A DNA stretch of 47,928 nt from a virus (lineage: Duplodnaviria > Heunggongvirae > Uroviricota > Caudoviricetes), in the IMG/VR virus record IMGVR_UViG_2541047918_000003; one strand, written 5' to 3'. How positions within the stretch are numbered: position 1 is the first letter of the stretch; the number at the start of each line of letters is the position of its first letter. The notes below the pieces were generated by a model. The model was not told where the DNA came from, searched no databases, and saw only the letters and a list, made by a program, of their open reading frames with translations. Below are positions 1 through 47,928 of this stretch, one piece after another. The translations under genes and the position numbers were made by a program.

Positions 1-249
1 ATGCGTATTGAAATCTGCATAGCCAAAGAAAAAATGACTAAAATGCCAACCGGTGCTGTGGATGCGTTAAAGGAAGAATTAACCCGACGCATCAGTAAAC
101 GTTATGACGATGTAGAGGTGATCGTAAAAGCCACCAGCAACGATGGCCTTTCTGTTACGCGCACCGCCGATAAAGATTCAGCTAAAACTTTTGTTCAGGA
201 AACTCTGAAAGATACCTGGGAGTCTGCTGACGAGTGGTTTGTTCACTAA
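1..249 (+). CDS. DinI-like damage-inducible protein family
   Basis: 82 aa; ends ...[16 protein letters not shown], closely resembling the DinI C-terminus as recalled; ATG at position 1. Confidence 0.7.
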
Positions 250-366
250 TTAGCACGTAAAATCAGTAACAGCTGGAAATCATTCAATACTCGCACTATC
301 GAAAGTTAACCAGCCAGCCGCAGTATCCTGTCATGACAAGTTACTGCGGCTTTTTACTTTTTATAT

Positions 367-654
367 TTAACGGATCAACATCCAGATCAGCAGACACGCC
401 ACCACCGGCACAGCAAAATCCATCAGGCTTGCCACATCCCATGCACGTGGATCAAAACCGCCCCACCACGGCATGTTAATCCGCTTGCCATGCCCGAACA
501 TTTCAATCCAGCGATATTCTGCCTGGGTGTGTTCACGCGCAATGAAGAACGTACAACCGGCTATCGCCCCGTAAGCCCAGTTTCCGGTAAAAAGACCAGC
601 CAGTACCTGCACCGCCACGGCACAAAGCGCATGAAGTATCGACGTGATATCCAT
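367..654 (-). CDS. small hydrophobic membrane protein, unknown function
   Basis: 95 aa with two hydrophobic stretches; ATG preceded by AAGGGGAG; sits 10 nt after the stop of the 664-942 ORF. Confidence 0.45.
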   Translation of the reverse strand: MDITSILHALCAVAVQVLAGLFTGNWAYGAIAGCTFFIAREHTQAEYRWIEMFGHGKRINMPWWGGFDPRAWDVASLMDFAVPVVACLLIWMLIR

Positions 655-663
655 CTGCTCCCC

Positions 664-942
664 TTAAAACCACTCCCTGAGCGGGCGCTCTGGTGTAACC
701 ACCCACTCACGGAACACGGATTCATCAAAGCCATCGTCAAGAAGACGAATATTAACAAAGTACCCTTCGTCTCGCGTGTATTCAGGCTCCCCGTCAGCAG
801 AAACACCTGACTCACTGAACGTAAAACCAATCTCATCAACCAGAACGGCATTCTGCAGCTCTTCGTCCTCTTCCCAGTTAAGTTTCCTGAGAAATGCCCT
901 GAAATCTGCTTTATCACTGAAACGCAACGTGAAATCTCTCAC
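664..942 (-). CDS. hypothetical acidic protein, possible tail-fibre accessory protein
   Basis: 92 aa; GTG start overlapping the tail fibre stop (GTGA); GGGGAGG upstream; no family recognised. Confidence 0.4.
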   Translation of the reverse strand: MRDFTLRFSDKADFRAFLRKLNWEEDEELQNAVLVDEIGFTFSESGVSADGEPEYTRDEGYFVNIRLLDDGFDESVFREWVVTPERPLREWF

Positions 943-3002
943 TCCACAACCTCCCCAAGCTGCGCATCTGTTAGCTCTTTATGCCAGAGACGAAAATTCC
1001 TCACATGCCCAAATAAATGGCGTAATCCTGCTGTAGTTTGTCCACCAATGCGAATGGTTGCTGTACTCCGGATATATTCCCATTTGGTTTTAGTTTCGCT
1101 GCTTAACTTACCGTTACTGACTACACATGTGGACCGTTCGGACTTTACCCGCATACCAATAAGCATTTTTTCCAGCCCGGCATTTTCATTTATTCGTCGG
1201 TCTGAACCACCTATATCGCAATACGGAAAACCGTCGTACCCACCTGATGAACCAAACCCCATTACGATCCCCGCATCTGCCTGATGCCGGTATGTGTCAA
1301 AAACACGCGGTGCTGCATTTGGCGTTTTATACCAGTTCTTATGTACCTCACAAAGAACCGTAAAAGGAAGATTATAAAGATTATTCTTAATCGGAACTGT
1401 AACCATATCGCTTGCCCGCGTTACCGGTGCCGTCCCCGTAACAATAAAAGATGATGCGCCTGTACCAGCCTCAATCTGTGGAGTGGTTACATCGAGATAA
1501 TCCCCTGATGCAACCATCTGCCCTGTATCCGGAGAATACTGGACAAAACCACCAACCGTATTTTCTGTTGTATCTGCTTTTAATGTAGCCTCAAAAAATA
1601 TCCAGCCAGTTGCATCATCCTTAACAGACCTTGCTGTAACACGGCTTGTCTGACCTGTCTTGCTAATTATGCGGGTGGTAAGGTTCAGGTTTGCTGCTCC
1701 TATTGATGTCCTTACCTCCCCATCATAATGTTCAAATAAAATACGAACGGCGATATTATCAACTTCACTTTTTACCCGACAGGATATAGTTACATGCTTT
1801 TCGTCCCCTGAAGTATCAACCCCTCCGGTACTCGAATACAGTCCGATAATGGTATGCGCTTTACTTGTACCAACAATCGAATCCTGTACGACAAACCGGC
1901 CATAATTAAACCCGAAACTATCTGTGCCTGTTTCTGTAACGTCCAGTGAAGTTGACTTATTCCACTTCGAAGGGTCTGTACTGTTCTGGAAGAAGTTCGT
2001 TCTTTGTCCCTCAATAAGCAGGCCATCACACTCAAATCGCGGCTCATTAATTTCCGCCGTTTTCAGTTCGCCAGATTTGTTGATATATGTTGCCGTTGAT
2101 GCGCGACTGAAATTAACCTGTTTATCACTGGCAACCTGAACCACATTATCGCCAATCTTCACTTTTTTATAACCCGGAGAATAGCCCGTAATCATATCCA
2201 GCGAATCATTAAAGGGTATCCACACATCCGGCAGCGGCTGTAAAACATATCTGTACGGCTCTGCTGTCTGGTTTGCGTATTCTCTGGCAGCATCTTCACT
2301 TGCTTTTGCTGCCGTCTGGCTTGCTGCCGATGCTTTCGCCGAGTTCGCCGCCGCTGTTTCGCTCACCTTTGCGTTGGCTTCACTGTCTTTGGCATTCGTC
2401 TCACTGGTTTTCGCTGCCGTCTGGCTGGATTTTGCGTTTTTTTCGCTGGCCTTTGTGGCTGTCTCGCTATTTTTCGCGCTGGTTTCTGATTTTTTGGCTG
2501 CTGTCGCGGAGTTTGCCGATGCAGTCTGCGAGGCCGCTGCCGCCTGTGCGCTGTTAGCTGCATTCGTTTCTGAGGTTTTCGCCGCGTTCTTCGATGAGGC
2601 CGCTGCAGTTTCGGATTTCTTTGCCGCCGCTGCGCTCTGTGATGACGCTCCGGCATGACGTGCCACTTCATTCACCATCAGCTCAAAACGGCGCAGTGCC
2701 TCCGGACGGGCATCATCCTCCGTCATGGCACCGAGAAAATCATTCAGCGTACCTGGTCTGGAACCTTCATAGACGGTAATGGTCCCGGCATGTGAAGGCG
2801 GAAAATCTTCAACCAGCAGGGTGACGCTGTACTGGCCATACTCAACATCCATGCTGTAACGCCCGGCTTCATCCGGATTTTCAGAGGCCACCGTGTTCAC
2901 CACCACCGTGCTGCTGGTCCGTCTGGCCTTCAGCACAATGGTGCAGTTCTGTACTGGTTTTCCTGTGCCATCTTTAAGCACGCCAGAAATTTTTACTGTC
3001 AT
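939..3002 (-). CDS. stf: side tail fibre protein (Stf-like)
   Basis: 687 aa; N-terminus MTVKISGVLKDGTGKPVQNCTIVL typical of lambdoid Stf; central Ala/Ser/Thr/Lys/Glu repeats (AAKKSETAA...); divergent C-terminal domain. Confidence 0.8.
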   Translation of the reverse strand: MTVKISGVLKDGTGKPVQNCTIVLKARRTSSTVVVNTVASENPDEAGRYSMDVEYGQYSVTLLVEDFPPSHAGTITVYEGSRPGTLNDFLGAMTEDDARPEALRRFELMVNEVARHAGASSQSAAAAKKSETAAASSKNAAKTSETNAANSAQAAAASQTASANSATAAKKSETSAKNSETATKASEKNAKSSQTAAKTSETNAKDSEANAKVSETAAANSAKASAASQTAAKASEDAAREYANQTAEPYRYVLQPLPDVWIPFNDSLDMITGYSPGYKKVKIGDNVVQVASDKQVNFSRASTATYINKSGELKTAEINEPRFECDGLLIEGQRTNFFQNSTDPSKWNKSTSLDVTETGTDSFGFNYGRFVVQDSIVGTSKAHTIIGLYSSTGGVDTSGDEKHVTISCRVKSEVDNIAVRILFEHYDGEVRTSIGAANLNLTTRIISKTGQTSRVTARSVKDDATGWIFFEATLKADTTENTVGGFVQYSPDTGQMVASGDYLDVTTPQIEAGTGASSFIVTGTAPVTRASDMVTVPIKNNLYNLPFTVLCEVHKNWYKTPNAAPRVFDTYRHQADAGIVMGFGSSGGYDGFPYCDIGGSDRRINENAGLEKMLIGMRVKSERSTCVVSNGKLSSETKTKWEYIRSTATIRIGGQTTAGLRHLFGHVRNFRLWHKELTDAQLGEVVE

Positions 3003-3016
3003 ACTTTTCCACCAAT

Positions 3017-3047
3017 AAAAAAAGCCCGCAGCAGTGACGCCACGGGC
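3017..3047 (-). terminator. hairpin plus T-run between lom and stf
   Basis: GCCCG...CGGGC stem followed by T7 on the minus strand. Confidence 0.4.
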
Positions 3048-3153
3048 TTCAGGACAGTGTAACTTTACGTTTCCTCAAACGCAGTTCACCCCATAAGGCG
3101 GATGAACCTGCGTATCATAACAATATTTACAGAAGATAAATCGGCGTCTGTTG

Positions 3154-3753
3154 TCAGAAACGGTATCCGATACCAACAATAAATGCATCCGTTCGCCAGT
3201 CGCCACTGCCGGAGCCTTCATAAGCAATATCAATGGCCACGGATTCGGTCGGGTTAAACTGCACGCCAGCTCCCCACGCCAGAGAGGTATTGCTGTGGCG
3301 ACCGTCATCACTTCCGGTCAGCACGTCGTGCGTTTTCCCCTTGTTGTCAGTTACGCGGAGATAATCCCCGGAGAAAGTCGACACACGGCTGTAAGCCACA
3401 CCCGCCATCGCATACGCGCTGAACCATTCATTCACGCGCACAGACGGCCCCGCCATCACGCTGAACCAGCGGTTACGCACGGAATCTTCATGCCAGCGGG
3501 TATCGCTGTAATGCGTTTTTTGCTCATCTTTGGCATTGGCATAACTGAATGACGTCACCAGCCCCAGCGTGTCCGTAAACTCATAACGGTATTTCACGTT
3601 AATCCCGTTCAGATCATCGCTGCCTGGCATATCAGTATGGGTCTGAAGATACCCGGCGCTTAGTGTGGACTGATGCTCTGCTGCGCTCGCTGGCGTACCA
3701 GCGGCAACCAGCCAGACTACTGCGGACAGAATAACAGCACATAATTTACGCAT
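3154..3753 (-). CDS. lom: Lom outer membrane protein (Ail/Lom family)
   Basis: 199 aa; signal peptide; beta-barrel pattern ending GIGYRF; position directly after J. Confidence 0.85.
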   Translation of the reverse strand: MRKLCAVILSAVVWLVAAGTPASAAEHQSTLSAGYLQTHTDMPGSDDLNGINVKYRYEFTDTLGLVTSFSYANAKDEQKTHYSDTRWHEDSVRNRWFSVMAGPSVRVNEWFSAYAMAGVAYSRVSTFSGDYLRVTDNKGKTHDVLTGSDDGRHSNTSLAWGAGVQFNPTESVAIDIAYEGSGSGDWRTDAFIVGIGYRF

Positions 3754-3777
3754 AATTACCTCTCGCTTTTCTGCAAT

Positions 3778-3801
3778 AAAAAAGGCGCCATTTCTGGCGC
3801 C
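3778..3801 (-). terminator. intrinsic terminator after J
   Basis: Perfect 7-bp stem GGCGCCA/TGGCGCC with loop, followed by T6 on the minus strand. Confidence 0.55.
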
Positions 3802-3820
3802 CGTATTGGGGTTATAAAAT

Positions 3821-6800
3821 TCAGCTAATCGTGATGCCTGCAGTGGCTTTCTTCATCACAACAACCAGCAAATCGCTGATACTTGCTGTGGGATACCAGC
3901 CATTTACCCACCATGCTGATACAGAAAACTCCAGCGTCATGTGGCCGCGACCAGCAGGCATATCAATAACACCACTGTAAACCAGCGTATTATCCATCGC
4001 GGTACGGTTATAAATTTCAGCACCGTTTTTCTTCACTATCAGGCGGCATGACGAATAAGTATCGCTGTTCTCCCGCTCATGTCTGGCACCGCTGAAAGCC
4101 ACCGCCGGAATAACAATCTGCCGGTTAAACGGCTGATCGTCATAAACCCTGACGGTAATGGTTCCTGATGGCCAACGCTTCGGTGCACGGGAGTCACGAG
4201 GGAAAGCCTTACCCACTGTTTTAACGAGATCGCCTTCAATCTGGTTTGCAGACAGTTTCCCTCTGATGACACAGTTCTCGTTAATGGTGACATTATTGAG
4301 CGTGCCGGTATTCGCCGTGATGGCTCCACTGATATCCGCATTGCGGGCTGTCAGCCTGCCATCCGGCGTCAGGGAAAACGTCGGAGGATTGCCGGATGAC
4401 GTGATGCTCACCGCAAACAGTCGCTTCAGGAACACGTCGTTCATGAACAGCTGATTCCCCTGCGCCACAAACAGCGGCGTGGTGTTGCCGTTCTCCGGGG
4501 TAATCATCGCAATGCGATCGGCCTGCAGCAGAATGTTACTCAGGGTCTGACCATCAACATCCTCAATCCCCGCGCCAATCCCGGCCACATAGGGAATACC
4601 GTTTTTTGTTTTCTGCACCTTCAGCATATACATGGCATTCAGCTCATTGCGCGTGTCTGACTGAACCCGCTGGATTTGCTGTATGGTCACGGCCTGGTCA
4701 CCCAGCTTTTTATCCGTGGTCGAGGTAATTTCACTCCCTTTTTTATCCACGTACTGGCGGACCTGTGCTATCTGTCGGGCGTTTTCTGACTGCCCCTGGC
4801 TGACAGTCTGTGAGATTTCACTGCTCACCCGGTCCACTTTCTGGCTCACCTGCGCGATGGCCAGTGTCTGGTCCTCATTCTTTTTCGCAACCAGCTGCGT
4901 GAGGCTGTTTTCCGCCTTCCCGATTTTCCGGGTCACTTCTGCGATATCCGTGTCCATCCGCTGACGGATATCTTCTTCCAGTTGCGTGACCTCCGTACGC
5001 AGCGCTGAAGCATCAATGCGCTCTTTCAGTGCCTGACCCAGAAGCGTCTCATCTATCAGCCCCCGGAAAATTTCCAGATACCCTTCACCATCATTGCTGG
5101 GCTGCCCGCTGGCTTCCACAAAAGCAGATTTTCCCACCAGGTTGACGCTTCGCACGTAAAACCAGAAATCCGTCCCCGGCTTAATCCGGCTCCCCTGGAC
5201 AGTCCACTGACTGCCGGTCCCCAGATAACGGGCAGATTTTTCCACCTGTGCTGTGTTCGTGATGCGTTTTTCTGAGAACCAGAATTCAAACTGTACCGTC
5301 GGGTCATACACCGCAAGACGCGGGACCGCCGTTATCTGAAAATACCCCGGCGTCAGCTCAATGGTGGCGGGTTTTGCAGGTGCGTTAATCCGGAACGATA
5401 CCGACGCCGGATCGCCCTGCTGTCCCCGGGCATTTACCGCCCGGACCGTCAGCGTGTAACGCCCCAGCGCCAGCTGCCTGAAGCGGTAAGTGGTTTCCGC
5501 CGTCCGGGCCGTGCTGACCAGCCGCTCACTGCCGTCATCCGCTGTTACGGTCAGACGGAGCAGGAAGCTCACGCCCTTCACCACCTTCGGCGTGTCCCAG
5601 CGCGCCAGCACCTGATATTCCCCGCTGTCTGCGGTGACTTCGGCGGTCAGGTGCTGCACCGCTGGCGGCGTGACACCATTCACCGTGCCGCTCTGGTCGC
5701 CGTCAAAGTGCGCTCCGTTATCCACGATGGCCTCTTTTTCCGGTACATGCTGCACGGCGGTGATGGCATACGCACCGTCATCGTTCTCCCGGATACTCAC
5801 ACAGCGGAACAGGCGCTGGCGCAGCGTCGGCAGCTTCAGCCCCCACACGCTGTATTCGGCAACGCCGTCAGGAATACGGCTCACTTTCACCTTCACGCCG
5901 TCGGTGACGGACTGGACCTCCACGCTGACCGGATTCCCACTTCCGTCAACCAGGCTTATCAGCGTGGTGCCGGAGGATGACAGCATGATTTCACGGTCGA
6001 GCGTCAGCGTCCGGGTCTGGCTGTTCACCGCCAGCACGCGCCCGCCGGTGCTGATACCGGCATAGTCATCATCACAGATTTCAATGACATCGCCCGGAAC
6101 ATGGCGAAGCCCTTCTGCGCCGACGCTGAAGTCCACGGTCTGCGTTTCCAGCAGTTCTGTTTTAATCAGCCACAGCCCGGCGCGGTGTGCCTGCCCCCGG
6201 CTGGTACAGCCAAAGGCATCCATCTTCGTGACGTTACGACCGTAACGGGCAATGGCCTGCGTGTCCTCCACAAGCTCTGTTGCCGTCTCCCAGCCGTTAT
6301 CCGGGTCAATCCAGTTCACCTCAACGGCATTATGGCGGTCCTTCAGGGCGCTGAAGCTGTAGCGGAACGGCGCGCCATCATCCGGCATCACCACATTACT
6401 GCGGTTATAGGTCCACACCTTATCCGACGGTCGGTCCTGCACGAACGTCAGCGTCTGCCCGTTCCATACCGGCATACAGCGCATCGCCGAGCAAAAATCA
6501 CTGAGCACATCCCACGCCTTGCGCTGTGTGGTCAGGTACGCATTACAGGTGATGCGCGGCTCCGTGCCGCCAAAGCCGTCCGGCACTGACTGGTCGCAGT
6601 ACTGGCCGATGACATACAGCGCCCATTTATCCACATCCGCTGCACCAAGACGTTTCCCCATGCCGTAGCGCGGATGGGTCAGCATATCCCACAGACACCA
6701 GGCCATGTTGTTGCTGTATGCCGGTTTAAACGTTCCGTCCCAGATACCGCTGTATTGCCGCGTCTGCGGGTTATAATTCGACGGCACCTGCAGAATACGC

Positions 6801-7519
6801 CCGCGCAGATGATAATTACGGCTCACCTGCTGGCTGCCGAACTGTTCCGAGTCCACCTGTACGCCGACCAGTGCCGTGTTCGGGTAGCACTGTTTCACAT
6901 CGATGATTTCGGTGTATGACGACCAGAGCGTTTTGTTCTGCAGCTGGTCTGTGGTGCTGTCCGGCGTCATCCTGCGCATCCGGATATTAAACGGGCGCGG
7001 CGGCAGGTTATCCACCACCACCGAGGCCAGATACTGCGAGGTGGTTTTGCCTTTAATGGTGATGTCTTTTTCCGTCACCCAGCCACCATTACGCTGTATC
7101 TGAACCAGCAGGCGGACTTCCGACGGATTCCGGTCACCCTTTGAGGTGGTTTCCACCAGTGCCTGCACACCGAAGGTAAAGCGCAGACGGTCGATGTTTG
7201 CCGACGTGATGGTGCGGGTGATCGGCGTGTCATATTTCACTTCTGTACCGAGCACCGTCTCGGAGCCGGAGGATTCAAAACCTTCCGGCGGTGTCTGCTC
7301 CTGCTCACCTGCCCGGAACACCACCGTGACGCCGGAGATGTTGGTATTCCCCTCACTGTCCAGCACCGGCGTACTGTTCAGCAGCACGCTTTTTAATCCA
7401 TCCACCGGACCTTCAATCGGCCCTTCGCTGATGGCATCAATCACACTCAGCAACTGCGTGGATTTCAGGTTGTCCTTCGCTTCGCGCGGGGTATGCCCCT
7501 TACTGCTTCCTTTGCCCAT
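3821..7519 (-). CDS. J: tail tip host-specificity protein J
   Basis: 1232 aa; lambda J-like N-terminal and central regions; fibronectin-like region and divergent C-terminal receptor-binding region. Confidence 0.9.
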
Positions 7520-7530
7520 TCGTCATGCTC

Positions 7531-7560
7531 CATAAACGACAAAACCGCCCGGAGGCGGTT
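7531..7560 (-). terminator. terminator-like hairpin between I and J
   Basis: AACCGCC CGGA GGCGGTT stem-loop followed by a T-rich run on the minus strand. Confidence 0.35.
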
Positions 7561-7579
7561 TCACATGAAATATTTTGCA

Positions 7580-8227
7580 TCAGCGGCCAATCACCACAAC
7601 CTGACCACCGTCCCCTTCATCTGCCGTGCTGATCTCCTGAGAAACCACACGAGACCCCACGCGCATTTCACCGTACAGAACAGGCAGAACATTGCCCTGG
7701 GCAACCATGTTATCCAGTGATGAGAAATAGGTGTTCTGCTTACCGTTATCCGTGCTGGTCGCTGTGGGCGTCCGGGCTTTCGGTGCCAGCATCTGGGCCA
7801 CACCACCCAGGATCATACTGGCCCCTGCCGCATACATGCCCGATACAGCCGCGGCACCCAGCCAGCCCACAGGGTTCCACCATGCCACCGCAATCAGCGC
7901 CGCCCCCAGCACCACCTGAAACACACCGCCACTTTTAGCTCCCGCCAGACGCGGCACGATGTGGATCACGGCACCATTTGCCAGCGGCTCATTAAGACGG
8001 GCAGATAATTCGGTTTCACCTGCATCACGCCCGGCAATGCGCACCTGATACCAGCCGTCATTCAGTTTCTGACGAAACGCCGGGAGCTGTGTGGACAACG
8101 CCCGGATGGCTTCAGCCCCCGTTTTTACACGAAGGTCGATGCGGCGGCCAAATCGTTGTAAATCCCCGTAAAGGCAGATGCGTGCCATGCCCGGTGACGC
8201 CAGAGGGAGTGTGTGCGTCGCTGCCAT
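7580..8227 (-). CDS. I: tail assembly protein I
   Basis: 215 aa; MAATHTLPLASPGMARICLYGDL... and C-terminus as in lambda I. Confidence 0.85.
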   Translation of the reverse strand: MAATHTLPLASPGMARICLYGDLQRFGRRIDLRVKTGAEAIRALSTQLPAFRQKLNDGWYQVRIAGRDAGETELSARLNEPLANGAVIHIVPRLAGAKSGGVFQVVLGAALIAVAWWNPVGWLGAAAVSGMYAAGASMILGGVAQMLAPKARTPTATSTDNGKQNTYFSSLDNMVAQGNVLPVLYGEMRVGSRVVSQEISTADEGDGGQVVVIGR

Positions 8228-8868
8228 TTGTCGGTATACCTCTCTCGTTTGCTCAGTTGTTCAGGAATATGGTGCAACAGCTCACCGTCGCCGCAGTAAA
8301 TGGCGGCATGATTCGGCACCGATGAACCAAAACAGCACAGCAGCACATCGCCCGGCTGCGCCGCTGACAACGGCACCTGATACAGCCCTGTGGCCTCCAG
8401 ATTATCCAGATAGAGATTCTGGCCGTTACACCACCAGTCATCCTCACGATGAAAGTCCGGCATCTCAATCCCCGCCAGATGATAAGCATCCCGGAACAGC
8501 GTGTAACAGTCCGTCGCCCCGTGCTCAAAGCGCCGCCCGGTAAGATGCGGCACACAGCGGAATTTATGAATCTCACCCCGGCAGACCAGCCACCAAGGCA
8601 AATCGCTCTGCACCTGCAGCCGCCTGTCAGCCTCACTCAGCCAGGGCAGGCCACCGGGGTGGCTGTGGACCAGCGCCACAATCTCACCCTGCATCTCTGC
8701 CCGCAGCCAGTCCTCCGGCGACATCCGGAAATACGCCTCCGGCTCACCGGAGATATTCACGCAGGGAAAATATCTTTCCCCTTCCGGCGTTCTCACCACG
8801 AAGCCGCACGACTCCGCTGGCGCACATCGCCGGGCGTGCGCCAGAATCGCTGATTCTGTCTGTGTCAT
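8125..8868 (-). CDS. K: tail assembly protein K (JAB/MPN plus NlpC/P60-like)
   Basis: MTQTESAILAHARRCAPAESCGFVV...; HSHP metal motif; ATG at 8868 four nt after the L stop; 103-nt overlap with I in another frame. Confidence 0.8.
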   Translation of the reverse strand: MTQTESAILAHARRCAPAESCGFVVRTPEGERYFPCVNISGEPEAYFRMSPEDWLRAEMQGEIVALVHSHPGGLPWLSEADRRLQVQSDLPWWLVCRGEIHKFRCVPHLTGRRFEHGATDCYTLFRDAYHLAGIEMPDFHREDDWWCNGQNLYLDNLEATGLYQVPLSAAQPGDVLLCCFGSSVPNHAAIYCGDGELLHHIPEQLSKRERYTDKWQRRTHSLWRHRAWHASAFTGIYNDLAAASTFV

Positions 8869-8872
8869 GGGA

Positions 8873-9571
8873 TTACTGCGAAAGTTTGTTAATGGAAAGG
8901 AAGCCGCCAAAGTTGCCGACGTTATTGCGGAACTTACAACCACTCAGGCATTTGCTGCATTTATCCTTCGTGATATCGGACGTCGGCTGGTCATATTCAT
9001 CCGCAACCGCCGGACCGTGATAACCGCACTCATCACCGCGATAGGTCCAGGTGCAGGTGTTGGCCAGCATGGTACGTCCCGGAAAAACAGCACCATCCGT
9101 TTCCGTCGGCGTGGACAGTACAAAAGAGGCACTCACCGCGCTCAGTTCGCTGCACTGCTCGATGCGCCAGCGGCTGATCACCTCCTGCTCTGGATCGGCT
9201 TCGCTGTTTCCGTTGACGAAGTTCACCACATCCAGAAAACGGGCGTAAACCTTACGCCTGACCACCGTTCCGCCGACCAGACTCTGCAGGTCTTCCGCCA
9301 TCCCGGTGACCATGCCGTGCAGATTAGAGACTTTCAGCGTTGGCCTTGCACTGGCTCCTTTGCCGTTCATCTCAAATCCACTTCCCTGAATGGGATAGGC
9401 CTGATACTGCCGCCCCTGCCAGGTGACTGGTTCACCTTTTTCGTTCTGCTCATTACAGAAGAAATAACGATCTCCGCCGACCTCTGTCAGATCAATTTCC
9501 CAGAGCACGACCAGCGCGGATTGCTCCGTTTTAGTGCACTCATTGAGTGTTTCCTGCTGTATATCCTGCAT
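8873..9571 (-). CDS. L: minor tail protein L
   Basis: 232 aa; lambda L-like with C-terminal Cys cluster; ATGA overlap with the M stop. Confidence 0.85.
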   Translation of the reverse strand: MQDIQQETLNECTKTEQSALVVLWEIDLTEVGGDRYFFCNEQNEKGEPVTWQGRQYQAYPIQGSGFEMNGKGASARPTLKVSNLHGMVTGMAEDLQSLVGGTVVRRKVYARFLDVVNFVNGNSEADPEQEVISRWRIEQCSELSAVSASFVLSTPTETDGAVFPGRTMLANTCTWTYRGDECGYHGPAVADEYDQPTSDITKDKCSKCLSGCKFRNNVGNFGGFLSINKLSQ

Positions 9572-9870
9572 CAGTGAGTGACCTCTTCAAAGGTACAGTT
9601 AAAATCGGTATACATGGCATTATCCGAAATGCTCCACTCCCTGCAGACAACCCGGACAGTCCTGTTGTGTTTTGGCGGACGCCACAAAAAAGCACGAACC
9701 CCGGCATGACGGGATAAAAAACTGTCCAGCGCGGCACGGGAATATTCATCCGTGACACGAAATACCGGTTTAAACGTTTTCAGATCTGCATTCAGACCAC
9801 CAGCCCGTCGCTGTTCATATCCGTCACCGAACTTTACCGTAATAACAGATGGCTTTCGTGTCGTCTCCAT
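9571..9870 (-). CDS. M: minor tail protein M
   Basis: Lambda M-like (KPSVITVKFGDGYEQR...); ATG at 9870 preceded by GAGGGG; the track ORF extends further upstream from a weaker start. Confidence 0.75.
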   Translation of the reverse strand: METTRKPSVITVKFGDGYEQRRAGGLNADLKTFKPVFRVTDEYSRAALDSFLSRHAGVRAFLWRPPKHNRTVRVVCREWSISDNAMYTDFNCTFEEVTH

Positions 9871-9904
9871 CCCCTCGCGGGGGATCCAGTTAAAAACTTC
9901 AGAC

Positions 9905-12900
9905 TCAGGCACTGCATAATCCTCCGTCCCGACGTGATGACTGCATAATTGACACAACCCTGCTGTCGATCAGATCCACCAGTCCCTTGGCTGACTGCGT
10001 ATCTATCTCGCCATTGCTCCCTTTATTCTGAATACTGATGTGATATACGGGAGAATAAACAAATCCACCGCCACCATTCACATTGCCAATGGCTCTGACT
10101 CCAAGAGAGCCGTCCGCTGCCCGAGTCAGTGGCATGATAGCTTCAGGCCCGGCCTCGCCCATCAGCCCGGCACCTTTCGCAAAAGCAAAATACGTCGGGG
10201 TATCCACAATGGTGTTACTGTAAGCACTCAGATTTGCCGATGTATAAACACCACCTTTTGCGTTTGCCACTGCACCGGAAAGCCAGTCGCCGACTGTACC
10301 AAGCCATCCTCCGGCACCGGACATGCTTTTGGAAAGTGACTTCAGCCCGTTAACGATGGCAGCGTTCATCAGAATTTTTGAAACTTCCTGGAGAATTGAA
10401 CTCCCCCAGTTTCTCCAGTCCACAACATTTCCGGCCAGTGCATCGGAAATATTTGATACCAGCCCGTCCATCGTGGAAACGACAGCATCTGCCGCCTGCG
10501 AAGCATAATCGGTGGCACTGTCTGCCCAGTTCGTCAGCCCCTCTTTGAGCCCGGCATTCCAGTTACTGCGTAAAGCATCAGCCTTTACATAATAATCCTG
10601 CTGATCGCTGAGACGCTCTTCCAGATATTTTTTATTCAGCTCTTTCTCCTGTTTCCACAGGGCTTCTTCAATTTCTCCGGCCTGATACTGTCTCAGTAGC
10701 TCGTTATTTTTCTGCTCAAACTCCTGCCGGATGCTCCACATTTCCTGAAGTCGTTCACGCATCCGTGAGCCTTCACCATATCCCAGTAACTGAGCCTCAT
10801 TTGATGCTCTGACACTGGCATTACTGTCCGCCAGACTGCTCTCATACGCAGCAAGCTGCTCACGAATCTTTTTCTGGTCGATAAGTGCTGCATTCTGCAA
10901 AAGCGTTTTTTTCTGCGCTTCTGACAGGGTTGATAATTCGCCCTGACTGACCTGATATTTCATCTTAGCCAGTTCAGTATTCTGCCCTGCCAGTGCTATC
11001 TGTTCTTTTTGCTGTTTAATCAGCCGTTTATAAATATCCTCTGTTTTTTCCGCTTCGGTCTTTTTATGCGCTTTGGGTTTATTTGCCTGGTTATTTCGCC
11101 ATGCATCCAGTGAGTTATTTATATAATTCAGTCTTGCTGTCTGATACGCCTCTCCCACAAATCCGAGATCATCCGCAGCATAACCCAGGCGGGCACGCTC
11201 ACGAGCTTCCCCCTTCAGGCGGGACAGAGCCAGTTCGCGCTCGCTGTTATTCAGTGCGGTCTGCTGTTTATCATCCAGGGTTGCCTGTGGTAGCCGTAAC
11301 GGTACATTCACCAGCCCCTGTCGCTGCTGAAGTAATTCATTACCGAGCCCGAGAAGGCGATTAAACTCGGTATGCTGCCCATTCATGATCAACAGGGACT
11401 GATACGCTTTGTTTTGTTCCGCTGCCTGTTGACGGATCAACGCCACCCGTCGCTCCTCCAGCCCGGCAAGCACATCCTGAATGGATTGCGCTTTGCCCTG
11501 CATTTGAGTGAGGCGAGACTGTTCAACTGCCAGTTGATTTGTTGCTTCTGCAAGCCCTTCTGTGACAGTTTTTACCGACGTCATGTGGTTAATCATAAAA
11601 CCGTTATCGGTTGTCCAGCCCGGGTTTGCCAGCACATACTGATAGCCAGCAATTTTTTCCTGTAAGGATTTAATCTTACTTTTCTGCTCGTCAATTAACC
11701 TGTTTTGCTCCTTCAGTGCCTGTCGCGTCTTTTCCTCATTATCTGACGCTTCAGGAAGCGACATTGCCGACGTTTTCTGGCGAATTTCGTCGATTGTTGC
11801 GGCATACTGGCGTGCAGATTCTCTGGCCTGCTCCTGATTCTGATACATCGTGTACCAGGCCGCAGCCCCCAGCATGACGAGTCCCGGCACACCACCAACC
11901 AGCCCCAGCGCGCCACTTAATAAACGACTCCCCACTGACGTAACATTATTCAGCGTTGTCTGTGCCGCTGTTCTGGCCGCAATATTACGGGTAAGTGACA
12001 CCTGGGCAGCTGTCAGCTTCGCTTCTGCTGCGGCCTGCCTTTCGGTACCGCGAGCAGCAACAACCGCCTGTTGCGCACGATAAACCGCCGCACGCGCCCT
12101 GGCGGTTGCTATCTGTGTCCCCCGAAGTTGCACTTCAGCAAGAGCCACTTCGTTTCTGGCTGCAGTAATTAATCCGGCAGTTGCAGATCCAGCAGACGAC
12201 GCCATATTGCCAAAATATCGGGCTACCCCGACGGCAACCAGAGCACCAGCAGCGGTTGCCACGGTGTCAATATTGCCTGCAATACCATTCAGCACACCGG
12301 AGAGCGTCTTCGTCACTCCGCTTGCCTCGTTCGCACCACCAACCCAGGCCATAAAGGCGTTTTCAACTTTGGTTGCAGAGGATGAAACCGTATCAGGCAT
12401 TGCTGCATATTCATCACGCAACGCCCCAAGCTGACTAATCAGTGCAGGAACAACCTTATCGGCGGTCAGTTTTCCGTTATCCGCCATGGCCTTCAGATCC
12501 TTACGGGCAACCCCCATTCCCGCAGCCAGCGCACGAATAACACGATCGCCGTTCTCATTCACCGAGTTAAACTCTTCACCGCGCAGCACTCCCTGCGCCA
12601 GTGCCTGACTGAACTGCGTGATCACCGAACTGGCTTCTGCTGTACTGGCACCGGATAATTTCAGGCCCGTGGAGATCGCCTCGGTGACTTTCAGTACCTC
12701 CTCAGAACTGTAACCATACTCCCGCATGGAAGCTGCAGAACGGGCAAAAAGGCTGGCGTTATCAGAAAACGCCGTCCCCGTTCTCTGGCTGATCGCCATT
12801 AATTCACGCTGTGATGACTGAAAATCATCACTGGACTGTGAGGCCTGCTTCAGACGGGCATTTACTGAATTCCACTCATCAGCGAGAGAAATAAGATGAC

Positions 12901-13150
12901 CGGTAGCAAAAGCCCCGGCAAATGCCCCCGCCATGTTCAGTGCCGAAGATTTAGCTGTATTTATCTGATCCGTCACTTCTGCCAGTGCACGCCGCATTTC
13001 ACGGGATGCAGCAGCGGACTGTCGGCCTCCGTTCTGCATGGTACGGTAGTAATCCTGCCCCATACGCGAAGCCCGGGAGATCTCTGACTGGAATGACCGG
13101 GAATTTGCCGAGATTTTAATAATCAATTCACGTAATGTCGCCACACTCAT
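9905..13150 (-). CDS. H: tail tape measure protein H
   Basis: 1081 aa; coiled-coil-rich; position between G/GT and M. Confidence 0.85.
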   Translation of the reverse strand: MSVATLRELIIKISANSRSFQSEISRASRMGQDYYRTMQNGGRQSAAASREMRRALAEVTDQINTAKSSALNMAGAFAGAFATGHLISLADEWNSVNARLKQASQSSDDFQSSQRELMAISQRTGTAFSDNASLFARSAASMREYGYSSEEVLKVTEAISTGLKLSGASTAEASSVITQFSQALAQGVLRGEEFNSVNENGDRVIRALAAGMGVARKDLKAMADNGKLTADKVVPALISQLGALRDEYAAMPDTVSSSATKVENAFMAWVGGANEASGVTKTLSGVLNGIAGNIDTVATAAGALVAVGVARYFGNMASSAGSATAGLITAARNEVALAEVQLRGTQIATARARAAVYRAQQAVVAARGTERQAAAEAKLTAAQVSLTRNIAARTAAQTTLNNVTSVGSRLLSGALGLVGGVPGLVMLGAAAWYTMYQNQEQARESARQYAATIDEIRQKTSAMSLPEASDNEEKTRQALKEQNRLIDEQKSKIKSLQEKIAGYQYVLANPGWTTDNGFMINHMTSVKTVTEGLAEATNQLAVEQSRLTQMQGKAQSIQDVLAGLEERRVALIRQQAAEQNKAYQSLLIMNGQHTEFNRLLGLGNELLQQRQGLVNVPLRLPQATLDDKQQTALNNSERELALSRLKGEARERARLGYAADDLGFVGEAYQTARLNYINNSLDAWRNNQANKPKAHKKTEAEKTEDIYKRLIKQQKEQIALAGQNTELAKMKYQVSQGELSTLSEAQKKTLLQNAALIDQKKIREQLAAYESSLADSNASVRASNEAQLLGYGEGSRMRERLQEMWSIRQEFEQKNNELLRQYQAGEIEEALWKQEKELNKKYLEERLSDQQDYYVKADALRSNWNAGLKEGLTNWADSATDYASQAADAVVSTMDGLVSNISDALAGNVVDWRNWGSSILQEVSKILMNAAIVNGLKSLSKSMSGAGGWLGTVGDWLSGAVANAKGGVYTSANLSAYSNTIVDTPTYFAFAKGAGLMGEAGPEAIMPLTRAADGSLGVRAIGNVNGGGGFVYSPVYHISIQNKGSNGEIDTQSAKGLVDLIDSRVVSIMQSSRRDGGLCSA

Positions 13151-13160
13151 TCTCCGGACG

Positions 13161-13182
13161 AAAAAAAACCGCCGAAGCGGTT
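13161..13182 (-). terminator. terminator-like hairpin between GT and H
   Basis: AACCGC TTCG GCGGTT followed by T8 on the minus strand, directly upstream of the H start. Confidence 0.35.
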
Positions 13183-13190
13183 ATGTTGAC

Positions 13191-13879
13191 TCACTGAGAC
13201 ACTATTAAAAGCGCGTTTTCCAGTCCAGCAAATGGATCTGATACGCCTTCTGTCTGCTCCTTCTCCCACTGAAGAAGCGCATCATTCAGTGGCACTTTGA
13301 CCCCCTGCGCACCGTAAACAGCTGAAACAATCTGGGCAGCCCGGATATCAGCCCGTTCGTCCCCCAGCGGGCTGAACCTGTCAAATTCTGCCCACATCAT
13401 GATTTCTGATGCGGACATTTCCCGGCGTAACTCTGACAATGTGCGCCCCATCCTGAGCGCCAGCATCATCAGAAAACGCATCCCCGGAAGCGCTACTTTT
13501 TTTTAACCTCGCCGGCATCACTGATTAGTTCCAGAGACTGCCGAAGAAGCCGCGCATGCACCGGGCCATACACGGCAATCACCTGTTCACGATCATCCTC
13601 TGAAAATACAGGTTGCAGTCCGGTATCACACAGAACATCGATGAACAGTTCAACATCCGCTTCCAGATTTCGGCGGGCGCGCTCCGCAACGGATAACGGT
13701 GTCTCATCATCTTTTGCTTTAACGATCTCCTGCCAGCGCAACCAGGCTTCTGCAGAAGGTTCCCGTAATACAACCGTTGCCCCTTCCCATTCAGGCACAT
13801 CAACAGTTTTATGGCGAAACCCCGACATCGTTGCCAGTGCCAGATTACGGATATTTTTAGTCATCACATCTATCCTCAT
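13191..13879 (-). CDS. T: tail assembly chaperone GT fusion, made by a -1 programmed frameshift
   Basis: T-frame ORF (13191-13481) is in the -1 frame relative to G; slippery A AAA AAG sits immediately before the G stop. Confidence 0.65.
13493..13879 (-). CDS. G: tail assembly chaperone G
   Basis: 128 aa; ends VKKK-stop; start overlaps the V stop (TAATG). Confidence 0.75.
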   Translation of the reverse strand: MRIDVMTKNIRNLALATMSGFRHKTVDVPEWEGATVVLREPSAEAWLRWQEIVKAKDDETPLSVAERARRNLEADVELFIDVLCDTGLQPVFSEDDREQVIAVYGPVHARLLRQSLELISDAGEVKKK

Positions 13880-14583
13880 TAACTGACGGTAACAGTGCAG
13901 GAAGTAGAGGTCACTTTGTTAACCGGGCTTGCTGAATCAGAAATCTCGCAGGTATATGCACCCGCATAACCGGATACTGCCGATGCCTTACTGAACGTTG
14001 CCGCCGTCTGTCCGGAAACAGGAGAACCACCTTTCTTCCAGACATAAGAATAAGGCGGCACACCACCCGCAGCCTCAACCGCCATTTCAAGTTTCGATCC
14101 GGAAGCAACCCGCAGCGTGCTTTTTAAATCGACCTTCACTTTCAGCGGCTCTGTCGTCAGCACAGGTTTACCTTTCAGGCGCAGAGAAAACGTTGCAGCC
14201 ACAACACCATTGGTTCCTGCAGACCAGGTATGCTGACGCACCTCTGCCATAAAGGTAAATCCGTTGCCTGACGGAAAAATAACTTTAAAGCCATACGTGG
14301 TGTCATTGTCATAGGCACTGCGCAACGCGTTCTGGGCAGCATTGAGGTAAAAGTTGCCTGACATGGAAATCTCTGAAGCAGCACCAAGGCCGTTAATATT
14401 TTCCTGCTCAACAGAACACAGCGTGGTGACATCAATATCCTGCTTTTGTCCTGCAGTAAACTGCACCTCTTTGATTGTACAGCTCAGGCCAAGATAGCTG
14501 GCAGAATCCAGGGTTTCTGCTGTTACCGGTGCAGACGAAATCATAATTTTCGTCAGTTGCGAACGCTCAAAATTAGAGGACAT
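13879..14583 (-). CDS. V: major tail protein V with C-terminal Ig-like domain
   Basis: MSSNFERSQ... start with GGAG upstream; Ig-like C-terminus (...YTCEISDSASPVNKVTSTSCTVTV). Confidence 0.8.
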   Translation of the reverse strand: MSSNFERSQLTKIMISSAPVTAETLDSASYLGLSCTIKEVQFTAGQKQDIDVTTLCSVEQENINGLGAASEISMSGNFYLNAAQNALRSAYDNDTTYGFKVIFPSGNGFTFMAEVRQHTWSAGTNGVVAATFSLRLKGKPVLTTEPLKVKVDLKSTLRVASGSKLEMAVEAAGGVPPYSYVWKKGGSPVSGQTAATFSKASAVSGYAGAYTCEISDSASPVNKVTSTSCTVTVS

Positions 14584-14596
14584 ACTCGTCTCCTGA

Positions 14597-14622
14597 AAAT
14601 AAAAAACCCGCCAGCGGCGGGT
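14597..14622 (-). terminator. terminator-like hairpin upstream of V
   Basis: ACCCGCC/GGCGGGT stem followed by T6ATTTT on the minus strand. Confidence 0.4.
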
Positions 14623-14642
14623 GGGTAAAATCATTAACGACC

Positions 14643-14987
14643 TCAGGCTATTACCTGAAATTCAAGCGTGGCTCTGCTCAGACGGGAGTCAGGATCATAC
14701 CCCTGCGTTTTAGAAATAACGGAGGGTGCCAGTTTCCTTACTGCATCAAGCGCCTGCTCACGAATATCATCTGCGTCATCAGGTACTGTCGCCCAGACAT
14801 CGATCTGCACGGTAATTCTGGATTCAGCCTGCCCATCAAGCACATCAGATGCCGTGTCAGACACCACAGAAAACACCAGCCACGGCGGAGATACCGCAGG
14901 CTTTCCCTCCGTCAGCGGGACCACATAAGGATAAACCTGTCCTCCGGCCAGCTGAGACAACAGGGAATACAGTGTGCCCTCCCTCAT
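14643..14987 (-). CDS. tail terminator / tail completion protein (U-position)
   Basis: 114 aa; positional; ATGA overlap with the upstream gene. Confidence 0.5.
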   Translation of the reverse strand: MREGTLYSLLSQLAGGQVYPYVVPLTEGKPAVSPPWLVFSVVSDTASDVLDGQAESRITVQIDVWATVPDDADDIREQALDAVRKLAPSVISKTQGYDPDSRLSRATLEFQVIA

Positions 14988-15430
14988 TTACTTAAGACCT
15001 CATCAATAGCCTGATTCATTCGCTGTATGGCAACCTGCGCCGCCAGCTCCTCTGTCGTATCGAAAGCCGGGCGAATGAATGGATGCGCGGGCATGTTTAT
15101 CGTTCCCAGCTCCACAAAGCGCCAGTAAAATGCATTTCGGGGATCGCTGGCTTTCATGCTGTTATCACTGTTTCCGGTTCGCAGGTTCCGTCCGCGAATG
15201 TGGACACCCGAGATAATTTCCCCCCGACGCTTTGAACGCTGAGTGAGAACAACCACATTTTTCTTCAGTTTCCCGGTTCGCTCCGGCGCACGTTCAACAA
15301 CTGCATCCCGCATAACTTCAGCACCGGCACGGGTGGCATCGCGCAGAACCTTATTGTTTTCTGCCCTGCTGAGCGTCTCCAGATCCCGTGCAATATCCGC
15401 CAGGCCGGAAAAATCAAGACTGAAATCCAT
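14984..15430 (-). CDS. HK97 gp10-family head-tail joining protein
   Basis: 148 aa from the ATG at 15430; gp10-family-like sequence; gene order. Confidence 0.55.
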   Translation of the reverse strand: MDFSLDFSGLADIARDLETLSRAENNKVLRDATRAGAEVMRDAVVERAPERTGKLKKNVVVLTQRSKRRGEIISGVHIRGRNLRTGNSDNSMKASDPRNAFYWRFVELGTINMPAHPFIRPAFDTTEELAAQVAIQRMNQAIDEVLSK

Positions 15431-15768
15431 CACACATTCCCCTTCAGGCTGCAGAGTATTTCAAGCCGGGTAGCGCGTGCATCCGGTATTGGTGGACCTT
15501 CTATACCCAGAATGGCCCCTTTAAATGCACCGGTCAGCACTTTCAGACGTGAAGTCGCTGTCACATCGCGCCGGAATCTCATCCAGACTCTGACCGTAGC
15601 CTGAGCGGTTTCTGCTCCGCCTGAGATTATCTCCCTCCCGCTGATACCCTTAACTTCTGCCCATACGGTAGCTCCCTCCGTCACCGTCTCCACCGGATGC
15701 CCTGACGGAGAGCGGGCGGTGGTGACATTCAGAATAATTACGCGATCACGTAATCTGCCCGCCTGCAT
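15430..15768 (-). CDS. head-tail adaptor / head closure protein
   Basis: 112 aa; strong AGGAGGAG upstream; gene order. Confidence 0.55.
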   Translation of the reverse strand: MQAGRLRDRVIILNVTTARSPSGHPVETVTEGATVWAEVKGISGREIISGGAETAQATVRVWMRFRRDVTATSRLKVLTGAFKGAILGIEGPPIPDARATRLEILCSLKGNV

Positions 15769-15776
15769 GTCTCCTC

Positions 15777-16094
15777 CTACAAAGGAATAAAACGATAAGG
15801 CTCCAGCAGAGAAGAAAAACCAAACGGGACTGGTGCCTTGCTGACATCTGAGGAATTTTCCCGGTTTTCGTACCAGTGCCCGACCAGCAACATGAGCGCC
15901 AGCAAAACATCATCAGCTATAAGCACCCCTTCAGGATCACCTTCCGGCACCGTCTCCTCATAAAGCTTACGGTTGATAAAATTTTCTGCCTTGCGGCAGG
16001 CAGCCCGGAAATACAGCATCAGTAACTCATCATCAGTTGCATCATCTGTATCAATACGGCACTGCGCCCTGAGTTTTTCCACTATTGCTGCCAT
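15777..16094 (-). CDS. head-tail connector protein (gp6-like)
   Basis: Start MAAIVEKLRAQ at the ATG at 16094 with GGAG upstream; the longer track ORF starts inside a hairpin region. Confidence 0.5.
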   Translation of the reverse strand: MAAIVEKLRAQCRIDTDDATDDELLMLYFRAACRKAENFINRKLYEETVPEGDPEGVLIADDVLLALMLLVGHWYENRENSSDVSKAPVPFGFSSLLEPYRFIPL

Positions 16095-16125
16095 CAGAAA
16101 CTCCTGCCCGCAACACTGTGCGGGC

Positions 16126-16149
16126 ATAAAAAAACCGCGTCGGCGCGGT
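16126..16149 (-). terminator. intrinsic terminator after the major capsid gene
   Basis: ACCGCG CCGA CGCGGT followed by T7 on the minus strand; a second perfect 8-bp hairpin (16104-16125) lies between it and the connector RBS. Confidence 0.5.
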
Positions 16150-16170
16150 CTGTAACTGAACAACGAGTGG

Positions 16171-17388
16171 TTATTTGCCAGTGAGCGCCTTGATGGCTGC
16201 CACATCTTCCAGCACACAGTCAAAACGATGGAAAGCCAGAAATGCCACCTGATCAAACTCAGCATAACGCTCAACCAGACGTTTCAGTTCCATATAAGTA
16301 ACGCGGCGAATGATAAAGCGGTTGAAATCCCCCAGGAAAATGAATTTTTTTCCGGTACCAATCCCGTCAATAGCCTGATCAATAACATAAGGGATCCCCA
16401 GCACAGTAGCCGGCGTACCGCCTGCAATATCCGGCAGCCATAACGGGCGTTTCTGCCCATCCTCCATCTCTTCAATAGTCTGCAATGTGGCATCATTGAA
16501 TGCCCAGCGGTATTTCGGCCCACCACGATATGCCGGATCAATGGCATGTTTCAGGGCATTCATTTCTTTCCAGGTGAAAGCGGCAGAGGCTGCAGTCTGG
16601 ATGGTTCCCGTCACCGACGCTGCCAGCCCTTTTGGCTGTAACGGTGATCCCGTTCCGGTCCCCTGAACCAGATATTTTGCCTCTCCACGACCAATACGCT
16701 GGGCAATACGGTTTGCCAGATAAGATTCAATATCCACCCCACTGTCCTGGAGCAGCTCATTGGACACACGAATTATTTTTGATGACAGCTTTTTAGCCCC
16801 CAGAATAGCGGTCCCGAACGTCACATCCTGTTCCGTTGCGGCTGTATTTTCCGCCAGCAGTTCGCCCTCTTCAGTCGTGCCATCAGACGTTGACCAGGTG
16901 ATATCCTGCCCGGTTGATGTGGTCAGAAGTTGCGCCACACTGGCAATCCCGCCATAAGCCTTCATGGTGTCAATGATTTTGTTACGCATCTGCGTGGGCA
17001 CCGTATATCCGCCCTGAGAATCCGTTGTTACACTCTGAGCCCGCAGTTCACGCATCAGATTACGCTCTTCAGCATTCAGTTCTGCAAATCCGGCACGCAG
17101 AAAACGGTTAAATGCCGCAGCGCGCTTCTCTTCCACCGCCTTTTTCCCGTTCTCCGCCTCATTATTCTGGCGCTCTTCCGGCCCGGACTCATCCACATAT
17201 GCCTGATCCTGACGGCGCAACTCTTCTTCACGGGCGATTTGCTCATCCAGCGCATCCAGCTCAGCTTTCGCCCTGTTCCACTCTGCCCGTTGCTCATCAG
17301 TCCATGCGTTATCACCAATTTTTTCATGCAGTGCACGCATATCCTTTGCAATGGTGTTTCGTTTTTGCTTCATCTCATGAAGTTTCAT
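16171..17388 (-). CDS. major capsid protein, HK97 fold, with N-terminal delta/scaffold domain
   Basis: 405 aa; coiled-coil N-terminus then capsid domain; follows the prohead protease. Confidence 0.85.
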   Translation of the reverse strand: MKLHEMKQKRNTIAKDMRALHEKIGDNAWTDEQRAEWNRAKAELDALDEQIAREEELRRQDQAYVDESGPEERQNNEAENGKKAVEEKRAAAFNRFLRAGFAELNAEERNLMRELRAQSVTTDSQGGYTVPTQMRNKIIDTMKAYGGIASVAQLLTTSTGQDITWSTSDGTTEEGELLAENTAATEQDVTFGTAILGAKKLSSKIIRVSNELLQDSGVDIESYLANRIAQRIGRGEAKYLVQGTGTGSPLQPKGLAASVTGTIQTAASAAFTWKEMNALKHAIDPAYRGGPKYRWAFNDATLQTIEEMEDGQKRPLWLPDIAGGTPATVLGIPYVIDQAIDGIGTGKKFIFLGDFNRFIIRRVTYMELKRLVERYAEFDQVAFLAFHRFDCVLEDVAAIKALTGK

Positions 17389-17402
17389 CGTCAGTAGTAT
17401 CC

Positions 17403-18002
17403 TTATGCATTAAGAAGGGTCAAAAGACGCTCACGCGCCATTCGTTCGTTAACAGCTTTCTTCAGCGCACCACTCGCCCGCGCTTCCTGCCAGGCTTTCA
17501 TTGAGCGGACACCAGAGTCTGCGTCCTGATAGGCCGGATATGTCACCGGGCTGACGTCATACAGACGAGAAATGCGCGTGATTTCCCGGATAACAATCCC
17601 CTCGTCGTCTTCATACCAGCTCTCTCCGTCACGGGCGACACGAAACGCGAACGAGGACTGATTAATGTCACCACGCAACATTGGAGACAGCACCAGGTCA
17701 CAAATAGTCGGAGTATCCGGTGCAACAATGTCATAACGTAAACCGCGTTCATCCACCGACAATGACAACGTGCCGGCAGAACTTCGTCCGAGAATGAAAT
17801 TAGGATCATGATTAAACAAGCCACGTACATCATCATTCAGTACATCATCAAAAGCCCCCGGCTTGATGATTTCACGAAATCCCCACAGAGGTTCTGAACG
17901 ACTGTTAAATACCGAGCCATACCCCAGAATGTGGGTCGGGGCATTATCATATTGTTCCGCCCGCACCTCCCCGCTGTAACAGCGCGTTTCACGGTCATTC
18001 AT
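17403..18002 (-). CDS. prohead protease (HK97 family)
   Basis: 199 aa; between portal and capsid. Confidence 0.8.
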   Translation of the reverse strand: MNDRETRCYSGEVRAEQYDNAPTHILGYGSVFNSRSEPLWGFREIIKPGAFDDVLNDDVRGLFNHDPNFILGRSSAGTLSLSVDERGLRYDIVAPDTPTICDLVLSPMLRGDINQSSFAFRVARDGESWYEDDEGIVIREITRISRLYDVSPVTYPAYQDADSGVRSMKAWQEARASGALKKAVNERMARERLLTLLNA

Positions 18003-19221
18003 CGTTCTTTTCCTCTTTGCCTTTCGTATCTTTAAAGTTATTCAACGGATTTGCTGCATTTACGCTGACCAGCATTTCATCCAGACCGTCAACCGGGTTC
18101 ATATCCTCAAATGCCCTGGCTTCATTCCGACTCATCCAGCCATCTGTAATGGCAAAGTGATAGAACTGCGCACGCTCCTGTGGGGTCCCACGGAGCAACC
18201 CCGTGAGGTTGAAACGAACGTAATACCCGGCAGCCCGTTCTGTACGGGTAAACAGGCGACGGTTAAGCTCCTGCTCCCAGTTCGCAACCCAGGGCATCAT
18301 CGTGTAGCGAACAAACTGAATCGCCTGCTGCGTAATATTCGAAAATGTGGCTTTTTCCAGGTCATTAATCATGTGCGCCGGGACATTAAAAATCCCGGCA
18401 ATCATCGACCGGTTCAGCTTGGTCATATCAATGATCTGAGCATCCACCGGAGAAACTGTCAGAGCGCGGTAATCCAGTTGCGCAGGCAGCAACATGGTTT
18501 TATTTTCCTGGCTGCGAAGCGCTGTCACCGCCCGCTGCCACATATTTTTAAGCCTGCCCCAGCTTTGTTCGTTCAGTTCATTTTTCACAGAAATAATACC
18601 GGCAGGACGGGCATTACCGTTAAAAAAGGCGCTGGTATACTGCTGGCCACTCATTCCCATACCAATGGTTTCAGCATGCTGCATGATCGGGCTCAGTCCC
18701 ATTTTCTGATTGTTTCCCAGCGCCCTGATATGGATCATGTCGTCCGGACTTACCGCAAATGCACCCTCTTCGTTATACACCCCGTAAGTATGACGCCCAC
18801 CGGTGTTAAGTAACGTGGTTTCCCATGGCATACAGCATTCAAGGCTGGTAACCTCTCCACGACGATTACGTTTTACCCACGTATAACCATTGCCCCACCC
18901 CAGCACATGACGCTGCTTCAGTTCCCGCCACTTATAGCTGGTCTGCCAGGCATTAGGTTCATCATGAACGAGCCAGAACAACGGATGATCGCGTGCCGGC
19001 TGAACATGCTCATTCGTTTTTCGCATCACATGCAGGGGCATCTGAGCCACACTGGATGAAATAACATAAATACAGGCATAGACAGCAGCCAGCTTCATGG
19101 ATGTTTCCGGACTGACATACACATCCCGGGCAAAAATATTATCCGTCTCAGCGGCCTCTCCGGTTACCGGAACCGAGGGATTTTCCAGAGGCTCACTGCG
19201 AAACAGAGCATCAAGAAGCAT
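17995..19221 (-). CDS. portal protein (HK97 family)
   Basis: 408 aa; AGGAG upstream of the ATG; follows terminase. Confidence 0.85.
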   Translation of the reverse strand: MLLDALFRSEPLENPSVPVTGEAAETDNIFARDVYVSPETSMKLAAVYACIYVISSSVAQMPLHVMRKTNEHVQPARDHPLFWLVHDEPNAWQTSYKWRELKQRHVLGWGNGYTWVKRNRRGEVTSLECCMPWETTLLNTGGRHTYGVYNEEGAFAVSPDDMIHIRALGNNQKMGLSPIMQHAETIGMGMSGQQYTSAFFNGNARPAGIISVKNELNEQSWGRLKNMWQRAVTALRSQENKTMLLPAQLDYRALTVSPVDAQIIDMTKLNRSMIAGIFNVPAHMINDLEKATFSNITQQAIQFVRYTMMPWVANWEQELNRRLFTRTERAAGYYVRFNLTGLLRGTPQERAQFYHFAITDGWMSRNEARAFEDMNPVDGLDEMLVSVNAANPLNNFKDTKGKEEKNDE

Positions 19222-19368
19222 GTTTTCTCCTCATGGACACCACCAGTGCATAAAGCAGCAACAAACAGCCCGACAGCATCAGAGACGCTGGCAGACCTGC
19301 ATACAGATAAACGCCAGCAGTGAGCAAACCGAAACCGATCAGCCCGGTCATATCAGTAATAAGCTGTT

Positions 19369-21126
19369 TCACAGAATTAACAGGTCCTCATCAGGATCAA
19401 GCGTGGACAGAAAGTCATTCACGCCCCCTCCATTTACCAGAAAGCGGCTCATGGCTGTAAAAAGCGCAACAGGGCCGTCGATTTTGGCTTCCGGCGTGGA
19501 TTTATTCGGGAAGATGTTGTCGTTTTTGTCCGGTTTTACAGTAACGTTAGACATCATCCAGTTCATGACCGGATGATTGCTGTGATGGAAACGCCCGGCA
19601 TAAACCAGTGATTCCGTTTCCTTCATGGCCTCTGACAGATTGCGGACCGTCTGCGGAACCTCCACCAGCGGTATCCCTTCTTCAGCCAGTGCCAGGCTGA
19701 ACTGCATTGCGCTCCACGGGTCAAATCCCAGTTCCCTGAGGTTTTCACCGCCAATCCATTCCAGTAAGTCACTTTTTATCTGAGCATGATCGATAACATC
19801 ACCATCCGTCAGGATGAGCTTATCCATCTCCGCCCACTTCCGGTAAAGTTCTGCCTGCTGCCGCGAGCATCGTTCCAGCCGTCCTTCCGGAAGCCAGAAT
19901 TTAAAATCAGCATGAACATGTCCGTTATCGGTTCGCCAGAGTTTTGCCGCCGCACAGATATCAATCTTATGAGCAAGGTCGACGCCGACCCACATGGGAT
20001 ATGTTTTCAGCTCATGTTGTGGAGCAATGTATTCGCACTTCTCCCACTTAATCATATCCATCCAGGCAGATTCGGCAGTGACCCACACATTCATGTGTTT
20101 GGTAAAAAAATTCACCCGCGCAGAGACCTGCTCCTTCGCTTTTTTCGCCAGACGACGCAGATCATCCCAGCGTTTACAGATGCCCAGGCCAGGATTCGCT
20201 TTCTGCCAGACCGTTTCATCAAACGGATCATCTCCCTCATCAAGCGTGTAAATGATCGCAAAGTAAGAGTCGTCTTTTACAGCGCCCTCCACGTCGCTGT
20301 TATAGCCTCGCAATACCTTGATGGCGTAATCACGCTGCTCGTAACAAATCCCTTCCTTGTTAAAGCCAGCCGTGGTGATACCAAATAACAGGGACTGCAG
20401 ACGGGCACCGGTTGCCGTTTCCAGAACGTCCCACACGTCGCGGGTTTTATGTGCATGCAGCTCATCAATAATGGCGCAGTGGATGTTCAGACCGTCCAGG
20501 TTGTTTGCATCCGAGGAAAGCGGTTCAAATTTTGATGCGCTCTGCTCCTGGTAAATCGCCAGCTTGTTGAAATCAAACAACCGCCCGAGTGTCGACCGGG
20601 CTTTTCTGACCATATTTTTGGCGTCTTCAAACACGATTCTGGCCTGGTCACGCGTGGTTGCGGCTGAATACACCTCAGCTCCGCCTTCACTATCTGCCCC
20701 CGTCATATACAGGCCGATACCCGATGACAGTGTTGATTTTGCGTTTTTACGGGCGACTTCGTTGTACGCCGTCCGGAACCGGCGCACCATCACCGGACGT
20801 CCGCTGCCATCGCTGCGCATGACAACTTCCCCGGTTTCTTCATTGACCAGCGGAATGACAAAACCAAAAATATTAATGAGGATAAATACATGCCAGTCCA
20901 TCAACTCAATGGGCTGGCCTGCCAGTGCCCCTTTTACATGAGGCACAAATTTGTAGAAATTCAGGATGTGCTGCGCACGGGGTTCACTGAAATAAATCCC
21001 CCGCTTTTCGCCGTACTTCAGATCATCAAGAAAACGCTGGCAGGCCAGGCGGACAAATTCGCCAGCAACAATTTCTCCTGCAACAACACGTTCGGCGTAG
21101 CGGATCCCGTCAGCCACTTTTGCCAT
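19369..21126 (-). CDS. terminase large subunit
   Basis: 585 aa; ATPase N-terminal half and nuclease C-terminal half; ATGA overlap with the small subunit. Confidence 0.85.
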   Translation of the reverse strand: MAKVADGIRYAERVVAGEIVAGEFVRLACQRFLDDLKYGEKRGIYFSEPRAQHILNFYKFVPHVKGALAGQPIELMDWHVFILINIFGFVIPLVNEETGEVVMRSDGSGRPVMVRRFRTAYNEVARKNAKSTLSSGIGLYMTGADSEGGAEVYSAATTRDQARIVFEDAKNMVRKARSTLGRLFDFNKLAIYQEQSASKFEPLSSDANNLDGLNIHCAIIDELHAHKTRDVWDVLETATGARLQSLLFGITTAGFNKEGICYEQRDYAIKVLRGYNSDVEGAVKDDSYFAIIYTLDEGDDPFDETVWQKANPGLGICKRWDDLRRLAKKAKEQVSARVNFFTKHMNVWVTAESAWMDMIKWEKCEYIAPQHELKTYPMWVGVDLAHKIDICAAAKLWRTDNGHVHADFKFWLPEGRLERCSRQQAELYRKWAEMDKLILTDGDVIDHAQIKSDLLEWIGGENLRELGFDPWSAMQFSLALAEEGIPLVEVPQTVRNLSEAMKETESLVYAGRFHHSNHPVMNWMMSNVTVKPDKNDNIFPNKSTPEAKIDGPVALFTAMSRFLVNGGGVNDFLSTLDPDEDLLIL

Positions 21127-21608
21127 CAGTCTCTCGCTTTTAAAAGCTCTGCCAGCGGATCAACATTATCCGGTCCGGCGGTATTTACTTTTGCCCGGCT
21201 TGCCGGTGACATACCAAATTCTGCAAGCATCGCCCGGATCCGCTTCCAGGCATCCGCTTTCATCGCAGCAGCCGGGTGTGCCTTAATCAGCACATCACCG
21301 TTCTGCGTTTCCGAGCGGTAGGTGTACCCCTCAACATCGAGTGTTTCGCAGTGATGCCGGTATTCGGTATAGGCTTCCACCAGTAGCTCAAGCGCACGCG
21401 CATCAAGCTGAGAAATGATCCCTTCCGCATTCAGCTCTTCCGCCATTCGCCTGAACCAGTACTTCCCCTGCGCCCCTAAATGTTGCGGAATTTTAGGGAG
21501 ACCTTTTTCATCCTTTTTAGCGGTTTTTTTGAGGTCTTTAACTGGCCGCTTTGAGGGGTTGCCTCGTATCAAATGCAGGCGTGGCGGGATTTTCGGGGGT
21601 CCAGACAT
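21126..21608 (-). CDS. terminase small subunit
   Basis: 160 aa; basic N-terminus; directly upstream of the large subunit. Confidence 0.7.
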   Translation of the reverse strand: MSGPPKIPPRLHLIRGNPSKRPVKDLKKTAKKDEKGLPKIPQHLGAQGKYWFRRMAEELNAEGIISQLDARALELLVEAYTEYRHHCETLDVEGYTYRSETQNGDVLIKAHPAAAMKADAWKRIRAMLAEFGMSPASRAKVNTAGPDNVDPLAELLKARD

Positions 21609-21680
21609 AATCGGTTTTACCTATCAATCATTTAATCACATTCCAAAAAAAAGTTTTCGAACCTGCGGCGATGCGAGGAA

Positions 21681-21700
21681 AGGTCAGGCGGCGGTACTGA
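21681..21700. other. candidate cosN (cohesive end site)
   Basis: Minus strand reads ACCGCCGCCTGACCT, resembling the lambda cohesive end GGGCGGCGACCT as recalled; lies between HNH and terS. Confidence 0.3.
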
Positions 21701-21755
21701 ACAGCCAGGGTTGCAGAGATTTGACCCGCCCCTCCCCTGCAGATGGGAGCTGTTA

Positions 21756-22106
21756 TCAATTGATGCGTTCGCGCGCTGTTTTTGCTTTATGACAGGGCCA
21801 GCACAGACTCTGCAGGTTACTGTCTGCATCCGTGCCACCATGAGCTTTCGGAATGATGTGGTCCACAGTTCTGGCTTCAACGGCTCTCCCATTGCGCAGG
21901 CAGTTCTGACACAGATGATTATCACGCTTCAGTATGCGCGCACGTATGGCATCCCATTTCGAGCCATAGCCACGCTGGTGGCGGCTCAGTCCGCGTTGAT
22001 GCTGTACCCATCCTTCGCCACGATGTTTATCGCAGTAACCAGAACTGTCTGTGGTTGTACCTGCACATCCACGCTTACGGCAGGCGCGTGGGATTAGTGC
22101 TGGCAT
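21756..22106 (-). CDS. HNH endonuclease (packaging-associated)
   Basis: 116 aa; Cys-rich HNH motif (...DHIIPKAHGGTDADSNLQSLCWPCH...); position before cos/terS. Confidence 0.8.
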   Translation of the reverse strand: MPALIPRACRKRGCAGTTTDSSGYCDKHRGEGWVQHQRGLSRHQRGYGSKWDAIRARILKRDNHLCQNCLRNGRAVEARTVDHIIPKAHGGTDADSNLQSLCWPCHKAKTARERIN

Positions 22107-22244
22107 GTTTCGCCCTTATATAAATCAAAGGTGACCTGCATTGAGTATCTCCATGGAATAGATTTGCTGCTGATATGAGACAGATCAATAGACTTCATGA
22201 GCCAACGGGTGTAGATATTACTTTTTACTTCAGAGGGTTAACTC

Positions 22245-22784
22245 ATGGATATTAAAGATAAAATCAATACCATTTTGTTATGTGACATTGCCATCCACCT
22301 AGGTATCGAAACTGATATTGATCCACAGCTTGTTAAATATGCTGTGTCATCTGGTAATGATTGGGTTATCAAGGCCGAATATTCACATTTGGATGTTGAC
22401 GAACCAAGTAAAGAAGATCGTGATTTTGTTACTGCTGTCTTGAATATGTATCGCGGACTTTCCAATGCTTTCAGGAAACTTAGTGATGACGAGCAAAAAG
22501 AATTAGTCCGTGACCATCATCTAAAAATACATGATGGGGCAATTCAGCTCCCAGGTTTCGACGGTAATAATGAATGCGATTACTTCAGTATCATTGAGGC
22601 ATATCAGAAAATTGATCGCTTCCCCGAACAGAAACAGCCCATTGCCAATACTCATTCACGTACAGAACATCTCTATAACGCAATGCTTGATGAGTTTAAG
22701 AAAATTGACGCTGTAAATCGAAGCTGGGATTTATCGAAGGAAGAACTGGCATCCATTCTTTCCACAGCTCCACGCAGTTTCTAA
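22245..22784 (+). CDS. YfbU (UPF0304)-like protein, moron
   Basis: 179 aa; C-terminal half follows the YfbU pattern as recalled (GFD ... Y.AML ... LS..E...I); GAGGG RBS; AT-rich; own terminator. Confidence 0.5.
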   Translation: MDIKDKINTILLCDIAIHLGIETDIDPQLVKYAVSSGNDWVIKAEYSHLDVDEPSKEDRDFVTAVLNMYRGLSNAFRKLSDDEQKELVRDHHLKIHDGAIQLPGFDGNNECDYFSIIEAYQKIDRFPEQKQPIANTHSRTEHLYNAMLDEFKKIDAVNRSWDLSKEELASILSTAPRSF

Positions 22785-22789
22785 GTGCT

Positions 22790-23056
22790 TTAGGCGGGTT
22801 TCCAACCCGCCTTATTATGCTCGTATATAGAGAAGGAAGCACCCAAATTAACCAGCGCGGATTTCTTTTCCTCAATACGGCTGTTAAGTTCAGCAACTGC
22901 ATGCGGGCGTATGGCCTCAAGAAAAGCACTATATTGATAGGCAGACTGGATTGTCACACCAAGCCCTGCACCACTTTCCAGTATACCTTTCTGTCGCTGT
23001 AGCTCTTTCATCTCGTTATAGATGTAATGTGCGTTACTTAGGTTTTCTACGTTCAC
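22790..23056 (-). CDS. hypothetical protein (doubtful)
   Basis: 88 aa; GTG start; its 3' end is encoded by the terminator palindrome of the opposite strand. Confidence 0.25.
   Translation of the reverse strand: MNVENLSNAHYIYNEMKELQRQKGILESGAGLGVTIQSAYQYSAFLEAIRPHAVAELNSRIEEKKSALVNLGASFSIYEHNKAGWKPA
22793..22818 (+). terminator. intrinsic terminator of the YfbU-like moron
   Basis: Perfect 8-bp stem GGCGGGTT/AACCCGCC, loop TCCA, then TTATTAT. Confidence 0.6.
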
Positions 23057-23211
23057 GCCCTAAGTTCTTCCTGCAGTTAGCCTGCACTGATTTGTTATGC
23101 GCCAATATGTCCCGCTTCGTCTGTTGCATTATCATAAGTAATAGCGTAGGTTGACACCTTGGCTCTCTTTCGCCACCGGCGAATCTTTAGCGGATTATCC
23201 TTGGCCGGTTT

Positions 23212-23679
23212 TTATCTGAGACATTGCTCACGAATGTATAGCTGTGCCCCTTCCAGTTGCTTCTGCATCGTCATCAACCGTTCTCTGAGGGTGAAATAAT
23301 CCCGTTCAGCGGTGTCTGCCAATCTGGGGCTGGTTGCATTATCCACGCTGGTGGGTCCGGTGGCTTCACGCACGGCTGCGGAGCAACTGGCATTGACCCG
23401 CAGGCGCTTACGACCAGCGGCAACATCAGCGCGCAGAGTTTCATTTTCAGCTTTCGCATTGGCTAATTCTCTCGAGTACTTTGCATCGAGCGCAGCAACA
23501 TCACGCTGACGCTGCTGCATGTCAGCGATGGTGGCGGTCAGCTGCTTCAGCTCACTGACTTTTTTATCACGCTGTTCTTTGTAGGTGATGGCGTTATCAC
23601 GGTAATGATTGACCGCCCACGACAGGCAGACGATGATGCAGATAACCAGAGCATAAATAATCGCGGCGACTCTGCTCAC
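23212..23679 (-). CDS. Rz: i-spanin Rz
   Basis: Lambda Rz-like ([25 protein letters not shown]...); GTG start overlapping the endolysin stop. Confidence 0.8.
23274..23459 (-). CDS. Rz1: o-spanin Rz1 lipoprotein, embedded in Rz in another frame
   Basis: 61 aa; lipobox LVVSAC; Pro-rich; lambda Rz1-like; entirely inside Rz. Confidence 0.75.
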
Positions 23680-24209
23680 TGATCTATTCCCCAACAGGCT
23701 AATGCGCTTTCTTGGTCACGACGAATAACCTGTCCATAGCAGTTATTTGAACGTATGCGGCAATCGCGCCCACCATCTTTTATCCACCAGCGAATCGCCT
23801 CGCATGCGCCCTTACGATCACCAGCATTCAGCCGCTTATAAAACGTCGATGGAAAACACTTACCGGGGCCAATGTTATAGGGACAAAATGACGCGATACC
23901 CGCTTTTTGTGGTTCGGTCAGTGGTACTTTAATATTGCGCTCCACCCATGCCAGCGCCTTATCACGCTCAATGGCGTTGACCTGGTCGCATTTTTCCTTC
24001 GACAGTTTCATACCGGGAAAAACGGGTTTTCCATCCACCATCGTGGCACCCCGACAGATGGTCCAGATGCCGGAACCATCGCGGTATGCCGTTGTGTGGT
24101 TACCTTCTTTTTCATCCAGAAACTGGTCGAGAATATCAGGCGCGGGCGCACCGACGGCAATCAGTGCCAGAACGGCAGCCGACAGGCCGTATCTGATTTT
24201 TGCGTTCAT
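23676..24209 (-). CDS. R: endolysin, T4-lysozyme-like with N-terminal SAR domain
   Basis: 177 aa; N-terminal uncharged hydrophobic stretch; catalytic region with E, D and T residues. Confidence 0.8.
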
Positions 24210-24272
24210 GGATATTTATCAGGATTTATCGGTTTCTGCCCACGGACAGGTTTATCTGTTCCGGTCAGTGAC

Positions 24273-24623
24273 TTAAGGTTGTGATTCCGGAGGAGTCTTC
24301 AGAGAACCAGTAATTCTTCCTGGTAGCTTTCCTTTGTAGGTTATCCACACATTCTGCGCCTCTAAAATTACGGGGCGCTTTTCCGGCGACTGCTCATCCC
24401 CTTCACATAACCCGGCAGCAACATCCAGGAAGACCTGTCTGATGCTCCTTCTGGCTGCTGCCTCATAAAACCCCAGCGCGGCACCTTCAACACGGTCCAG
24501 CGAGATGTCCAGGTCAAAAATTTCACCGTCAAAGCGTTTTTTGTCCCGTAACGCTAAAGTTACCGTAACTTTATTCTCAAAATTGCGGATCCCTTTCACA
24601 ATCAGTTCATAGTTTTGAGTCAT
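24273..24623 (-). CDS. hypothetical protein inserted between holin and endolysin
   Basis: 116 aa; ATG 4 nt after the holin stop; GGAGAG upstream; no family recognised. Confidence 0.45.
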   Translation of the reverse strand: MTQNYELIVKGIRNFENKVTVTLALRDKKRFDGEIFDLDISLDRVEGAALGFYEAAARRSIRQVFLDVAAGLCEGDEQSPEKRPVILEAQNVWITYKGKLPGRITGSLKTPPESQP

Positions 24624-24627
24624 TGAA

Positions 24628-24843
24628 TTACTCTCCCCGTGCAGCCTTACGACGGTCCTCTCTGATTTTGAAATACAGGTTAGTCAGATATGTCAGGAAG
24701 CCCAGAACCAGACTCCCCAGTACACCAATCGCAGCCCACTGTGACGGACTGACCTGATCAAGCCACTGTAAAAACCAGTAGCCAGCACTGCCTGCGGAGG
24801 TGCCGTAGGCAATGCCCGTTGAAATTTTATCCATGGATTTCAT
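24628..24843 (-). CDS. S: pinholin, phage 21 S-like, dual-start
   Basis: 71 aa [18 protein letters not shown]... matches S21 as recalled; Met1 and Met4 both present; GGAGGT RBS. Confidence 0.85.
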
Positions 24844-24980
24844 AGCCTCACCTCCGCAGCGAACGGATGGCGTAGTTATAAGGGGAGCGAAAAAGAAAGA
24901 ATGCGCGATTGCGCAATATGGTAACGTCAGGGTATTATCCACTGGCTGAATAGATCACTTCACGTTTTTTGTTCCTTGCC

Positions 24981-25008
24981 GCCCGTATCCATATGCGGGC
25001 TTTTTTTT
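24981..25008 (+). terminator. plus-strand intrinsic terminator in the holin-tRNA spacer
   Basis: GCCCG...CGGGC hairpin followed by T8 on the plus strand. Confidence 0.45.
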
Positions 25009-25014
25009 GCATGT

Positions 25015-25044
25015 AAAAAGGCCCCAACACATGTGCGTGGGGCC
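25015..25044 (-). terminator. minus-strand intrinsic terminator downstream of the tRNA cluster
   Basis: GGCCCCA/TGGGGCC stem followed by T5 on the minus strand. Confidence 0.45.
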
Positions 25045-25283
25045 TGAGAGTATACATGGTTTCAGTCAACTGCATGGTGCCGGGTGCCTCCCGGTGAATT
25101 CAGTACCAGCACCTGAATCCGCGATTATCCCATATACCTACTCGCTGATTGCCCCTCCGCACAGGGGGATTCACCATGCCAGTTTCTTTTAACAAACTCC
25201 CCGCAAAACAGACAACTGTCAACCGTCTGAATTGTGAGACATTTAAAAAAAGGCCCGCAAAAGCGAGCCGGGAAAAATAAGTC

Positions 25284-25360
25284 TGGCGCGTTGTACTGGA
25301 TTCGAACCAGTGACCGATTGCTTAGAAGGCAATTGCTCTGTCCGGTTGAGCTAACAACGC
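25284..25360 (-). tRNA. argO: tRNA-Arg (anticodon UCU)
   Basis: 77 nt; cloverleaf; anticodon loop CTTCTAA; T-arm GGTTCGAATCC; encoded CCA. Confidence 0.85.
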
Positions 25361-25373
25361 AGGGTACAGATAA

Positions 25374-25450
25374 TGGACCGCCATCGAGGACTCGAACCCC
25401 GCGCAACCAGCTTCGAAGGCTGGCGCTCTATCCTGATGAGCTAATGGCGG
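25374..25450 (-). tRNA. argN: tRNA-Arg (anticodon UCG)
   Basis: About 77 nt; anticodon loop CTTCGAA; T-arm TTCGAGT; CCA end; exact 5' end uncertain by 1 nt. Confidence 0.75.
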
Positions 25451-25457
25451 TATGTGA

Positions 25458-25533
25458 TGGTGGCCCTTGCTGGATTTGAACCAGCGACCTGGCGATTATG
25501 AGTCGCTCGCTCTCACCACTGAGCTAAAGGGCC
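25458..25533 (-). tRNA. ileZ: tRNA-Ile2 (anticodon CAU, lysidine type; would also score as Met)
   Basis: 76 nt GGCCCTTTAGCTCAGTGG...CTCATAA...GGTTCAAATCC...GGGCCACCA; close to E. coli ileX as recalled. Confidence 0.85.
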
Positions 25534-25573
25534 GGGAGCCGCATAATAACGACGCGTAATTAATTCTTCAATA

Positions 25574-25852
25574 TCATCCGTTCTGGCTGACTAAATCCTG
25601 TACTTCCCGAACCGTCTGCTCAAAACGTTCAGTCTCCAGCTCAACGCCAATTGCACGACGCCCGAGCGCCAGTGCCGCTTTCACTGTCGAACCCGACCCC
25701 ATGAAAAAATCTGCAATCAGGTCACCCGGACGACTGCTAGCGCTGATTATCTGCTGCAGCATTTCTGCCGGTTTTTCGCACGGATGTTTCCCGGGATAGA
25801 ACTGCACCGGTTTATGCGTCCAGACATCGGTATACGGCACCTGCGCCGTCAC
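25574..25852 (-). pseudogene. C-terminal remnant of an N6/N4 DNA methyltransferase
   Basis: 92 aa with the C-terminal motif (...KPAEMLQQIISASSRPGDLIADFFMGSGSTVKAALALGRRAIGVE); N-terminal catalytic part absent; GTG start only 58 nt below tR'. Confidence 0.6.
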
Positions 25853-25910
25853 GCCAAAATACCGCCGCAGTCGGCATTCACAACCACCAGCGCATTTAAC
25901 GTTCAGCCAT

Positions 25911-25933
25911 AAAAAAACCCGCTCGCGGCGGGT
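25911..25933 (-). terminator. late terminator tR' downstream of Q
   Basis: ACCCGC CGCGA GCGGGT followed by T7 on the minus strand, about 70 nt after the Q stop. Confidence 0.6.
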
Positions 25934-26003
25934 TTAAGCTGTGTGGCGAAGTAACCACTCTTAACATACTGACATACTTTTTGCGGACCGCACTAATCAT
26001 TTT

Positions 26004-26384
26004 TTACTTTTTTAGCAGCCAGTCGTCCATCTCCAGTCTTACCCCCAGCACAGACAAACATCCGTCAATAAACCCTTCGGCTATCTGCATCTCAATTCGT
26101 ATTGCTTTTTCGCTTTTCTTTCTCGTCCTGGCTATCTGTCTTTTTGATATTCGCAACAAATAATGAGCAATGAGAAGCGAATACTCCTCAGGTTTTTTCT
26201 GCTTCAGACGAGCAAGACAGTTTTCAATGATAAGTCCGTCATCATCGCAGCAGGCCGGACGTGGTTTAGTGGCAGATGGTAAAAGTCCTTTGAATCCGGC
26301 AGCGATCGGAGAATAGTCCACCCCGGTGTTACCACTTGCAGCCCATGCCCCCCAGCGTTCAAGAACCATCTGAATATCACGCAT
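26004..26384 (-). CDS. late antiterminator Q (small Q family, QuuD-like)
   Basis: Starts MRDIQMVLERWGAWAA...; ATG at 26384 with GGAGAAAG upstream; the track ORF starts at an upstream TTG. Confidence 0.7.
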   Translation of the reverse strand: MRDIQMVLERWGAWAASGNTGVDYSPIAAGFKGLLPSATKPRPACCDDDGLIIENCLARLKQKKPEEYSLLIAHYLLRISKRQIARTRKKSEKAIRIEMQIAEGFIDGCLSVLGVRLEMDDWLLKK

Positions 26385-26401
26385 CAACTTTCTCCACAAA
26401 A

Positions 26402-27421
26402 TCAGGACAGCACACCAATCGCCAGCGCGCGATCGATAAAACGAAATATCAGCTCCAGTTGGGAGCCATACTTCTCTTCAAATGCCACGGTATCCGCATG
26501 CAGTTCGTCATGGTGTTTTCTGCACAAAGGCAACACAAAAAGGTCATGCGCTTTTGTTCCCATTCCACCCTGACCGTGACCTATCAGGTGGTGGGGATCA
26601 TCAGCGGGCTTTCCACAACATGCACACGGCTGTGTCTTAACCCAGCGCGTGTACTTTTCATTAACCCAGCGGCGACGTTTTGGGCGTAACATAAAAGACT
26701 CCGGCGACTCCGGATCCACTTTCAGCGCCAGCACCTTTTTCGCCTTATCCCGGATGATGCTGGTGGCAGGAACCGAAGGCACAAGGTCACTTTCCCGGGT
26801 AACAGTCGGCACAACAGGCTTCGGTAATCTCAGTGCCTTACGGGCTGCACTTTCCGGTAAGGCATCCGCCAGATCATTACGAATCAGCCACCAGCACAGT
26901 TCCGGCATTGTCACAACGTGACTGTCATCAAAACCGAGATCCCGACGCACAACAGACAACACCCAGCGGGCACAGTTATCCGTTGCCCTTGATTCCAGCC
27001 GTTCCGTGAACTGATCGCGCAGCTGATTATCGCAGTGCCAGCACAGACGGATTGCACCCGGAGCGTGTCGCATTGTGGTCATGTTCTCGCTGTGCCAGTC
27101 GGAATGAGGCCACTGGCAGCCTTTTTCACGAAGTAACCAGCTTTCAAGACATTCCACGCCACCAGCACGACGGATCACTGCCTCATTGCGGAACACGGCC
27201 CGAACGGCAGGATCATCCGCCAGCGGTTGTGATGCCGCCGGAACGGCACCGCTGGCGAAAGATGAATAACGTTCCGGCTCAGGCTCCAGCAGGACACGCC
27301 CCTGCATAAACAGGGGCATCAGCTCTGAACCGGGCCTGAACAATACAATCCCCATACGCGGGGCAATTTCAGGGGTCAGCAGTGCTCTCACGGTCACCTC
27401 AGCAAACGATATTGAATGCAT
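26402..27421 (-). CDS. DUF968-family protein (YdfU-like) with C-terminal Cys/His cluster
   Basis: 339 aa; C-terminal CACCGKPADDPHHLIGHGQGGMGTKAHDLFVLPLCRKHHDELH; Q-proximal position. Confidence 0.55.
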   Translation of the reverse strand: MHSISFAEVTVRALLTPEIAPRMGIVLFRPGSELMPLFMQGRVLLEPEPERYSSFASGAVPAASQPLADDPAVRAVFRNEAVIRRAGGVECLESWLLREKGCQWPHSDWHSENMTTMRHAPGAIRLCWHCDNQLRDQFTERLESRATDNCARWVLSVVRRDLGFDDSHVVTMPELCWWLIRNDLADALPESAARKALRLPKPVVPTVTRESDLVPSVPATSIIRDKAKKVLALKVDPESPESFMLRPKRRRWVNEKYTRWVKTQPCACCGKPADDPHHLIGHGQGGMGTKAHDLFVLPLCRKHHDELHADTVAFEEKYGSQLELIFRFIDRALAIGVLS

Positions 27422-27442
27422 ACAGAGAAAAAAACTCAGTCA

Positions 27443-27700
27443 TCACGCAGTAAACTCCTTCACCAGTATTTCAAACTGGCTTACCTGTCCTTCCAGTTCC
27501 GCCACGCAATCCACCAGCTCATCCACCGCCTTTTGTGTGCGGTGTTTTGCCTGCAGCAGATCACGAAGCGCCGGAGTAAGCTGCTTGCGGAGCGTATCTT
27601 TTTTCACGCTCGTTTTTTCCATCTGTTCAGCACAACGAAGCATCTCCTGCGCCTGCCGACGAAGTTGTTCCGGTGAAACAGTGATTGTTCTGTTGTTCAA
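27443..27700 (-). CDS. hypothetical coiled-coil protein
   Basis: 85 aa; TTG start overlapping the DnaB-like stop; no strong RBS. Confidence 0.3.
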   Translation of the reverse strand: MNNRTITVSPEQLRRQAQEMLRCAEQMEKTSVKKDTLRKQLTPALRDLLQAKHRTQKAVDELVDCVAELEGQVSQFEILVKEFTA

Positions 27701-29097
27701 AATAAACGCTCCGTTTTACTGCCCGACATGCGGTTATTGCTGTATCTGCGCGGATTGCCCGGCGTCATGGGAGTGGAAAGAACCCGGGCACTCTCCTGGT
27801 CCACAGGCAGAAAATGTCCGTTATGAAAACGCCGGTAAATGGTCCCGAGTGTGCCATTACGCTGTTTCGTGATGTTGATTTCTGCTATGCCTCTGGCCTG
27901 TGTATCCGGGTTATACACCTCATCCCTGTAAAGCATCAGAATGATATCGGCATCAGCCTCTATTTCCCCGGAGTTTTTCAGGTCTGAGTTCATGGGACGT
28001 TTATTGGGTCTGGATTCCACGCCTCGGGAGAGCTGGCTCAGAGCAATCAGCGGGAAACCGCCGGATTTTGCCAGGCTTTTAAGTCCCTTTGAGATTTCCC
28101 CCACAGCAAGGTCGTGACGCCCCGTGCTGCGGGTTTTAATCAGACCGAGGTAATCGACCACCACCAGCGCCGTTTCCGGGTGTTTCATCCGGTGGTGCTT
28201 CGTGGTTGCACATATCTCATCAATGGTCAGGTTTGCCTGATCCACCATCCAGATATTACGCCCCGTCATTCGTCCCACGCCCTGCGAGAAACGCGCCCAG
28301 TCTTCATCTTCAAAACGGGCAACAGACTTAAGACGGGATACCGGCATTCCACCGGCAGCAGACACCATACGTTCACCAATCTGGATGTTCGCCATCTCCA
28401 TGGTGAACAGAAGCACGCCATGCCCCTGCTCAGTCACCTTGTCGATGATGTCCAGCGCAAGTTCGGTTTTCCCCATCGAAGGACGGGCGGCAATGAATAC
28501 CAGGTCTCCGGGCTCCATACCGCCCGTTTTTGCGTCCAGTTCATCAATACCGGTCATCAGCGCCCTGGATTTCTCCAGTCCCTGATTGCGGCATTCAACA
28601 CGGTCGACCACTTCCGGAAGGACATCATCAATGTGAACCGGCTGAATGACGCCCTTTCCGGTCGACAGTGAGGCCATCATGTTCTGCACATCCTTCAGGG
28701 CATCCTCGGCTGCTTCACAGGTATACGCATCACGTAAATTCTGTAATGCTTCAGTCAGTGTTTTTTCTGCATCGCGCAGTGCGGCATTGCGCCGCAACGC
28801 TGCGACATAGTGCTCCAGTGAAGACTTCACCCAGGTTTTGCGTCCGGTGTCGGTAATCACCGGGGCAAGTTCCGGCATCTCATTGCACAGCAGTACGGGG
28901 TCAATGACGCCGGATATGCTAGCCTGTCTGCAAATCCCCGCGTAAATATCCCGGTACTGACGCACAAAAAATACATCCGCCGGAAGTGTGGCCAGAATAT
29001 CCATCACTTCCGGATCGGCCCCACGCAGAAAAAACGCACCGATGACAGCGCCTTCCAGGTCATCGTTACGCCATGCCGGGGTGTTCTGGCTGGTCAT
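27697..29097 (-). CDS. replicative DNA helicase (DnaB family)
   Basis: 466 aa; Walker A ARPSMGKTELALD; RecA-like C-terminal domain. Confidence 0.85.
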   Translation of the reverse strand: MTSQNTPAWRNDDLEGAVIGAFFLRGADPEVMDILATLPADVFFVRQYRDIYAGICRQASISGVIDPVLLCNEMPELAPVITDTGRKTWVKSSLEHYVAALRRNAALRDAEKTLTEALQNLRDAYTCEAAEDALKDVQNMMASLSTGKGVIQPVHIDDVLPEVVDRVECRNQGLEKSRALMTGIDELDAKTGGMEPGDLVFIAARPSMGKTELALDIIDKVTEQGHGVLLFTMEMANIQIGERMVSAAGGMPVSRLKSVARFEDEDWARFSQGVGRMTGRNIWMVDQANLTIDEICATTKHHRMKHPETALVVVDYLGLIKTRSTGRHDLAVGEISKGLKSLAKSGGFPLIALSQLSRGVESRPNKRPMNSDLKNSGEIEADADIILMLYRDEVYNPDTQARGIAEINITKQRNGTLGTIYRRFHNGHFLPVDQESARVLSTPMTPGNPRRYSNNRMSGSKTERLF

Positions 29098-29993
29098 GCG
29101 GCAACACCTCCGATACGAGAACGGTAGCTGGGCCAGTTAAACGACAACCAGTTGCGCCCGCCATCGGTGATTCTGTCGGCAATCCGGGGACTGATGAACG
29201 CCCACAATTCTTCCGGTGAAAGGTTGCTGATCAGGATAGTTGGCAAAATACCCTCATACCGGGCATTGATAATTTCCTGCAAAATGGCCATTTCAGCCGC
29301 ACTGCCAAACTGAACGCCGACTTCGTCGACAATCAGCAAATCCAGTGACGCATAATGCTCAATGACGTCATCCGCTGTTTTTTCACTGTCATTCCGCCAG
29401 CAGTTTTTCACAGCCCGGGTAAGGCGCATCACGTCGGTGATCTCCACACTGGCCAGATAGTTACGGATGATGTGTTTTGCCATTGATACCGCCAGATGAT
29501 TTTTCCCGGTACCGCAACTGCCGGTCATAACAAGACTGGTACCGTTCTCCAGCATATCTGGCCAGTTCTCCGCATAGCGGCGACAGGCCGCAAGATTTCT
29601 GGCTGCGTCAGGATTAACCTCCAGATAATTATCAAACTCGCAGTCCCGAAAACGCAGAGCAATTCCGGCGTTATCAGTCAGTTCTTCCGCCTTGAGGGAC
29701 GACAGTTCCATGGTCAAATCACTGGCCTCAGCGATCAAGCAGTCAGGGCAGCATGAAATTTTTTCTCTGTCCTCGCCATTACGATCGATCCACACCAGTA
29801 TATGCGTACGATATTTACCGTGTTTTTCGCAATATCCGCGACCTTCACGCATCAGGCAGGAACGATAAGGCCATGGCTTTTCGCCCTTCTGAGCAAATGC
29901 AATCTCTGCCCGTAACTCATCCATTTCTGCCCGTAACTCATCCATTCGCGCCTGTAGTCTTGTTTGTTTCTCACGTTGGTCAATCGTCATCAT
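29094..29993 (-). CDS. DnaC-like helicase loader (IstB-like AAA+ ATPase)
   Basis: Walker A GSCGTGKNHLA; Walker B LLIVDEVG; ATG at 29993 with GAGGTGA upstream. Confidence 0.8.
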   Translation of the reverse strand: MMTIDQREKQTRLQARMDELRAEMDELRAEIAFAQKGEKPWPYRSCLMREGRGYCEKHGKYRTHILVWIDRNGEDREKISCCPDCLIAEASDLTMELSSLKAEELTDNAGIALRFRDCEFDNYLEVNPDAARNLAACRRYAENWPDMLENGTSLVMTGSCGTGKNHLAVSMAKHIIRNYLASVEITDVMRLTRAVKNCWRNDSEKTADDVIEHYASLDLLIVDEVGVQFGSAAEMAILQEIINARYEGILPTILISNLSPEELWAFISPRIADRITDGGRNWLSFNWPSYRSRIGGVAA

Positions 29994-30003
29994 CGCTGTC
30001 ACC

Positions 30004-30930
30004 TCAGAATGTCAATTTGTTACTGGATTTACCGAATTTGTCAGACATGGCTCCCAGGCCAGCCAGGACATCGACCTGTCGCTGTCGCCCACCTCCGTGA
30101 GCGGCTGGCTGTTGCCAGTAATCTTCGAAGTGACGATCGGGTCCAAAGAACGTCGCAGCCTGCTTCACGAACTGTGTGCCGGTATTTCCTGTAGCACGTA
30201 CCCAGGCGGCATACCGCTTCACGCCATCAAGCATGGTCTCCGGTTTTATTCCCTCCCTGATACGGGCTTTCCAGGCTTTGAAGGCTGCTGATTTGGAATT
30301 GCCACCAGCACGTTTGGGATATTCCTGCCAGGCCTGTTCAAATTCCGGTGAATATTCCTGTCTGGCAGAACGCGCTGGTGCAGACGCGTCAGCGGATGCG
30401 CCAATATCTTGCGGTTCATGTTTTGAATTTACTGGTGGTTCATGTTTTAAACCTTGTGGATCTGGAGTCAGATTCTGAAGGGTCAAACGCGTATTTTTGC
30501 CAGAATCTGAAGGGTCAAACACGCCTGAACATACAGATTCTGACGGTTCAGATTTTGAAGGTTCAGAATCTGAAGGGTCACGTAATACTGAAAGTCTGCG
30601 CTGCTGTTTCAGTTCTGCAACCTTATCCCGCTCAGTTCTGGCAAGCTGCTCAAGCCGATCAGCATTCAGATGATAAAGATTGGACGTATTACGGTTACCT
30701 TTGCGGCGTGACTGACGCGTCAGCCAGCCATCAGCCTCCAGTTCGGAGATTGCCGTTCTGACTGTACTTTCTCCCAATCCAAGCTGTCGACATATGGTTT
30801 CAACACCCGGGTAGCACACCCCGTCATCATTCGAATAATCAGCCAGGCGCGCCATAATCATCAGTTTTGCACCTTTGACGCCATATGCTGCGCATGCATC
30901 CCAGACATTACCGAGGATCTTGCTACTCAT
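30004..30930 (-). CDS. replication initiator (O-like) with internal origin iterons
   Basis: 308 aa; N-terminal winged-helix-like region; low-complexity linker encoded by the iterons; heads the replication operon. Confidence 0.7.
   Translation of the reverse strand: MSSKILGNVWDACAAYGVKGAKLMIMARLADYSNDDGVCYPGVETICRQLGLGESTVRTAISELEADGWLTRQSRRKGNRNTSNLYHLNADRLEQLARTERDKVAELKQQRRLSVLRDPSDSEPSKSEPSESVCSGVFDPSDSGKNTRLTLQNLTPDPQGLKHEPPVNSKHEPQDIGASADASAPARSARQEYSPEFEQAWQEYPKRAGGNSKSAAFKAWKARIREGIKPETMLDGVKRYAAWVRATGNTGTQFVKQAATFFGPDRHFEDYWQQPAAHGGGRQRQVDVLAGLGAMSDKFGKSSNKLTF
30468..30580. repeat. origin iterons inside the initiator gene
   Basis: Five copies of a CAGAWTCTGAAGGGTCA-like 17-20-bp motif; a nearby GGTTCATGTTTT pair at 30410-30450. 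Confidence 0.6.
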
Positions 30931-31151
30931 ACGACACCTCCCAGACGCTTAAACATTTTTCCGGACTGAAACGCCACCAGCGGGTAACTCAGGGTATAAG
31001 TACGCCCCTGCACCTGGCAGACAACCTTCTGACTTTCTGCATTGACCAGGCAAACCCGCAGAACGAGGCCGTTGCTGGTGGTAAACCACTGCCCCACTCG
31101 GGGGCAACGGTTGTATCGGTGATACAGGGAATTAACGATGTGGCGGATCAT
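30927..31151 (-). CDS. hypothetical small protein (74 aa)
   Basis: ATGA overlaps with both neighbours. Confidence 0.4.
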   Translation of the reverse strand: MIRHIVNSLYHRYNRCPRVGQWFTTSNGLVLRVCLVNAESQKVVCQVQGRTYTLSYPLVAFQSGKMFKRLGGVV

Positions 31152-31342
31152 GGACGCACCTCCGCCGTAGTTACGTATTTAACCGGGCTACCTTTCATTG
31201 AGATGGTTTCACACATCTCTGCCGCTTTCAGTTCCGCTGTTTTTCTGGATTTATAGCGACGGTGCCAGACAGATACATCCGTGCGAACTGATACATCGTT
31301 TCTGTATTCCGTAGTGGAGATGATGATTTCGTAACTAATCAT
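31148..31342 (-). CDS. hypothetical small protein (64 aa)
   Basis: Strong AAGGAGG RBS; ATGA overlaps with both neighbours. Confidence 0.45.
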   Translation of the reverse strand: MISYEIIISTTEYRNDVSVRTDVSVWHRRYKSRKTAELKAAEMCETISMKGSPVKYVTTAEVRP

Positions 31343-32205
31343 GGGCGAACCTCCTTGTCAGAACCATTCAGCCTAGAATCAACAAGTGCAGCGCCAAAAA
31401 CAGCATCACCAACACGGTCGTACAGTTTGCTAGCCAGCGGAGATTCAACGGCCTTAAGCATTGGATAAAGCTGGCTTGTCCAGATTTGATGGATTTCACG
31501 CAAATGCAGGTATACGCCTCTGGCGTTTCGTGCGACAGCTGACATATCAGACGCATCGGCACCTGATAAACTCTTCTCCATCAGGTTAAAGGCGTTGATG
31601 TATGCCTCTTTGAACCGGGCAGCACGTTTACCCGTGAAACCCATAGCAAGAAATGCAAAACCGTCTCGTGTGATTTGATAGCAAGGGAGCTTGCGTGTAC
31701 CGCCGTTCGGTTGATTTACCGAAATCGATGTCTCCGCAAAATTGCGGGCACAAAACTCTGGAGAACAATCCAAAATGCGAATCTTTTTCAGAACATCGTC
31801 ATGACGTTTAGAGAAGAAGTCAGCAACAGCCAAAGAAGATGTAACAGCCTGACCATCAACGATGGCAATTTCAGGTTGAGAGAGGGTTGGGAGAGTAGTC
31901 ATAGTGACAGCCCCGGTAGTCAGTTTTTTAGAAAACTCACCACATGGGACGCCAATCACAGAGGTGGTGAGACGTACAGGGTTGGCGTTACCGGAGACTA
32001 CCGAACCCGGCCCGACCGAAGTCGGCCCTGTACGCCCCACCATAATTTGGGCGTAGCAATGCTCATGACACGAAAAAACCGCATGAGCGCGGTTATGCTC
32101 AGTAATCAATTTCAGGACGCCAATCCCGGCACCCGCTTTATAAGGTGCGGAGACAGTGTAACGTCCCGAAATTGCAGAATCAATATTTGGTCTTGAAATG
32201 ATCAT
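31339..32205 (-). CDS. Rha-family phage regulatory protein; start uncertain (alternative ATG at 31902)
   Basis: Central motif AIVDGQAVTSSLAVADFFSKRHDDVLKKIR; no strong RBS at any candidate start. Confidence 0.55.
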   Translation of the reverse strand: MIISRPNIDSAISGRYTVSAPYKAGAGIGVLKLITEHNRAHAVFSCHEHCYAQIMVGRTGPTSVGPGSVVSGNANPVRLTTSVIGVPCGEFSKKLTTGAVTMTTLPTLSQPEIAIVDGQAVTSSLAVADFFSKRHDDVLKKIRILDCSPEFCARNFAETSISVNQPNGGTRKLPCYQITRDGFAFLAMGFTGKRAARFKEAYINAFNLMEKSLSGADASDMSAVARNARGVYLHLREIHQIWTSQLYPMLKAVESPLASKLYDRVGDAVFGAALVDSRLNGSDKEVRP

Positions 32206-32228
32206 ATAGCTGCTGATATCTTTAGAAC

Positions 32229-32314
32229 TGTTCTTGGATGTTTCGGAGCCGTTTTATGCGAAACAGCTCCCCGTTATTGATGTTGAGTGAGCCGGGTTAC
32301 TCCCGGCTTTTTTT
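32229..32314 (+). ncRNA. candidate OOP-like antisense RNA
   Basis: Plus-strand terminator GCCGGG TTACT CCCGGC plus T7 (32291-32314) in a region of minus-strand genes; possible TTGAAA-N18-TATCTT promoter about 85 nt upstream. Confidence 0.3.
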
Positions 32315-33021
32315 CACCGCTGCCAACCAATAACCTGAAATAACCCCATTTTCGGGTGATACCAGCGAGTCCCTCGCGGTTCTGCTTCCTCCATAACCCG
32401 ATAAAAAGCAGCCATAAACGGTTCCACAGCAACAATTGCGCGACGTGACAACAATCCGTCCGGCGTCATGAACTCATGGGTGTCTGTAGGAATCTGATAG
32501 GCGTTCACCAGATTGCGGCATTTATCATCTGACAAACCGGTTTTTGCTTTCAGTTGGCGATATCCGGCATAGCCCTCACGAATAGTGCCCTTTTTAATTT
32601 GCTCGACTGTTTCAGCAACGTGGCTGACTTTTTCTTCCACCTGAGTGATCCGTTTCTGCTGACGAACTGCTTCAAGAGCCATCGCGGCAACCATTTCGAT
32701 TTCGCTCATTGGCTTACGGATCTGTTCTTCCAGTTCGCGCCAGCGATCTACCAGGCGAGCAGTGAATTCAGGACAGAGCTGTGCGACGACAATGATGCTG
32801 TCGCGCTTACCTTGTTCTCCTTCAAACAGGTAATGCTCATATTGAACTTTAAAACCTAAGTTATTGATTCTTTCGGAAACCTCAATTTGAGGAGACCGGA
32901 CAACGCCACCTTTGGCTAATGTTTCAATAGTGCGTTTCACATTGTCATGACGTTTACCCACCAGCTCTGCAATTTCAACGCTGGTCATGGATGCTTTGCC
33001 GTTAAAAATTGCGGTGTTCAT
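32314..33021 (-). CDS. Rha-family phage regulatory protein, antirepressor-like
   Basis: 235 aa; N-terminal motif TSVEIAELVGKRHDNVKRTIETL; AGGAGA RBS. Confidence 0.65.
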   Translation of the reverse strand: MNTAIFNGKASMTSVEIAELVGKRHDNVKRTIETLAKGGVVRSPQIEVSERINNLGFKVQYEHYLFEGEQGKRDSIIVVAQLCPEFTARLVDRWRELEEQIRKPMSEIEMVAAMALEAVRQQKRITQVEEKVSHVAETVEQIKKGTIREGYAGYRQLKAKTGLSDDKCRNLVNAYQIPTDTHEFMTPDGLLSRRAIVAVEPFMAAFYRVMEEAEPRGTRWYHPKMGLFQVIGWQR

Positions 33022-33245
33022 TGTTGGTCTCCTGTGGGCTTGTCATCTTCTGTATTCGCTAGACTTGGGTGTGTATATGGAATGCTCGTATCCAGATGAC
33101 AAAGAATGGCAACATCCTCCGGAACACCTCGCGTTTTCCACTTTCCAACACCTTGACTGCCACGAGGCCTTCCTTTCTTTGGGAACCTGCGACCAATAGC
33201 GGCATTGGTTTTAAATTGAATTTTTAATATTTCATAAAGGGTCAT
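33018..33245 (-). CDS. possible Cro-position early regulator
   Basis: 75-aa basic ORF, first on the minus strand after the operator region; weak RBS; no clear helix-turn-helix. Confidence 0.3.
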   Translation of the reverse strand: MTLYEILKIQFKTNAAIGRRFPKKGRPRGSQGVGKWKTRGVPEDVAILCHLDTSIPYTHPSLANTEDDKPTGDQQ

Positions 33246-33356
33246 TCTTTAGTCTCACACCAGATACTTTGTTATCCAACGATGTTAACCACAGGAACCC
33301 AAAGTATCAAGAAATTCTGTTACTTTAGTATCAACAGCCATGAGAGGAGAAGAAAA
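33246..33356. promoter_or_regulatory. right operator/promoter region (OR-like)
   Basis: 111-bp divergent region between the cro-like gene and cI with repeated GTATCAA/TTGATAC-type half-sites. Confidence 0.5.
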
Positions 33357-34013
33357 ATGAAGTCTTTAGGTGAACGTCTCATCAACGCACGGCAAAAAGC
33401 TGGGTTAACACAAGATGCGTTGGCTAAAAAAGCTGGGGTCACCAGAGTTGCAATCAGTAAAGCCGAGCAAGGCCTTACAAAAAGTTTCAACGGTGACACC
33501 CTTTTTAAAGTTGCAGCTGCACTGCAGTGTTCACCGCAGTGGCTTCAGAACGGAGATGAAAAAGATAAGCATTGGGAAAATAATGTTAAGAGCTGCCCAC
33601 AGAGAGACACAGCATACTCTTACCCTGTAATTAACTGGGTTCAGGCAGGATTATTCGCAACTTCTGGTGATGACTACAACATGTATGATCAGGATAATTG
33701 GAGGCATTCTGTAAAATACGCTGGTGAGAGGGGGTTCTGGCTGGAAGTGCACGGAGACTCAATGACTTCGCCCGTAGGAATAACATTTCCTGAAGGAATG
33801 TCGATCCTTGTCAACCCAGATAAAGAAGTTTTTTCAGGGTGTTACGTCATCGCCAGAAAAAAATCTACCAATGAAGCAACATTCAAAAAATATATTTCTG
33901 AAATGGGAAAGGCGTTTCTAAAGCCCCTTAATCCACAATATCCAATCATAGAAATGGACAATGATTGCGAAATAGTAGGTGTTGTGGTTGATGCCAGGTG
34001 GGATATTTTCTAA
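33357..34013 (+). CDS. cI: CI-like repressor (XRE helix-turn-helix plus S24 LexA-like peptidase)
   Basis: MKSLGERLINARQKAGLTQDALAKKAGV... helix-turn-helix; C-terminal peptidase-like domain; AGGAGA RBS. Confidence 0.85.
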   Translation: MKSLGERLINARQKAGLTQDALAKKAGVTRVAISKAEQGLTKSFNGDTLFKVAAALQCSPQWLQNGDEKDKHWENNVKSCPQRDTAYSYPVINWVQAGLFATSGDDYNMYDQDNWRHSVKYAGERGFWLEVHGDSMTSPVGITFPEGMSILVNPDKEVFSGCYVIARKKSTNEATFKKYISEMGKAFLKPLNPQYPIIEMDNDCEIVGVVVDARWDIF

Positions 34014-34029
34014 CCAGACACAAAACACA

Positions 34030-34100
34030 AAAAGAAACCAAAGTATCAAAAATCACTTGCCACACCTTGATACCTTAGTTACCATAAAACAAAGTTCGTA
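34030..34100. promoter_or_regulatory. left operator/promoter region (OL-like)
   Basis: Inverted GTATCAA ... TTGATAC pair matching the half-site seen in the OR region. Confidence 0.4.
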
Positions 34101-34116
34101 ACTGAGGTATCATCTC

Positions 34117-34533
34117 ATGATCAATAAAGCTACAACTCTTGACTGTCTCGAAGAACTGAAAAACCTCGGCAGCCTCATTACACTAATAGCAAAAGCAACA
34201 CCTGATGCTACGCTCTCTAGCGATATAGAGTCATGCGCAGGACTGGCATGGGATATGACAAATAGCATATCCAGAAAGCTATCGTCAGCAATGCTTTTAC
34301 AGAACAAAAATTCTGCAATCAACAACCGTCTTCGCACCCAACGCGAAGCCTGCGGCTTAACAACCGCCGAACTCGCCAGGCTGCTCGATCTCGATGAAGA
34401 AATTATCATCCAGTGGGAGAGCGGAGAGTATGAACCAACTATCAGTATGCTTATCCCACTGGCAAATATTCTTGGCTGCGATCCGATGTGGCTGTTAACT
34501 GGCGAAACGGCAGCAAAGGATATCTGCGCATGA
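34117..34533 (+). CDS. helix-turn-helix (XRE-type) protein with unknown N-terminal domain
   Basis: 138 aa; C-terminal GLTTAELARLLDLDEEIIIQWESGEYEPTISMLIPLANILGCDPMWLL; GAGGT RBS; first gene after the OL-like region. Confidence 0.6.
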   Translation: MINKATTLDCLEELKNLGSLITLIAKATPDATLSSDIESCAGLAWDMTNSISRKLSSAMLLQNKNSAINNRLRTQREACGLTTAELARLLDLDEEIIIQWESGEYEPTISMLIPLANILGCDPMWLLTGETAAKDICA

Positions 34534-34772
34534 AAAACTGTGATGCTTACCATATTTGTCTCATTGGTGAATTGCTTGATTTCATACAAAAAAGCACTGC
34601 GCGCAATAATAAAAATATAACATATGGTGATCTGGTAATAATTTCAGAGGATATAAAGAGCATCGCTCTTAAATTCAAGAGCGACGCGAGTATTGATGAC
34701 GCTATTTACGCTTATCTTGCGAAAATAATTGACGGATCCAAAATCCAGCCTCTGGATGAACCTCGTCAGTGA
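34530..34772 (+). CDS. hypothetical protein (80 aa)
   Basis: ATGA overlap with the upstream gene; AT-rich. Confidence 0.4.
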   Translation: MKNCDAYHICLIGELLDFIQKSTARNNKNITYGDLVIISEDIKSIALKFKSDASIDDAIYAYLAKIIDGSKIQPLDEPRQ

Positions 34773-34929
34773 AAAACTCCTTTGATGAAGATGAGAACTG
34801 CTTCATAAACTTTACTTTATCTTCAGGTGAAACTACCTGACGAATTAATGCGGAGATAGCAACTTTGTGCCAAATTAATTCTTTTTTGAGTTCTGAAATC
34901 TCTTTTTCGAGTTGCTCTGCGTTAATCAT
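34702..34929 (-). CDS. hypothetical coiled-coil protein (75 aa), convergent with 34530-34772
   Basis: Strong GGAGG RBS 5 nt before the ATG at 34929; overlaps the neighbour's 3' end by 71 nt. Confidence 0.4.
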   Translation of the reverse strand: MINAEQLEKEISELKKELIWHKVAISALIRQVVSPEDKVKFMKQFSSSSKEFFTDEVHPEAGFWIRQLFSQDKRK

Positions 34930-35108
34930 TTATCCTCCATTGAGAGCTGAATTGAAAATGGGGACCAACACGCGGCTACGTGTGGTCGTGCGCCGGACAC
35001 GGATAAGCATCCGGTAACTGATTATCAATCATTGCGGAAACAGTCTCAATATGAAAACACTTCTGAGACTCGCTATATAGCAGGACATATAAGTCAGCTG
35101 AGGAAGCC

Positions 35109-35474
35109 ATGAAAAAGTTCGAAAACATAACTGTTCTCCATGTTGATGACTTTGATTATACAAACCCGGAACTTCTCCCGGAGGTTGTAAAGGCAATAGA
35201 TGTTGCCGATATAGTGATTAGAGGAAAGAGAATTGTCAAAAACAGGCTCGCATGCACTTCAGAAGCAATGACAGAAACAACCTCACAGCAAGATAATTAC
35301 GAAGGCATTTGTCTGGAGCCTGATTCATTTGCGGTAAATGTTTATCATTTATTGCATGCAACACAGGTATTACATATGTCCAGTAATCACGAAACGAAAA
35401 CACTCGGCAGCGAAATTCTGAATTTTGCATGTGAGTATGCAAAAACTGCTGCCGAAAAAGAATTAGCGCAATAA
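35109..35474 (+). CDS. hypothetical protein (121 aa)
   Basis: GAGGAAG RBS; possible hairpin plus T-run after the stop. Confidence 0.5.
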   Translation: MKKFENITVLHVDDFDYTNPELLPEVVKAIDVADIVIRGKRIVKNRLACTSEAMTETTSQQDNYEGICLEPDSFAVNVYHLLHATQVLHMSSNHETKTLGSEILNFACEYAKTAAEKELAQ

Positions 35475-35552
35475 CAACAAATATGCTCTGAACGTTTATT
35501 GCGGTTTTATCGCCGGGGATTGTTACAATCTTAATCCACAGGAGGATTTATT

Positions 35553-35666
35553 ATGACTTTTATAAAGAATATGGCATCACACAAGACCGCCTGTCTTATT
35601 GCACAATACGGTGAAAATTACATGCATATTGCCTGCTTATTTCTGCGTAAAGCATACGGGAAATAA
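35553..35666 (+). CDS. candidate 37-aa leader peptide
   Basis: ATG preceded by AGGAGG; stop 3 nt before the next ATG; too short for the ORF track. Confidence 0.3.
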   Translation: MTFIKNMASHKTACLIAQYGENYMHIACLFLRKAYGK

Positions 35667-35669
35667 CAA

Positions 35670-36029
35670 ATGACACATGAACCCATTAATACATATCGTC
35701 GCCGTATAGCTGTTGCAGCACTCCATCGAATAAAACGTAAAACAGGTGGTGATCTGCTTATTGTTGACCTTCTGGATGGGAACATTACGACCATAGAAAT
35801 AACAGAACAGTTTATAAACCAGTTGCTGTTGCGCTTTGAAGATATTACCCGTGGTGAATTGGGTCGAGTGGAGGGTGAAACAGAATTCCGAACTGCATAC
35901 CAGAATGCCATCGGGATTAATCAACATACTGAATACCAGGCTGAAACCGGAAAGTTAATTATAGACAACCTTTTACAAGAGGTTATTGATTACGCGAAAG
36001 AAAAATATATCAGCGGAGGAATTAACTGA
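35670..36029 (+). CDS. hypothetical protein (119 aa)
   Basis: First gene of a four-gene overlapping operon. Confidence 0.5.
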   Translation: MTHEPINTYRRRIAVAALHRIKRKTGGDLLIVDLLDGNITTIEITEQFINQLLLRFEDITRGELGRVEGETEFRTAYQNAIGINQHTEYQAETGKLIIDNLLQEVIDYAKEKYISGGIN

Positions 36030-36244
36030 TGGCTAATTTATCCCCTGTATCTGTTGTGCACGAAAAAGTGCAGATCGTTATGACAATTGAAAATGGCCAG
36101 GTAACAGATGTCTGCAAAGTCCGCGATGGAGAGCTGATTGCCAGCATGGATACATTCATATGGCTGGCAGAAAGAGCGGGGTATCAGATAACAGCACCTG
36201 CTCAGGAGGAAACCAGTGACATTAACAGCAACGCGAATTCCTGA
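36029..36244 (+). CDS. hypothetical protein (71 aa)
   Basis: GGAGG RBS; start overlaps the upstream stop. Confidence 0.45.
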   Translation: MANLSPVSVVHEKVQIVMTIENGQVTDVCKVRDGELIASMDTFIWLAERAGYQITAPAQEETSDINSNANS

Positions 36245-36434
36245 GTGGGTCCACCAGCAGGCGTTGCTGGTCCTGCGGCGGTACAGATGCCGACGTATAT
36301 TCCCGCATCGGATACAGCGCAACGGATATCTCAGTCTGAAGGTTAACCGTCGCTGGCGGCTGTTATCGAAAGACGACGGCCGGAACTGGGAAATAATGAG
36401 TCATGAACGTTATTCGGGAGAAATAAAGAAATGA
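36216..36434 (+). CDS. hypothetical basic protein (72 aa)
   Basis: GTG start with AGGAGG RBS; Arg-rich; overlaps both neighbours. Confidence 0.4.
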   Translation: MTLTATRIPEWVHQQALLVLRRYRCRRIFPHRIQRNGYLSLKVNRRWRLLSKDDGRNWEIMSHERYSGEIKK

Positions 36435-36823
36435 TCGACAACCGCACCGCCAGCGCCATTGACCAGGCATTACAGAAACATGATACACCCGTCGGCCCGT
36501 TATTTTTTGTAACACATCACGGAAGAACAAAAAAATGCCTCACTCGAAAAACGGCAATTCGTTACCTGGCATTCTTTATGACCACCCGCGCTTTTGAACG
36601 TTCAGGATTCCGACAACGCCATCCTGACAAGCGTTTTATCTTCAACGGGAATGAAATATGGAAACGTGGAGAATCAACCACAGAGTACACCCGCGCACAC
36701 CAGCGAACAATCAGACGACTGCGCAGACTCATCGCCAGGAAACAGTATACAGAAAAATGGTTCAGAAAATATGACACATGGAGCGCCGGATATTACGAAC
36801 TGATGGCAACAAAACCATTCTGA
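36431..36823 (+). CDS. hypothetical basic protein (130 aa)
   Basis: ATGA overlap with the upstream gene; Arg/Lys-rich C-terminus. Confidence 0.5.
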   Translation: MIDNRTASAIDQALQKHDTPVGPLFFVTHHGRTKKCLTRKTAIRYLAFFMTTRAFERSGFRQRHPDKRFIFNGNEIWKRGESTTEYTRAHQRTIRRLRRLIARKQYTEKWFRKYDTWSAGYYELMATKPF

Positions 36824-36883
36824 CGTAAACGAAATTAACCATGACGCAATTAAATAAGGCAAGCTGAATACAGCAGGAGGACC

Positions 36884-37072
36884 ATGAACATTTATTTCAG
36901 AATAGTTATATCACTGGCAATTATCGCATGTATTTACGGATTGCTCGTCCCGTTTCTGATATCAATGAAGGATACGGTAGCGGTGATTTCTGGCTTTGCA
37001 CTGACGTTTCTAACCCCGCCATGTATTTATACCATTTATAAGGGGCTTTCTTTCACTAAGGATAAAAGATGA
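36884..37072 (+). CDS. small membrane protein with two predicted transmembrane helices
   Basis: 62 aa; AGGAGG RBS; ATGA overlap with the SPFH gene. Confidence 0.5.
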   Translation: MNIYFRIVISLAIIACIYGLLVPFLISMKDTVAVISGFALTFLTPPCIYTIYKGLSFTKDKR

Positions 37073-37896
37073 AAAAAATTATTTTTTCTTTAGCCATTGT
37101 TCTGCCTGCCATTGGCCTTGTCGGTTGTGATCGTGTTGAGCCTGGTAATGTGGGCATCAAAGTCAACAAACTTGGCGACGACAAAGGCGTCGGTGAAGTG
37201 GTCGGTGTTGGTCGCTACTGGACAGGCTGGAACACTGAAGTTTATATCTTCCCGACCTTTAAGCAGATGAAGACCTACGATGATCCATTCAGTTTCCAGA
37301 TGAGCGATGGAACAACCATTGGTTACCACATCGGAGTAGCCTACAAGGTTGATCCATCCAAAGTTACCACAGTCTTTCAGACCTACCGCAAAGGCGTGGA
37401 CGACATTACCGACACCGACCTGCGCCAGAAGATAGCCGACGCACTCAACCGACTGGCCAGCAAAATGACCACCGACAAATTTATCGACGGCGGCAAGTCT
37501 GAGCTGCTGGATGCAGCTCTTAAAGACATTCAGGAAGAAATGACGCCCATCGGTATTCAGGTAATAAGCCTCTCATATGTGGGTAAGCCGGAGTACCCGC
37601 CTACTGTTATCGACAGCATTAATGCCAAAGTCACGGCGAACCAGAAAACTCTGCAACGCGAGCAGGAAGTAAAACAGCGCGAAGCGGAAGCCAACATGTT
37701 GCGCGCGGAAGCTGCCGGACAGGCTGATGCGATTCGCACAAAAGCCCAGGCTGAAGCCGATGCTATTCGTTTACGCGGTGAAGCTCTGCGTCAGAACCCC
37801 GGTGTTATGGAGCTGGAAGCCATCAATAAATGGAACGGCACGCTGCCGCAATACATGACCAGCGGTGCCAATACACCATTTATCCAGGTTAAATAA
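37069..37896 (+). CDS. SPFH (band 7 / prohibitin-like) lipoprotein
   Basis: 275 aa; signal peptide with lipobox LVGC; SPFH-like core; coiled-coil Ala/Glu/Gln-rich C-terminal region. Confidence 0.75.
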   Translation: MKKIIFSLAIVLPAIGLVGCDRVEPGNVGIKVNKLGDDKGVGEVVGVGRYWTGWNTEVYIFPTFKQMKTYDDPFSFQMSDGTTIGYHIGVAYKVDPSKVTTVFQTYRKGVDDITDTDLRQKIADALNRLASKMTTDKFIDGGKSELLDAALKDIQEEMTPIGIQVISLSYVGKPEYPPTVIDSINAKVTANQKTLQREQEVKQREAEANMLRAEAAGQADAIRTKAQAEADAIRLRGEALRQNPGVMELEAINKWNGTLPQYMTSGANTPFIQVK

Positions 37897-37967
37897 CTTA
37901 ATATGCCCGGCAGGCCGTCGGGCTAAGGGAAAAGCAGATAAACACTCATAATACTCAACCGCAAATA

Positions 37968-38309
37968 ATGAACTATGACCCAAATCTGACGTCATGCGGA
38001 CGCATGGCGAAACAAACCGTTCGATTAACTTTCGGGCAATGGGAATACCGCGAAACATTCGAAGTCACTGTCGGTGGCAACCTGACCGGACTCGATGTTA
38101 TCAGTTGCGCTATTGAAAGCCTGTACGCAACGCTGCCTTATGAAGAAGTCGAGGATGAGCGTACAGGGGAAACAGATATCATGGCCACCATTAATATTGG
38201 CGAACTGACATGCCAGGATGAAGACCTGTCCGGAGAGCTCTGGCTTGCCGGGATGCTTATCTCAGCAGAAATTATCAGTATTGAACCCGCTACAAACATA
38301 CGGCTCTGA
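37968..38309 (+). CDS. hypothetical acidic protein
   Basis: 113 aa; weak RBS; start uncertain. Confidence 0.35.
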   Translation: MNYDPNLTSCGRMAKQTVRLTFGQWEYRETFEVTVGGNLTGLDVISCAIESLYATLPYEEVEDERTGETDIMATINIGELTCQDEDLSGELWLAGMLISAEIISIEPATNIRL

Positions 38310-38340
38310 AGTTCTCACTATTCAGAGAGCAGGAGAAAAA

Positions 38341-38583
38341 ATGTTCGCTTTGATTAATCAGGGACAACTGTATACCGACAGTGCCGGTTACCCGGTAATA
38401 ATTATTCGCTGCATAAACAACACTGTGTTGTACAGAAGAATTGATGGGCGAACACAGTCAGTAAAAATAAACGATTTCAATGAACTGTTTGAACGGATTG
38501 ATCACCAGGAATACCGACAAATTCTGGCAGAAACAGAGCAGGAGGCTCATCTGAAAAAATTACGGGCCATGAAAAGGAAGTAA
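38341..38583 (+). CDS. hypothetical protein (80 aa)
   Basis: AGGAG RBS directly before the ATG at 38341. Confidence 0.45.
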   Translation: MFALINQGQLYTDSAGYPVIIIRCINNTVLYRRIDGRTQSVKINDFNELFERIDHQEYRQILAETEQEAHLKKLRAMKRK

Positions 38584-38586
38584 AGA

Positions 38587-38733
38587 ATGAATAAAGCGTT
38601 TGAGCTATGGGTGCGCCAGCGTTACGGCAATCGCTATGACCTGACGCGAGATGTTGACGGCTTCTACTGTCGTGAAATTGTGAAACGAATGTTTGAAGTG
38701 TGGTGCCACTGCCGTGGGCTGAGTGTTGTGTGA
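38587..38733 (+). CDS. candidate 48-aa protein directly upstream of xis
   Basis: MNKAFELWVRQRYGNRYDLTRDVDGFYCREIVKRMFEVWCHCRGLSVV; AGGAAG RBS. Confidence 0.3.
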   Translation: MNKAFELWVRQRYGNRYDLTRDVDGFYCREIVKRMFEVWCHCRGLSVV

Positions 38734-38741
38734 GGTAATAC

Positions 38742-38978
38742 ATGGGCAATGTGATTCAACTGGCTCCCAATGAATGGGTTTGTGAAAGCGTTCTTATCGC
38801 AATTACCGGGCTCAAACCAGGCACAATTCTTCGGGCCCGGAAAGAATGCTGGATGGTTGGAAGAGAGTATATTCACGTATCACCAGACGGTAATCCAAAG
38901 CCTTCCAGTGAATGTATGTATAACAGAAAAGCAATAGATGCCTGGGTCGCCTCAATGAAAAACAAACAACCCAGGTGA
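38742..38978 (+). CDS. xis: excisionase (Xis-like)
   Basis: 78 aa; immediately upstream of int; GAGG RBS. Confidence 0.65.
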   Translation: MGNVIQLAPNEWVCESVLIAITGLKPGTILRARKECWMVGREYIHVSPDGNPKPSSECMYNRKAIDAWVASMKNKQPR

Positions 38979-39033
38979 TTTAATATCATGAAATATGTAA
39001 GCTCGTATCGCTCTTGGGCGTCTGGAGGTATCG

Positions 39034-40347
39034 ATGGATAAAGTCAAATATCCAACAGGCGTCGAAAACCACGGCGGCACATTACGCATCTGGTTTAATT
39101 TTAAAGGTAAACGTGTCAGGGAAAATCTTGGTGTCCCTGACACTGCCAAGAACAGGAAGATCGCCGGGGAACTGCGGACATCAGTATGTTTTGCCATCCG
39201 CACAGGAAGCTTTGATTATGCTGCACAGTTCCCTGACTCCCCCAACCTTCAGGCTTTTGGGGTAAGTAAAAAAGAAATTACGGTGAAGGAACTTGAAGAA
39301 AAGTGGCTGGATCTGAAACGAATGGAAATCTCTGCAAATGCATTCAATCGCTATGAATCCGTTGCAAGAACGATGGTTCCGAAAATTGGAGGCAGTAAAC
39401 TGGTGTCATCGGTAACCAAAGAGGAATTGCTGTATATCAGGAAAGATTTGCTGACCGGGTATCAGAATTCAACGAAAAACAAAGCAGCAGCAAAAGGACG
39501 GAGCGTCGTTACTGTAAATTATTACATGACGACAATCGCTGGAATGTTTCAGTTTGCTGCAGATCACGGTTACTTAGAAGCAAATCCCTTCCAGGGAATT
39601 AAGCCTCTTAAAAGAGCCAGGGCAGAGCCAGATCCGCTAACTCGTGACGAATTTATTCGCCTGATAGATGCTTGCCGACATCAGCAGACGAAAAACCTGT
39701 GGTCATTGGCTGTGTACACAGGAATGCGTCACGGTGAACTGGTCTCCCTGGCCTGGGAAGATATCGATCTGAAGGCAGGAACAATTACCATCAGGCGCAA
39801 TTATACGAAACTTGGTGAGTTCACTCTACCGAAAACTGAAGCAAGCACAAACAGGGTTGTGCACCTTATCCAGCCCGCTATCAGTGTCCTGAAAAATCAG
39901 GCTGAAATGACAAGACTGGGTAAGCAGTACAACATCAAGGTGCAACTACGTGAATATGGACGTTCAGTGAACCATGAATGTACTTTCGTGTTTAACCCTC
40001 AAGTGGTTAGAAAAAGCGAACAGGTAGGTTTTGTCTACAAAGTCGATTCTGTAGGTGACTCATGGGAAACAGCCATTAAGCGTGCAGGGATCAGGCATCG
40101 AAAGGCATACCAGTCACGACACACTTATGCGTGCTGGTCATTATCTGCCGGAGCAAACCCAAGCTTCATTGCCAGCCAGATGGGCCATGCAAGTGCCCAG
40201 ATGGTATTCAATGTATACGGAGCATGGATGACTGACAGCAATGCAGAACAGATCGCAATGCTGAATCAGAAGCTGACAGATTATGTCCCAATGATGCCCC
40301 ATAGTCACCAAAGTGACACCAGAGGCTTATTAAAATCAGTAAGTTAA
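39034..40347 (+). CDS. int: tyrosine integrase
   Basis: 437 aa; conserved Arg, His-x-x-Arg (SRHTYACW) and C-terminal Tyr; GGAGG RBS; stop abuts the host gene remnant. Confidence 0.9.
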   Translation: MDKVKYPTGVENHGGTLRIWFNFKGKRVRENLGVPDTAKNRKIAGELRTSVCFAIRTGSFDYAAQFPDSPNLQAFGVSKKEITVKELEEKWLDLKRMEISANAFNRYESVARTMVPKIGGSKLVSSVTKEELLYIRKDLLTGYQNSTKNKAAAKGRSVVTVNYYMTTIAGMFQFAADHGYLEANPFQGIKPLKRARAEPDPLTRDEFIRLIDACRHQQTKNLWSLAVYTGMRHGELVSLAWEDIDLKAGTITIRRNYTKLGEFTLPKTEASTNRVVHLIQPAISVLKNQAEMTRLGKQYNIKVQLREYGRSVNHECTFVFNPQVVRKSEQVGFVYKVDSVGDSWETAIKRAGIRHRKAYQSRHTYACWSLSAGANPSFIASQMGHASAQMVFNVYGAWMTDSNAEQIAMLNQKLTDYVPMMPHSHQSDTRGLLKSVS

Positions 40348-40373
40348 TCCTTAATACCCGTCATGTTAACTGC

Positions 40374-40775
40374 GTGGAGGGTAACACCACGCTTTATGCC
40401 CTGCCGAAACCCGAGGTTGTCCTGCGCTGGCGTGAGCAGACCACAGATGACTTCCGCTTCTGTTTTAAGTTTCCGGCGACCATTTCGCATCAGGCAGCAT
40501 TACGGCATTGCGATGATTTAGTGACTGAATTTTTGACCCGCATGTCACCGTTGGCTCCGCGCATTGGACAATACTGGCTGCAACTGCCTGCCACATTCGG
40601 CCCACGGGAGCTGCCTGCGCTTTGGCATTTTCTCGATTCTCTTCCCGGTGAATTTAATTATGGGGTGGAAGTCCGCCATCCACAGTTTTTCGCCAAAGGG
40701 GAAGAGGAACAAACGCTTAATCGCGGTTTACATCAGCGCGGCGTTAATCGGGTGATTTTTATTAGACACGTTTAA
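40374..40775 (+). pseudogene. yecE: internal fragment of a DUF72-family host gene (yecE-like), truncated at both ends
   Basis: 133-aa ORF with a DUF72-like pattern (EGNTTLYALPKPEVVLRW...FRFCFKFPATISH...); frame is open upstream into the int 3' end; sequence diverges at about 40757. Confidence 0.6.
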
Positions 40776-40825
40776 ATACACCATCTAAAACGATACAATC
40801 TAGGGCATCAGTTTTGAGGTGAACA

Positions 40826-42349
40826 ATGAAACGTGCCATTTCTTACATCAGGTTTTCATCTGAGAAGCAATCCCGAGGTGATTCATTACGCCGACAGTCT
40901 AAGATGGTTAATGACTGGCTTAAGGCTCATCCTGAGTACTACCTTGACCAAGATTTATCTTTTCGTGATTTGGGGGTGAGTGGGTTCACTGGTAAGCACT
41001 TGAAAGGTGGCTTAGGTGACTTTTTAACCGCTATCGAGAAAGGGCTTGTTAAAGCTGGTGATACGCTCTTGATAGAATCTCTTGACCGTCTGTCACGTCA
41101 AGATGTAGACCAAGCAAGTGAGCTACTCAGAAACATTCTTCGCTCTGGTGTAGATGTGGTCACCTTGTCCGATGGTGAACATTACACAAAGGAAAGCTTA
41201 AAAGACCCGTTAGCTCTGATTAAAAGCATTTTGATAATGCAGCGGTCGCATGAGGAGAGTTTGCGTAAATCTGAACGTATCCAAGCTGCATGGGATGCAA
41301 AGAAAGAAGCTGCTAAAGCCGGTATCAAGATTTATAAGCGTTGTCCTGCATGGCTTAAGCTTAATGATGACCGTAAGACCTTCTCTGTGATACCTGAGAA
41401 GGTAGAAACTGTGAAGAGGTGCTTTCAATTACGGTTAGAGGGTAAGTCTATTTGGGAGATTGTCAGGACTCTTAATGATGAAGGTCACCAGACACTTAAC
41501 CAGTACAAAGCAGGTAAGTTTGGTCAAACCTCAGTGCAAGACCTTCTGAAAAATCGCTCTGTAATTGGTTACTTCACACCTAAAGGCTGTGAGGAGATAG
41601 CTGGTTATTTCCCCCCTATCATCCCTGAGACTGATTTCTACAAAGTCCAGCAACTATCATATTCTCGTTATGGAAGAAAGCCTGCTTCAGATAAACCATT
41701 GAGTGTGAATCTTTTCAAAGGTGTTATCCGTTGTTCTGAATGTGGTCATGCTTTGATTATCACAGGCTTTAGCGATACAAGAAACGGGATTTATCGTTGT
41801 CCTCTTCGTAATGAAAACCGTTGTAGTGCTAAAGGACTTTCACGTAAGCAAACCGATGGTACATTGCTTGCCCTGCTATCCCGTATAGACCGATTTGATA
41901 GCGATATGACGAATACCATAGACACACTGAAGCTACACCGTGAACACATCTCAAGCAATATTGAAAAGCTGGTACAGCTATCACTTGAAATTGAAGACTT
42001 GTCCGCTATTACCAGCAAACTAAAACAGTTAAAAGGTGAGCTATCACAGGTTGATGCGGATATCGAGAAGGAGACACAACGCCTTAAATCTATTGATGTT
42101 GGTTGTTTGTCTGATTGTGACTTGACTACAAAGGCGGGAAGGATTGAAGCACAACTGATAATCAAAAGTGCTGTTAAAGAGGTCATTTTAAATACTGCTA
42201 AACGTCGCTGTAAAGTAACTTTTCACAATAGTAAGTCAATCACCCTACCAATAACAGAAACCCCCTCAGAGGACGTTACAGAGGCTATACAGTCGCTTTC
42301 TGAAGTCACTGAGAGGGGGTTGATAGATGTTGATGAGGTTATCATATAG
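40826..42349 (+). CDS. large serine recombinase (integrase)
   Basis: 507 aa; N-terminal resolvase-type domain MKRAISYIRFSSEKQ; Cys-containing recombinase domain and coiled coil; GAGGTG RBS. Confidence 0.9.
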   Translation: MKRAISYIRFSSEKQSRGDSLRRQSKMVNDWLKAHPEYYLDQDLSFRDLGVSGFTGKHLKGGLGDFLTAIEKGLVKAGDTLLIESLDRLSRQDVDQASELLRNILRSGVDVVTLSDGEHYTKESLKDPLALIKSILIMQRSHEESLRKSERIQAAWDAKKEAAKAGIKIYKRCPAWLKLNDDRKTFSVIPEKVETVKRCFQLRLEGKSIWEIVRTLNDEGHQTLNQYKAGKFGQTSVQDLLKNRSVIGYFTPKGCEEIAGYFPPIIPETDFYKVQQLSYSRYGRKPASDKPLSVNLFKGVIRCSECGHALIITGFSDTRNGIYRCPLRNENRCSAKGLSRKQTDGTLLALLSRIDRFDSDMTNTIDTLKLHREHISSNIEKLVQLSLEIEDLSAITSKLKQLKGELSQVDADIEKETQRLKSIDVGCLSDCDLTTKAGRIEAQLIIKSAVKEVILNTAKRRCKVTFHNSKSITLPITETPSEDVTEAIQSLSEVTERGLIDVDEVII

Positions 42350-42363
42350 TTGAGATTCTATCG

Positions 42364-43137
42364 TCAGAATCGCTTGTTAGGATTCACAGAAAATTTCTTC
42401 AAAGTACTACCTGTACCAGCATTATTAAGCACCTTTGAAGCTTGCGCATTAGCGGCATCTGAGAAGGTGCTTTTTCCATTCTCAACTTTGACACTTTTAC
42501 CACAATTGATACGGGCTTGAAGTTGCTCATTAGTGAGTTCACTCGTAGAGCGATTATATAGCTCCTGACACAGCAACATACCATTACCTAGACTTGTCGT
42601 AGTGTTACCAGTGTTCTTCTTAGAAGTTGCACCACCATCATTCGTGGTAGCAGTCTTTCCAGTTGCAGCAGAAATATCAGTCTGACCAACAATAGCTTTG
42701 AAGTTAATTTCCTGAAAAGTTAGCTGGATTCTTAGACCGTTTGAAATCCCCACATCTTTAGAGGCTTTAAAACTCGTAATAATGGAATCGTCAATTTTAA
42801 TTCCGTCTTTACAGATGACCGAAATAATCTGTTTCTGGTCACGCCAGCTTTCAAGAGTGTCGATGAAGTTTTCTACTAATTGACCCTGACGAGTTAATAA
42901 TAAGCTTCCTTCATAGCCAACTACAACGACACCACTAATAGTGATTGTTCTGGGTGCTCTTTGCACATTATCTGTAACGGTTTGTCCTGATTGCATGTTC
43001 TGTGTAGTCACCTGCATAGGACTATCAAATTCCATGTTTTCAGTTGCTGATAAGGTTAAGAAGGCATCTACATTATCTCTTAAGTGGAAATAGATGCCGT
43101 CTTTGCCACTATATTTGATTTGGTTAGAGTAAATCAT
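42364..43137 (-). CDS. hypothetical protein downstream of the tape measure (possible distal tail protein)
   Basis: 257 aa from the ATG at 43137 with AAGGGGAA upstream; Ser/Thr/Asn-rich. Confidence 0.45.
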
Positions 43138-43211
43138 TAAATTCCCCTTTGATTTCAAAGGCTTAGTGTATTTTAATCATTTTTAACCAAGCCTTTGATA
43201 TATAAGTGTTT

Positions 43212-43288
43212 TCTCTGTTAAGCGTGTTGTACGTAAATTCTATTTTTCAGTGTGGGTATTAGCTTTACAGATTTCACGTAGCATTCGA
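43212..43288. repeat. copy A of a ~77-bp direct repeat
   Basis: Shares CTCTGTTAAGCGTG, TACGTAAA and AGATTTCACGTAGCA with copy B at 45357-45433. Confidence 0.6.
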
Positions 43289-43294
43289 CTATTA

Positions 43295-45343
43295 TCAATC
43301 ATCTTCTGGGAATGATGAACTTAATAGCGTAGCTTCTGCGTATTGGTCGTAGATATTACTGCTAAAGGTCATAAAGCTGGTTTCATCTGGTTTAATGGCA
43401 ACTTCACCACCAAGTGAAACTTTCACAGGCTCCTGAATACGTTTGCTCAAAGCACTAATTTCATCTCTCAGGCTTTGGATATCCGTATTCGTTAATGCCG
43501 CATCTTGTCTCATGGTGATTAATTCTGGATGCTGGAAGTTAGCAAGATTCATAGCTGCACTATTAAACCAACCTTTCACATCGTCCATAGTAAATACTGG
43601 CTTAAGTCCAGATTCTTTAGCTAACTCTGGTAATTTAGCTTGTGCTTCCATTCGTTCAGGTGTAGAGGCTAGTCTTTCATAACCTGCATAGAGAGCGCTA
43701 CCAGCTAATAGCATATTCCCAAGATTCAGTCTTGATGGTTTCCCATTCTTTCTATTCACGTTATCCGCTGTAGTATCAGCAACCTGACCTAATCTTGTGA
43801 TAGCAGTCATAAGCCCGTAAATACTTCTGGTTACACCAACAACTTTATTTACAGCAATAACACCAGCCAAGACTTTTAAACTATTAATCAAGCCAGAACC
43901 TAAAGCATCAACAACTTTCTTTTGTTCATCGGTTAAACCACGATAAGCTAATGTCACCTCATCAAAGAACGCTCGCACCTTGTAACTAATATCGGCCAGA
44001 CTATCGACACCATGTGACATATCAGTCATCAAGCTACCAAGAGATTCACCAAGACTTTTACCACTTCCACCAAGAGCGTTTAAAAGCGTTGTTAAGCTTC
44101 TTGTAAAATCTTGCAGACCACTTTCAGAACCTCTGAAGATACTATCAAGCGTGGTATTCCAAGAGTTTTTCAGGTTCCCTAATTGTGCCTGTGTACTTTC
44201 TGAAATAGCTTTCCAGCCACCTTTAGCGGTGATTTGTCTATTCAGTTCCTGAGTGACCTTCTGAAGAGTATCGGCAGATTTTAAAGCCCCCTTCTTCATG
44301 GCATCAAATAATTCCTGTTCAGTCTTTCCGGTTGCTTTAGCGAATACCTGAACCATACCAGGAACAGCTTCAGCTAGTTGCCCCTTAAGCTCTTCAGCCA
44401 TAACCTGACCCTTACCAGCCATCTGTGATAATGCTGTCAGTGCTCGCTTAATCTCTTCTTCACTTCGACCCATCAGACGAGAATAGCCAATCATACTTCT
44501 AAAAAGTTCTTCAGAACCTTGAATACCCATAGACTCTTTAGCTGAAGCACCGAAACCAGCAAACTGTGATTGCAGTTCAGCGATATCTAAACCCGTTGTT
44601 TGAGCTAATGACTTTGTGAACTCTTTTACCTGACCTGCATCTTTATCAAATACGAAATCAATTGAACGTTCAGCACTTGCACGCTGTAAACCAATTTCCA
44701 TTACTCGCTGATAAGCTGCCAAAGCACTTTGAAAAGTGTAAATAGCCGTACCCGCTTTAATTGCACTTGAAGCTAGTACATCTAAACCATTTGAAGCATT
44801 TTCACTGTGATTATTTTTGCTGGTGGTCTTGTTAAACTTAGAAAGTGTTTCACGTAGATTTTGATTTAACTTTGCTAACTCACGATTAAAAGCTTCGTTT
44901 CCAAGTGTCTTGGATTTACTACTTAATGCGTAAAACTGACTCTTAATGTATTTCTCGACAATTGGGTTAAGACCTTTCAGCTTAGACATATTCGCTGAAT
45001 AAGCCGCTGTGATTGCTCTGTTGCCGCTAATTCGTGGCTGTCTTGGCTGTCTAAGTGGCTTTAAAGTATCCTCAATTTCCGTTTTAATCTTAAACGCTCT
45101 AGTGTTTTTAAGACGCTGCTCAATCTTGTCAAAGGTCTTATTAAACTTCCTTTCAAGTTGCCCTAAAGAACTTGTCAGATTGCTGTCAAGTTGCTTGGTA
45201 TCGACCTTAAACGCTCTATTCAAATTACGTTCAATTCTTTGTGCTGACTGCAAAGCTGCCTTTTCAACTCTTTGCAAGCCCTTAATAACGTTCTCGCTGA
45301 AGCCTAGCTCAACGATAAAACTATCAACTTTAAATTGTGCCAT
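43295..45343 (-). CDS. phage tail tape measure-like protein
   Basis: 682 aa; central motif RALTALSQMAGKGQVMAEELKGQLAEAVPGMVQVFA; long coiled-coil segments; GAGGTGA RBS. Confidence 0.7.
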   Translation of the reverse strand: MAQFKVDSFIVELGFSENVIKGLQRVEKAALQSAQRIERNLNRAFKVDTKQLDSNLTSSLGQLERKFNKTFDKIEQRLKNTRAFKIKTEIEDTLKPLRQPRQPRISGNRAITAAYSANMSKLKGLNPIVEKYIKSQFYALSSKSKTLGNEAFNRELAKLNQNLRETLSKFNKTTSKNNHSENASNGLDVLASSAIKAGTAIYTFQSALAAYQRVMEIGLQRASAERSIDFVFDKDAGQVKEFTKSLAQTTGLDIAELQSQFAGFGASAKESMGIQGSEELFRSMIGYSRLMGRSEEEIKRALTALSQMAGKGQVMAEELKGQLAEAVPGMVQVFAKATGKTEQELFDAMKKGALKSADTLQKVTQELNRQITAKGGWKAISESTQAQLGNLKNSWNTTLDSIFRGSESGLQDFTRSLTTLLNALGGSGKSLGESLGSLMTDMSHGVDSLADISYKVRAFFDEVTLAYRGLTDEQKKVVDALGSGLINSLKVLAGVIAVNKVVGVTRSIYGLMTAITRLGQVADTTADNVNRKNGKPSRLNLGNMLLAGSALYAGYERLASTPERMEAQAKLPELAKESGLKPVFTMDDVKGWFNSAAMNLANFQHPELITMRQDAALTNTDIQSLRDEISALSKRIQEPVKVSLGGEVAIKPDETSFMTFSSNIYDQYAEATLLSSSFPEDD

Positions 45344-45356
45344 TGTTCATATTTCA

Positions 45357-45433
45357 CCTCTGTTAAGCGTGAGCTACGTAAAAAATAATTTTTGGTGGGT
45401 ATATCTGTTCAGAAGATTTCACGTAGCACACAT
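45357..45433. repeat. copy B of the ~77-bp direct repeat
   Basis: About 80 percent identical to copy A; lies in the leader region upstream of the tape measure gene. Confidence 0.6.
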
Positions 45434-45526
45434 ACAAAAAAGGGAGAAACTACCGAATAATATCGATAATCTCTCCCCGTGTTATAGATTCGATAGAACC
45501 TATCTCATACACCCAACCAATCTTTT

Positions 45527-45736
45527 TTAATGCCTGACAAGATAATGTAGTTCCGTTTCACCTATAATTTGAGCATCGGAAGGGATACGGTCGATACACC
45601 ACTTTGGAATCTTGCGTGTTTTTGGTTTGCGTGAGGTGATAATTTGATGTTTGGTTTTAATTCTTAAGGCTGGCTTAGTTTGTAACTTTAAGTTTTCACA
45701 AACAGACCGAATAGTCTCTAAACGTTCTTCAAACAT
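45527..45736 (-). CDS. hypothetical basic protein (69 aa)
   Basis: AAGAGGTGA RBS; Lys/Arg-rich. Confidence 0.45.
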   Translation of the reverse strand: MFEERLETIRSVCENLKLQTKPALRIKTKHQIITSRKPKTRKIPKWCIDRIPSDAQIIGETELHYLVRH

Positions 45737-45759
45737 TAATCACCTCTTTTAATTCATAA

Positions 45760-46467
45760 TCAAAGTGCTTTGCTGTATTTCTGAGAAATCTTCGTTAACT
45801 GCTCAATATCAGCCTGCATAGCAACCTTCTTCTGCGTTTCATAGTCACTAATAATCGCTTTCATGCTATCAAGTTCTTTTTTAAGCTTTTGCTTTAACTT
45901 ATCCAGTTTACCGGAATAATGCTTAGTCAAATTAGCTTCAGCTAACTGAAGAATCTCTTCATCTGTTTTATCACTCATCAGAATAAATTGACCAGAACCC
46001 CTTAATGCTTGTCTGACATCAATTAACCGGAACCCTTCAGGGATACTTTGAAGAACTTTAGGAACGTCTTCAATCGCTGTACCAAAACCATCATTAAAGT
46101 TTCCTTCATAATAGATAAACGGGTTTGACTTAATCTCGTAAGCAATATCATATTCTGAAGGTTTCGAGGTTTCTTCGAAGTTCTTAACCGCATCGTAAGC
46201 AATATCAAGTTTAATTCTTTGTGCTTTCAGTAGTGGGTAATATTCACGCTCAAGCTCAAGTAATGATTCAGTTTTGCATACATCAGGCATCTCTTGAGGT
46301 TCAGGAGTCACAAAGATGATTTCCTTTGGTGACATCTTTAACTCTTGCTCAAGTGCAATTCTTTCATCGTGCTCTTTGCGCTGAATAGCGATAGCTGGAT
46401 GTTCAGTCTGTGGTGACCAGTCACCGAAGCTATCAATCTTTTTACCGTTAATATATAGATTTTCCAT
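45760..46467 (-). CDS. hypothetical protein (235 aa)
   Basis: Start MENLYINGKK at the ATG at 46467 with GAGGAAAA upstream; coiled-coil C-terminus. Confidence 0.5.
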   Translation of the reverse strand: MENLYINGKKIDSFGDWSPQTEHPAIAIQRKEHDERIALEQELKMSPKEIIFVTPEPQEMPDVCKTESLLELEREYYPLLKAQRIKLDIAYDAVKNFEETSKPSEYDIAYEIKSNPFIYYEGNFNDGFGTAIEDVPKVLQSIPEGFRLIDVRQALRGSGQFILMSDKTDEEILQLAEANLTKHYSGKLDKLKQKLKKELDSMKAIISDYETQKKVAMQADIEQLTKISQKYSKAL

Positions 46468-46720
46468 TTCATTTTCCTCTTCTAAGTAATATTCAGTTTT
46501 TAAAAAGCACACCTGACAGCCTATCTAAACTTAGAAGAGACTTAAAAGGCGGTTTGCCAAGTATGCTTTTTAAAAGCTGAAAAAGCCCTAAACATAGGTG
46601 ATTCGGATATTCATGGAATCATCCTTATCTGTGAAGGGCTTTGGAGGTTTGCTTTATAACGTTAACGAAGTTTCAGGAAAAACTTTCTTTAAAAGTTCTG
46701 TTTAAAAACTCTTAAAGAAA

Positions 46721-46740
46721 GCCCTAATCATGATTAGGGC
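46721..46740. promoter_or_regulatory. 20-bp perfect palindrome, candidate operator
   Basis: GCCCTAATCATGATTAGGGC; the AGCCCTAA half-motif recurs at about 46585, 47006 and 47413. Confidence 0.45.
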
Positions 46741-46962
46741 AAAGCTGTAAAGGGTTCAATGAATGAATGATTAAGCACTTTTCGAGATGACCTCTCAGGT
46801 TATATAAGAGGCCATGTAGCGAAAAGCATTGCACCTTTCAGAATAACTATCCCTAGATGTAGATGGAATTGTTGAAAGAAATAAGAGAGCAATTCTCTCT
46901 ATAATTAAAATTATGTCATGCTTAAGGTTATTTGTCAACAGCTTTTTAACAGATTGGTAACA

Positions 46963-47040
46963 TTAATTCTTATTTACCGTATTACCTACCCAGCAACCAA
47001 CAAATAGCCCTAAAACCGTCCAGAGAATAACGAGTGTCAT
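46963..47040 (-). CDS. candidate 25-aa hydrophobic peptide
   Basis: MTLVILWTVLGLFVGCWVGNTVNKN; its ATG overlaps the stop of the upstream gene (TAATG). Confidence 0.25.
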   Translation of the reverse strand: MTLVILWTVLGLFVGCWVGNTVNKN

Positions 47041-47345
47041 TACATCACCTCACTGTAAGGGTTTAATTCATTCTGATAGGTCAAGAATACATTCAGCTTC
47101 AATAATTGCTCCGGGCTTAAATCAAGTCGGTTGCATTCGCTTGTGATAAATCTCTTGTAGTCTGGGTCTGTTACTTCCAGTTTATGAACAAAGTCACCAA
47201 GTTTAATTTCGTTGATTATATGCTTGTCAATATACGTTGACGCTTCAAAACAATGCATGAAATAGATATTAAAGCCCGACCTGTTCAGGTCATTAAGCCA
47301 ATTCATAGTTTCTTGGTCAACCATAACTTGCATTGAATAATTCAT
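47040..47345 (-). CDS. hypothetical protein (101 aa)
   Basis: AT-rich ORF; no family recognised. Confidence 0.4.
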   Translation of the reverse strand: MNYSMQVMVDQETMNWLNDLNRSGFNIYFMHCFEASTYIDKHIINEIKLGDFVHKLEVTDPDYKRFITSECNRLDLSPEQLLKLNVFLTYQNELNPYSEVM

Positions 47346-47491
47346 TTTTAAAATCCTTCCTGTATCGCATTCTAAGACGTTTTAACCCCTTTTTTAGACC
47401 ACTTAAGGCGATTCCCTAAGTTACCCTGATTAGGGGCTTAAAATCGCTTAGAATTCGTCTGGTAAAGCCTGAGAGATATGTTTTACTGTTT

Positions 47492-47707
47492 TTAGCTCAA
47501 GTCTGAGACTAATAGCCCCATCTGGTGACCGTAGTCTTTTAACCAGCTTTGCTTAACCGGAGCCTTCAGAGAATAGTTAGGGGCTGACAAGTGAAGATAG
47601 ATATCATCTTTGCCGTGGATGCTTCCCCATCCTTCGTATAACTCAAGCAAGTTTTCAAAATAACGAAATGCTTTATTAGTCTGAAGTTGTACTGTGATAG
47701 TTTTCAT
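47492..47707 (-). CDS. hypothetical protein (about 71 aa)
   Basis: ATG at 47707 overlaps the upstream stop; the track ORF starts 12 nt further upstream. Confidence 0.4.
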   Translation of the reverse strand: MKTITVQLQTNKAFRYFENLLELYEGWGSIHGKDDIYLHLSAPNYSLKAPVKQSWLKDYGHQMGLLVSDLS

Positions 47708-47928
47708 CAAGCACCCCATTCAGAAATAAGCTTAATTCCCTGCTCAAGCTGTTCAGGGTCGTTATAGTCGAGTATTACCAGTGGCTTTAATTCGTGTTTA
47801 AGCTGGTGGATTTGAGAGGGTTTTAATCGTTTGTTTGCTTTGAGGGTCACATCTTCAAATTCAGCATCTGCTAAATTCTGTCTGATTAGGTGGCTGCCAA
47901 GTGTGGAATATTGGAACCTGTAACACAT
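47707..47928 (-). CDS. hypothetical protein, possibly truncated at the window edge
   Basis: ORF runs to the last base of the window. Confidence 0.35.
   Translation of the reverse strand: MCYRFQYSTLGSHLIRQNLADAEFEDVTLKANKRLKPSQIHQLKHELKPLVILDYNDPEQLEQGIKLISEWGA

Follow-up and report, generated by a model that had tools for sequence, protein, structure and literature searches.

An island in yecE with Felix O1-like tail genes, a probable PLE-like satellite of virulent phages

To our knowledge, the only satellites of strictly virulent phages that have been characterized in detail are those of Vibrio cholerae, namely the PLEs with their helper ICP1. Chimeric tails built by a satellite were reportedly first described in 2026. 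PLEs carry a large serine recombinase, depend on the virulent myovirus ICP1, and encode their own tape measure protein (TMP), chaperone and baseplate hub, resulting in chimeric, shorter tails (PMC12987554). Here we describe an island inserted in the host gene yecE that is probably a previously undescribed PLE-like satellite of virulent Felix O1-like phages, building chimeric tails. Its status as a discrete mobile unit, its excision, its gene set, its links to the helper, its phage-like non-coding DNA and the PLE precedent together lead to this reading, in which we infer helper dependence, packaging and transfer of the element. The literature yielded no relevant account of a Felix O1 or Felixounavirus satellite, of a satellite in yecE, or of an E. 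coli satellite with a TMP gene.

Like the PLEs, the island combines a large serine recombinase with defined att sites and its own replication initiator, and is devoid of capsid, portal, terminase and lysis genes; the proposed helper of this element is likewise a strictly virulent myovirus. It also has its own TMP and a hub-proximal baseplate protein, both predicted to fit the helper tail, and its TMP is shorter than that of the helper, as is the TMP of PLE11 (by 95 aa; PMC12987554). Unlike the PLEs, the element is found in Enterobacteriaceae, is related to a different phage group (Ounavirinae), has a size of 11.2 kb compared to ~18 kb, and lacks a detected tail chaperone homologue. Furthermore, the proteins of PLE11 are 20-41% identical to those of ICP1, whereas the tube initiator and the TMP termini of the element are nearly identical to those of phages. 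Comparison with the solved PLE proteins revealed no homology to the PLE core proteins (RepA, TcaP, TAC and others), and neither the profile of the 235-aa protein family nor the Rep protein of the element matched any PDB chain, these solved proteins included.

With P4-like satellites, PICIs and cf-PICIs, the island shares the 10-15 kb size class, chromosomal integration and a replication module of its own, and dependence on a helper virion would be the expected lifestyle. These families, in contrast, have tyrosine integrases and temperate helpers. Pfam and PHROG searches detected in the element none of the P4-like hallmarks (alpha primase-helicase, Psu, Sid, Delta/Ogr), none of those of PICIs and cf-PICIs (AlpA, Pri-Rep, TerS/Ppi/Rpp), and no HK97-type capsid, portal, protease, terminase or connectors of the cf-PICI type. 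A predicted tmp gene is present in some cf-PICIs, but these encode a capsid module too (Extended Data Fig. 10).

A mobile unit inserted in yecE

The window, that is, the whole 47,928-nt stretch of DNA analysed, contains the left 7.2 kb, or two-thirds, of the island (40753-47928; Table 1). The complete element comprises 11,202 bp between TGATTTT cores and extends beyond the window by 3.7 kb as far as attR, which carries the identical core, 11,202 bp rightward of that in attL, and still lies within yecE (positions 31656-31662 of contig L001; window coordinate = L001 + 20299). The start at 40757 proposed in the first-pass annotation falls inside the attL core (40753-40759). The 507-aa recombinase (Pfam Resolvase, 1.6e-20; Recombinase, 8.6e-15; Zn_ribbon_recom, 3.5e-7; PHROG 95 integrase, 6.5e-77) placed the element in yecE. 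As that annotation had described, every gene beyond the recombinase (42364 onward, as far as the window reaches) lies on the minus strand, and this part is AT-rich and compositionally distinct from the lambdoid prophage (36-42% GC vs ~50%); the GC content of the whole element is 38.8%, compared to 38.9% in phage garuso and ~50% in the host. The island is independent of the adjoining prophage, and the same gene order occurs without it in strains ECCNB20-2 and PT109.

Table 1. Features of the island within the window
Feature	Position	Strand	Basis or remark
yecE (DUF72) 5' fragment, interrupted by the insertion	40329..40757	+	RefSeq partial gene; matches the intact K-12 gene as far as the core
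attL crossover core TGATTTT	40753..40759	.	attL and attR aligned with the unoccupied site of K-12
Large serine recombinase (integrase), 507 aa	40826..42349	+	Pfam and PHROG matches
Tail tube initiator (Dit-like), 257 aa	42364..43137	-	Pfam Dit_like 2.5e-20; PDB 9ndy
Conserved ~75-nt cassette (GCTACGTGAAATCT...CACGCTTAACAGAG) upstream of the tube initiator gene	43204..43289	-	In all variants examined
Tape measure protein, 682 aa	43295..45343	-	Pfam TMP_3 3e-20
Second ~75-nt cassette, other sequence type, upstream of the TMP gene	45349..45434	-	Variant comparison
Strong intrinsic-terminator-like hairpin (16 pairs, then a T run) between the 69-aa and TMP genes	45441..45478	-	Consensus scan
Element-specific basic protein, 69 aa	45527..45736	-	
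Element-specific coiled-coil protein, 235 aa	45760..46467	-	RefSeq label 'transposase'
Predicted sigma-70-like promoter, best in the element (TTGACA-17-CATAAT with TG)	46910..46938	-	Consensus scan, 11/12 matches
Conserved protein, 101 aa (101-109 aa in other variants)	47040..47345	-	
71-aa ORF, variable small-ORF region	47492..47707	-	RefSeq CDS; no family match (Pfam, PHROG)
73-aa ORF stopping exactly at the window edge	47707..47928	-	

TMP DNA of the element was detected in 478, and its non-coding region in 534, of 5,426 complete E. coli genomes (about 9-10%). Relatives are present in Citrobacter and Shigella, and Salmonella, E. fergusonii and E. albertii appear among the source names. Across variants, the unit size is 11.0-11.6 kb, and the minimal gene set is identical in every variant seen. 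The element was absent from the plasmids of PLSDB and, as a whole unit, was not found in phage records.

Excised forms are represented by two metagenome contigs. The exact attP joint, with its TGATTTT core, is located inside an 11,473-bp contig without host flank (L023) and again in an 11,770-bp contig (L028) whose identical 141-nt ends define an 11,629-bp circle; the two circular contigs prove excision, not encapsidation. Several other ~11-kb Logan contigs are not circles but copies that are still integrated, with breaks at yecE or wrbA. The attP joint had no match in IMG/VR or in the GTDB representative genomes.

Scans against Pfam and PHROG covered all 13 ORFs of the element. Apart from the integrase, they revealed a Dam-like methylase and a replication initiator, the latter by its match to PHROG replication initiation families (3e-11); genes for capsid, portal, terminase, sheath, tube and lysis proteins are missing. 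A protein for capsid size or packaging was not identifiable, the search for a tail chaperone homologue gave none, and no Rfam family matched across the element. The combination of phage tail genes and an adjacent integrase, with IS elements inside the TMP gene of some copies, could also be what is left of a temperate Felix O1-like relative after the loss of most genes, in line with the decayed prophage that the first-pass annotation had listed among its options. We consider such decay highly improbable: the same compact gene order, intact ORFs and ~11-kb size are shared by hundreds of genomes from several genera, with two integration sites represented; capsid, terminase, sheath and lysis genes are retained in no variant; the element still excises; and the Ounavirinae are strictly virulent, with no temperate relative found in the phage collection. 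Moreover, the element ends at attR in yecE after 11.2 kb, and the flank holds no conventional prophage, which rejects the case that the annotation had named as refuting its view.

Tail genes of Felix O1-like myoviruses

The order of a 682-aa tape measure protein, a single 257-aa gene and the recombinase, as first read from the sequence, is borne out by the profile matches (Table 1), but the tape measure gene had been regarded as an orphan. It is none, because the 257-aa neighbour is the tube initiator, the natural partner of the TMP. This protein matches the 'Tube initiator protein gp018' of phage Bas63 (PDB 9ndy, E 2e-129), in which the N-terminal domain forms a tube-like ring. The identity profile shows that the tube-like N-terminal ~180 aa are ~100% identical to the phage protein and that the C-terminal ~70 aa have diverged. 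At the DNA level, 544 nt of the gene are 93-94.5% identical to Felixounavirus DNA, and such matches extend over more than 200 Ounavirinae genomes. In a tblastn search of the element proteins against phage garuso, only the TMP and the tube initiator matched. Both tail genes are of the myovirus type and belong to those of the virulent Felix O1-like phages (Ounavirinae). The absence of a siphovirus tail module, emphasized previously, is accordingly the wrong framing: with tail genes of the myovirus type, the missing parts are the sheath, tube and baseplate.

The TMP (E 2e-63 against gp017 of 9ndy) is phage-like in the first ~45 and the last ~10 aa only. In all six variants examined, the first 40 aa share 75-82% identity with phage TMPs, compared to 7-57% for the rest; the overall BLASTP identity to the garuso TMP is 27%. 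The C-terminal LLSSS(F/Y)PE motif is retained in the variants examined, and in the Bas63 structure the last 25 TMP residues touch the hub and the puncturing device. TMP length is 682-726 aa in the element vs 735-742 aa in Felix O1-like phages. The locus resembles Felixounavirus gp17/gp18 in the order of the TMP and tube initiator genes and in the conserved N-terminal domain and TMP termini, but differs in that the genes reside in a chromosomal island with an integrase and that the TMP core and the C-terminal extension of the tube initiator are replaced. Tracking of the helper by host was considered and rejected: the tube initiator of the Citrobacter copy shows ~70% identity to its counterparts in several genera of Ounavirinae, with no particular closeness to Citrobacter phages.

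Conserved contact surfaces around diverged cores are also what would be expected if the TMP and tube initiator were poison subunits entering Felix O1-like tails, encoded by a stationary or merely integrative anti-phage island that is itself unpackaged. The strong diversification of the TMP cores among variants is as an arms race predicts, and interference with tail assembly is a known defence strategy (He et al. 2024 and Rta of PLE11, both cited in PMC12987554). Like Rta and the Tab-type proteins, the products of the element would target phage tail assembly, centred on the TMP; those are small inhibitors, however, whereas the element encodes full-length substitutes that look assembly-competent. 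A purely defensive island appears unlikely to us, as it leaves unexplained the tight size range, the replication initiator, the copy of the terminal-repeat boundary described below, and the excised circles found as separate assemblies in metagenomic data. The PADLOC models matched no known defence family and returned only an 'orphan methyltransferase' (the Dam-like gene) and two weak, chance-level matches. Because interference and hitch-hiking coexist in known satellites, this explanation overlaps with, rather than replaces, that of a satellite.

Phage-like non-coding DNA and the proposed cycle

The 1.1-kb non-coding region of the element contains a 58-78-nt match to the DNA upstream of FelixO1 ORF85, which is present in 249 phage genomes, and two occurrences of the phage motif TTGACAAGGT. 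In addition, three colinear blocks (156 ungapped nt) match the region around the right end of the phage terminal repeat, lying on both sides of that end as mapped by PhageTerm in phage Pr103Blw (581-bp repeat); their score of 28 compares with 14.7 +/- 1.4 in shuffled sequences and was reached in 0 of 300 shuffles. The resemblance is to the right boundary only, with no convincing counterpart of the left boundary found in the element. The phage-like pieces vary from variant to variant. Shared iterons were dismissed, given that 7-mers characteristic of the repeat-rich phage non-coding DNA are just ~2-fold enriched in the non-coding compared to the coding part of the element, which is too weak.

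Patches of near-identical DNA reveal recent recombination with these phages, for which mere co-presence in one cell is sufficient. The tail genes and DNA could thus have been gained by an integrative element that moves otherwise, by conjugative mobilisation or with another type of phage. This seems quite unlikely, considering that the Pfam and PHROG scans gave no sign of a relaxase, an oriT or conjugation genes, that PLSDB plasmids lack the element, and that the retained phage segments are selective (TMP termini, tube-like domain, terminal-repeat boundary) and recur across diverged variants.

Among the options of the first-pass annotation, the evidence favors a satellite-like element, and the likely helpers can now be named, the virulent Felix O1-like myoviruses. 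In the proposed cycle, the element resides in yecE by means of its recombinase, as the att sites and excised circles show. Infection by a Felix O1-like phage would trigger excision, and the element would replicate from its non-coding region with an initiator that it encodes itself. Expression of its TMP and tube initiator would follow, and these would replace phage gp17 and gp18 in the baseplate and tube, which the phage-identical contact surfaces would allow, giving chimeric tails ~8 nm shorter; sequence comparison, the Bas63 structure and the PLE precedent suggest this step. The phage terminase would package the element DNA via the copied right boundary of the terminal repeat, and the particles would carry it into new cells at the expense of phage yield. 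Against a satellite we count that an 11-kb genome in an 86-90-kb capsid would need small capsids or multimer packaging, both hypothetical, as well as the lack of a left boundary, a packaging protein and a tail chaperone, the variability of the non-coding pieces, and the absence of attP from IMG/VR and of the whole element from phage records. The broader proposal, that undescribed satellites with Felix O1-like helpers, chimeric tails and a copied terminal-repeat boundary for packaging are widespread in E. coli, Shigella, Salmonella and Citrobacter, we regard as evenly poised.

If the satellite interpretation is correct, the best-studied bacterium has an equivalent, among the enterobacteria, of the PLE-ICP1 system of cholera, and the element would provide a tractable E. 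coli/Salmonella model of the ways in which lytic phages are sensed and hijacked by satellites, of the reasons for TMP replacement, and of the subversion of terminal-repeat packaging. Felix O1-like phages serve in Salmonella typing, biocontrol and therapy; the element could reduce their efficacy and spread in treated populations.

Element-specific genes and the tail-gene row

The five small proteins of 69, 235, 101, 71 and 73 aa, for which no family had been recognized initially, matched none in Pfam, PHROG, NCBIfam or PADLOC either. The 'transposase' label of the 235-aa core gene is without support. Its product is represented by only 18 representative clusters among 1.84 billion proteins and is predicted by AlphaFold2 (pLDDT 78) to adopt a helical hairpin with a small alpha/beta domain; its structural matches are generic coiled coils only, and no informative fold match was obtained for it or for the 69-aa protein. 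A role as a capsid or assembly scaffold is purely a guess. Beyond the 73-aa ORF follow a divergent promoter region, the replication initiator, the Dam-like methylase, the 1.1-kb non-coding region and attR.

The sigma-70-like promoter lies upstream of the row of 235-aa, 69-aa, TMP and tube initiator genes, and is a consensus match, not functional proof. The sequence of the terminator-like hairpin within this row is conserved in ECCNB, PT109 and L010. In the element, a 157-nt spacer with the conserved cassette separates the TMP gene from the tube initiator gene; their phage counterparts overlap. The cassette was not found in phage garuso. An RNA structure was rejected for the cassette, as the predicted hairpin stem is invariant, with no covariation support. 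The two cassette types change places between strains KY173 and PT109.

Boundaries and gene content of the yecE element

The first-pass annotation had described an AT-rich serine-recombinase element at the end of the window, reserving the possibility that the flank would reveal a larger, conventional prophage. The sequence beyond position 47928 was retrieved from the E. coli JNEC-KY173 (hereafter KY173) chromosome record NZ_AP045169.1 (locus L001, analyzed with its flanks), which is identical to the window, and did not bear out such a prophage: the element ends in yecE, which it splits into two parts. Alignment of both junctions to the intact K-12 gene defined attL (GGGTGATTTT joined to TATTAGACAC), attR (CCTTGATGATTTT joined to AGACAGCC) and the crossover core common to both, TGATTTT. 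Measured from core to core, the element comprises 11,202 bp, with a GC content of 38.8%.

The neighboring lambdoid prophage, which encodes a tyrosine integrase and abuts the 5' end of yecE, is a separate element; ECCNB20-2 and PT109 carry the island in yecE without an adjoining prophage. The gene, a classic Stx-prophage site, is occupied twice in KY173, by the lambdoid prophage at its 5' end and by the island in its middle.

The gene content predicted previously was confirmed. The 507-aa large serine recombinase is followed by minus-strand genes encoding a 257-aa protein, a 682-aa tape measure protein (TMP), and then products of 69, 235, 101, 71 and 73 aa. The GC content of the element is 36-42%, against about 50% in the lambdoid prophage. 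The small proteins, including the basic 69-aa one, produced no match in Pfam, PHROGs, NCBIfam or PADLOC. Homologs of the 235-aa protein are denoted 'transposase' by RefSeq/PGAP, a label for which we found no backing in Pfam, NCBIfam or structural evidence. A strong predicted terminator is located ahead of the TMP gene.

Features of the element, its variants and related phage regions (window coordinate = L001 coordinate + 20299)
Feature	Position	Description
Lambdoid prophage tyrosine integrase	window 39034-40347	
yecE region occupied twice	window 39034-40757	
yecE, 5' part	up to window 40757	
Large serine recombinase	window 40826-42349 (+)	507 aa
~75-nt cassettes	window 43204-43289; 45349-45434	on both sides of TMP gene
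235-aa protein gene	window 45760-46467	
96-aa gene and divergent 61-aa ORF	beyond window	61-aa product membrane-like; around a pair of good sigma-70-like promoters
Second 96-aa gene	beyond window	
320-aa protein gene	beyond window	PHROG replication-initiator families (3e-11) via winged-helix N-domain; long acidic tail
Dam-like methylase gene	beyond window	C-terminal HTH
ORF-free stretch	beyond window	1.1 kb
Phage-like intergenic stretch	L001 30596-30674	
Boundary-like stretch	L001 30696-30851	156 nt
Nearly invariant stretch	L001 30870-31620	~750 nt, ORF-free
Palindromic ~31-nt motif	L001 30851-30882; 31266-31300; 31617-31640; near 26297 (~window 46596)	candidate protein-binding site
yecE, 3' part	from L001 31655	
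wrbA insertion	L011 1-60; both L035 ends	metagenome and Logan contigs with ends encoding WrbA N-terminus, MAKVLVL / LVLYYSMYGHI
Extra small resolvase/invertase	L026 577-1143; L031 191-739; L035 571-1122; L036 2079-2654	
garuso terminal-repeat region	L009 3952-5603 (garuso 48953-50602)	1.6 kb, ORF-free

Distribution and excision

TMP DNA of the element was detected in 478 of the 5,426 complete E. coli genomes, and its non-coding region in 534; further copies are present in Citrobacter sp. and Shigella flexneri. A 90%-clustered protein collection contains 3,073 relatives of the 235-aa protein (from E. coli, Shigella, Salmonella and E. fergusonii). In a set of 1.84 billion proteins it has just 18 representative clusters, which makes it specific to elements of this type. 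All variants share a core of constant order, namely, recombinase, tube initiator (the 257-aa protein; see below), TMP, and proteins of 67-72, 235-258 and 94-109 aa, whereas the rest comprises small ORFs that vary, either of two replication modules and, in most variants, the Dam-like methylase. The unit size varies only from 11.0 to 11.6 kb. A different insertion site, the 5' end of wrbA instead of yecE, characterizes a sub-group whose recombinase is longer (532-547 aa); wrbA is another classic Stx-prophage site. In some variants, the non-coding arm additionally encodes a small resolvase/invertase of 182-191 aa beside the Dam-like gene.

A search of public contigs with the predicted attP joint, GACCTTGATGATTTTTATTAGACACG, returned one metagenome contig (L023; 11,473 bp). 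The joint lies mid-contig, and the whole element is circularly permuted around it and lacks the yecE flank; the last ~45 nt of this contig are Illumina Nextera adapter (CTGTCTCTTATACACATCT...), an assembly artefact at the contig end. In a second metagenome contig (L028), obtained from a different assembly, the two ends share the same 141 nt and the attP joint is again present; this contig represents an 11,629-bp circle. The element therefore excises precisely, and its free form was assembled in both samples. An architecture that is uniform, minimal and still mobile contradicts the decayed prophage considered in the first-pass annotation.

Tail genes and non-coding DNA resembling Felix O1-like phages

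Among 50,697 phage records, no phage resembles the element as a whole, but 544 nt of the 257-aa gene match more than 200 genomes of Ounavirinae, the subfamily of Felix O1-like virulent myoviruses, at 93-94.5% identity. The counterpart in phage garuso is gp119, encoded directly after the TMP gene. In the PDB, the 257-aa protein matches the tube initiator protein gp018 of the Felixounavirus Bas63 virion (9ndy; E 2e-129), and the element TMP matches gp017 of this virion (E 2e-63). The similarity is uneven in both proteins: residues 6-185 of the tube initiator are essentially identical to the phage protein, whereas the last ~70 residues are not, and the TMP, only 27% identical overall to the 735-aa phage TMP, retains 75-82% identity over the first ~45 residues as well as the C-terminal motif LLSSS(F/Y)PE(D/E)(D/E). 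Phage-like TMP termini with a diverged core were found in all six element variants examined. To judge from these alignments, the tail genes derive from virulent Felix O1-like myoviruses, with the TMP core and the tube initiator extension replaced in the element.

In Bas63, the tube initiator is a hexamer, with a tube-like domain that fits the six-fold tube onto the three-fold hub and a ~100-residue C-terminal extension threading through the baseplate; the last 25 residues of the TMP touch the hub and the puncturing device, and contacts of its N-terminus are not described (PMC12609058). By this structure, the phage-identical segments of the element include two docking parts, the tube-like domain and the TMP C-terminus. 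The phage TMPs measure 735-742 aa, and every element TMP observed is shorter, at 682-726 aa. With the usual ruler of ~1.5 Å per residue, the 53-residue difference between the TMP analyzed here and the 735-aa one predicts a tail shorter by ~8 nm.

The TMP cores are highly mosaic between element variants, and the two sequence types of the ~75-nt cassette flanking the TMP gene are exchanged in position between KY173 and PT109. Together, these features suggest either that TMP genes are exchanged through the cassettes or that the cassettes are a shared regulatory site. The mosaic proteins could be accounted for if the island were purely a defense device producing decoy or poison subunits, but this explanation leaves the replication module, the size constraint, the free circles and the boundary mimic described next unaccounted for.

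The non-coding DNA of the element also resembles that of the Ounavirinae. A stretch of 58-78 nt is 81-88% identical to intergenic DNA in 249 genomes, located just upstream of FelixO1 ORF85 / garuso gp96. Felixounaviruses package DNA with direct terminal repeats, and the repeat of Pr103Blw was determined as 581 bp by PhageTerm (PMC8303462). The repeat is marked in the Pr103Blw GenBank record and lies within a 1.67-kb repeat-rich non-coding region. An ungapped 156-nt stretch of KY173, ECCNB and L023 can be aligned, in reverse orientation, with the phage sequence spanning the right boundary of the repeat; it contains three well-conserved blocks (GTAACTTTTCAGACTCTGAAAATTTTTATAAAAT; AAAATATCTGA; CTTTGCAGAATTTTAAAATATC), one ~30 nt inside the repeat and two 20-105 nt outside, spaced as in the phage. 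The local score of this alignment is 28, compared to 14.7 +/- 1.4 (maximum 23) for 300 dinucleotide shuffles and 13-17 for coding windows of the element. Other variants hold different phage-like pieces, for example, a 54-nt block ~76% identical to sequence inside the repeat. The boundary match is probably a packaging-site mimic; an origin or a regulatory role is a possible alternative.

Shorter motifs are shared as well. The sequence TTGACAAGGT is present in four copies in garuso and in two copies in the 1.1-kb non-coding DNA of the element, and its 9-mer core TTGACAAGG occurs five times in garuso, mostly upstream of genes, against ~0.75 expected. A palindromic ~31-nt motif, GAGGTTGATTCC-TAGAACAACC-GAATCAACT, is repeated in the element, and an inverted half-copy adjoins attR. 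Over a 36-nt palindromic stretch, it agrees with the Mooglevirus Sf18 terminal-repeat region in 33 positions, and it may be a protein-binding site. The ~750-nt ORF-free stretch, nearly invariant in four variants whose proteins differ by 15-40%, has no Rfam match; it might serve as an origin or in packaging, or encode a long non-coding RNA. The terminal-repeat region of garuso lies at converging transcription and is packed with 11-nt-spaced CTTGTTA/CTGTTAAGA repeats.

A putative satellite and its relationship to known satellites

Among the options raised in the first-pass annotation, a satellite-like element is the best supported, and we consider it rather likely that the element is a phage satellite with a Felix O1-like virulent myovirus as its helper. 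This reading is based on the combination of an integrase and a replication module with no virion genes apart from two tail components seemingly tailored to a single phage group; the phage-like regulatory and terminal-repeat-boundary DNA; a GC content identical to that of the proposed helper group (38.8% vs. 38.9%); and a size that is small and fixed, a wide distribution and the occurrence of free circles. Possibly, the element moves by another route and has merely recombined with phages, but this scenario is hard to reconcile with docking surfaces and packaging-region DNA having been selectively retained.

The closest precedent are the PLEs of Vibrio cholerae, which use a large serine recombinase and parasitize the virulent myovirus ICP1 (PMC12987554). 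As reported in 2026, PLEs encode their own TMP and tail chaperone, some variants a baseplate hub protein as well, and the resulting chimeric tails are ~10 nm shorter; only Vibrio PLE-like elements and some cf-PICIs were named as further candidates (PMC12987554). No homology to solved PLE proteins was found for the element proteins tested. Pfam and PHROG scans detected none of the hallmark genes that define P4-like satellites, PICIs and cf-PICIs. The literature we searched contained nothing on satellites of Felix O1-like phages or on a yecE island, although other papers may exist. On balance, we favor the interpretation that the element represents a PLE-like satellite family in Enterobacteriaceae, which would be of importance because the element is prevalent, its host is a model organism and Felix O1-like phages have applied uses.

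Under the satellite scenario, infection by a Felix O1-like phage would trigger excision and replication of the element, its TMP and tube initiator would become part of the phage tails, and its DNA would be packaged through the boundary mimic and transferred to new cells, with interference to the phage. Small capsids accommodating 11 kb would require a size-redirecting protein, a role for which the coiled-coil 235-aa protein is a purely speculative candidate. Alternatively, multimers might be packaged: eight units of 11.2 kb amount to 89.6 kb, near the 86-90-kb phage genome.

Follow-up and report, generated by a model that had tools for sequence, protein, structure and literature searches.

Late promoters of phage P2 and its satellite P4 depend on Ogr/Delta and carry a short dyad cassette (TGT-N12-ACA, centred near -55) that is repeated before co-regulated structural operons, together with a -10 hexamer and a poor -35; the satellite reuses this cis element, and P4 late promoters respond to P2 Ogr. 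Inverted arms are also known from the RIP/BIME units of E. coli, in which two inverted REP arms surround a central segment and which are present in hundreds of chromosomal copies. In Vibrio cholerae, PLE satellites parasitise the virulent myovirus ICP1: they encode a large serine recombinase, their own replication initiator and a tape measure gene of their own, related to a virulent myovirus, lack capsid and terminase genes, build chimeric tails with their own tape measure protein (TMP) (PMC12987554) and are activated according to the progress of helper transcription (PMC13595925). The PLE literature examined reports no equivalent of the palindromic cassette described below, and our literature search found no description of this palindrome or of the element that carries it.

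Here we analysed a window of 47,928 nucleotides, the whole stretch of the IMG/VR virus record IMGVR_UViG_2541047918_000003 (Caudoviricetes), in which two related repeats precede the genes for a TMP and for a 257-aa Dit-like protein. Both genes belong to an integrative element of about 11 kb that splits yecE, starting at about position 40760 inside this gene and extending beyond the end of the window. By gene content, the element resembles a PLE-type phage satellite, as it encodes a large serine recombinase, an O-like initiator with iterons inside its gene and a tape measure gene related to a virulent myovirus, and carries no capsid or terminase genes. Its only virion genes are those for TMP and Dit, both Felixounavirus-like. 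However, no sequence relationship with PLEs was detected, host and presumed helper (Felixounavirus) differ, and the element has the Dit-like gene in addition. As in P2 and P4, a repeated dyad cassette with a -10-like hexamer and at best a poor -35 stands before presumably co-regulated structural genes of a mobile element, but TGT-N12-ACA is absent and the dyad spans the predicted promoter (about -52 to +3) and is missing from the presumed helper genome. The likeness to RIP/BIME units lies in the inverted arms around a centre of fixed size in intercistronic transcribed DNA, whereas the sequences are different and there are 1-5 copies per genome instead of hundreds, in mobile elements only.

Results

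Anatomy of the repeated cassette

A repeat search of the window identified two direct copies of 71 nt each, positioned 2145 nt apart, as its longest direct repeat, all other direct-repeat families being 41 nt or shorter. The initial annotation had described repeats of about 77 bp with about 80% identity; the repeat itself was confirmed and lies far beyond chance, while the identity figure proved slightly generous, since ungapped identity is 73% and mean column identity including the flanks is 69%. The three blocks listed there as shared (CTCTGTTAAGCGTG, TACGTAAA and AGATTTCACGTAGCA) are all identical in both copies, the longest identical run being 15 nt, and both copies indeed lie upstream of minus-strand genes, those of the TMP and the 257-aa protein. 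Each repeat is a 71-bp cassette consisting of a 55-bp palindromic unit and, following it on the minus strand, a leader of 15 nt extending into the ribosome-binding site (Table 1). Copy 1 begins 5 nt past the TMP stop codon, and its end leaves 75 nt to the start of the 257-aa gene (43137).

The inverted CTACGT/ACGTAG pair noticed earlier is real and is the key feature of the repeat. Searching for two 10-nt arms at fixed spacing with up to three mismatches, we found only the two units in the window and no match in 100 dinucleotide-preserving shuffles of it. Neither unit is itself an intrinsic terminator, as no T run follows the 3' arms; the real terminator lies upstream of copy 2.

Table 1. Features of the two cassettes and of the surrounding element. 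Positions refer to the window; unit positions are counted from the gene-distal end.
Feature	Positions	Strand	Description
Cassette copy 2	45358..45428	-	upstream of tape measure gene; 55-bp unit 45373-45427 and leader block CACGCTTAACAGAG 45358-45371
Cassette copy 1	43213..43283	-	upstream of Dit-like 257-aa gene; unit 43228-43282 and leader block 43213-43226
Copy 2 gene-distal arm GCTACGTGAAATCT	45414..45427	-	unit positions 1-14
Copy 2 gene-proximal arm ATTTTTTACGTAGC	45373..45386	-	unit positions 42-55; inverted partner of distal arm, T replaces C at position 48
Copy 2 -10-like hexamer TATTTT	45382..45387	-	unit positions 41-46; TGAACA 18 bp upstream
Copy 1 gene-distal arm GCTACGTGAAATCT	43269..43282	-	
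Copy 1 gene-proximal arm AGAATTTACGTACA	43228..43241	-	last two bases degenerate (…ACGTACA)
Copy 1 -10-like hexamer TAGAAT	43237..43242	-	unit positions 41-46
Intrinsic terminator	45441..45478	-	16-pair stem followed by TTTTTTG; ends upstream operon 13 nt before copy 2; kept in related elements
Large serine recombinase of the ~11-kb element	40826..42349	+	
Tape measure protein gene, 682 aa	43295..45343	-	PF20155; N-terminal ~47 aa almost identical to Felixounavirus TMP, rest 29%
Dit-like tail/baseplate protein gene, 257 aa	42364..43137	-	PF21821; 83% identity with the protein of Felixounavirus TP1 whose gene directly follows that of the TP1 TMP

Conservation and spacing of the 55-bp unit

The arm cores CTACGTGA and TCACGTAG are 41 bp apart centre to centre and enclose a 27-bp centre containing an A-tract; this spacing corresponds to about four helical turns, so both arms would face the same side of the DNA. 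Comparison of 40 different units, drawn from two kinds of element without relation to each other, shows invariant arm cores (C2, T3, A4, C5, T7, A9 and T47, C50, G51, T52, A53; G6, G8, A49, G54 and C55 are conserved in at least 90%) and a centre that diverges, sometimes beyond recognition. All true members are nevertheless 55 bp long, save one of 56 bp. With the length fixed, the pattern search of IMG/VR yielded 16 contigs, each belonging to a yecE-type element, a P1-like phage or the locus L069. When gaps of 20-50 were allowed, the only additions were one member of 56 bp and unrelated matches inside coding sequence. Inverted half-sites conserved in sequence and held at a fixed spacing are expected of a palindromic operator. 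In addition, T41, A42 and T46 (TAnnnT, abutting the gene-proximal arm) are invariant in the 31 element units, whereas the mirror positions 15, 14 and 10 vary. Across members, 14 to about 100 nt separate the unit from the start codon. At L069, for which no match was found among E. coli genomes, a lone extra arm lies 22 nt upstream of a full unit, an arrangement that would suit binding sites.

Distribution among genomes

Further copies were found in E. coli: the cassette is present in 446 of 5,426 complete genomes, at 694 places in total (1-5 per genome, median 2), and the same palindrome occurs in P1-like phages. The host element was found in 480 of these 5,426 genomes (about 9%), and the cassette count matches element carriage. 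The cassette is thus specific to the element and is not, as had initially been considered, a common repeat scattered through the host chromosome, there being at most five copies per genome, all inside elements. As for other hosts, a search of genome contigs with the Dit protein returned only two loci, in Citrobacter and Shigella. The locus L029 had no match among plasmids. The metagenome scan mostly gave chance matches and required filtering. BLAST with copy 2 gave no match among 50,697 phage records; this reflects a sensitivity limit, because the P1 unit has only the arms in common with copy 2, and it was the pattern search that recovered it.

The same palindrome in the lox-cre region of P1-like phages

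In P1 (NC_005856) the same 55-bp palindrome, GCTACGTAAAATCT…AGATTTCGCGTAGC, occupies nt 118-172, in overlap with P3cre (pR1), the promoter annotated upstream of cra-cre; the record annotates this promoter and not the palindrome. The P1 unit has the arm cores and the total length of the element unit, is likewise positioned just 5' of the ribosome-binding site of a gene, and its centre is detectably homologous to that of the element but in inverted orientation. The annotated P3cre -10, TAAAAT, lies in the left arm, where the element has TGAAAT, the -10-like hexamer of the element being at the other arm. Furthermore, the P1 unit is single, adjoins Dam sites, a LexA box and loxP, and is followed by a recombinase operon instead of tail genes. 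In P1-like phages whose Cre proteins share only 36-77% identity, the position of the unit is constant, with lox on one side and the leading gene of the cre operon on the other; sigma70-like promoters lie 29-78 nt upstream of it and are usually better than the one in the unit. No protein common to the element and the P1-like loci was detected (blastp, 1e-3; phmmer, E<=1). The nine annotated late promoters of P1 (Lpa-dependent) all have a 9-bp "-22 box" (AACAAGTGACT-like) 4 bp upstream of the -10, and nothing like it was found in the unit.

Comparison with known sites and promoter elements

We compared the unit by eye with the consensus sequences of known regulators and sites, and each candidate either agreed at no more than 4-7 bases or did not hold up in the P1-like units. 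This held for CRP, FNR, ArgR, DnaA, LexA, Cra/FruR and PurR, for MetJ, TyrR, CpxR, TorR, SlmA, MatP and IHF, for the P1 C1 operator, ParB box A and the Ogr/Delta dyad, for sigma32, sigmaS and sigma54 promoters and the T4 MotA box, for the RfaH ops element, rrn/lambda boxA and integron attC core sites, as well as for large-serine-recombinase att sites and oriT-like nick sites.

Both -10-like hexamers, TATTTT in copy 2 and TAGAAT in copy 1, have A as their second and T as their sixth base. At copy 2, TGAACA agrees with the -35 consensus at 4 of 6 positions with an 18-bp spacer, while copy 1 has no acceptable -35. TGAACA-18-TATTTT/TAGATT scores 8/12 against sigma70 in three of the four element copies tested, and a promoter scan requiring at least 9/12 gave no site inside either copy. 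Since the terminator ends 13 nt before copy 2 and the TMP start codon (45343) follows 14 nt after its end, there is no other room for a promoter at this position.

Discussion

The 55-bp palindrome is most likely a conserved, hitherto undescribed gene-control site. Of the functions first proposed for the repeats (operator pairs, a shared promoter, a structured RNA leader, or substrates for deletion or exchange of the gene between them), a shared regulatory leader agrees with our data, the cassette being conserved, gene-proximal and element-specific in hundreds of genomes, and the unit preceding cre in P1-like phages. The operator/promoter option fits best with the invariant arm cores, the strict 55-bp spacing, the invariant TAnnnT and the position of copy 2 behind a terminator. 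We therefore tentatively favour, with confidence somewhat short of even, a cassette that acts at the DNA level as a promoter/operator bound by a putative factor. The arms would be binding sites for one protein, which probably comes from the host or is generally available in some other way, as the same arms are found in unrelated mobile elements with no common protein; the small proteins of the element had no Pfam or PHROG match. The centre and the gene-proximal arm would form a weak sigma70-type promoter (TGAACA, 18-bp spacer, TAnnnT) with the predicted start inside the proximal arm, at about unit position 53. Occupancy of the arms, whether repressing or activating, may gate how TMP and Dit are transcribed, with no dependence on the upstream operon; the latter would be halted by the strong terminator that immediately precedes copy 2. 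It may be that the promoter is incidental, as the most conserved bases are those of the arm cores and not the -10 and -35 positions. Moreover, in some related elements (L005, L006 and L275) the copy upstream of TMP is absent altogether, hence TMP can be expressed, or stay silent, without this copy. A protein-mediated loop between the arms is disfavoured, their 41-bp separation being short unless the DNA is strongly bent.

It is also conceivable, though in our estimate unlikely, that the unit works as RNA: transcribed from upstream, it would form a stem of 10-14 bp with a loop of about 27-35 nt just ahead of the ribosome-binding site and determine RNA processing or stability, or be recognised by an RNA-binding factor. 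The transcript would come from terminator readthrough at copy 2, from the TMP transcript at copy 1 and from a promoter near lox in P1-like phages. Copy 1 must be transcribed together with TMP, because no terminator lies between the TMP stop codon and the unit, and the sigma70-like promoters upstream of the unit in P1-like phages would place it in the transcript, so there an RNA role fits equally well. The predicted folds pair both arms (copy 2, -19.1 kcal/mol, z -2.34; copy 1, -10.8 kcal/mol, z -1.38; weak z-scores in both cases), and C/T at position 48, the variation seen most often in the element arms, leaves the sense RNA with either a G-C or a G-U pair there. However, pairing amounted to 85.7% versus 85.0 +/- 0.8% in shuffles (120 of 500 equalled or exceeded the observed value) and covariation to 0.094 versus 0.091, although the pairs of the 10-bp core, which never varies, are uninformative on covariation. 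Arm pairing is thus no better than base composition predicts, which indicates that sequence and not pairing is conserved. Positions 11-13 are about 50% paired, again as base composition predicts, AA-to-TT changes in one arm are uncompensated, and P1 and two further loci (L075 and L123) would have an A-C mismatch in cre-sense RNA. Furthermore, a loop of constant length and unconserved sequence would be unusual for an RNA element, the variable distance to the start codon argues against a translational operator, and a transcript from the annotated P3cre start would leave out the left arm of the P1 unit. Rfam 15 at permissive thresholds gave only one chance-level match, elsewhere in the region, and the structured RNA leader gained no positive support from covariation or Rfam.

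Several observations would suit a small palindromic insertion without regulatory role (MITE- or REP-like, or a cassette boundary), whose direct repeats mainly serve or permit the exchange or deletion of TMP. The copy upstream of TMP shows a precise presence/absence polymorphism, segments have been shuffled between the TMP and Dit copies across elements to give mosaic variants, the centre is flipped relative to the flanks in P1 and in the third copy carried by the element, an IS is inserted into the unit in Shigella, and TMP is the most variable core gene. Against this, the few copies per genome are all inside elements, no target-site duplications were found at the flanks of 40 variants, and P1-like phages keep one syntenic position of the unit down to 36% Cre identity, a constancy despite Cre divergence that points to vertical inheritance under selection. 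No element with TMP deleted between the copies was seen; one candidate for such a loss (H119) is a related element at a second site, adjoining tonB, whose TMP is interrupted by IS5 and not deleted. An identical run of 15 nt at most makes the copies a poor substrate for homologous recombination. The earlier proposal of deletion or exchange of the bracketed gene thus holds in so far as the copies swap segments, as the mosaics show, loss of TMP not having been seen, and we consider an insertion without regulatory role very improbable. A sensor of the helper phage appears improbable too: the arms would bind an activator from an infecting helper, presumably of the Felix O1 type, and the tail genes would be turned on only late in infection, much as P4 late promoters answer to Ogr and as PLEs follow their helper. 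The Felix O1-type TMP and Dit genes and the satellite-like appearance of the element speak for such a sensor, as does a -10 with a poor -35 like that of activator-dependent late promoters. But the complete genome of the Felixounavirus TP1 is devoid of the arms even with up to three mismatches at the correct spacing, the unit was confined in IMG/VR to the elements themselves, P1-like phages and L069, the overlap of one arm with the predicted start site would be odd for an activator, and P1-like phages place the unit before cre and not before a late gene. A cassette copied from a helper late promoter was dropped from consideration, as the cassette blocks are absent from TP1. The 69-aa and 235-aa proteins encoded upstream of TMP showed no similarity to Felix-type tail assembly chaperones.

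Repeated control cassettes before co-regulated genes are ordinary in themselves. The palindrome, kept at identical spacing before cre across P1-like phages even though Cre and lox have strongly diverged, may represent an unrecognised layer of control over one of the recombinases in widest use. The palindrome links two unrelated classes of mobile element that have no protein in common, which points to a common trans-acting factor, possibly of the host. As a more speculative extension, to which we give a low probability, the palindrome could serve as operator for a conserved regulator encoded outside the mobile elements (a host protein, or RNA polymerase in a special state) that has been wired into cre by plasmid prophages of the P1 family and into the TMP and Dit genes by undescribed PLE-like satellites or defence islands of E. 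coli. The cassette marks both tail genes of an element of about 11 kb that seems to be the E. coli equivalent of the Vibrio PLE satellites, and it offers a handle on when and how the element activates these genes once Felix O1-type phages infect, which is of relevance to phage therapy and biocontrol, where such phages are used. If the operator indeed belongs to a regulator from outside the elements, this would reveal a new signalling axis from host to mobile element and the first satellites of Felix O1-type virulent coliphages.

Anatomy of the repeated cassette

A repeat search recovered the direct repeats proposed in the initial annotation as two 71-nt cassettes, 73% identical without gaps, which share the sequence blocks named there in identical form; no other direct repeat in the 48-kb window is as long. 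Copy 1 lies upstream of a Dit-like gene and copy 2 upstream of the gene for the tape measure protein (TMP), each comprising five parts of which exactly 55 bp make up a palindromic unit (see table). When the two 10-nt arms were searched at the observed spacing with up to three mismatches, only these copies matched in the window and none matched in 100 shuffles. The leader of copy 2 continues directly into GAGGTG and the TMP start, and between copy 1 and the Dit-like gene there is an extra 75-nt leader with its own hairpin. An alternative small hairpin in that leader, CCTTTG-AAAT-CAAAGG, would sequester the ribosome-binding site and may be a translational switch; the arrangement is kept in related elements with the same Dit type. 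Furthermore, the strong Shine-Dalgarno sequence of the cassette stands at the optimal distance from an out-of-frame ATG opening a mini-ORF that overlaps the Felix-like TMP start. Since elements with another TMP N-terminus, MN(N)EQI…, start at this first ATG, the Felix-type N-terminus looks like a later replacement.

Features of the cassette, its carrier element and related loci (window coordinates unless a locus is named)
Feature	Position	Strand	Remarks
Copy 1 (71 nt)	43213-43283	minus	starts 5 nt past TMP stop
Copy 2 (71 nt)	45358-45428	minus	starts 13 nt past terminator
Palindromic unit, copy 1	43228-43282	minus	55 bp
Palindromic unit, copy 2	45373-45427	minus	55 bp
Part 1, distal arm		minus	GCTACGTGAAATCT
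Part 2, centre		minus	27 nt, includes ATACCCAC and an A tract
Part 3, TAnnnT hexamer		minus	TAGAAT (copy 1), TATTTT (copy 2)
Part 4, proximal arm		minus	TT(T/C)ACGTAGC, inverted complement of distal arm
Part 5, T and leader		minus	CACGCTTAACAGAG
Intrinsic terminator	45478 down to 45441		16-pair stem
TMP start	45343	minus	
Shine-Dalgarno region	45330-45350	minus	GAGGTG; ATG at 45350, 6-codon mini-ORF (MNNGTI*)
Dit-like gene start	43137	minus	
Dit-like gene leader	43138-43212	minus	13-bp hairpin AAAGGCTTGG…CTAAGCCTTT; whole-leader fold z = -3.4
Lambdoid prophage	1 to ~40760		adjoins yecE
Small element (~11 kb)	~40760 past window end		to L001 35955
Sigma70 promoter region	46513-46940		TTGACA-17-CATAAT, upstream TG, at 46938
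Terminator-like hairpins	46740-46721; 46900-46884		
27-nt inverted repeat	46492-46518 / 46555-46581		
Third arm pair (split) and 23-bp repeat	L001 35486-35631; 35580/35935		far end of element
Interrupted unit	L129 ~5331; ~9118		IS3-family insertion
Unit in phage P1	P1 nt 118-172		between loxP and cra-cre
353-aa ORF between unit and cre	L020 11271-12332		phrog_7674
Unit and lone arm	L069 4555-4726		

The carrier element

The window is E. coli chromosomal DNA, 99.8% identical to strain JNEC-KY173, in which a lambdoid prophage stands in tandem with a separate small element inserted within yecE and flanked on either side by DUF72 gene fragments. The prophage carries HK97-type head genes, a Q antiterminator, a LexA-family repressor and a tyrosine integrase, and other strains have it with yecE intact. 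The small element encodes a large serine recombinase, the Dit-like protein (PF21821), the TMP (PF20155), a pair of conserved proteins (69 and 235 aa), an O-like replication initiator whose gene contains iterons, a Dam-type methylase carrying an HTH tail and small ORFs; genes for capsid, portal, terminase, sheath and tube are lacking. Its sole virion genes, TMP and Dit-like, are each related to Felixounavirus. The Dit-like protein is 83% identical (residues 6-185, 100%) to the Felixounavirus TP1 protein encoded directly after the TMP of that phage, and the TMP is almost identical to Felix-type TMP over the N-terminal ~47 residues and 29% identical over the remainder. In the Felixounavirus phage these two genes abut with zero intergenic space and the cassette is absent.

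The closest described analogue is the Vibrio PLE satellite; PLEs are parasites of a virulent myovirus, have a large serine recombinase and supply their own TMP, giving chimeric tails (PMC12987554). No description of the E. coli family was found in the literature, and the element has the look of a PLE-like satellite, or of a tail-interference island, not described before. In addition, a near-consensus sigma70 promoter in it is followed by ~470 nt devoid of annotated genes, with terminator-like hairpins and an inverted repeat, which may encode a non-coding RNA.

Distribution and exchange of the copies

Among 5,426 complete E. coli genomes, 480 (~9%) carry the TMP-Dit region and 446 the cassette, which occupies 694 places, all chromosomal (median 2, maximum 5 per genome). 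The cassette is thus specific to the element and not a common repeat scattered through the host chromosome, which would have refuted the initial annotation. Related elements occupy yecE (L005-L007) or a second site adjoining tonB (L275) and also occur in Citrobacter and Shigella. The Dit-upstream copy was found in every element examined; in Shigella flexneri (L129) an IS3-family element sits in its centre and splits the arms apart. The TMP-upstream copy is present in L001 (the locus continuing our element past the window end), L007, L018, L036, L054, L066 and L192, and is precisely missing from L005, L006 and L275, where the terminator leads directly into GAA(C)ACTTAAGAGGTG. The 40 variants that differ in their flanks, comprising 31 different 55-mers, combine a few left halves with a few right halves as mosaics, and these halves occur at the TMP or the Dit position depending on the element; thus the two copies exchange sequence. 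Beyond the window, in the 1.1 kb of non-coding DNA at the far end of the element, there is a third and divergent arm pair, compact at 55 bp only in L258 and with arms ~100-130 bp apart in L001 and L006. Within the split pair of L001, the 23-bp TGTTCTAGGAATCAACCTCATAG is an inverted repeat of sequence adjoining the att junction.

The unit in P1-like phages

Using a pattern of 18 specified bases at a fixed 55-bp length, we found 16 contigs in IMG/VR: eight yecE-type elements, seven P1-like phages and L069, a contig with P22-like ejection-protein genes. Relaxing the gap to 20-50 added one 56-bp member and unrelated matches within coding sequences, nothing else. In phage P1 the unit and the annotated promoter P3cre overlap, the -10 of the promoter (TAAAAT) falling within the left arm, and immediately upstream come Dam sites and a LexA box; the sequence under this annotation is physically the element's unit, yet the palindrome is not annotated in P1. 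In the P1-like contigs (Cre 36-77% identical to P1 Cre, lox differing) the unit always stands between a lox-like site and the gene that opens the cre operon, ending ~17-66 nt ahead of the start codon. L020, L075 and L123 have a conserved 353-aa ORF between unit and cre, where P1 has cra alone. L069 presents a third genomic context, a full unit with a single additional arm 22 nt upstream, 3' of a virion structural gene and 5' of genes for a 487-aa protein and a 'DNA ejection protein'. Protein comparison revealed no protein that the element shares with P1 or P1-like loci.

DNA site or RNA structure

None of the 40 distinct units departs from C2, T3, A4, C5, T7, A9, T47, C50, G51, T52 and A53, but the centre varies freely. 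The centre of P1 shows detectable similarity to that of the element, although it runs the opposite way with respect to the downstream gene. The centre of the element's third copy is likewise reversed, and the similar centre of L020 has the same orientation; thus the centre has been inverted between its flanking arms on more than one occasion. TGAACA stands 18 bp upstream of the hexamer in most element copies.

We tentatively favour the reading of the repeats as a DNA-level promoter/operator cassette. The length of 55 bp is strict even where the centre has wholly diverged, placing the arm centres 41 bp, about four turns, apart; phased protein-binding sites keep such fixed spacing and RNA hairpin loops do not, so we count this as DNA-level evidence. 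Moreover, T41, A42 and T46 of the gene-side hexamer are kept in 31 of 31 element units whereas the mirror positions vary, the asymmetry expected of a sense-directed -10 element. One putative factor would bind both arms on one helix face, with the proximal arm over the predicted start of transcription and the distal one at about -50, and would gate a weak promoter in a direction that we can only infer. This would allow the TMP and Dit genes, lying beyond the terminator, to be expressed under control of their own.

That the copies act instead as an RNA leader or intercistronic hairpin would accord with copy 1 being necessarily co-transcribed with TMP and with the better promoters upstream of the unit in P1-like phages. 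Nevertheless, in the covariance analysis suggested by the initial annotation (14 arm pairs, 40 sequences) 85.7% were paired against 85.0 +/- 0.8% with the 3' letters shuffled, and the covariation score was 0.094 against 0.091 in shuffles. Pairing outside the invariant 10-bp core is at the level predicted from base composition, AA-to-TT arm changes without compensation are common, Rfam gave no match to the unit, and the folding that the initial annotation also suggested gave energies just mildly better than shuffles; we consider this explanation less likely. A sensor for a helper-encoded activator is quite improbable, weakened by the absence of the motif from a Felix-type genome, and to a structural or recombinational palindrome devoid of regulatory role we assign slightly less probability still.

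The unit does not fit P1 late promoters, Ogr/Delta-type late promoters, intrinsic terminators, REP or MITE repeats (at a median of 2 and maximum of 5 copies per genome) or any Rfam family. We therefore file it as a repeated cis-regulatory cassette of a mobile element, with added interest from the conservation of the unit across unrelated elements and from the satellite-like nature of its carrier.

Follow-up and report, generated by a model that had tools for sequence, protein, structure and literature searches.

We consider it probable that the non-coding gap at positions 46468-46962 of the window (the whole stretch of DNA analysed here, 47,928 nt) is a transcriptional and translational gate for an operon of tail genes, acting on the minus strand and for the most part through RNA. 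In the mechanism we propose, a sigma-70 promoter at 46938-46910 would start a leader RNA of ~435 nt, which would open with a protective 5' hairpin followed by a conserved two-hairpin domain. Two putative terminators, the palindrome at 46740-46721 and the AAAGCCCU/AGGGCUUU hairpin, would end most transcripts at ~190 or ~330 nt, and in transcripts that read through, the loop of a further hairpin (hp7) would pair with the Shine-Dalgarno (SD) sequence of the 235-aa ORF and hold its translation down. With a third terminator (T3) predicted ahead of the tape-measure gene, full expression of the operon (235-aa, 69-aa, tape-measure and Dit-like genes) would need a signal for antitermination or RNA remodelling, probably one linked to infection by a FelixO1-like helper phage. 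The features on which this model draws, in the order in which the minus strand would be transcribed, are:

46963-47040, minus strand: reading frame of a hydrophobic 25-aa peptide (MTLVILWTVLGLFVGCWVGNTVNKN), translationally coupled via TAATG to the 101-aa gene and holding a copy of AGCCCTAA at 47006
46939-46962, minus strand: A/T-rich block TGTTACCAATCTGTTAAAAAGC upstream of the -35, nearly invariant, with TGTTA/TGTTG repeats every 11 bp
46910-46938, minus strand: predicted sigma-70 promoter, with -35 TTGACA (46938-46933), 17-nt spacer, TG (46918-46917) and -10 CATAAT (46915-46910)
46884-46900, minus strand: hp1, 5'-terminal RNA hairpin AGAGAG-AAUUG-CUCUCU, the AGAGAG/CTCTCT repeat of the initial annotation
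46777-46839, minus strand: hp2, the best-conserved domain of the leader, with invariant GAAAGGUGCAAUGCUUUUCG and then a hairpin AUGGCCUCU...AGAGGUCAU that covaries
46711-46740, minus strand: hp3 (T1), GCCCUAAU-CAUG-AUUAGGGC and the U-tract UUUCUUUAAG, the palindrome as an RNA hairpin, flagged by a terminator scan
46683-46721, minus strand: hp4, A/U-rich hairpin CUUUCUUUAAGAG...CUUUUAAAGAAAG that re-uses the T1 U-tract, seen as inverted repeat I9 and in the minimum free energy fold
46572-46642, minus strand: hp6 (T2), hairpin AAAGCCCU...AGGGCUUU (46642-46582) with a variable interior and then UUCAGCUUUU, terminator-like
46492-46581, minus strand: hp7, nearly perfect hairpin of ~35 bp whose apical loop carries the anti-SD CUCUUCUAAGU (46539-46529)
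46465-46487, minus strand: region ACUUAGAAGAGGAAAAUGAAAUG with the ribosome-binding site of the 235-aa gene, to which the hp7 loop is complementary
45760-46467, minus strand: first gated gene, 235 aa, called a 'transposase' in many genome annotations without support
45431-45478, minus strand: T3, a strong terminator-like hairpin found by the scan between the 69-aa and tape-measure genes, with a stem of 15-16 bp and UUUUUU
43295-45343 and 42364-43137, minus strand: distal operon genes for the tape measure (Pfam TMP_3) and a Dit-like tail/baseplate protein (Pfam Dit_like)

The window is a piece of E. coli chromosome with 99.9% identity to strain JNEC-KY173. Positions 1 to ~40350 are a lambdoid prophage, and the second element is a separate island of ~11.2 kb inside yecE, which is cut by the window end at 47928 and whose remainder was read from locus L001. 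It starts with a large serine recombinase on the plus strand, followed on the minus strand by the Dit-like, tape-measure, 69-aa and 235-aa ORFs and the gap, and beyond the gap come, also on the minus strand, the 25-aa peptide, the 101-aa ORF, small ORFs, a replication-initiator-like protein and Dam. The same architecture is found in other strains at yecE and at a tonB-yciI site, and DNA of the island part occurs in 482 of 5426 complete E. coli genomes (~9%). No close DNA relatives were found in phage or plasmid collections, the region being confined to E. coli chromosomes, and element-sized metagenome contigs had no terminal overlaps that would indicate circular forms. Going by its genes, the island has the make-up of a phage satellite, namely an integrase, a replication-initiator-like gene and helper-related sequence, with neither capsid nor terminase. 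The helper-related sequence includes the Dit-like protein, which is 83% identical to its Felixounavirus counterpart (the gene after the tape measure), matches 301 phage records, and at the DNA level is 93% identical to phage VpaE1 over 544 nt; for the tape measure protein, identity to the phage protein is only 29%. Two short non-coding matches between the island and VpaE1 also exist, both at the right end of the island and outside the gap. A short-word blastn search of the gap and hp2 against the VpaE1 genome returned only chance-level 11-17-mers, except for a generic promoter style AAAAAGnTGTTGACA, and the gap has no similarity to the late (PR') region of the adjacent lambdoid prophage. As for the genes around the gap, the 235-aa protein has no match in Pfam, PHROGs, NCBIfam, PADLOC or PDB, and its AlphaFold model, mostly long helices, is of low confidence (pLDDT 64) and too poor for a structure search; the 101-aa protein has no family or PDB matches, and the small proteins of the island have none in Pfam, PHROG or NCBIfam. 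We found no paper on a Felixounavirus satellite or on the yecE island, which is apparently a small, undescribed element related to virulent FelixO1-like phages.

The initial annotation had placed a control region in this gap and called it the largest ORF-free stretch of the second element. This holds within the window; in the island as a whole it is surpassed by ~1.1 kb of non-coding DNA at the right end. The left border that it had drawn at 46513 is a mechanical artefact of a GTG ORF (GTG 46512), since homologues and PGAP start the gene at the ATG at 46467, and the true non-coding stretch is 46468-46962. That the region serves control is a reading we share: the gap is conserved, with matching DNA in 478 of the 5426 complete E. 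coli genomes, and holds the island's best promoter match. All genes flanking it lie on the minus strand. The coupling of the 25-aa ORF to the upstream gene is likewise as described, with the ATG of the minus-strand ORF at 46963-47040 overlapping the TAA of the 101-aa gene. Conservation indicates a genuine peptide gene: 76 of 78 distinct relatives have it intact, its products fall into two allelic peptide families, and an identical peptide is encoded by up to 7 nucleotide sequences.

The promoter lies directly after the stop codon of the peptide, within an almost invariant block, and matches the consensus at 11 of 12 positions in addition to the extended -10 TG, which puts it ahead of every other site in the region and the entire island. 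In the 11 loci that were found via a neighbouring protein, and not via the promoter, the TGTTACCAATCTGTTAAAAAGC block is kept, the -35 never varies and 10 of them retain the -10; among the leaders as a set, a weaker -10 is seen in 7 of 78. We infer that the promoter is active and that transcription starts near A46902, and the TGTTACCAATCTGTTAAAAAGC block could be an UP-like element or a regulator site. The 'TAAAAAGnTGTTGACA' promoter style is common to the gap block and several promoter-like sites of the Felixounavirus VpaE1. Transcription of the upstream operon can also enter the leader, because there is no terminator between the peptide gene and the promoter. Further -10-like hexamers, TGTATA and TATAGG, are seen downstream of the -10. 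The start, TATAGGGAGA, resembles a T7-type promoter, a candidate we rejected as its upstream specificity region is mismatched.

From its predicted start (~46902) to the ATG of the 235-aa gene, the minus-strand leader of ~435 nt folds at -139.5 kcal/mol with z = -8.5, against z = -4.1 for the plus strand. For a comparative test we retrieved 10 IMG/VR and 79 metagenome loci with a promoter-block pattern, which together with the E. coli and protein-anchored loci gave 78 distinct leaders; the promoter thus served as bait for the set, which represents a few recombining lineages. In every one of the 78 leaders the sense strand folded more stably than its antisense, the mean difference being 23.8 kcal/mol. 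The named structure paired in 88.7% of cells versus 35-58% with slid partners, a comparison in which it is favoured, having been derived from the window sequence itself. Its covariation score was 0.167 against 0.120 in shuffles (reached by 0 of 500), and 240 double-change cells were observed against 97 in shuffles, although these represent few independent events because the leaders belong to few recombining lineages. A strand-specific conserved fold with compensatory changes, the generic hallmark of a structured cis-regulatory leader, is what we find here, and the variants of hp1, hp2 and hp7 support it. The fold corresponds to no Rfam family, whether searched with the island part of the window (7.2 kb, E up to 1) or with the 621-nt gap (E up to 10), chance hits falling far below the thresholds. 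Several other candidates within the leader were tried and rejected: a leader peptide from the invariant AUG in hp2, whose frame and length vary between alleles; a boxA-like CUUUCAACAAUU, which is not conserved between alleles; a boxB-like GCCCU/AGGGC stem, whose loop differs; and an attenuator in which the 3' arm of hp3 would pair alternatively with the 5' arm of hp6, a pairing disturbed by an extra G in many relatives.

Looking at the individual elements, all 23 sequence variants of hp1 fold as a hairpin, with G-C to A-U swaps among them. In hp2 the invariant stretch is 20 nt long and the inner stem alternates between GC, GU and AU pairs (RNAalifold), and a CCUAU/AUAGG variant occurs in place of CCUCU/AGAGG. 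A covariance model of hp2 (R1) matches this site only, at 92 bits, and nothing in the VpaE1 phage genome; hp2 is in our opinion a candidate recognition site. The hairpin hp3 is laid out like an intrinsic terminator: a stem of 8 bp, a loop of 4 nt and then UUUCUUUAAG, in which the U-tract is interrupted (UUUCUUU); its stem is paired in 99.8% of cells. In hp6 a conserved 8-bp base and U-tract enclose an interior that is large or branched and that is deleted or expanded in relatives, while the stem base shows a CG-to-UA double change in 19 sequences, and in two loci the hairpin is inverted in place with its structure kept. A U-rich tail follows every variant of hp3 and hp6, and we infer that both hairpins terminate transcription. 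Further down the operon, T3 is conserved in loci L001-L004, and 44 of 72 relatives carry a match to a strict pattern for it.

At the end of the leader, hp7 shows ten pairs changed on both sides among the 78 leaders, and its three allelic versions fold alike, at -30 to -36 kcal/mol. The duplex between its loop and the SD is predicted at -19 to -22 kcal/mol in all three allelic types, over 9-11 bp. In the example allele the loop CUCUUCUAAGU is complementary to ACUUAGAAGAG; in type C, where the SD is AGAGGUGAA instead, the loop UUCACCUCU matches it. This covariation of SD and anti-SD argues that the RNA is tied in cis to the gene downstream. RNase III might plausibly also cut hp7 and so release the anti-SD loop.

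The arrangement of a promoter and three serial terminators before virion-type genes would imply an antitermination or RNA-remodelling input, and read-through is therefore expected to be conditional. No antiterminator or other trigger was found in the island (Pfam, PHROG, NCBIfam) or in the phage. We can only speculate on the signal, and we offer the following with low confidence: the leader might be the infection sensor of an unrecognised satellite or anti-phage island of FelixO1-like coliphages, in which a factor encoded by the helper, or some alteration of the transcription machinery that the helper brings about, would override the three terminators and free the ribosome-binding site. Synthesis of the island's own tape measure and baseplate-hub-type proteins would on this view be restricted to infected cells, where they would assemble hijacked tails or alter their length, or else sabotage tail assembly by the helper.

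The same RNA might instead work as a stand-alone small RNA of ~190 or ~330 nt, acting in trans on messages of the host, the island or the helper, with read-through being incidental. Terminated short leaders from phage late promoters can double as regulatory RNAs, and here too a strong promoter sits just upstream of a compact, conserved and structured RNA that ends in a hairpin and U-tract and that contains the invariant 20-nt stretch in its hp2 domain. We nevertheless regard this as unlikely to be the main function, since the cis link through the SD would make the RNA at least also a leader, the VpaE1 genome offers no convincing complementary target beyond chance-level 11-12-mers, and there is no Rfam match. 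The two readings are compatible, and a small RNA does not exclude the leader model. A role in constitutive processing or insulation, in which the hairpins would be RNase III-type sites, mRNA stabilisers or leaky terminators that set fixed ratios, as between genes of T7-like phages, seems to us improbable. The near-perfect duplex of hp7, at ~35 bp, has a length typical of RNase III substrates, another long hairpin of this sort is present in the intergenic region that follows (47366-47457), and hairpin modules are gained, lost or inverted between relatives. However, three good terminator-like sites after a near-consensus promoter would nearly silence the distal genes unless overridden, and the kept complementarity of SD and anti-SD suggests that access is regulated and not fixed.

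The initial annotation saw in this region what looked like the genetic switch of the element, with no repressor gene identifiable inside the window. Taken as a model in which the palindrome and the AGCCCTAA half-sites are operators in duplex DNA for a dimeric repressor, we now think this very improbable. The perfect 20-bp palindrome GCCCTAATCATGATTAGGGC is indeed present at 46721-46740; it is the sole perfect palindrome of 14-20 bp in the 47.9-kb window and is unlikely by chance, block-wise shuffles that preserve composition giving 0.035 palindromes of 20 bp per window. The region is conserved, and the invariant block upstream of the -35 could bind a protein. Yet the palindrome lies ~165-180 nt downstream of the only good promoter, not over it, and its symmetry is mostly lost in relatives: only a minority keep the perfect form, a 1-nt asymmetry of the loop is seen in most, and 19 of 78 lack the hairpin altogether. 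The few changes in the stem are single-sided and lead to G-U pairs, which form in the sense RNA only, and the G-U variants of hp1 (GGAAGAG/UUUUUCC) are similarly not palindromic as DNA. Three further half-sites had been reported; exact AGCCCTAA does occur three times in the window (46584, 46720 and 47006), but the copy at 46720 is the palindrome's own half, and a count of 3 against 1.09 by chance (at least 3 in 8 of 100 shuffles) is by itself not significant. The copy at 47006 lies inside the 25-aa peptide ORF, where it codes for L-G-L, and an imperfect fourth copy, inverted, is found at 46635-46642. Two AGCCCTAA-type half-sites are in hp6, so that what had looked like a set of operators comprises arms of hp3 and hp6 and one piece of peptide coding sequence. 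The AGAGAG-CAATT-CTCTCT inverted repeat was confirmed at 46884-46900. The TATAAT noted beside it is present on the plus strand at 46900-46905, but it has no usable -35 and overlies the start region of the minus-strand promoter. There is no plus-strand promoter and no pair of divergent promoters in the gap, and our check for a regulator found no DNA-binding domain matches among the neighbouring proteins and no adjacent regulator gene. The logic of a palindromic operator and repressor is thus unsupported, with the promoter on the opposite strand and the repeats forming arms of RNA hairpins that are followed by U-runs; in the leader RNA the palindrome most likely forms a hairpin stem that is part of a terminator. 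A better candidate for a protein-based switch could be a divergent promoter-like pair outside the window, at 25920-26056 of L001. Finally, that the gap serves at the DNA level as a packaging site (cos/pac) or replication origin, its palindromes being read as DNA or cruciforms, is scarcely credible: it is large, non-coding, conserved and rich in inverted repeats, and some relatives have an HNH endonuclease gene ~0.5-1 kb upstream, but it shows no resemblance to the genome of the FelixO1-like phage (outside coding sequence, island and phage are alike only at the right end of the island), the replication-initiator-like gene is ~2 kb away, there are no iterons, and both the strand-asymmetric G-U pairing and the greater stability of sense over antisense argue for RNA.

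Our favoured reading, a gate in the leader RNA, illustrates how a palindrome that raw sequence suggests to be an operator may in truth be a terminator stem in RNA. The gap would define a conserved leader RNA outside the Rfam families, with tandem terminators and a covarying anti-SD loop, and offers a compact and testable model for the gating of virion-gene expression. The surrounding island is a more novel object than the gap itself, and this context could matter more. If the island is a satellite, or a defence that interferes with the tails of FelixO1-like phages, the gap would be the point at which helper sensing is read out, and this, if true, would have a bearing on phage therapy cocktails that contain Felixounaviruses.

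Among known systems, the OR/OL switch of lambda has operators that are conserved as symmetric duplex DNA and that overlap promoters beside the repressor gene, whereas here the symmetry is not conserved and the palindrome lies ~170 nt downstream of the promoter. The lambdoid PR'/6S/tR'/Q cassette is closer: like the gap it has a near-consensus promoter and then an intrinsic terminator (at a predicted ~190 nt here), and its layout of a short terminated leader with virion genes downstream and internal terminators is found here as well. No Q-family protein was seen among the island proteins (Pfam, PHROGs, NCBIfam), which leaves a factor from the helper phage as a possibility, and unlike lambdoid PR' control the gap leader would add sequestration of the SD. 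With the immunity RNAs c4 of P1/P7 and CI of P4 the gap shares a loop complementary to a downstream ribosome-binding site on the same transcript, together with premature terminators; it differs in having no Rfam C4 match (E up to 10) and in that its loop and SD partners are ~45 nt apart in cis. Similar to attenuators, riboswitch-type leaders and the RNAs HK022 put and EAR, which mediate processive antitermination, it has a long conserved and structured 5' leader between promoter and terminators, although it differs from attenuators and riboswitches in lacking a conserved leader peptide and a match to a ligand-binding family. By its predicted elements, then, the gap resembles a late-operon antitermination leader joined to an anti-RBS loop in the style of c4 and CI, while falling outside both families, with no Q protein and no C4 match. 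For the island as a whole, the nearest parallel in make-up is PLE, the Vibrio cholerae satellite whose helper is ICP1, a virulent myophage (PMC8096241). The two share no proteins, and the island carries helper-type tail genes (the tape measure and the gene next to it), but like PLE it is small and integrative, has a large serine recombinase and its own replication gene, carries neither capsid nor terminase, and has a sequence link to a virulent myophage (PMC8096241).

The region to the right of the lambdoid prophage is a serine-recombinase island of about 11.2 kb, inserted inside yecE and standing in tandem with the prophage; it spans window 40757-47928 and runs on to position 29655 of L001, the E. 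coli locus that supplies its remainder. Of 5426 complete E. coli genomes, 482 carry matching DNA, and the integration sites number at least two; the literature searched contained no description of this island. Many metagenome contigs are very nearly the size of the island, at 11.4-12.2 kb (L023, L032, L039, L044, L061, L065, L068, L084, L091, L092), and in these the promoter lies where an end-to-end copy of the island would place it. Circular or packaged forms would be one source of such contigs; however, we sought terminal overlap in each of them and found none, and assembly breaks at the island borders are therefore the more likely origin. Features of the island beyond the leader itself are as follows.

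Window 45431-45478, minus strand: strong intrinsic-terminator-like hairpin, 15-16 bp stem followed by UUUUUU, between the 69-aa and tape-measure genes
Window 46963-47040, minus strand: conserved single-helix hydrophobic peptide of 25 aa (21-aa allele), translationally coupled to the 101-aa gene
Window 47366-47457: long inverted repeat in the intergenic region upstream of the 101-aa gene, its 24-nt arms showing 79% complementarity
L001 25920-26056, just past the window end: divergent promoter-like sites between a 96-aa gene (minus strand) and a lone 61-aa gene (plus strand); leftward TTGACA-17-TGnTAAGAT (10/12), rightward TTGTCA-17-TAATAT
L001 27551-27523: terminator-like hairpin, similar to that at window 45431-45478, ahead of the replication gene
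L001 28596-28653, island right end, outside the window: non-coding, 88% identity to a divergent intergenic region (23361-23416) of the virulent Felixounavirus phage VpaE1
L001 28689-28729, likewise beyond the window at the right end of the island: non-coding, 83% identity to the large non-coding region of VpaE1 near 14.7 kb

The hairpin between the 69-aa and tape-measure genes is conserved among relatives, and the leader RNA of the 235-aa gene varies among them: in L054 and L063 the second terminator-like hairpin (hp6) is the exact reverse complement, inverted in place with its structure preserved, and other leaders carry insertions of 28-29 nt, each forming a hairpin, at one site directly after the -10 and at another before hp2. 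The inverted repeat upstream of the 101-aa gene includes AAGCCCCUAAUCAGGG, a sequence that bears a likeness to the palindrome hairpin, and TTAGGGGCT is repeated at window 47430 and 47577.

Turning to the products, the 25-aa peptide could be a membrane peptide or toxin-like. The 235-aa protein (window 45760-46467, minus strand) is labelled ‘transposase’ in many GenBank/RefSeq records; searches of Pfam, PHROGs, NCBIfam, PADLOC and PDB linked it to no transposase and to no family of another kind. Its low-confidence model predicts long helices for the most part. The divergent promoter-like pair past the window end is a stronger candidate for a protein-based switch than the control region ahead of the 235-aa gene; neither flanking protein (96 and 61 aa) has a domain match.

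The tape-measure and Dit-like genes are kin to those of virulent Felixounavirus phages, the latter with 83% amino acid identity (93% nucleotide identity over 544 nt), and we regard the island as a candidate satellite or tail-interference island. The two right-end stretches common to the island and VpaE1, the first of which matches a phage region containing a GATATC...GATATC hairpin, may be shared regulatory or packaging signals. The 8-mer CTTAAAAG/CTTTTAAG is about 7-fold over-represented in the VpaE1 genome (L102-L104; 38 copies versus 5.6 expected), clustering in phage non-coding regions, and occurs five times in the island versus 0.8 expected, with one of these copies at the apex of the long hairpin hp7 (window 46541) and two at the right end, where the island resembles the phage.
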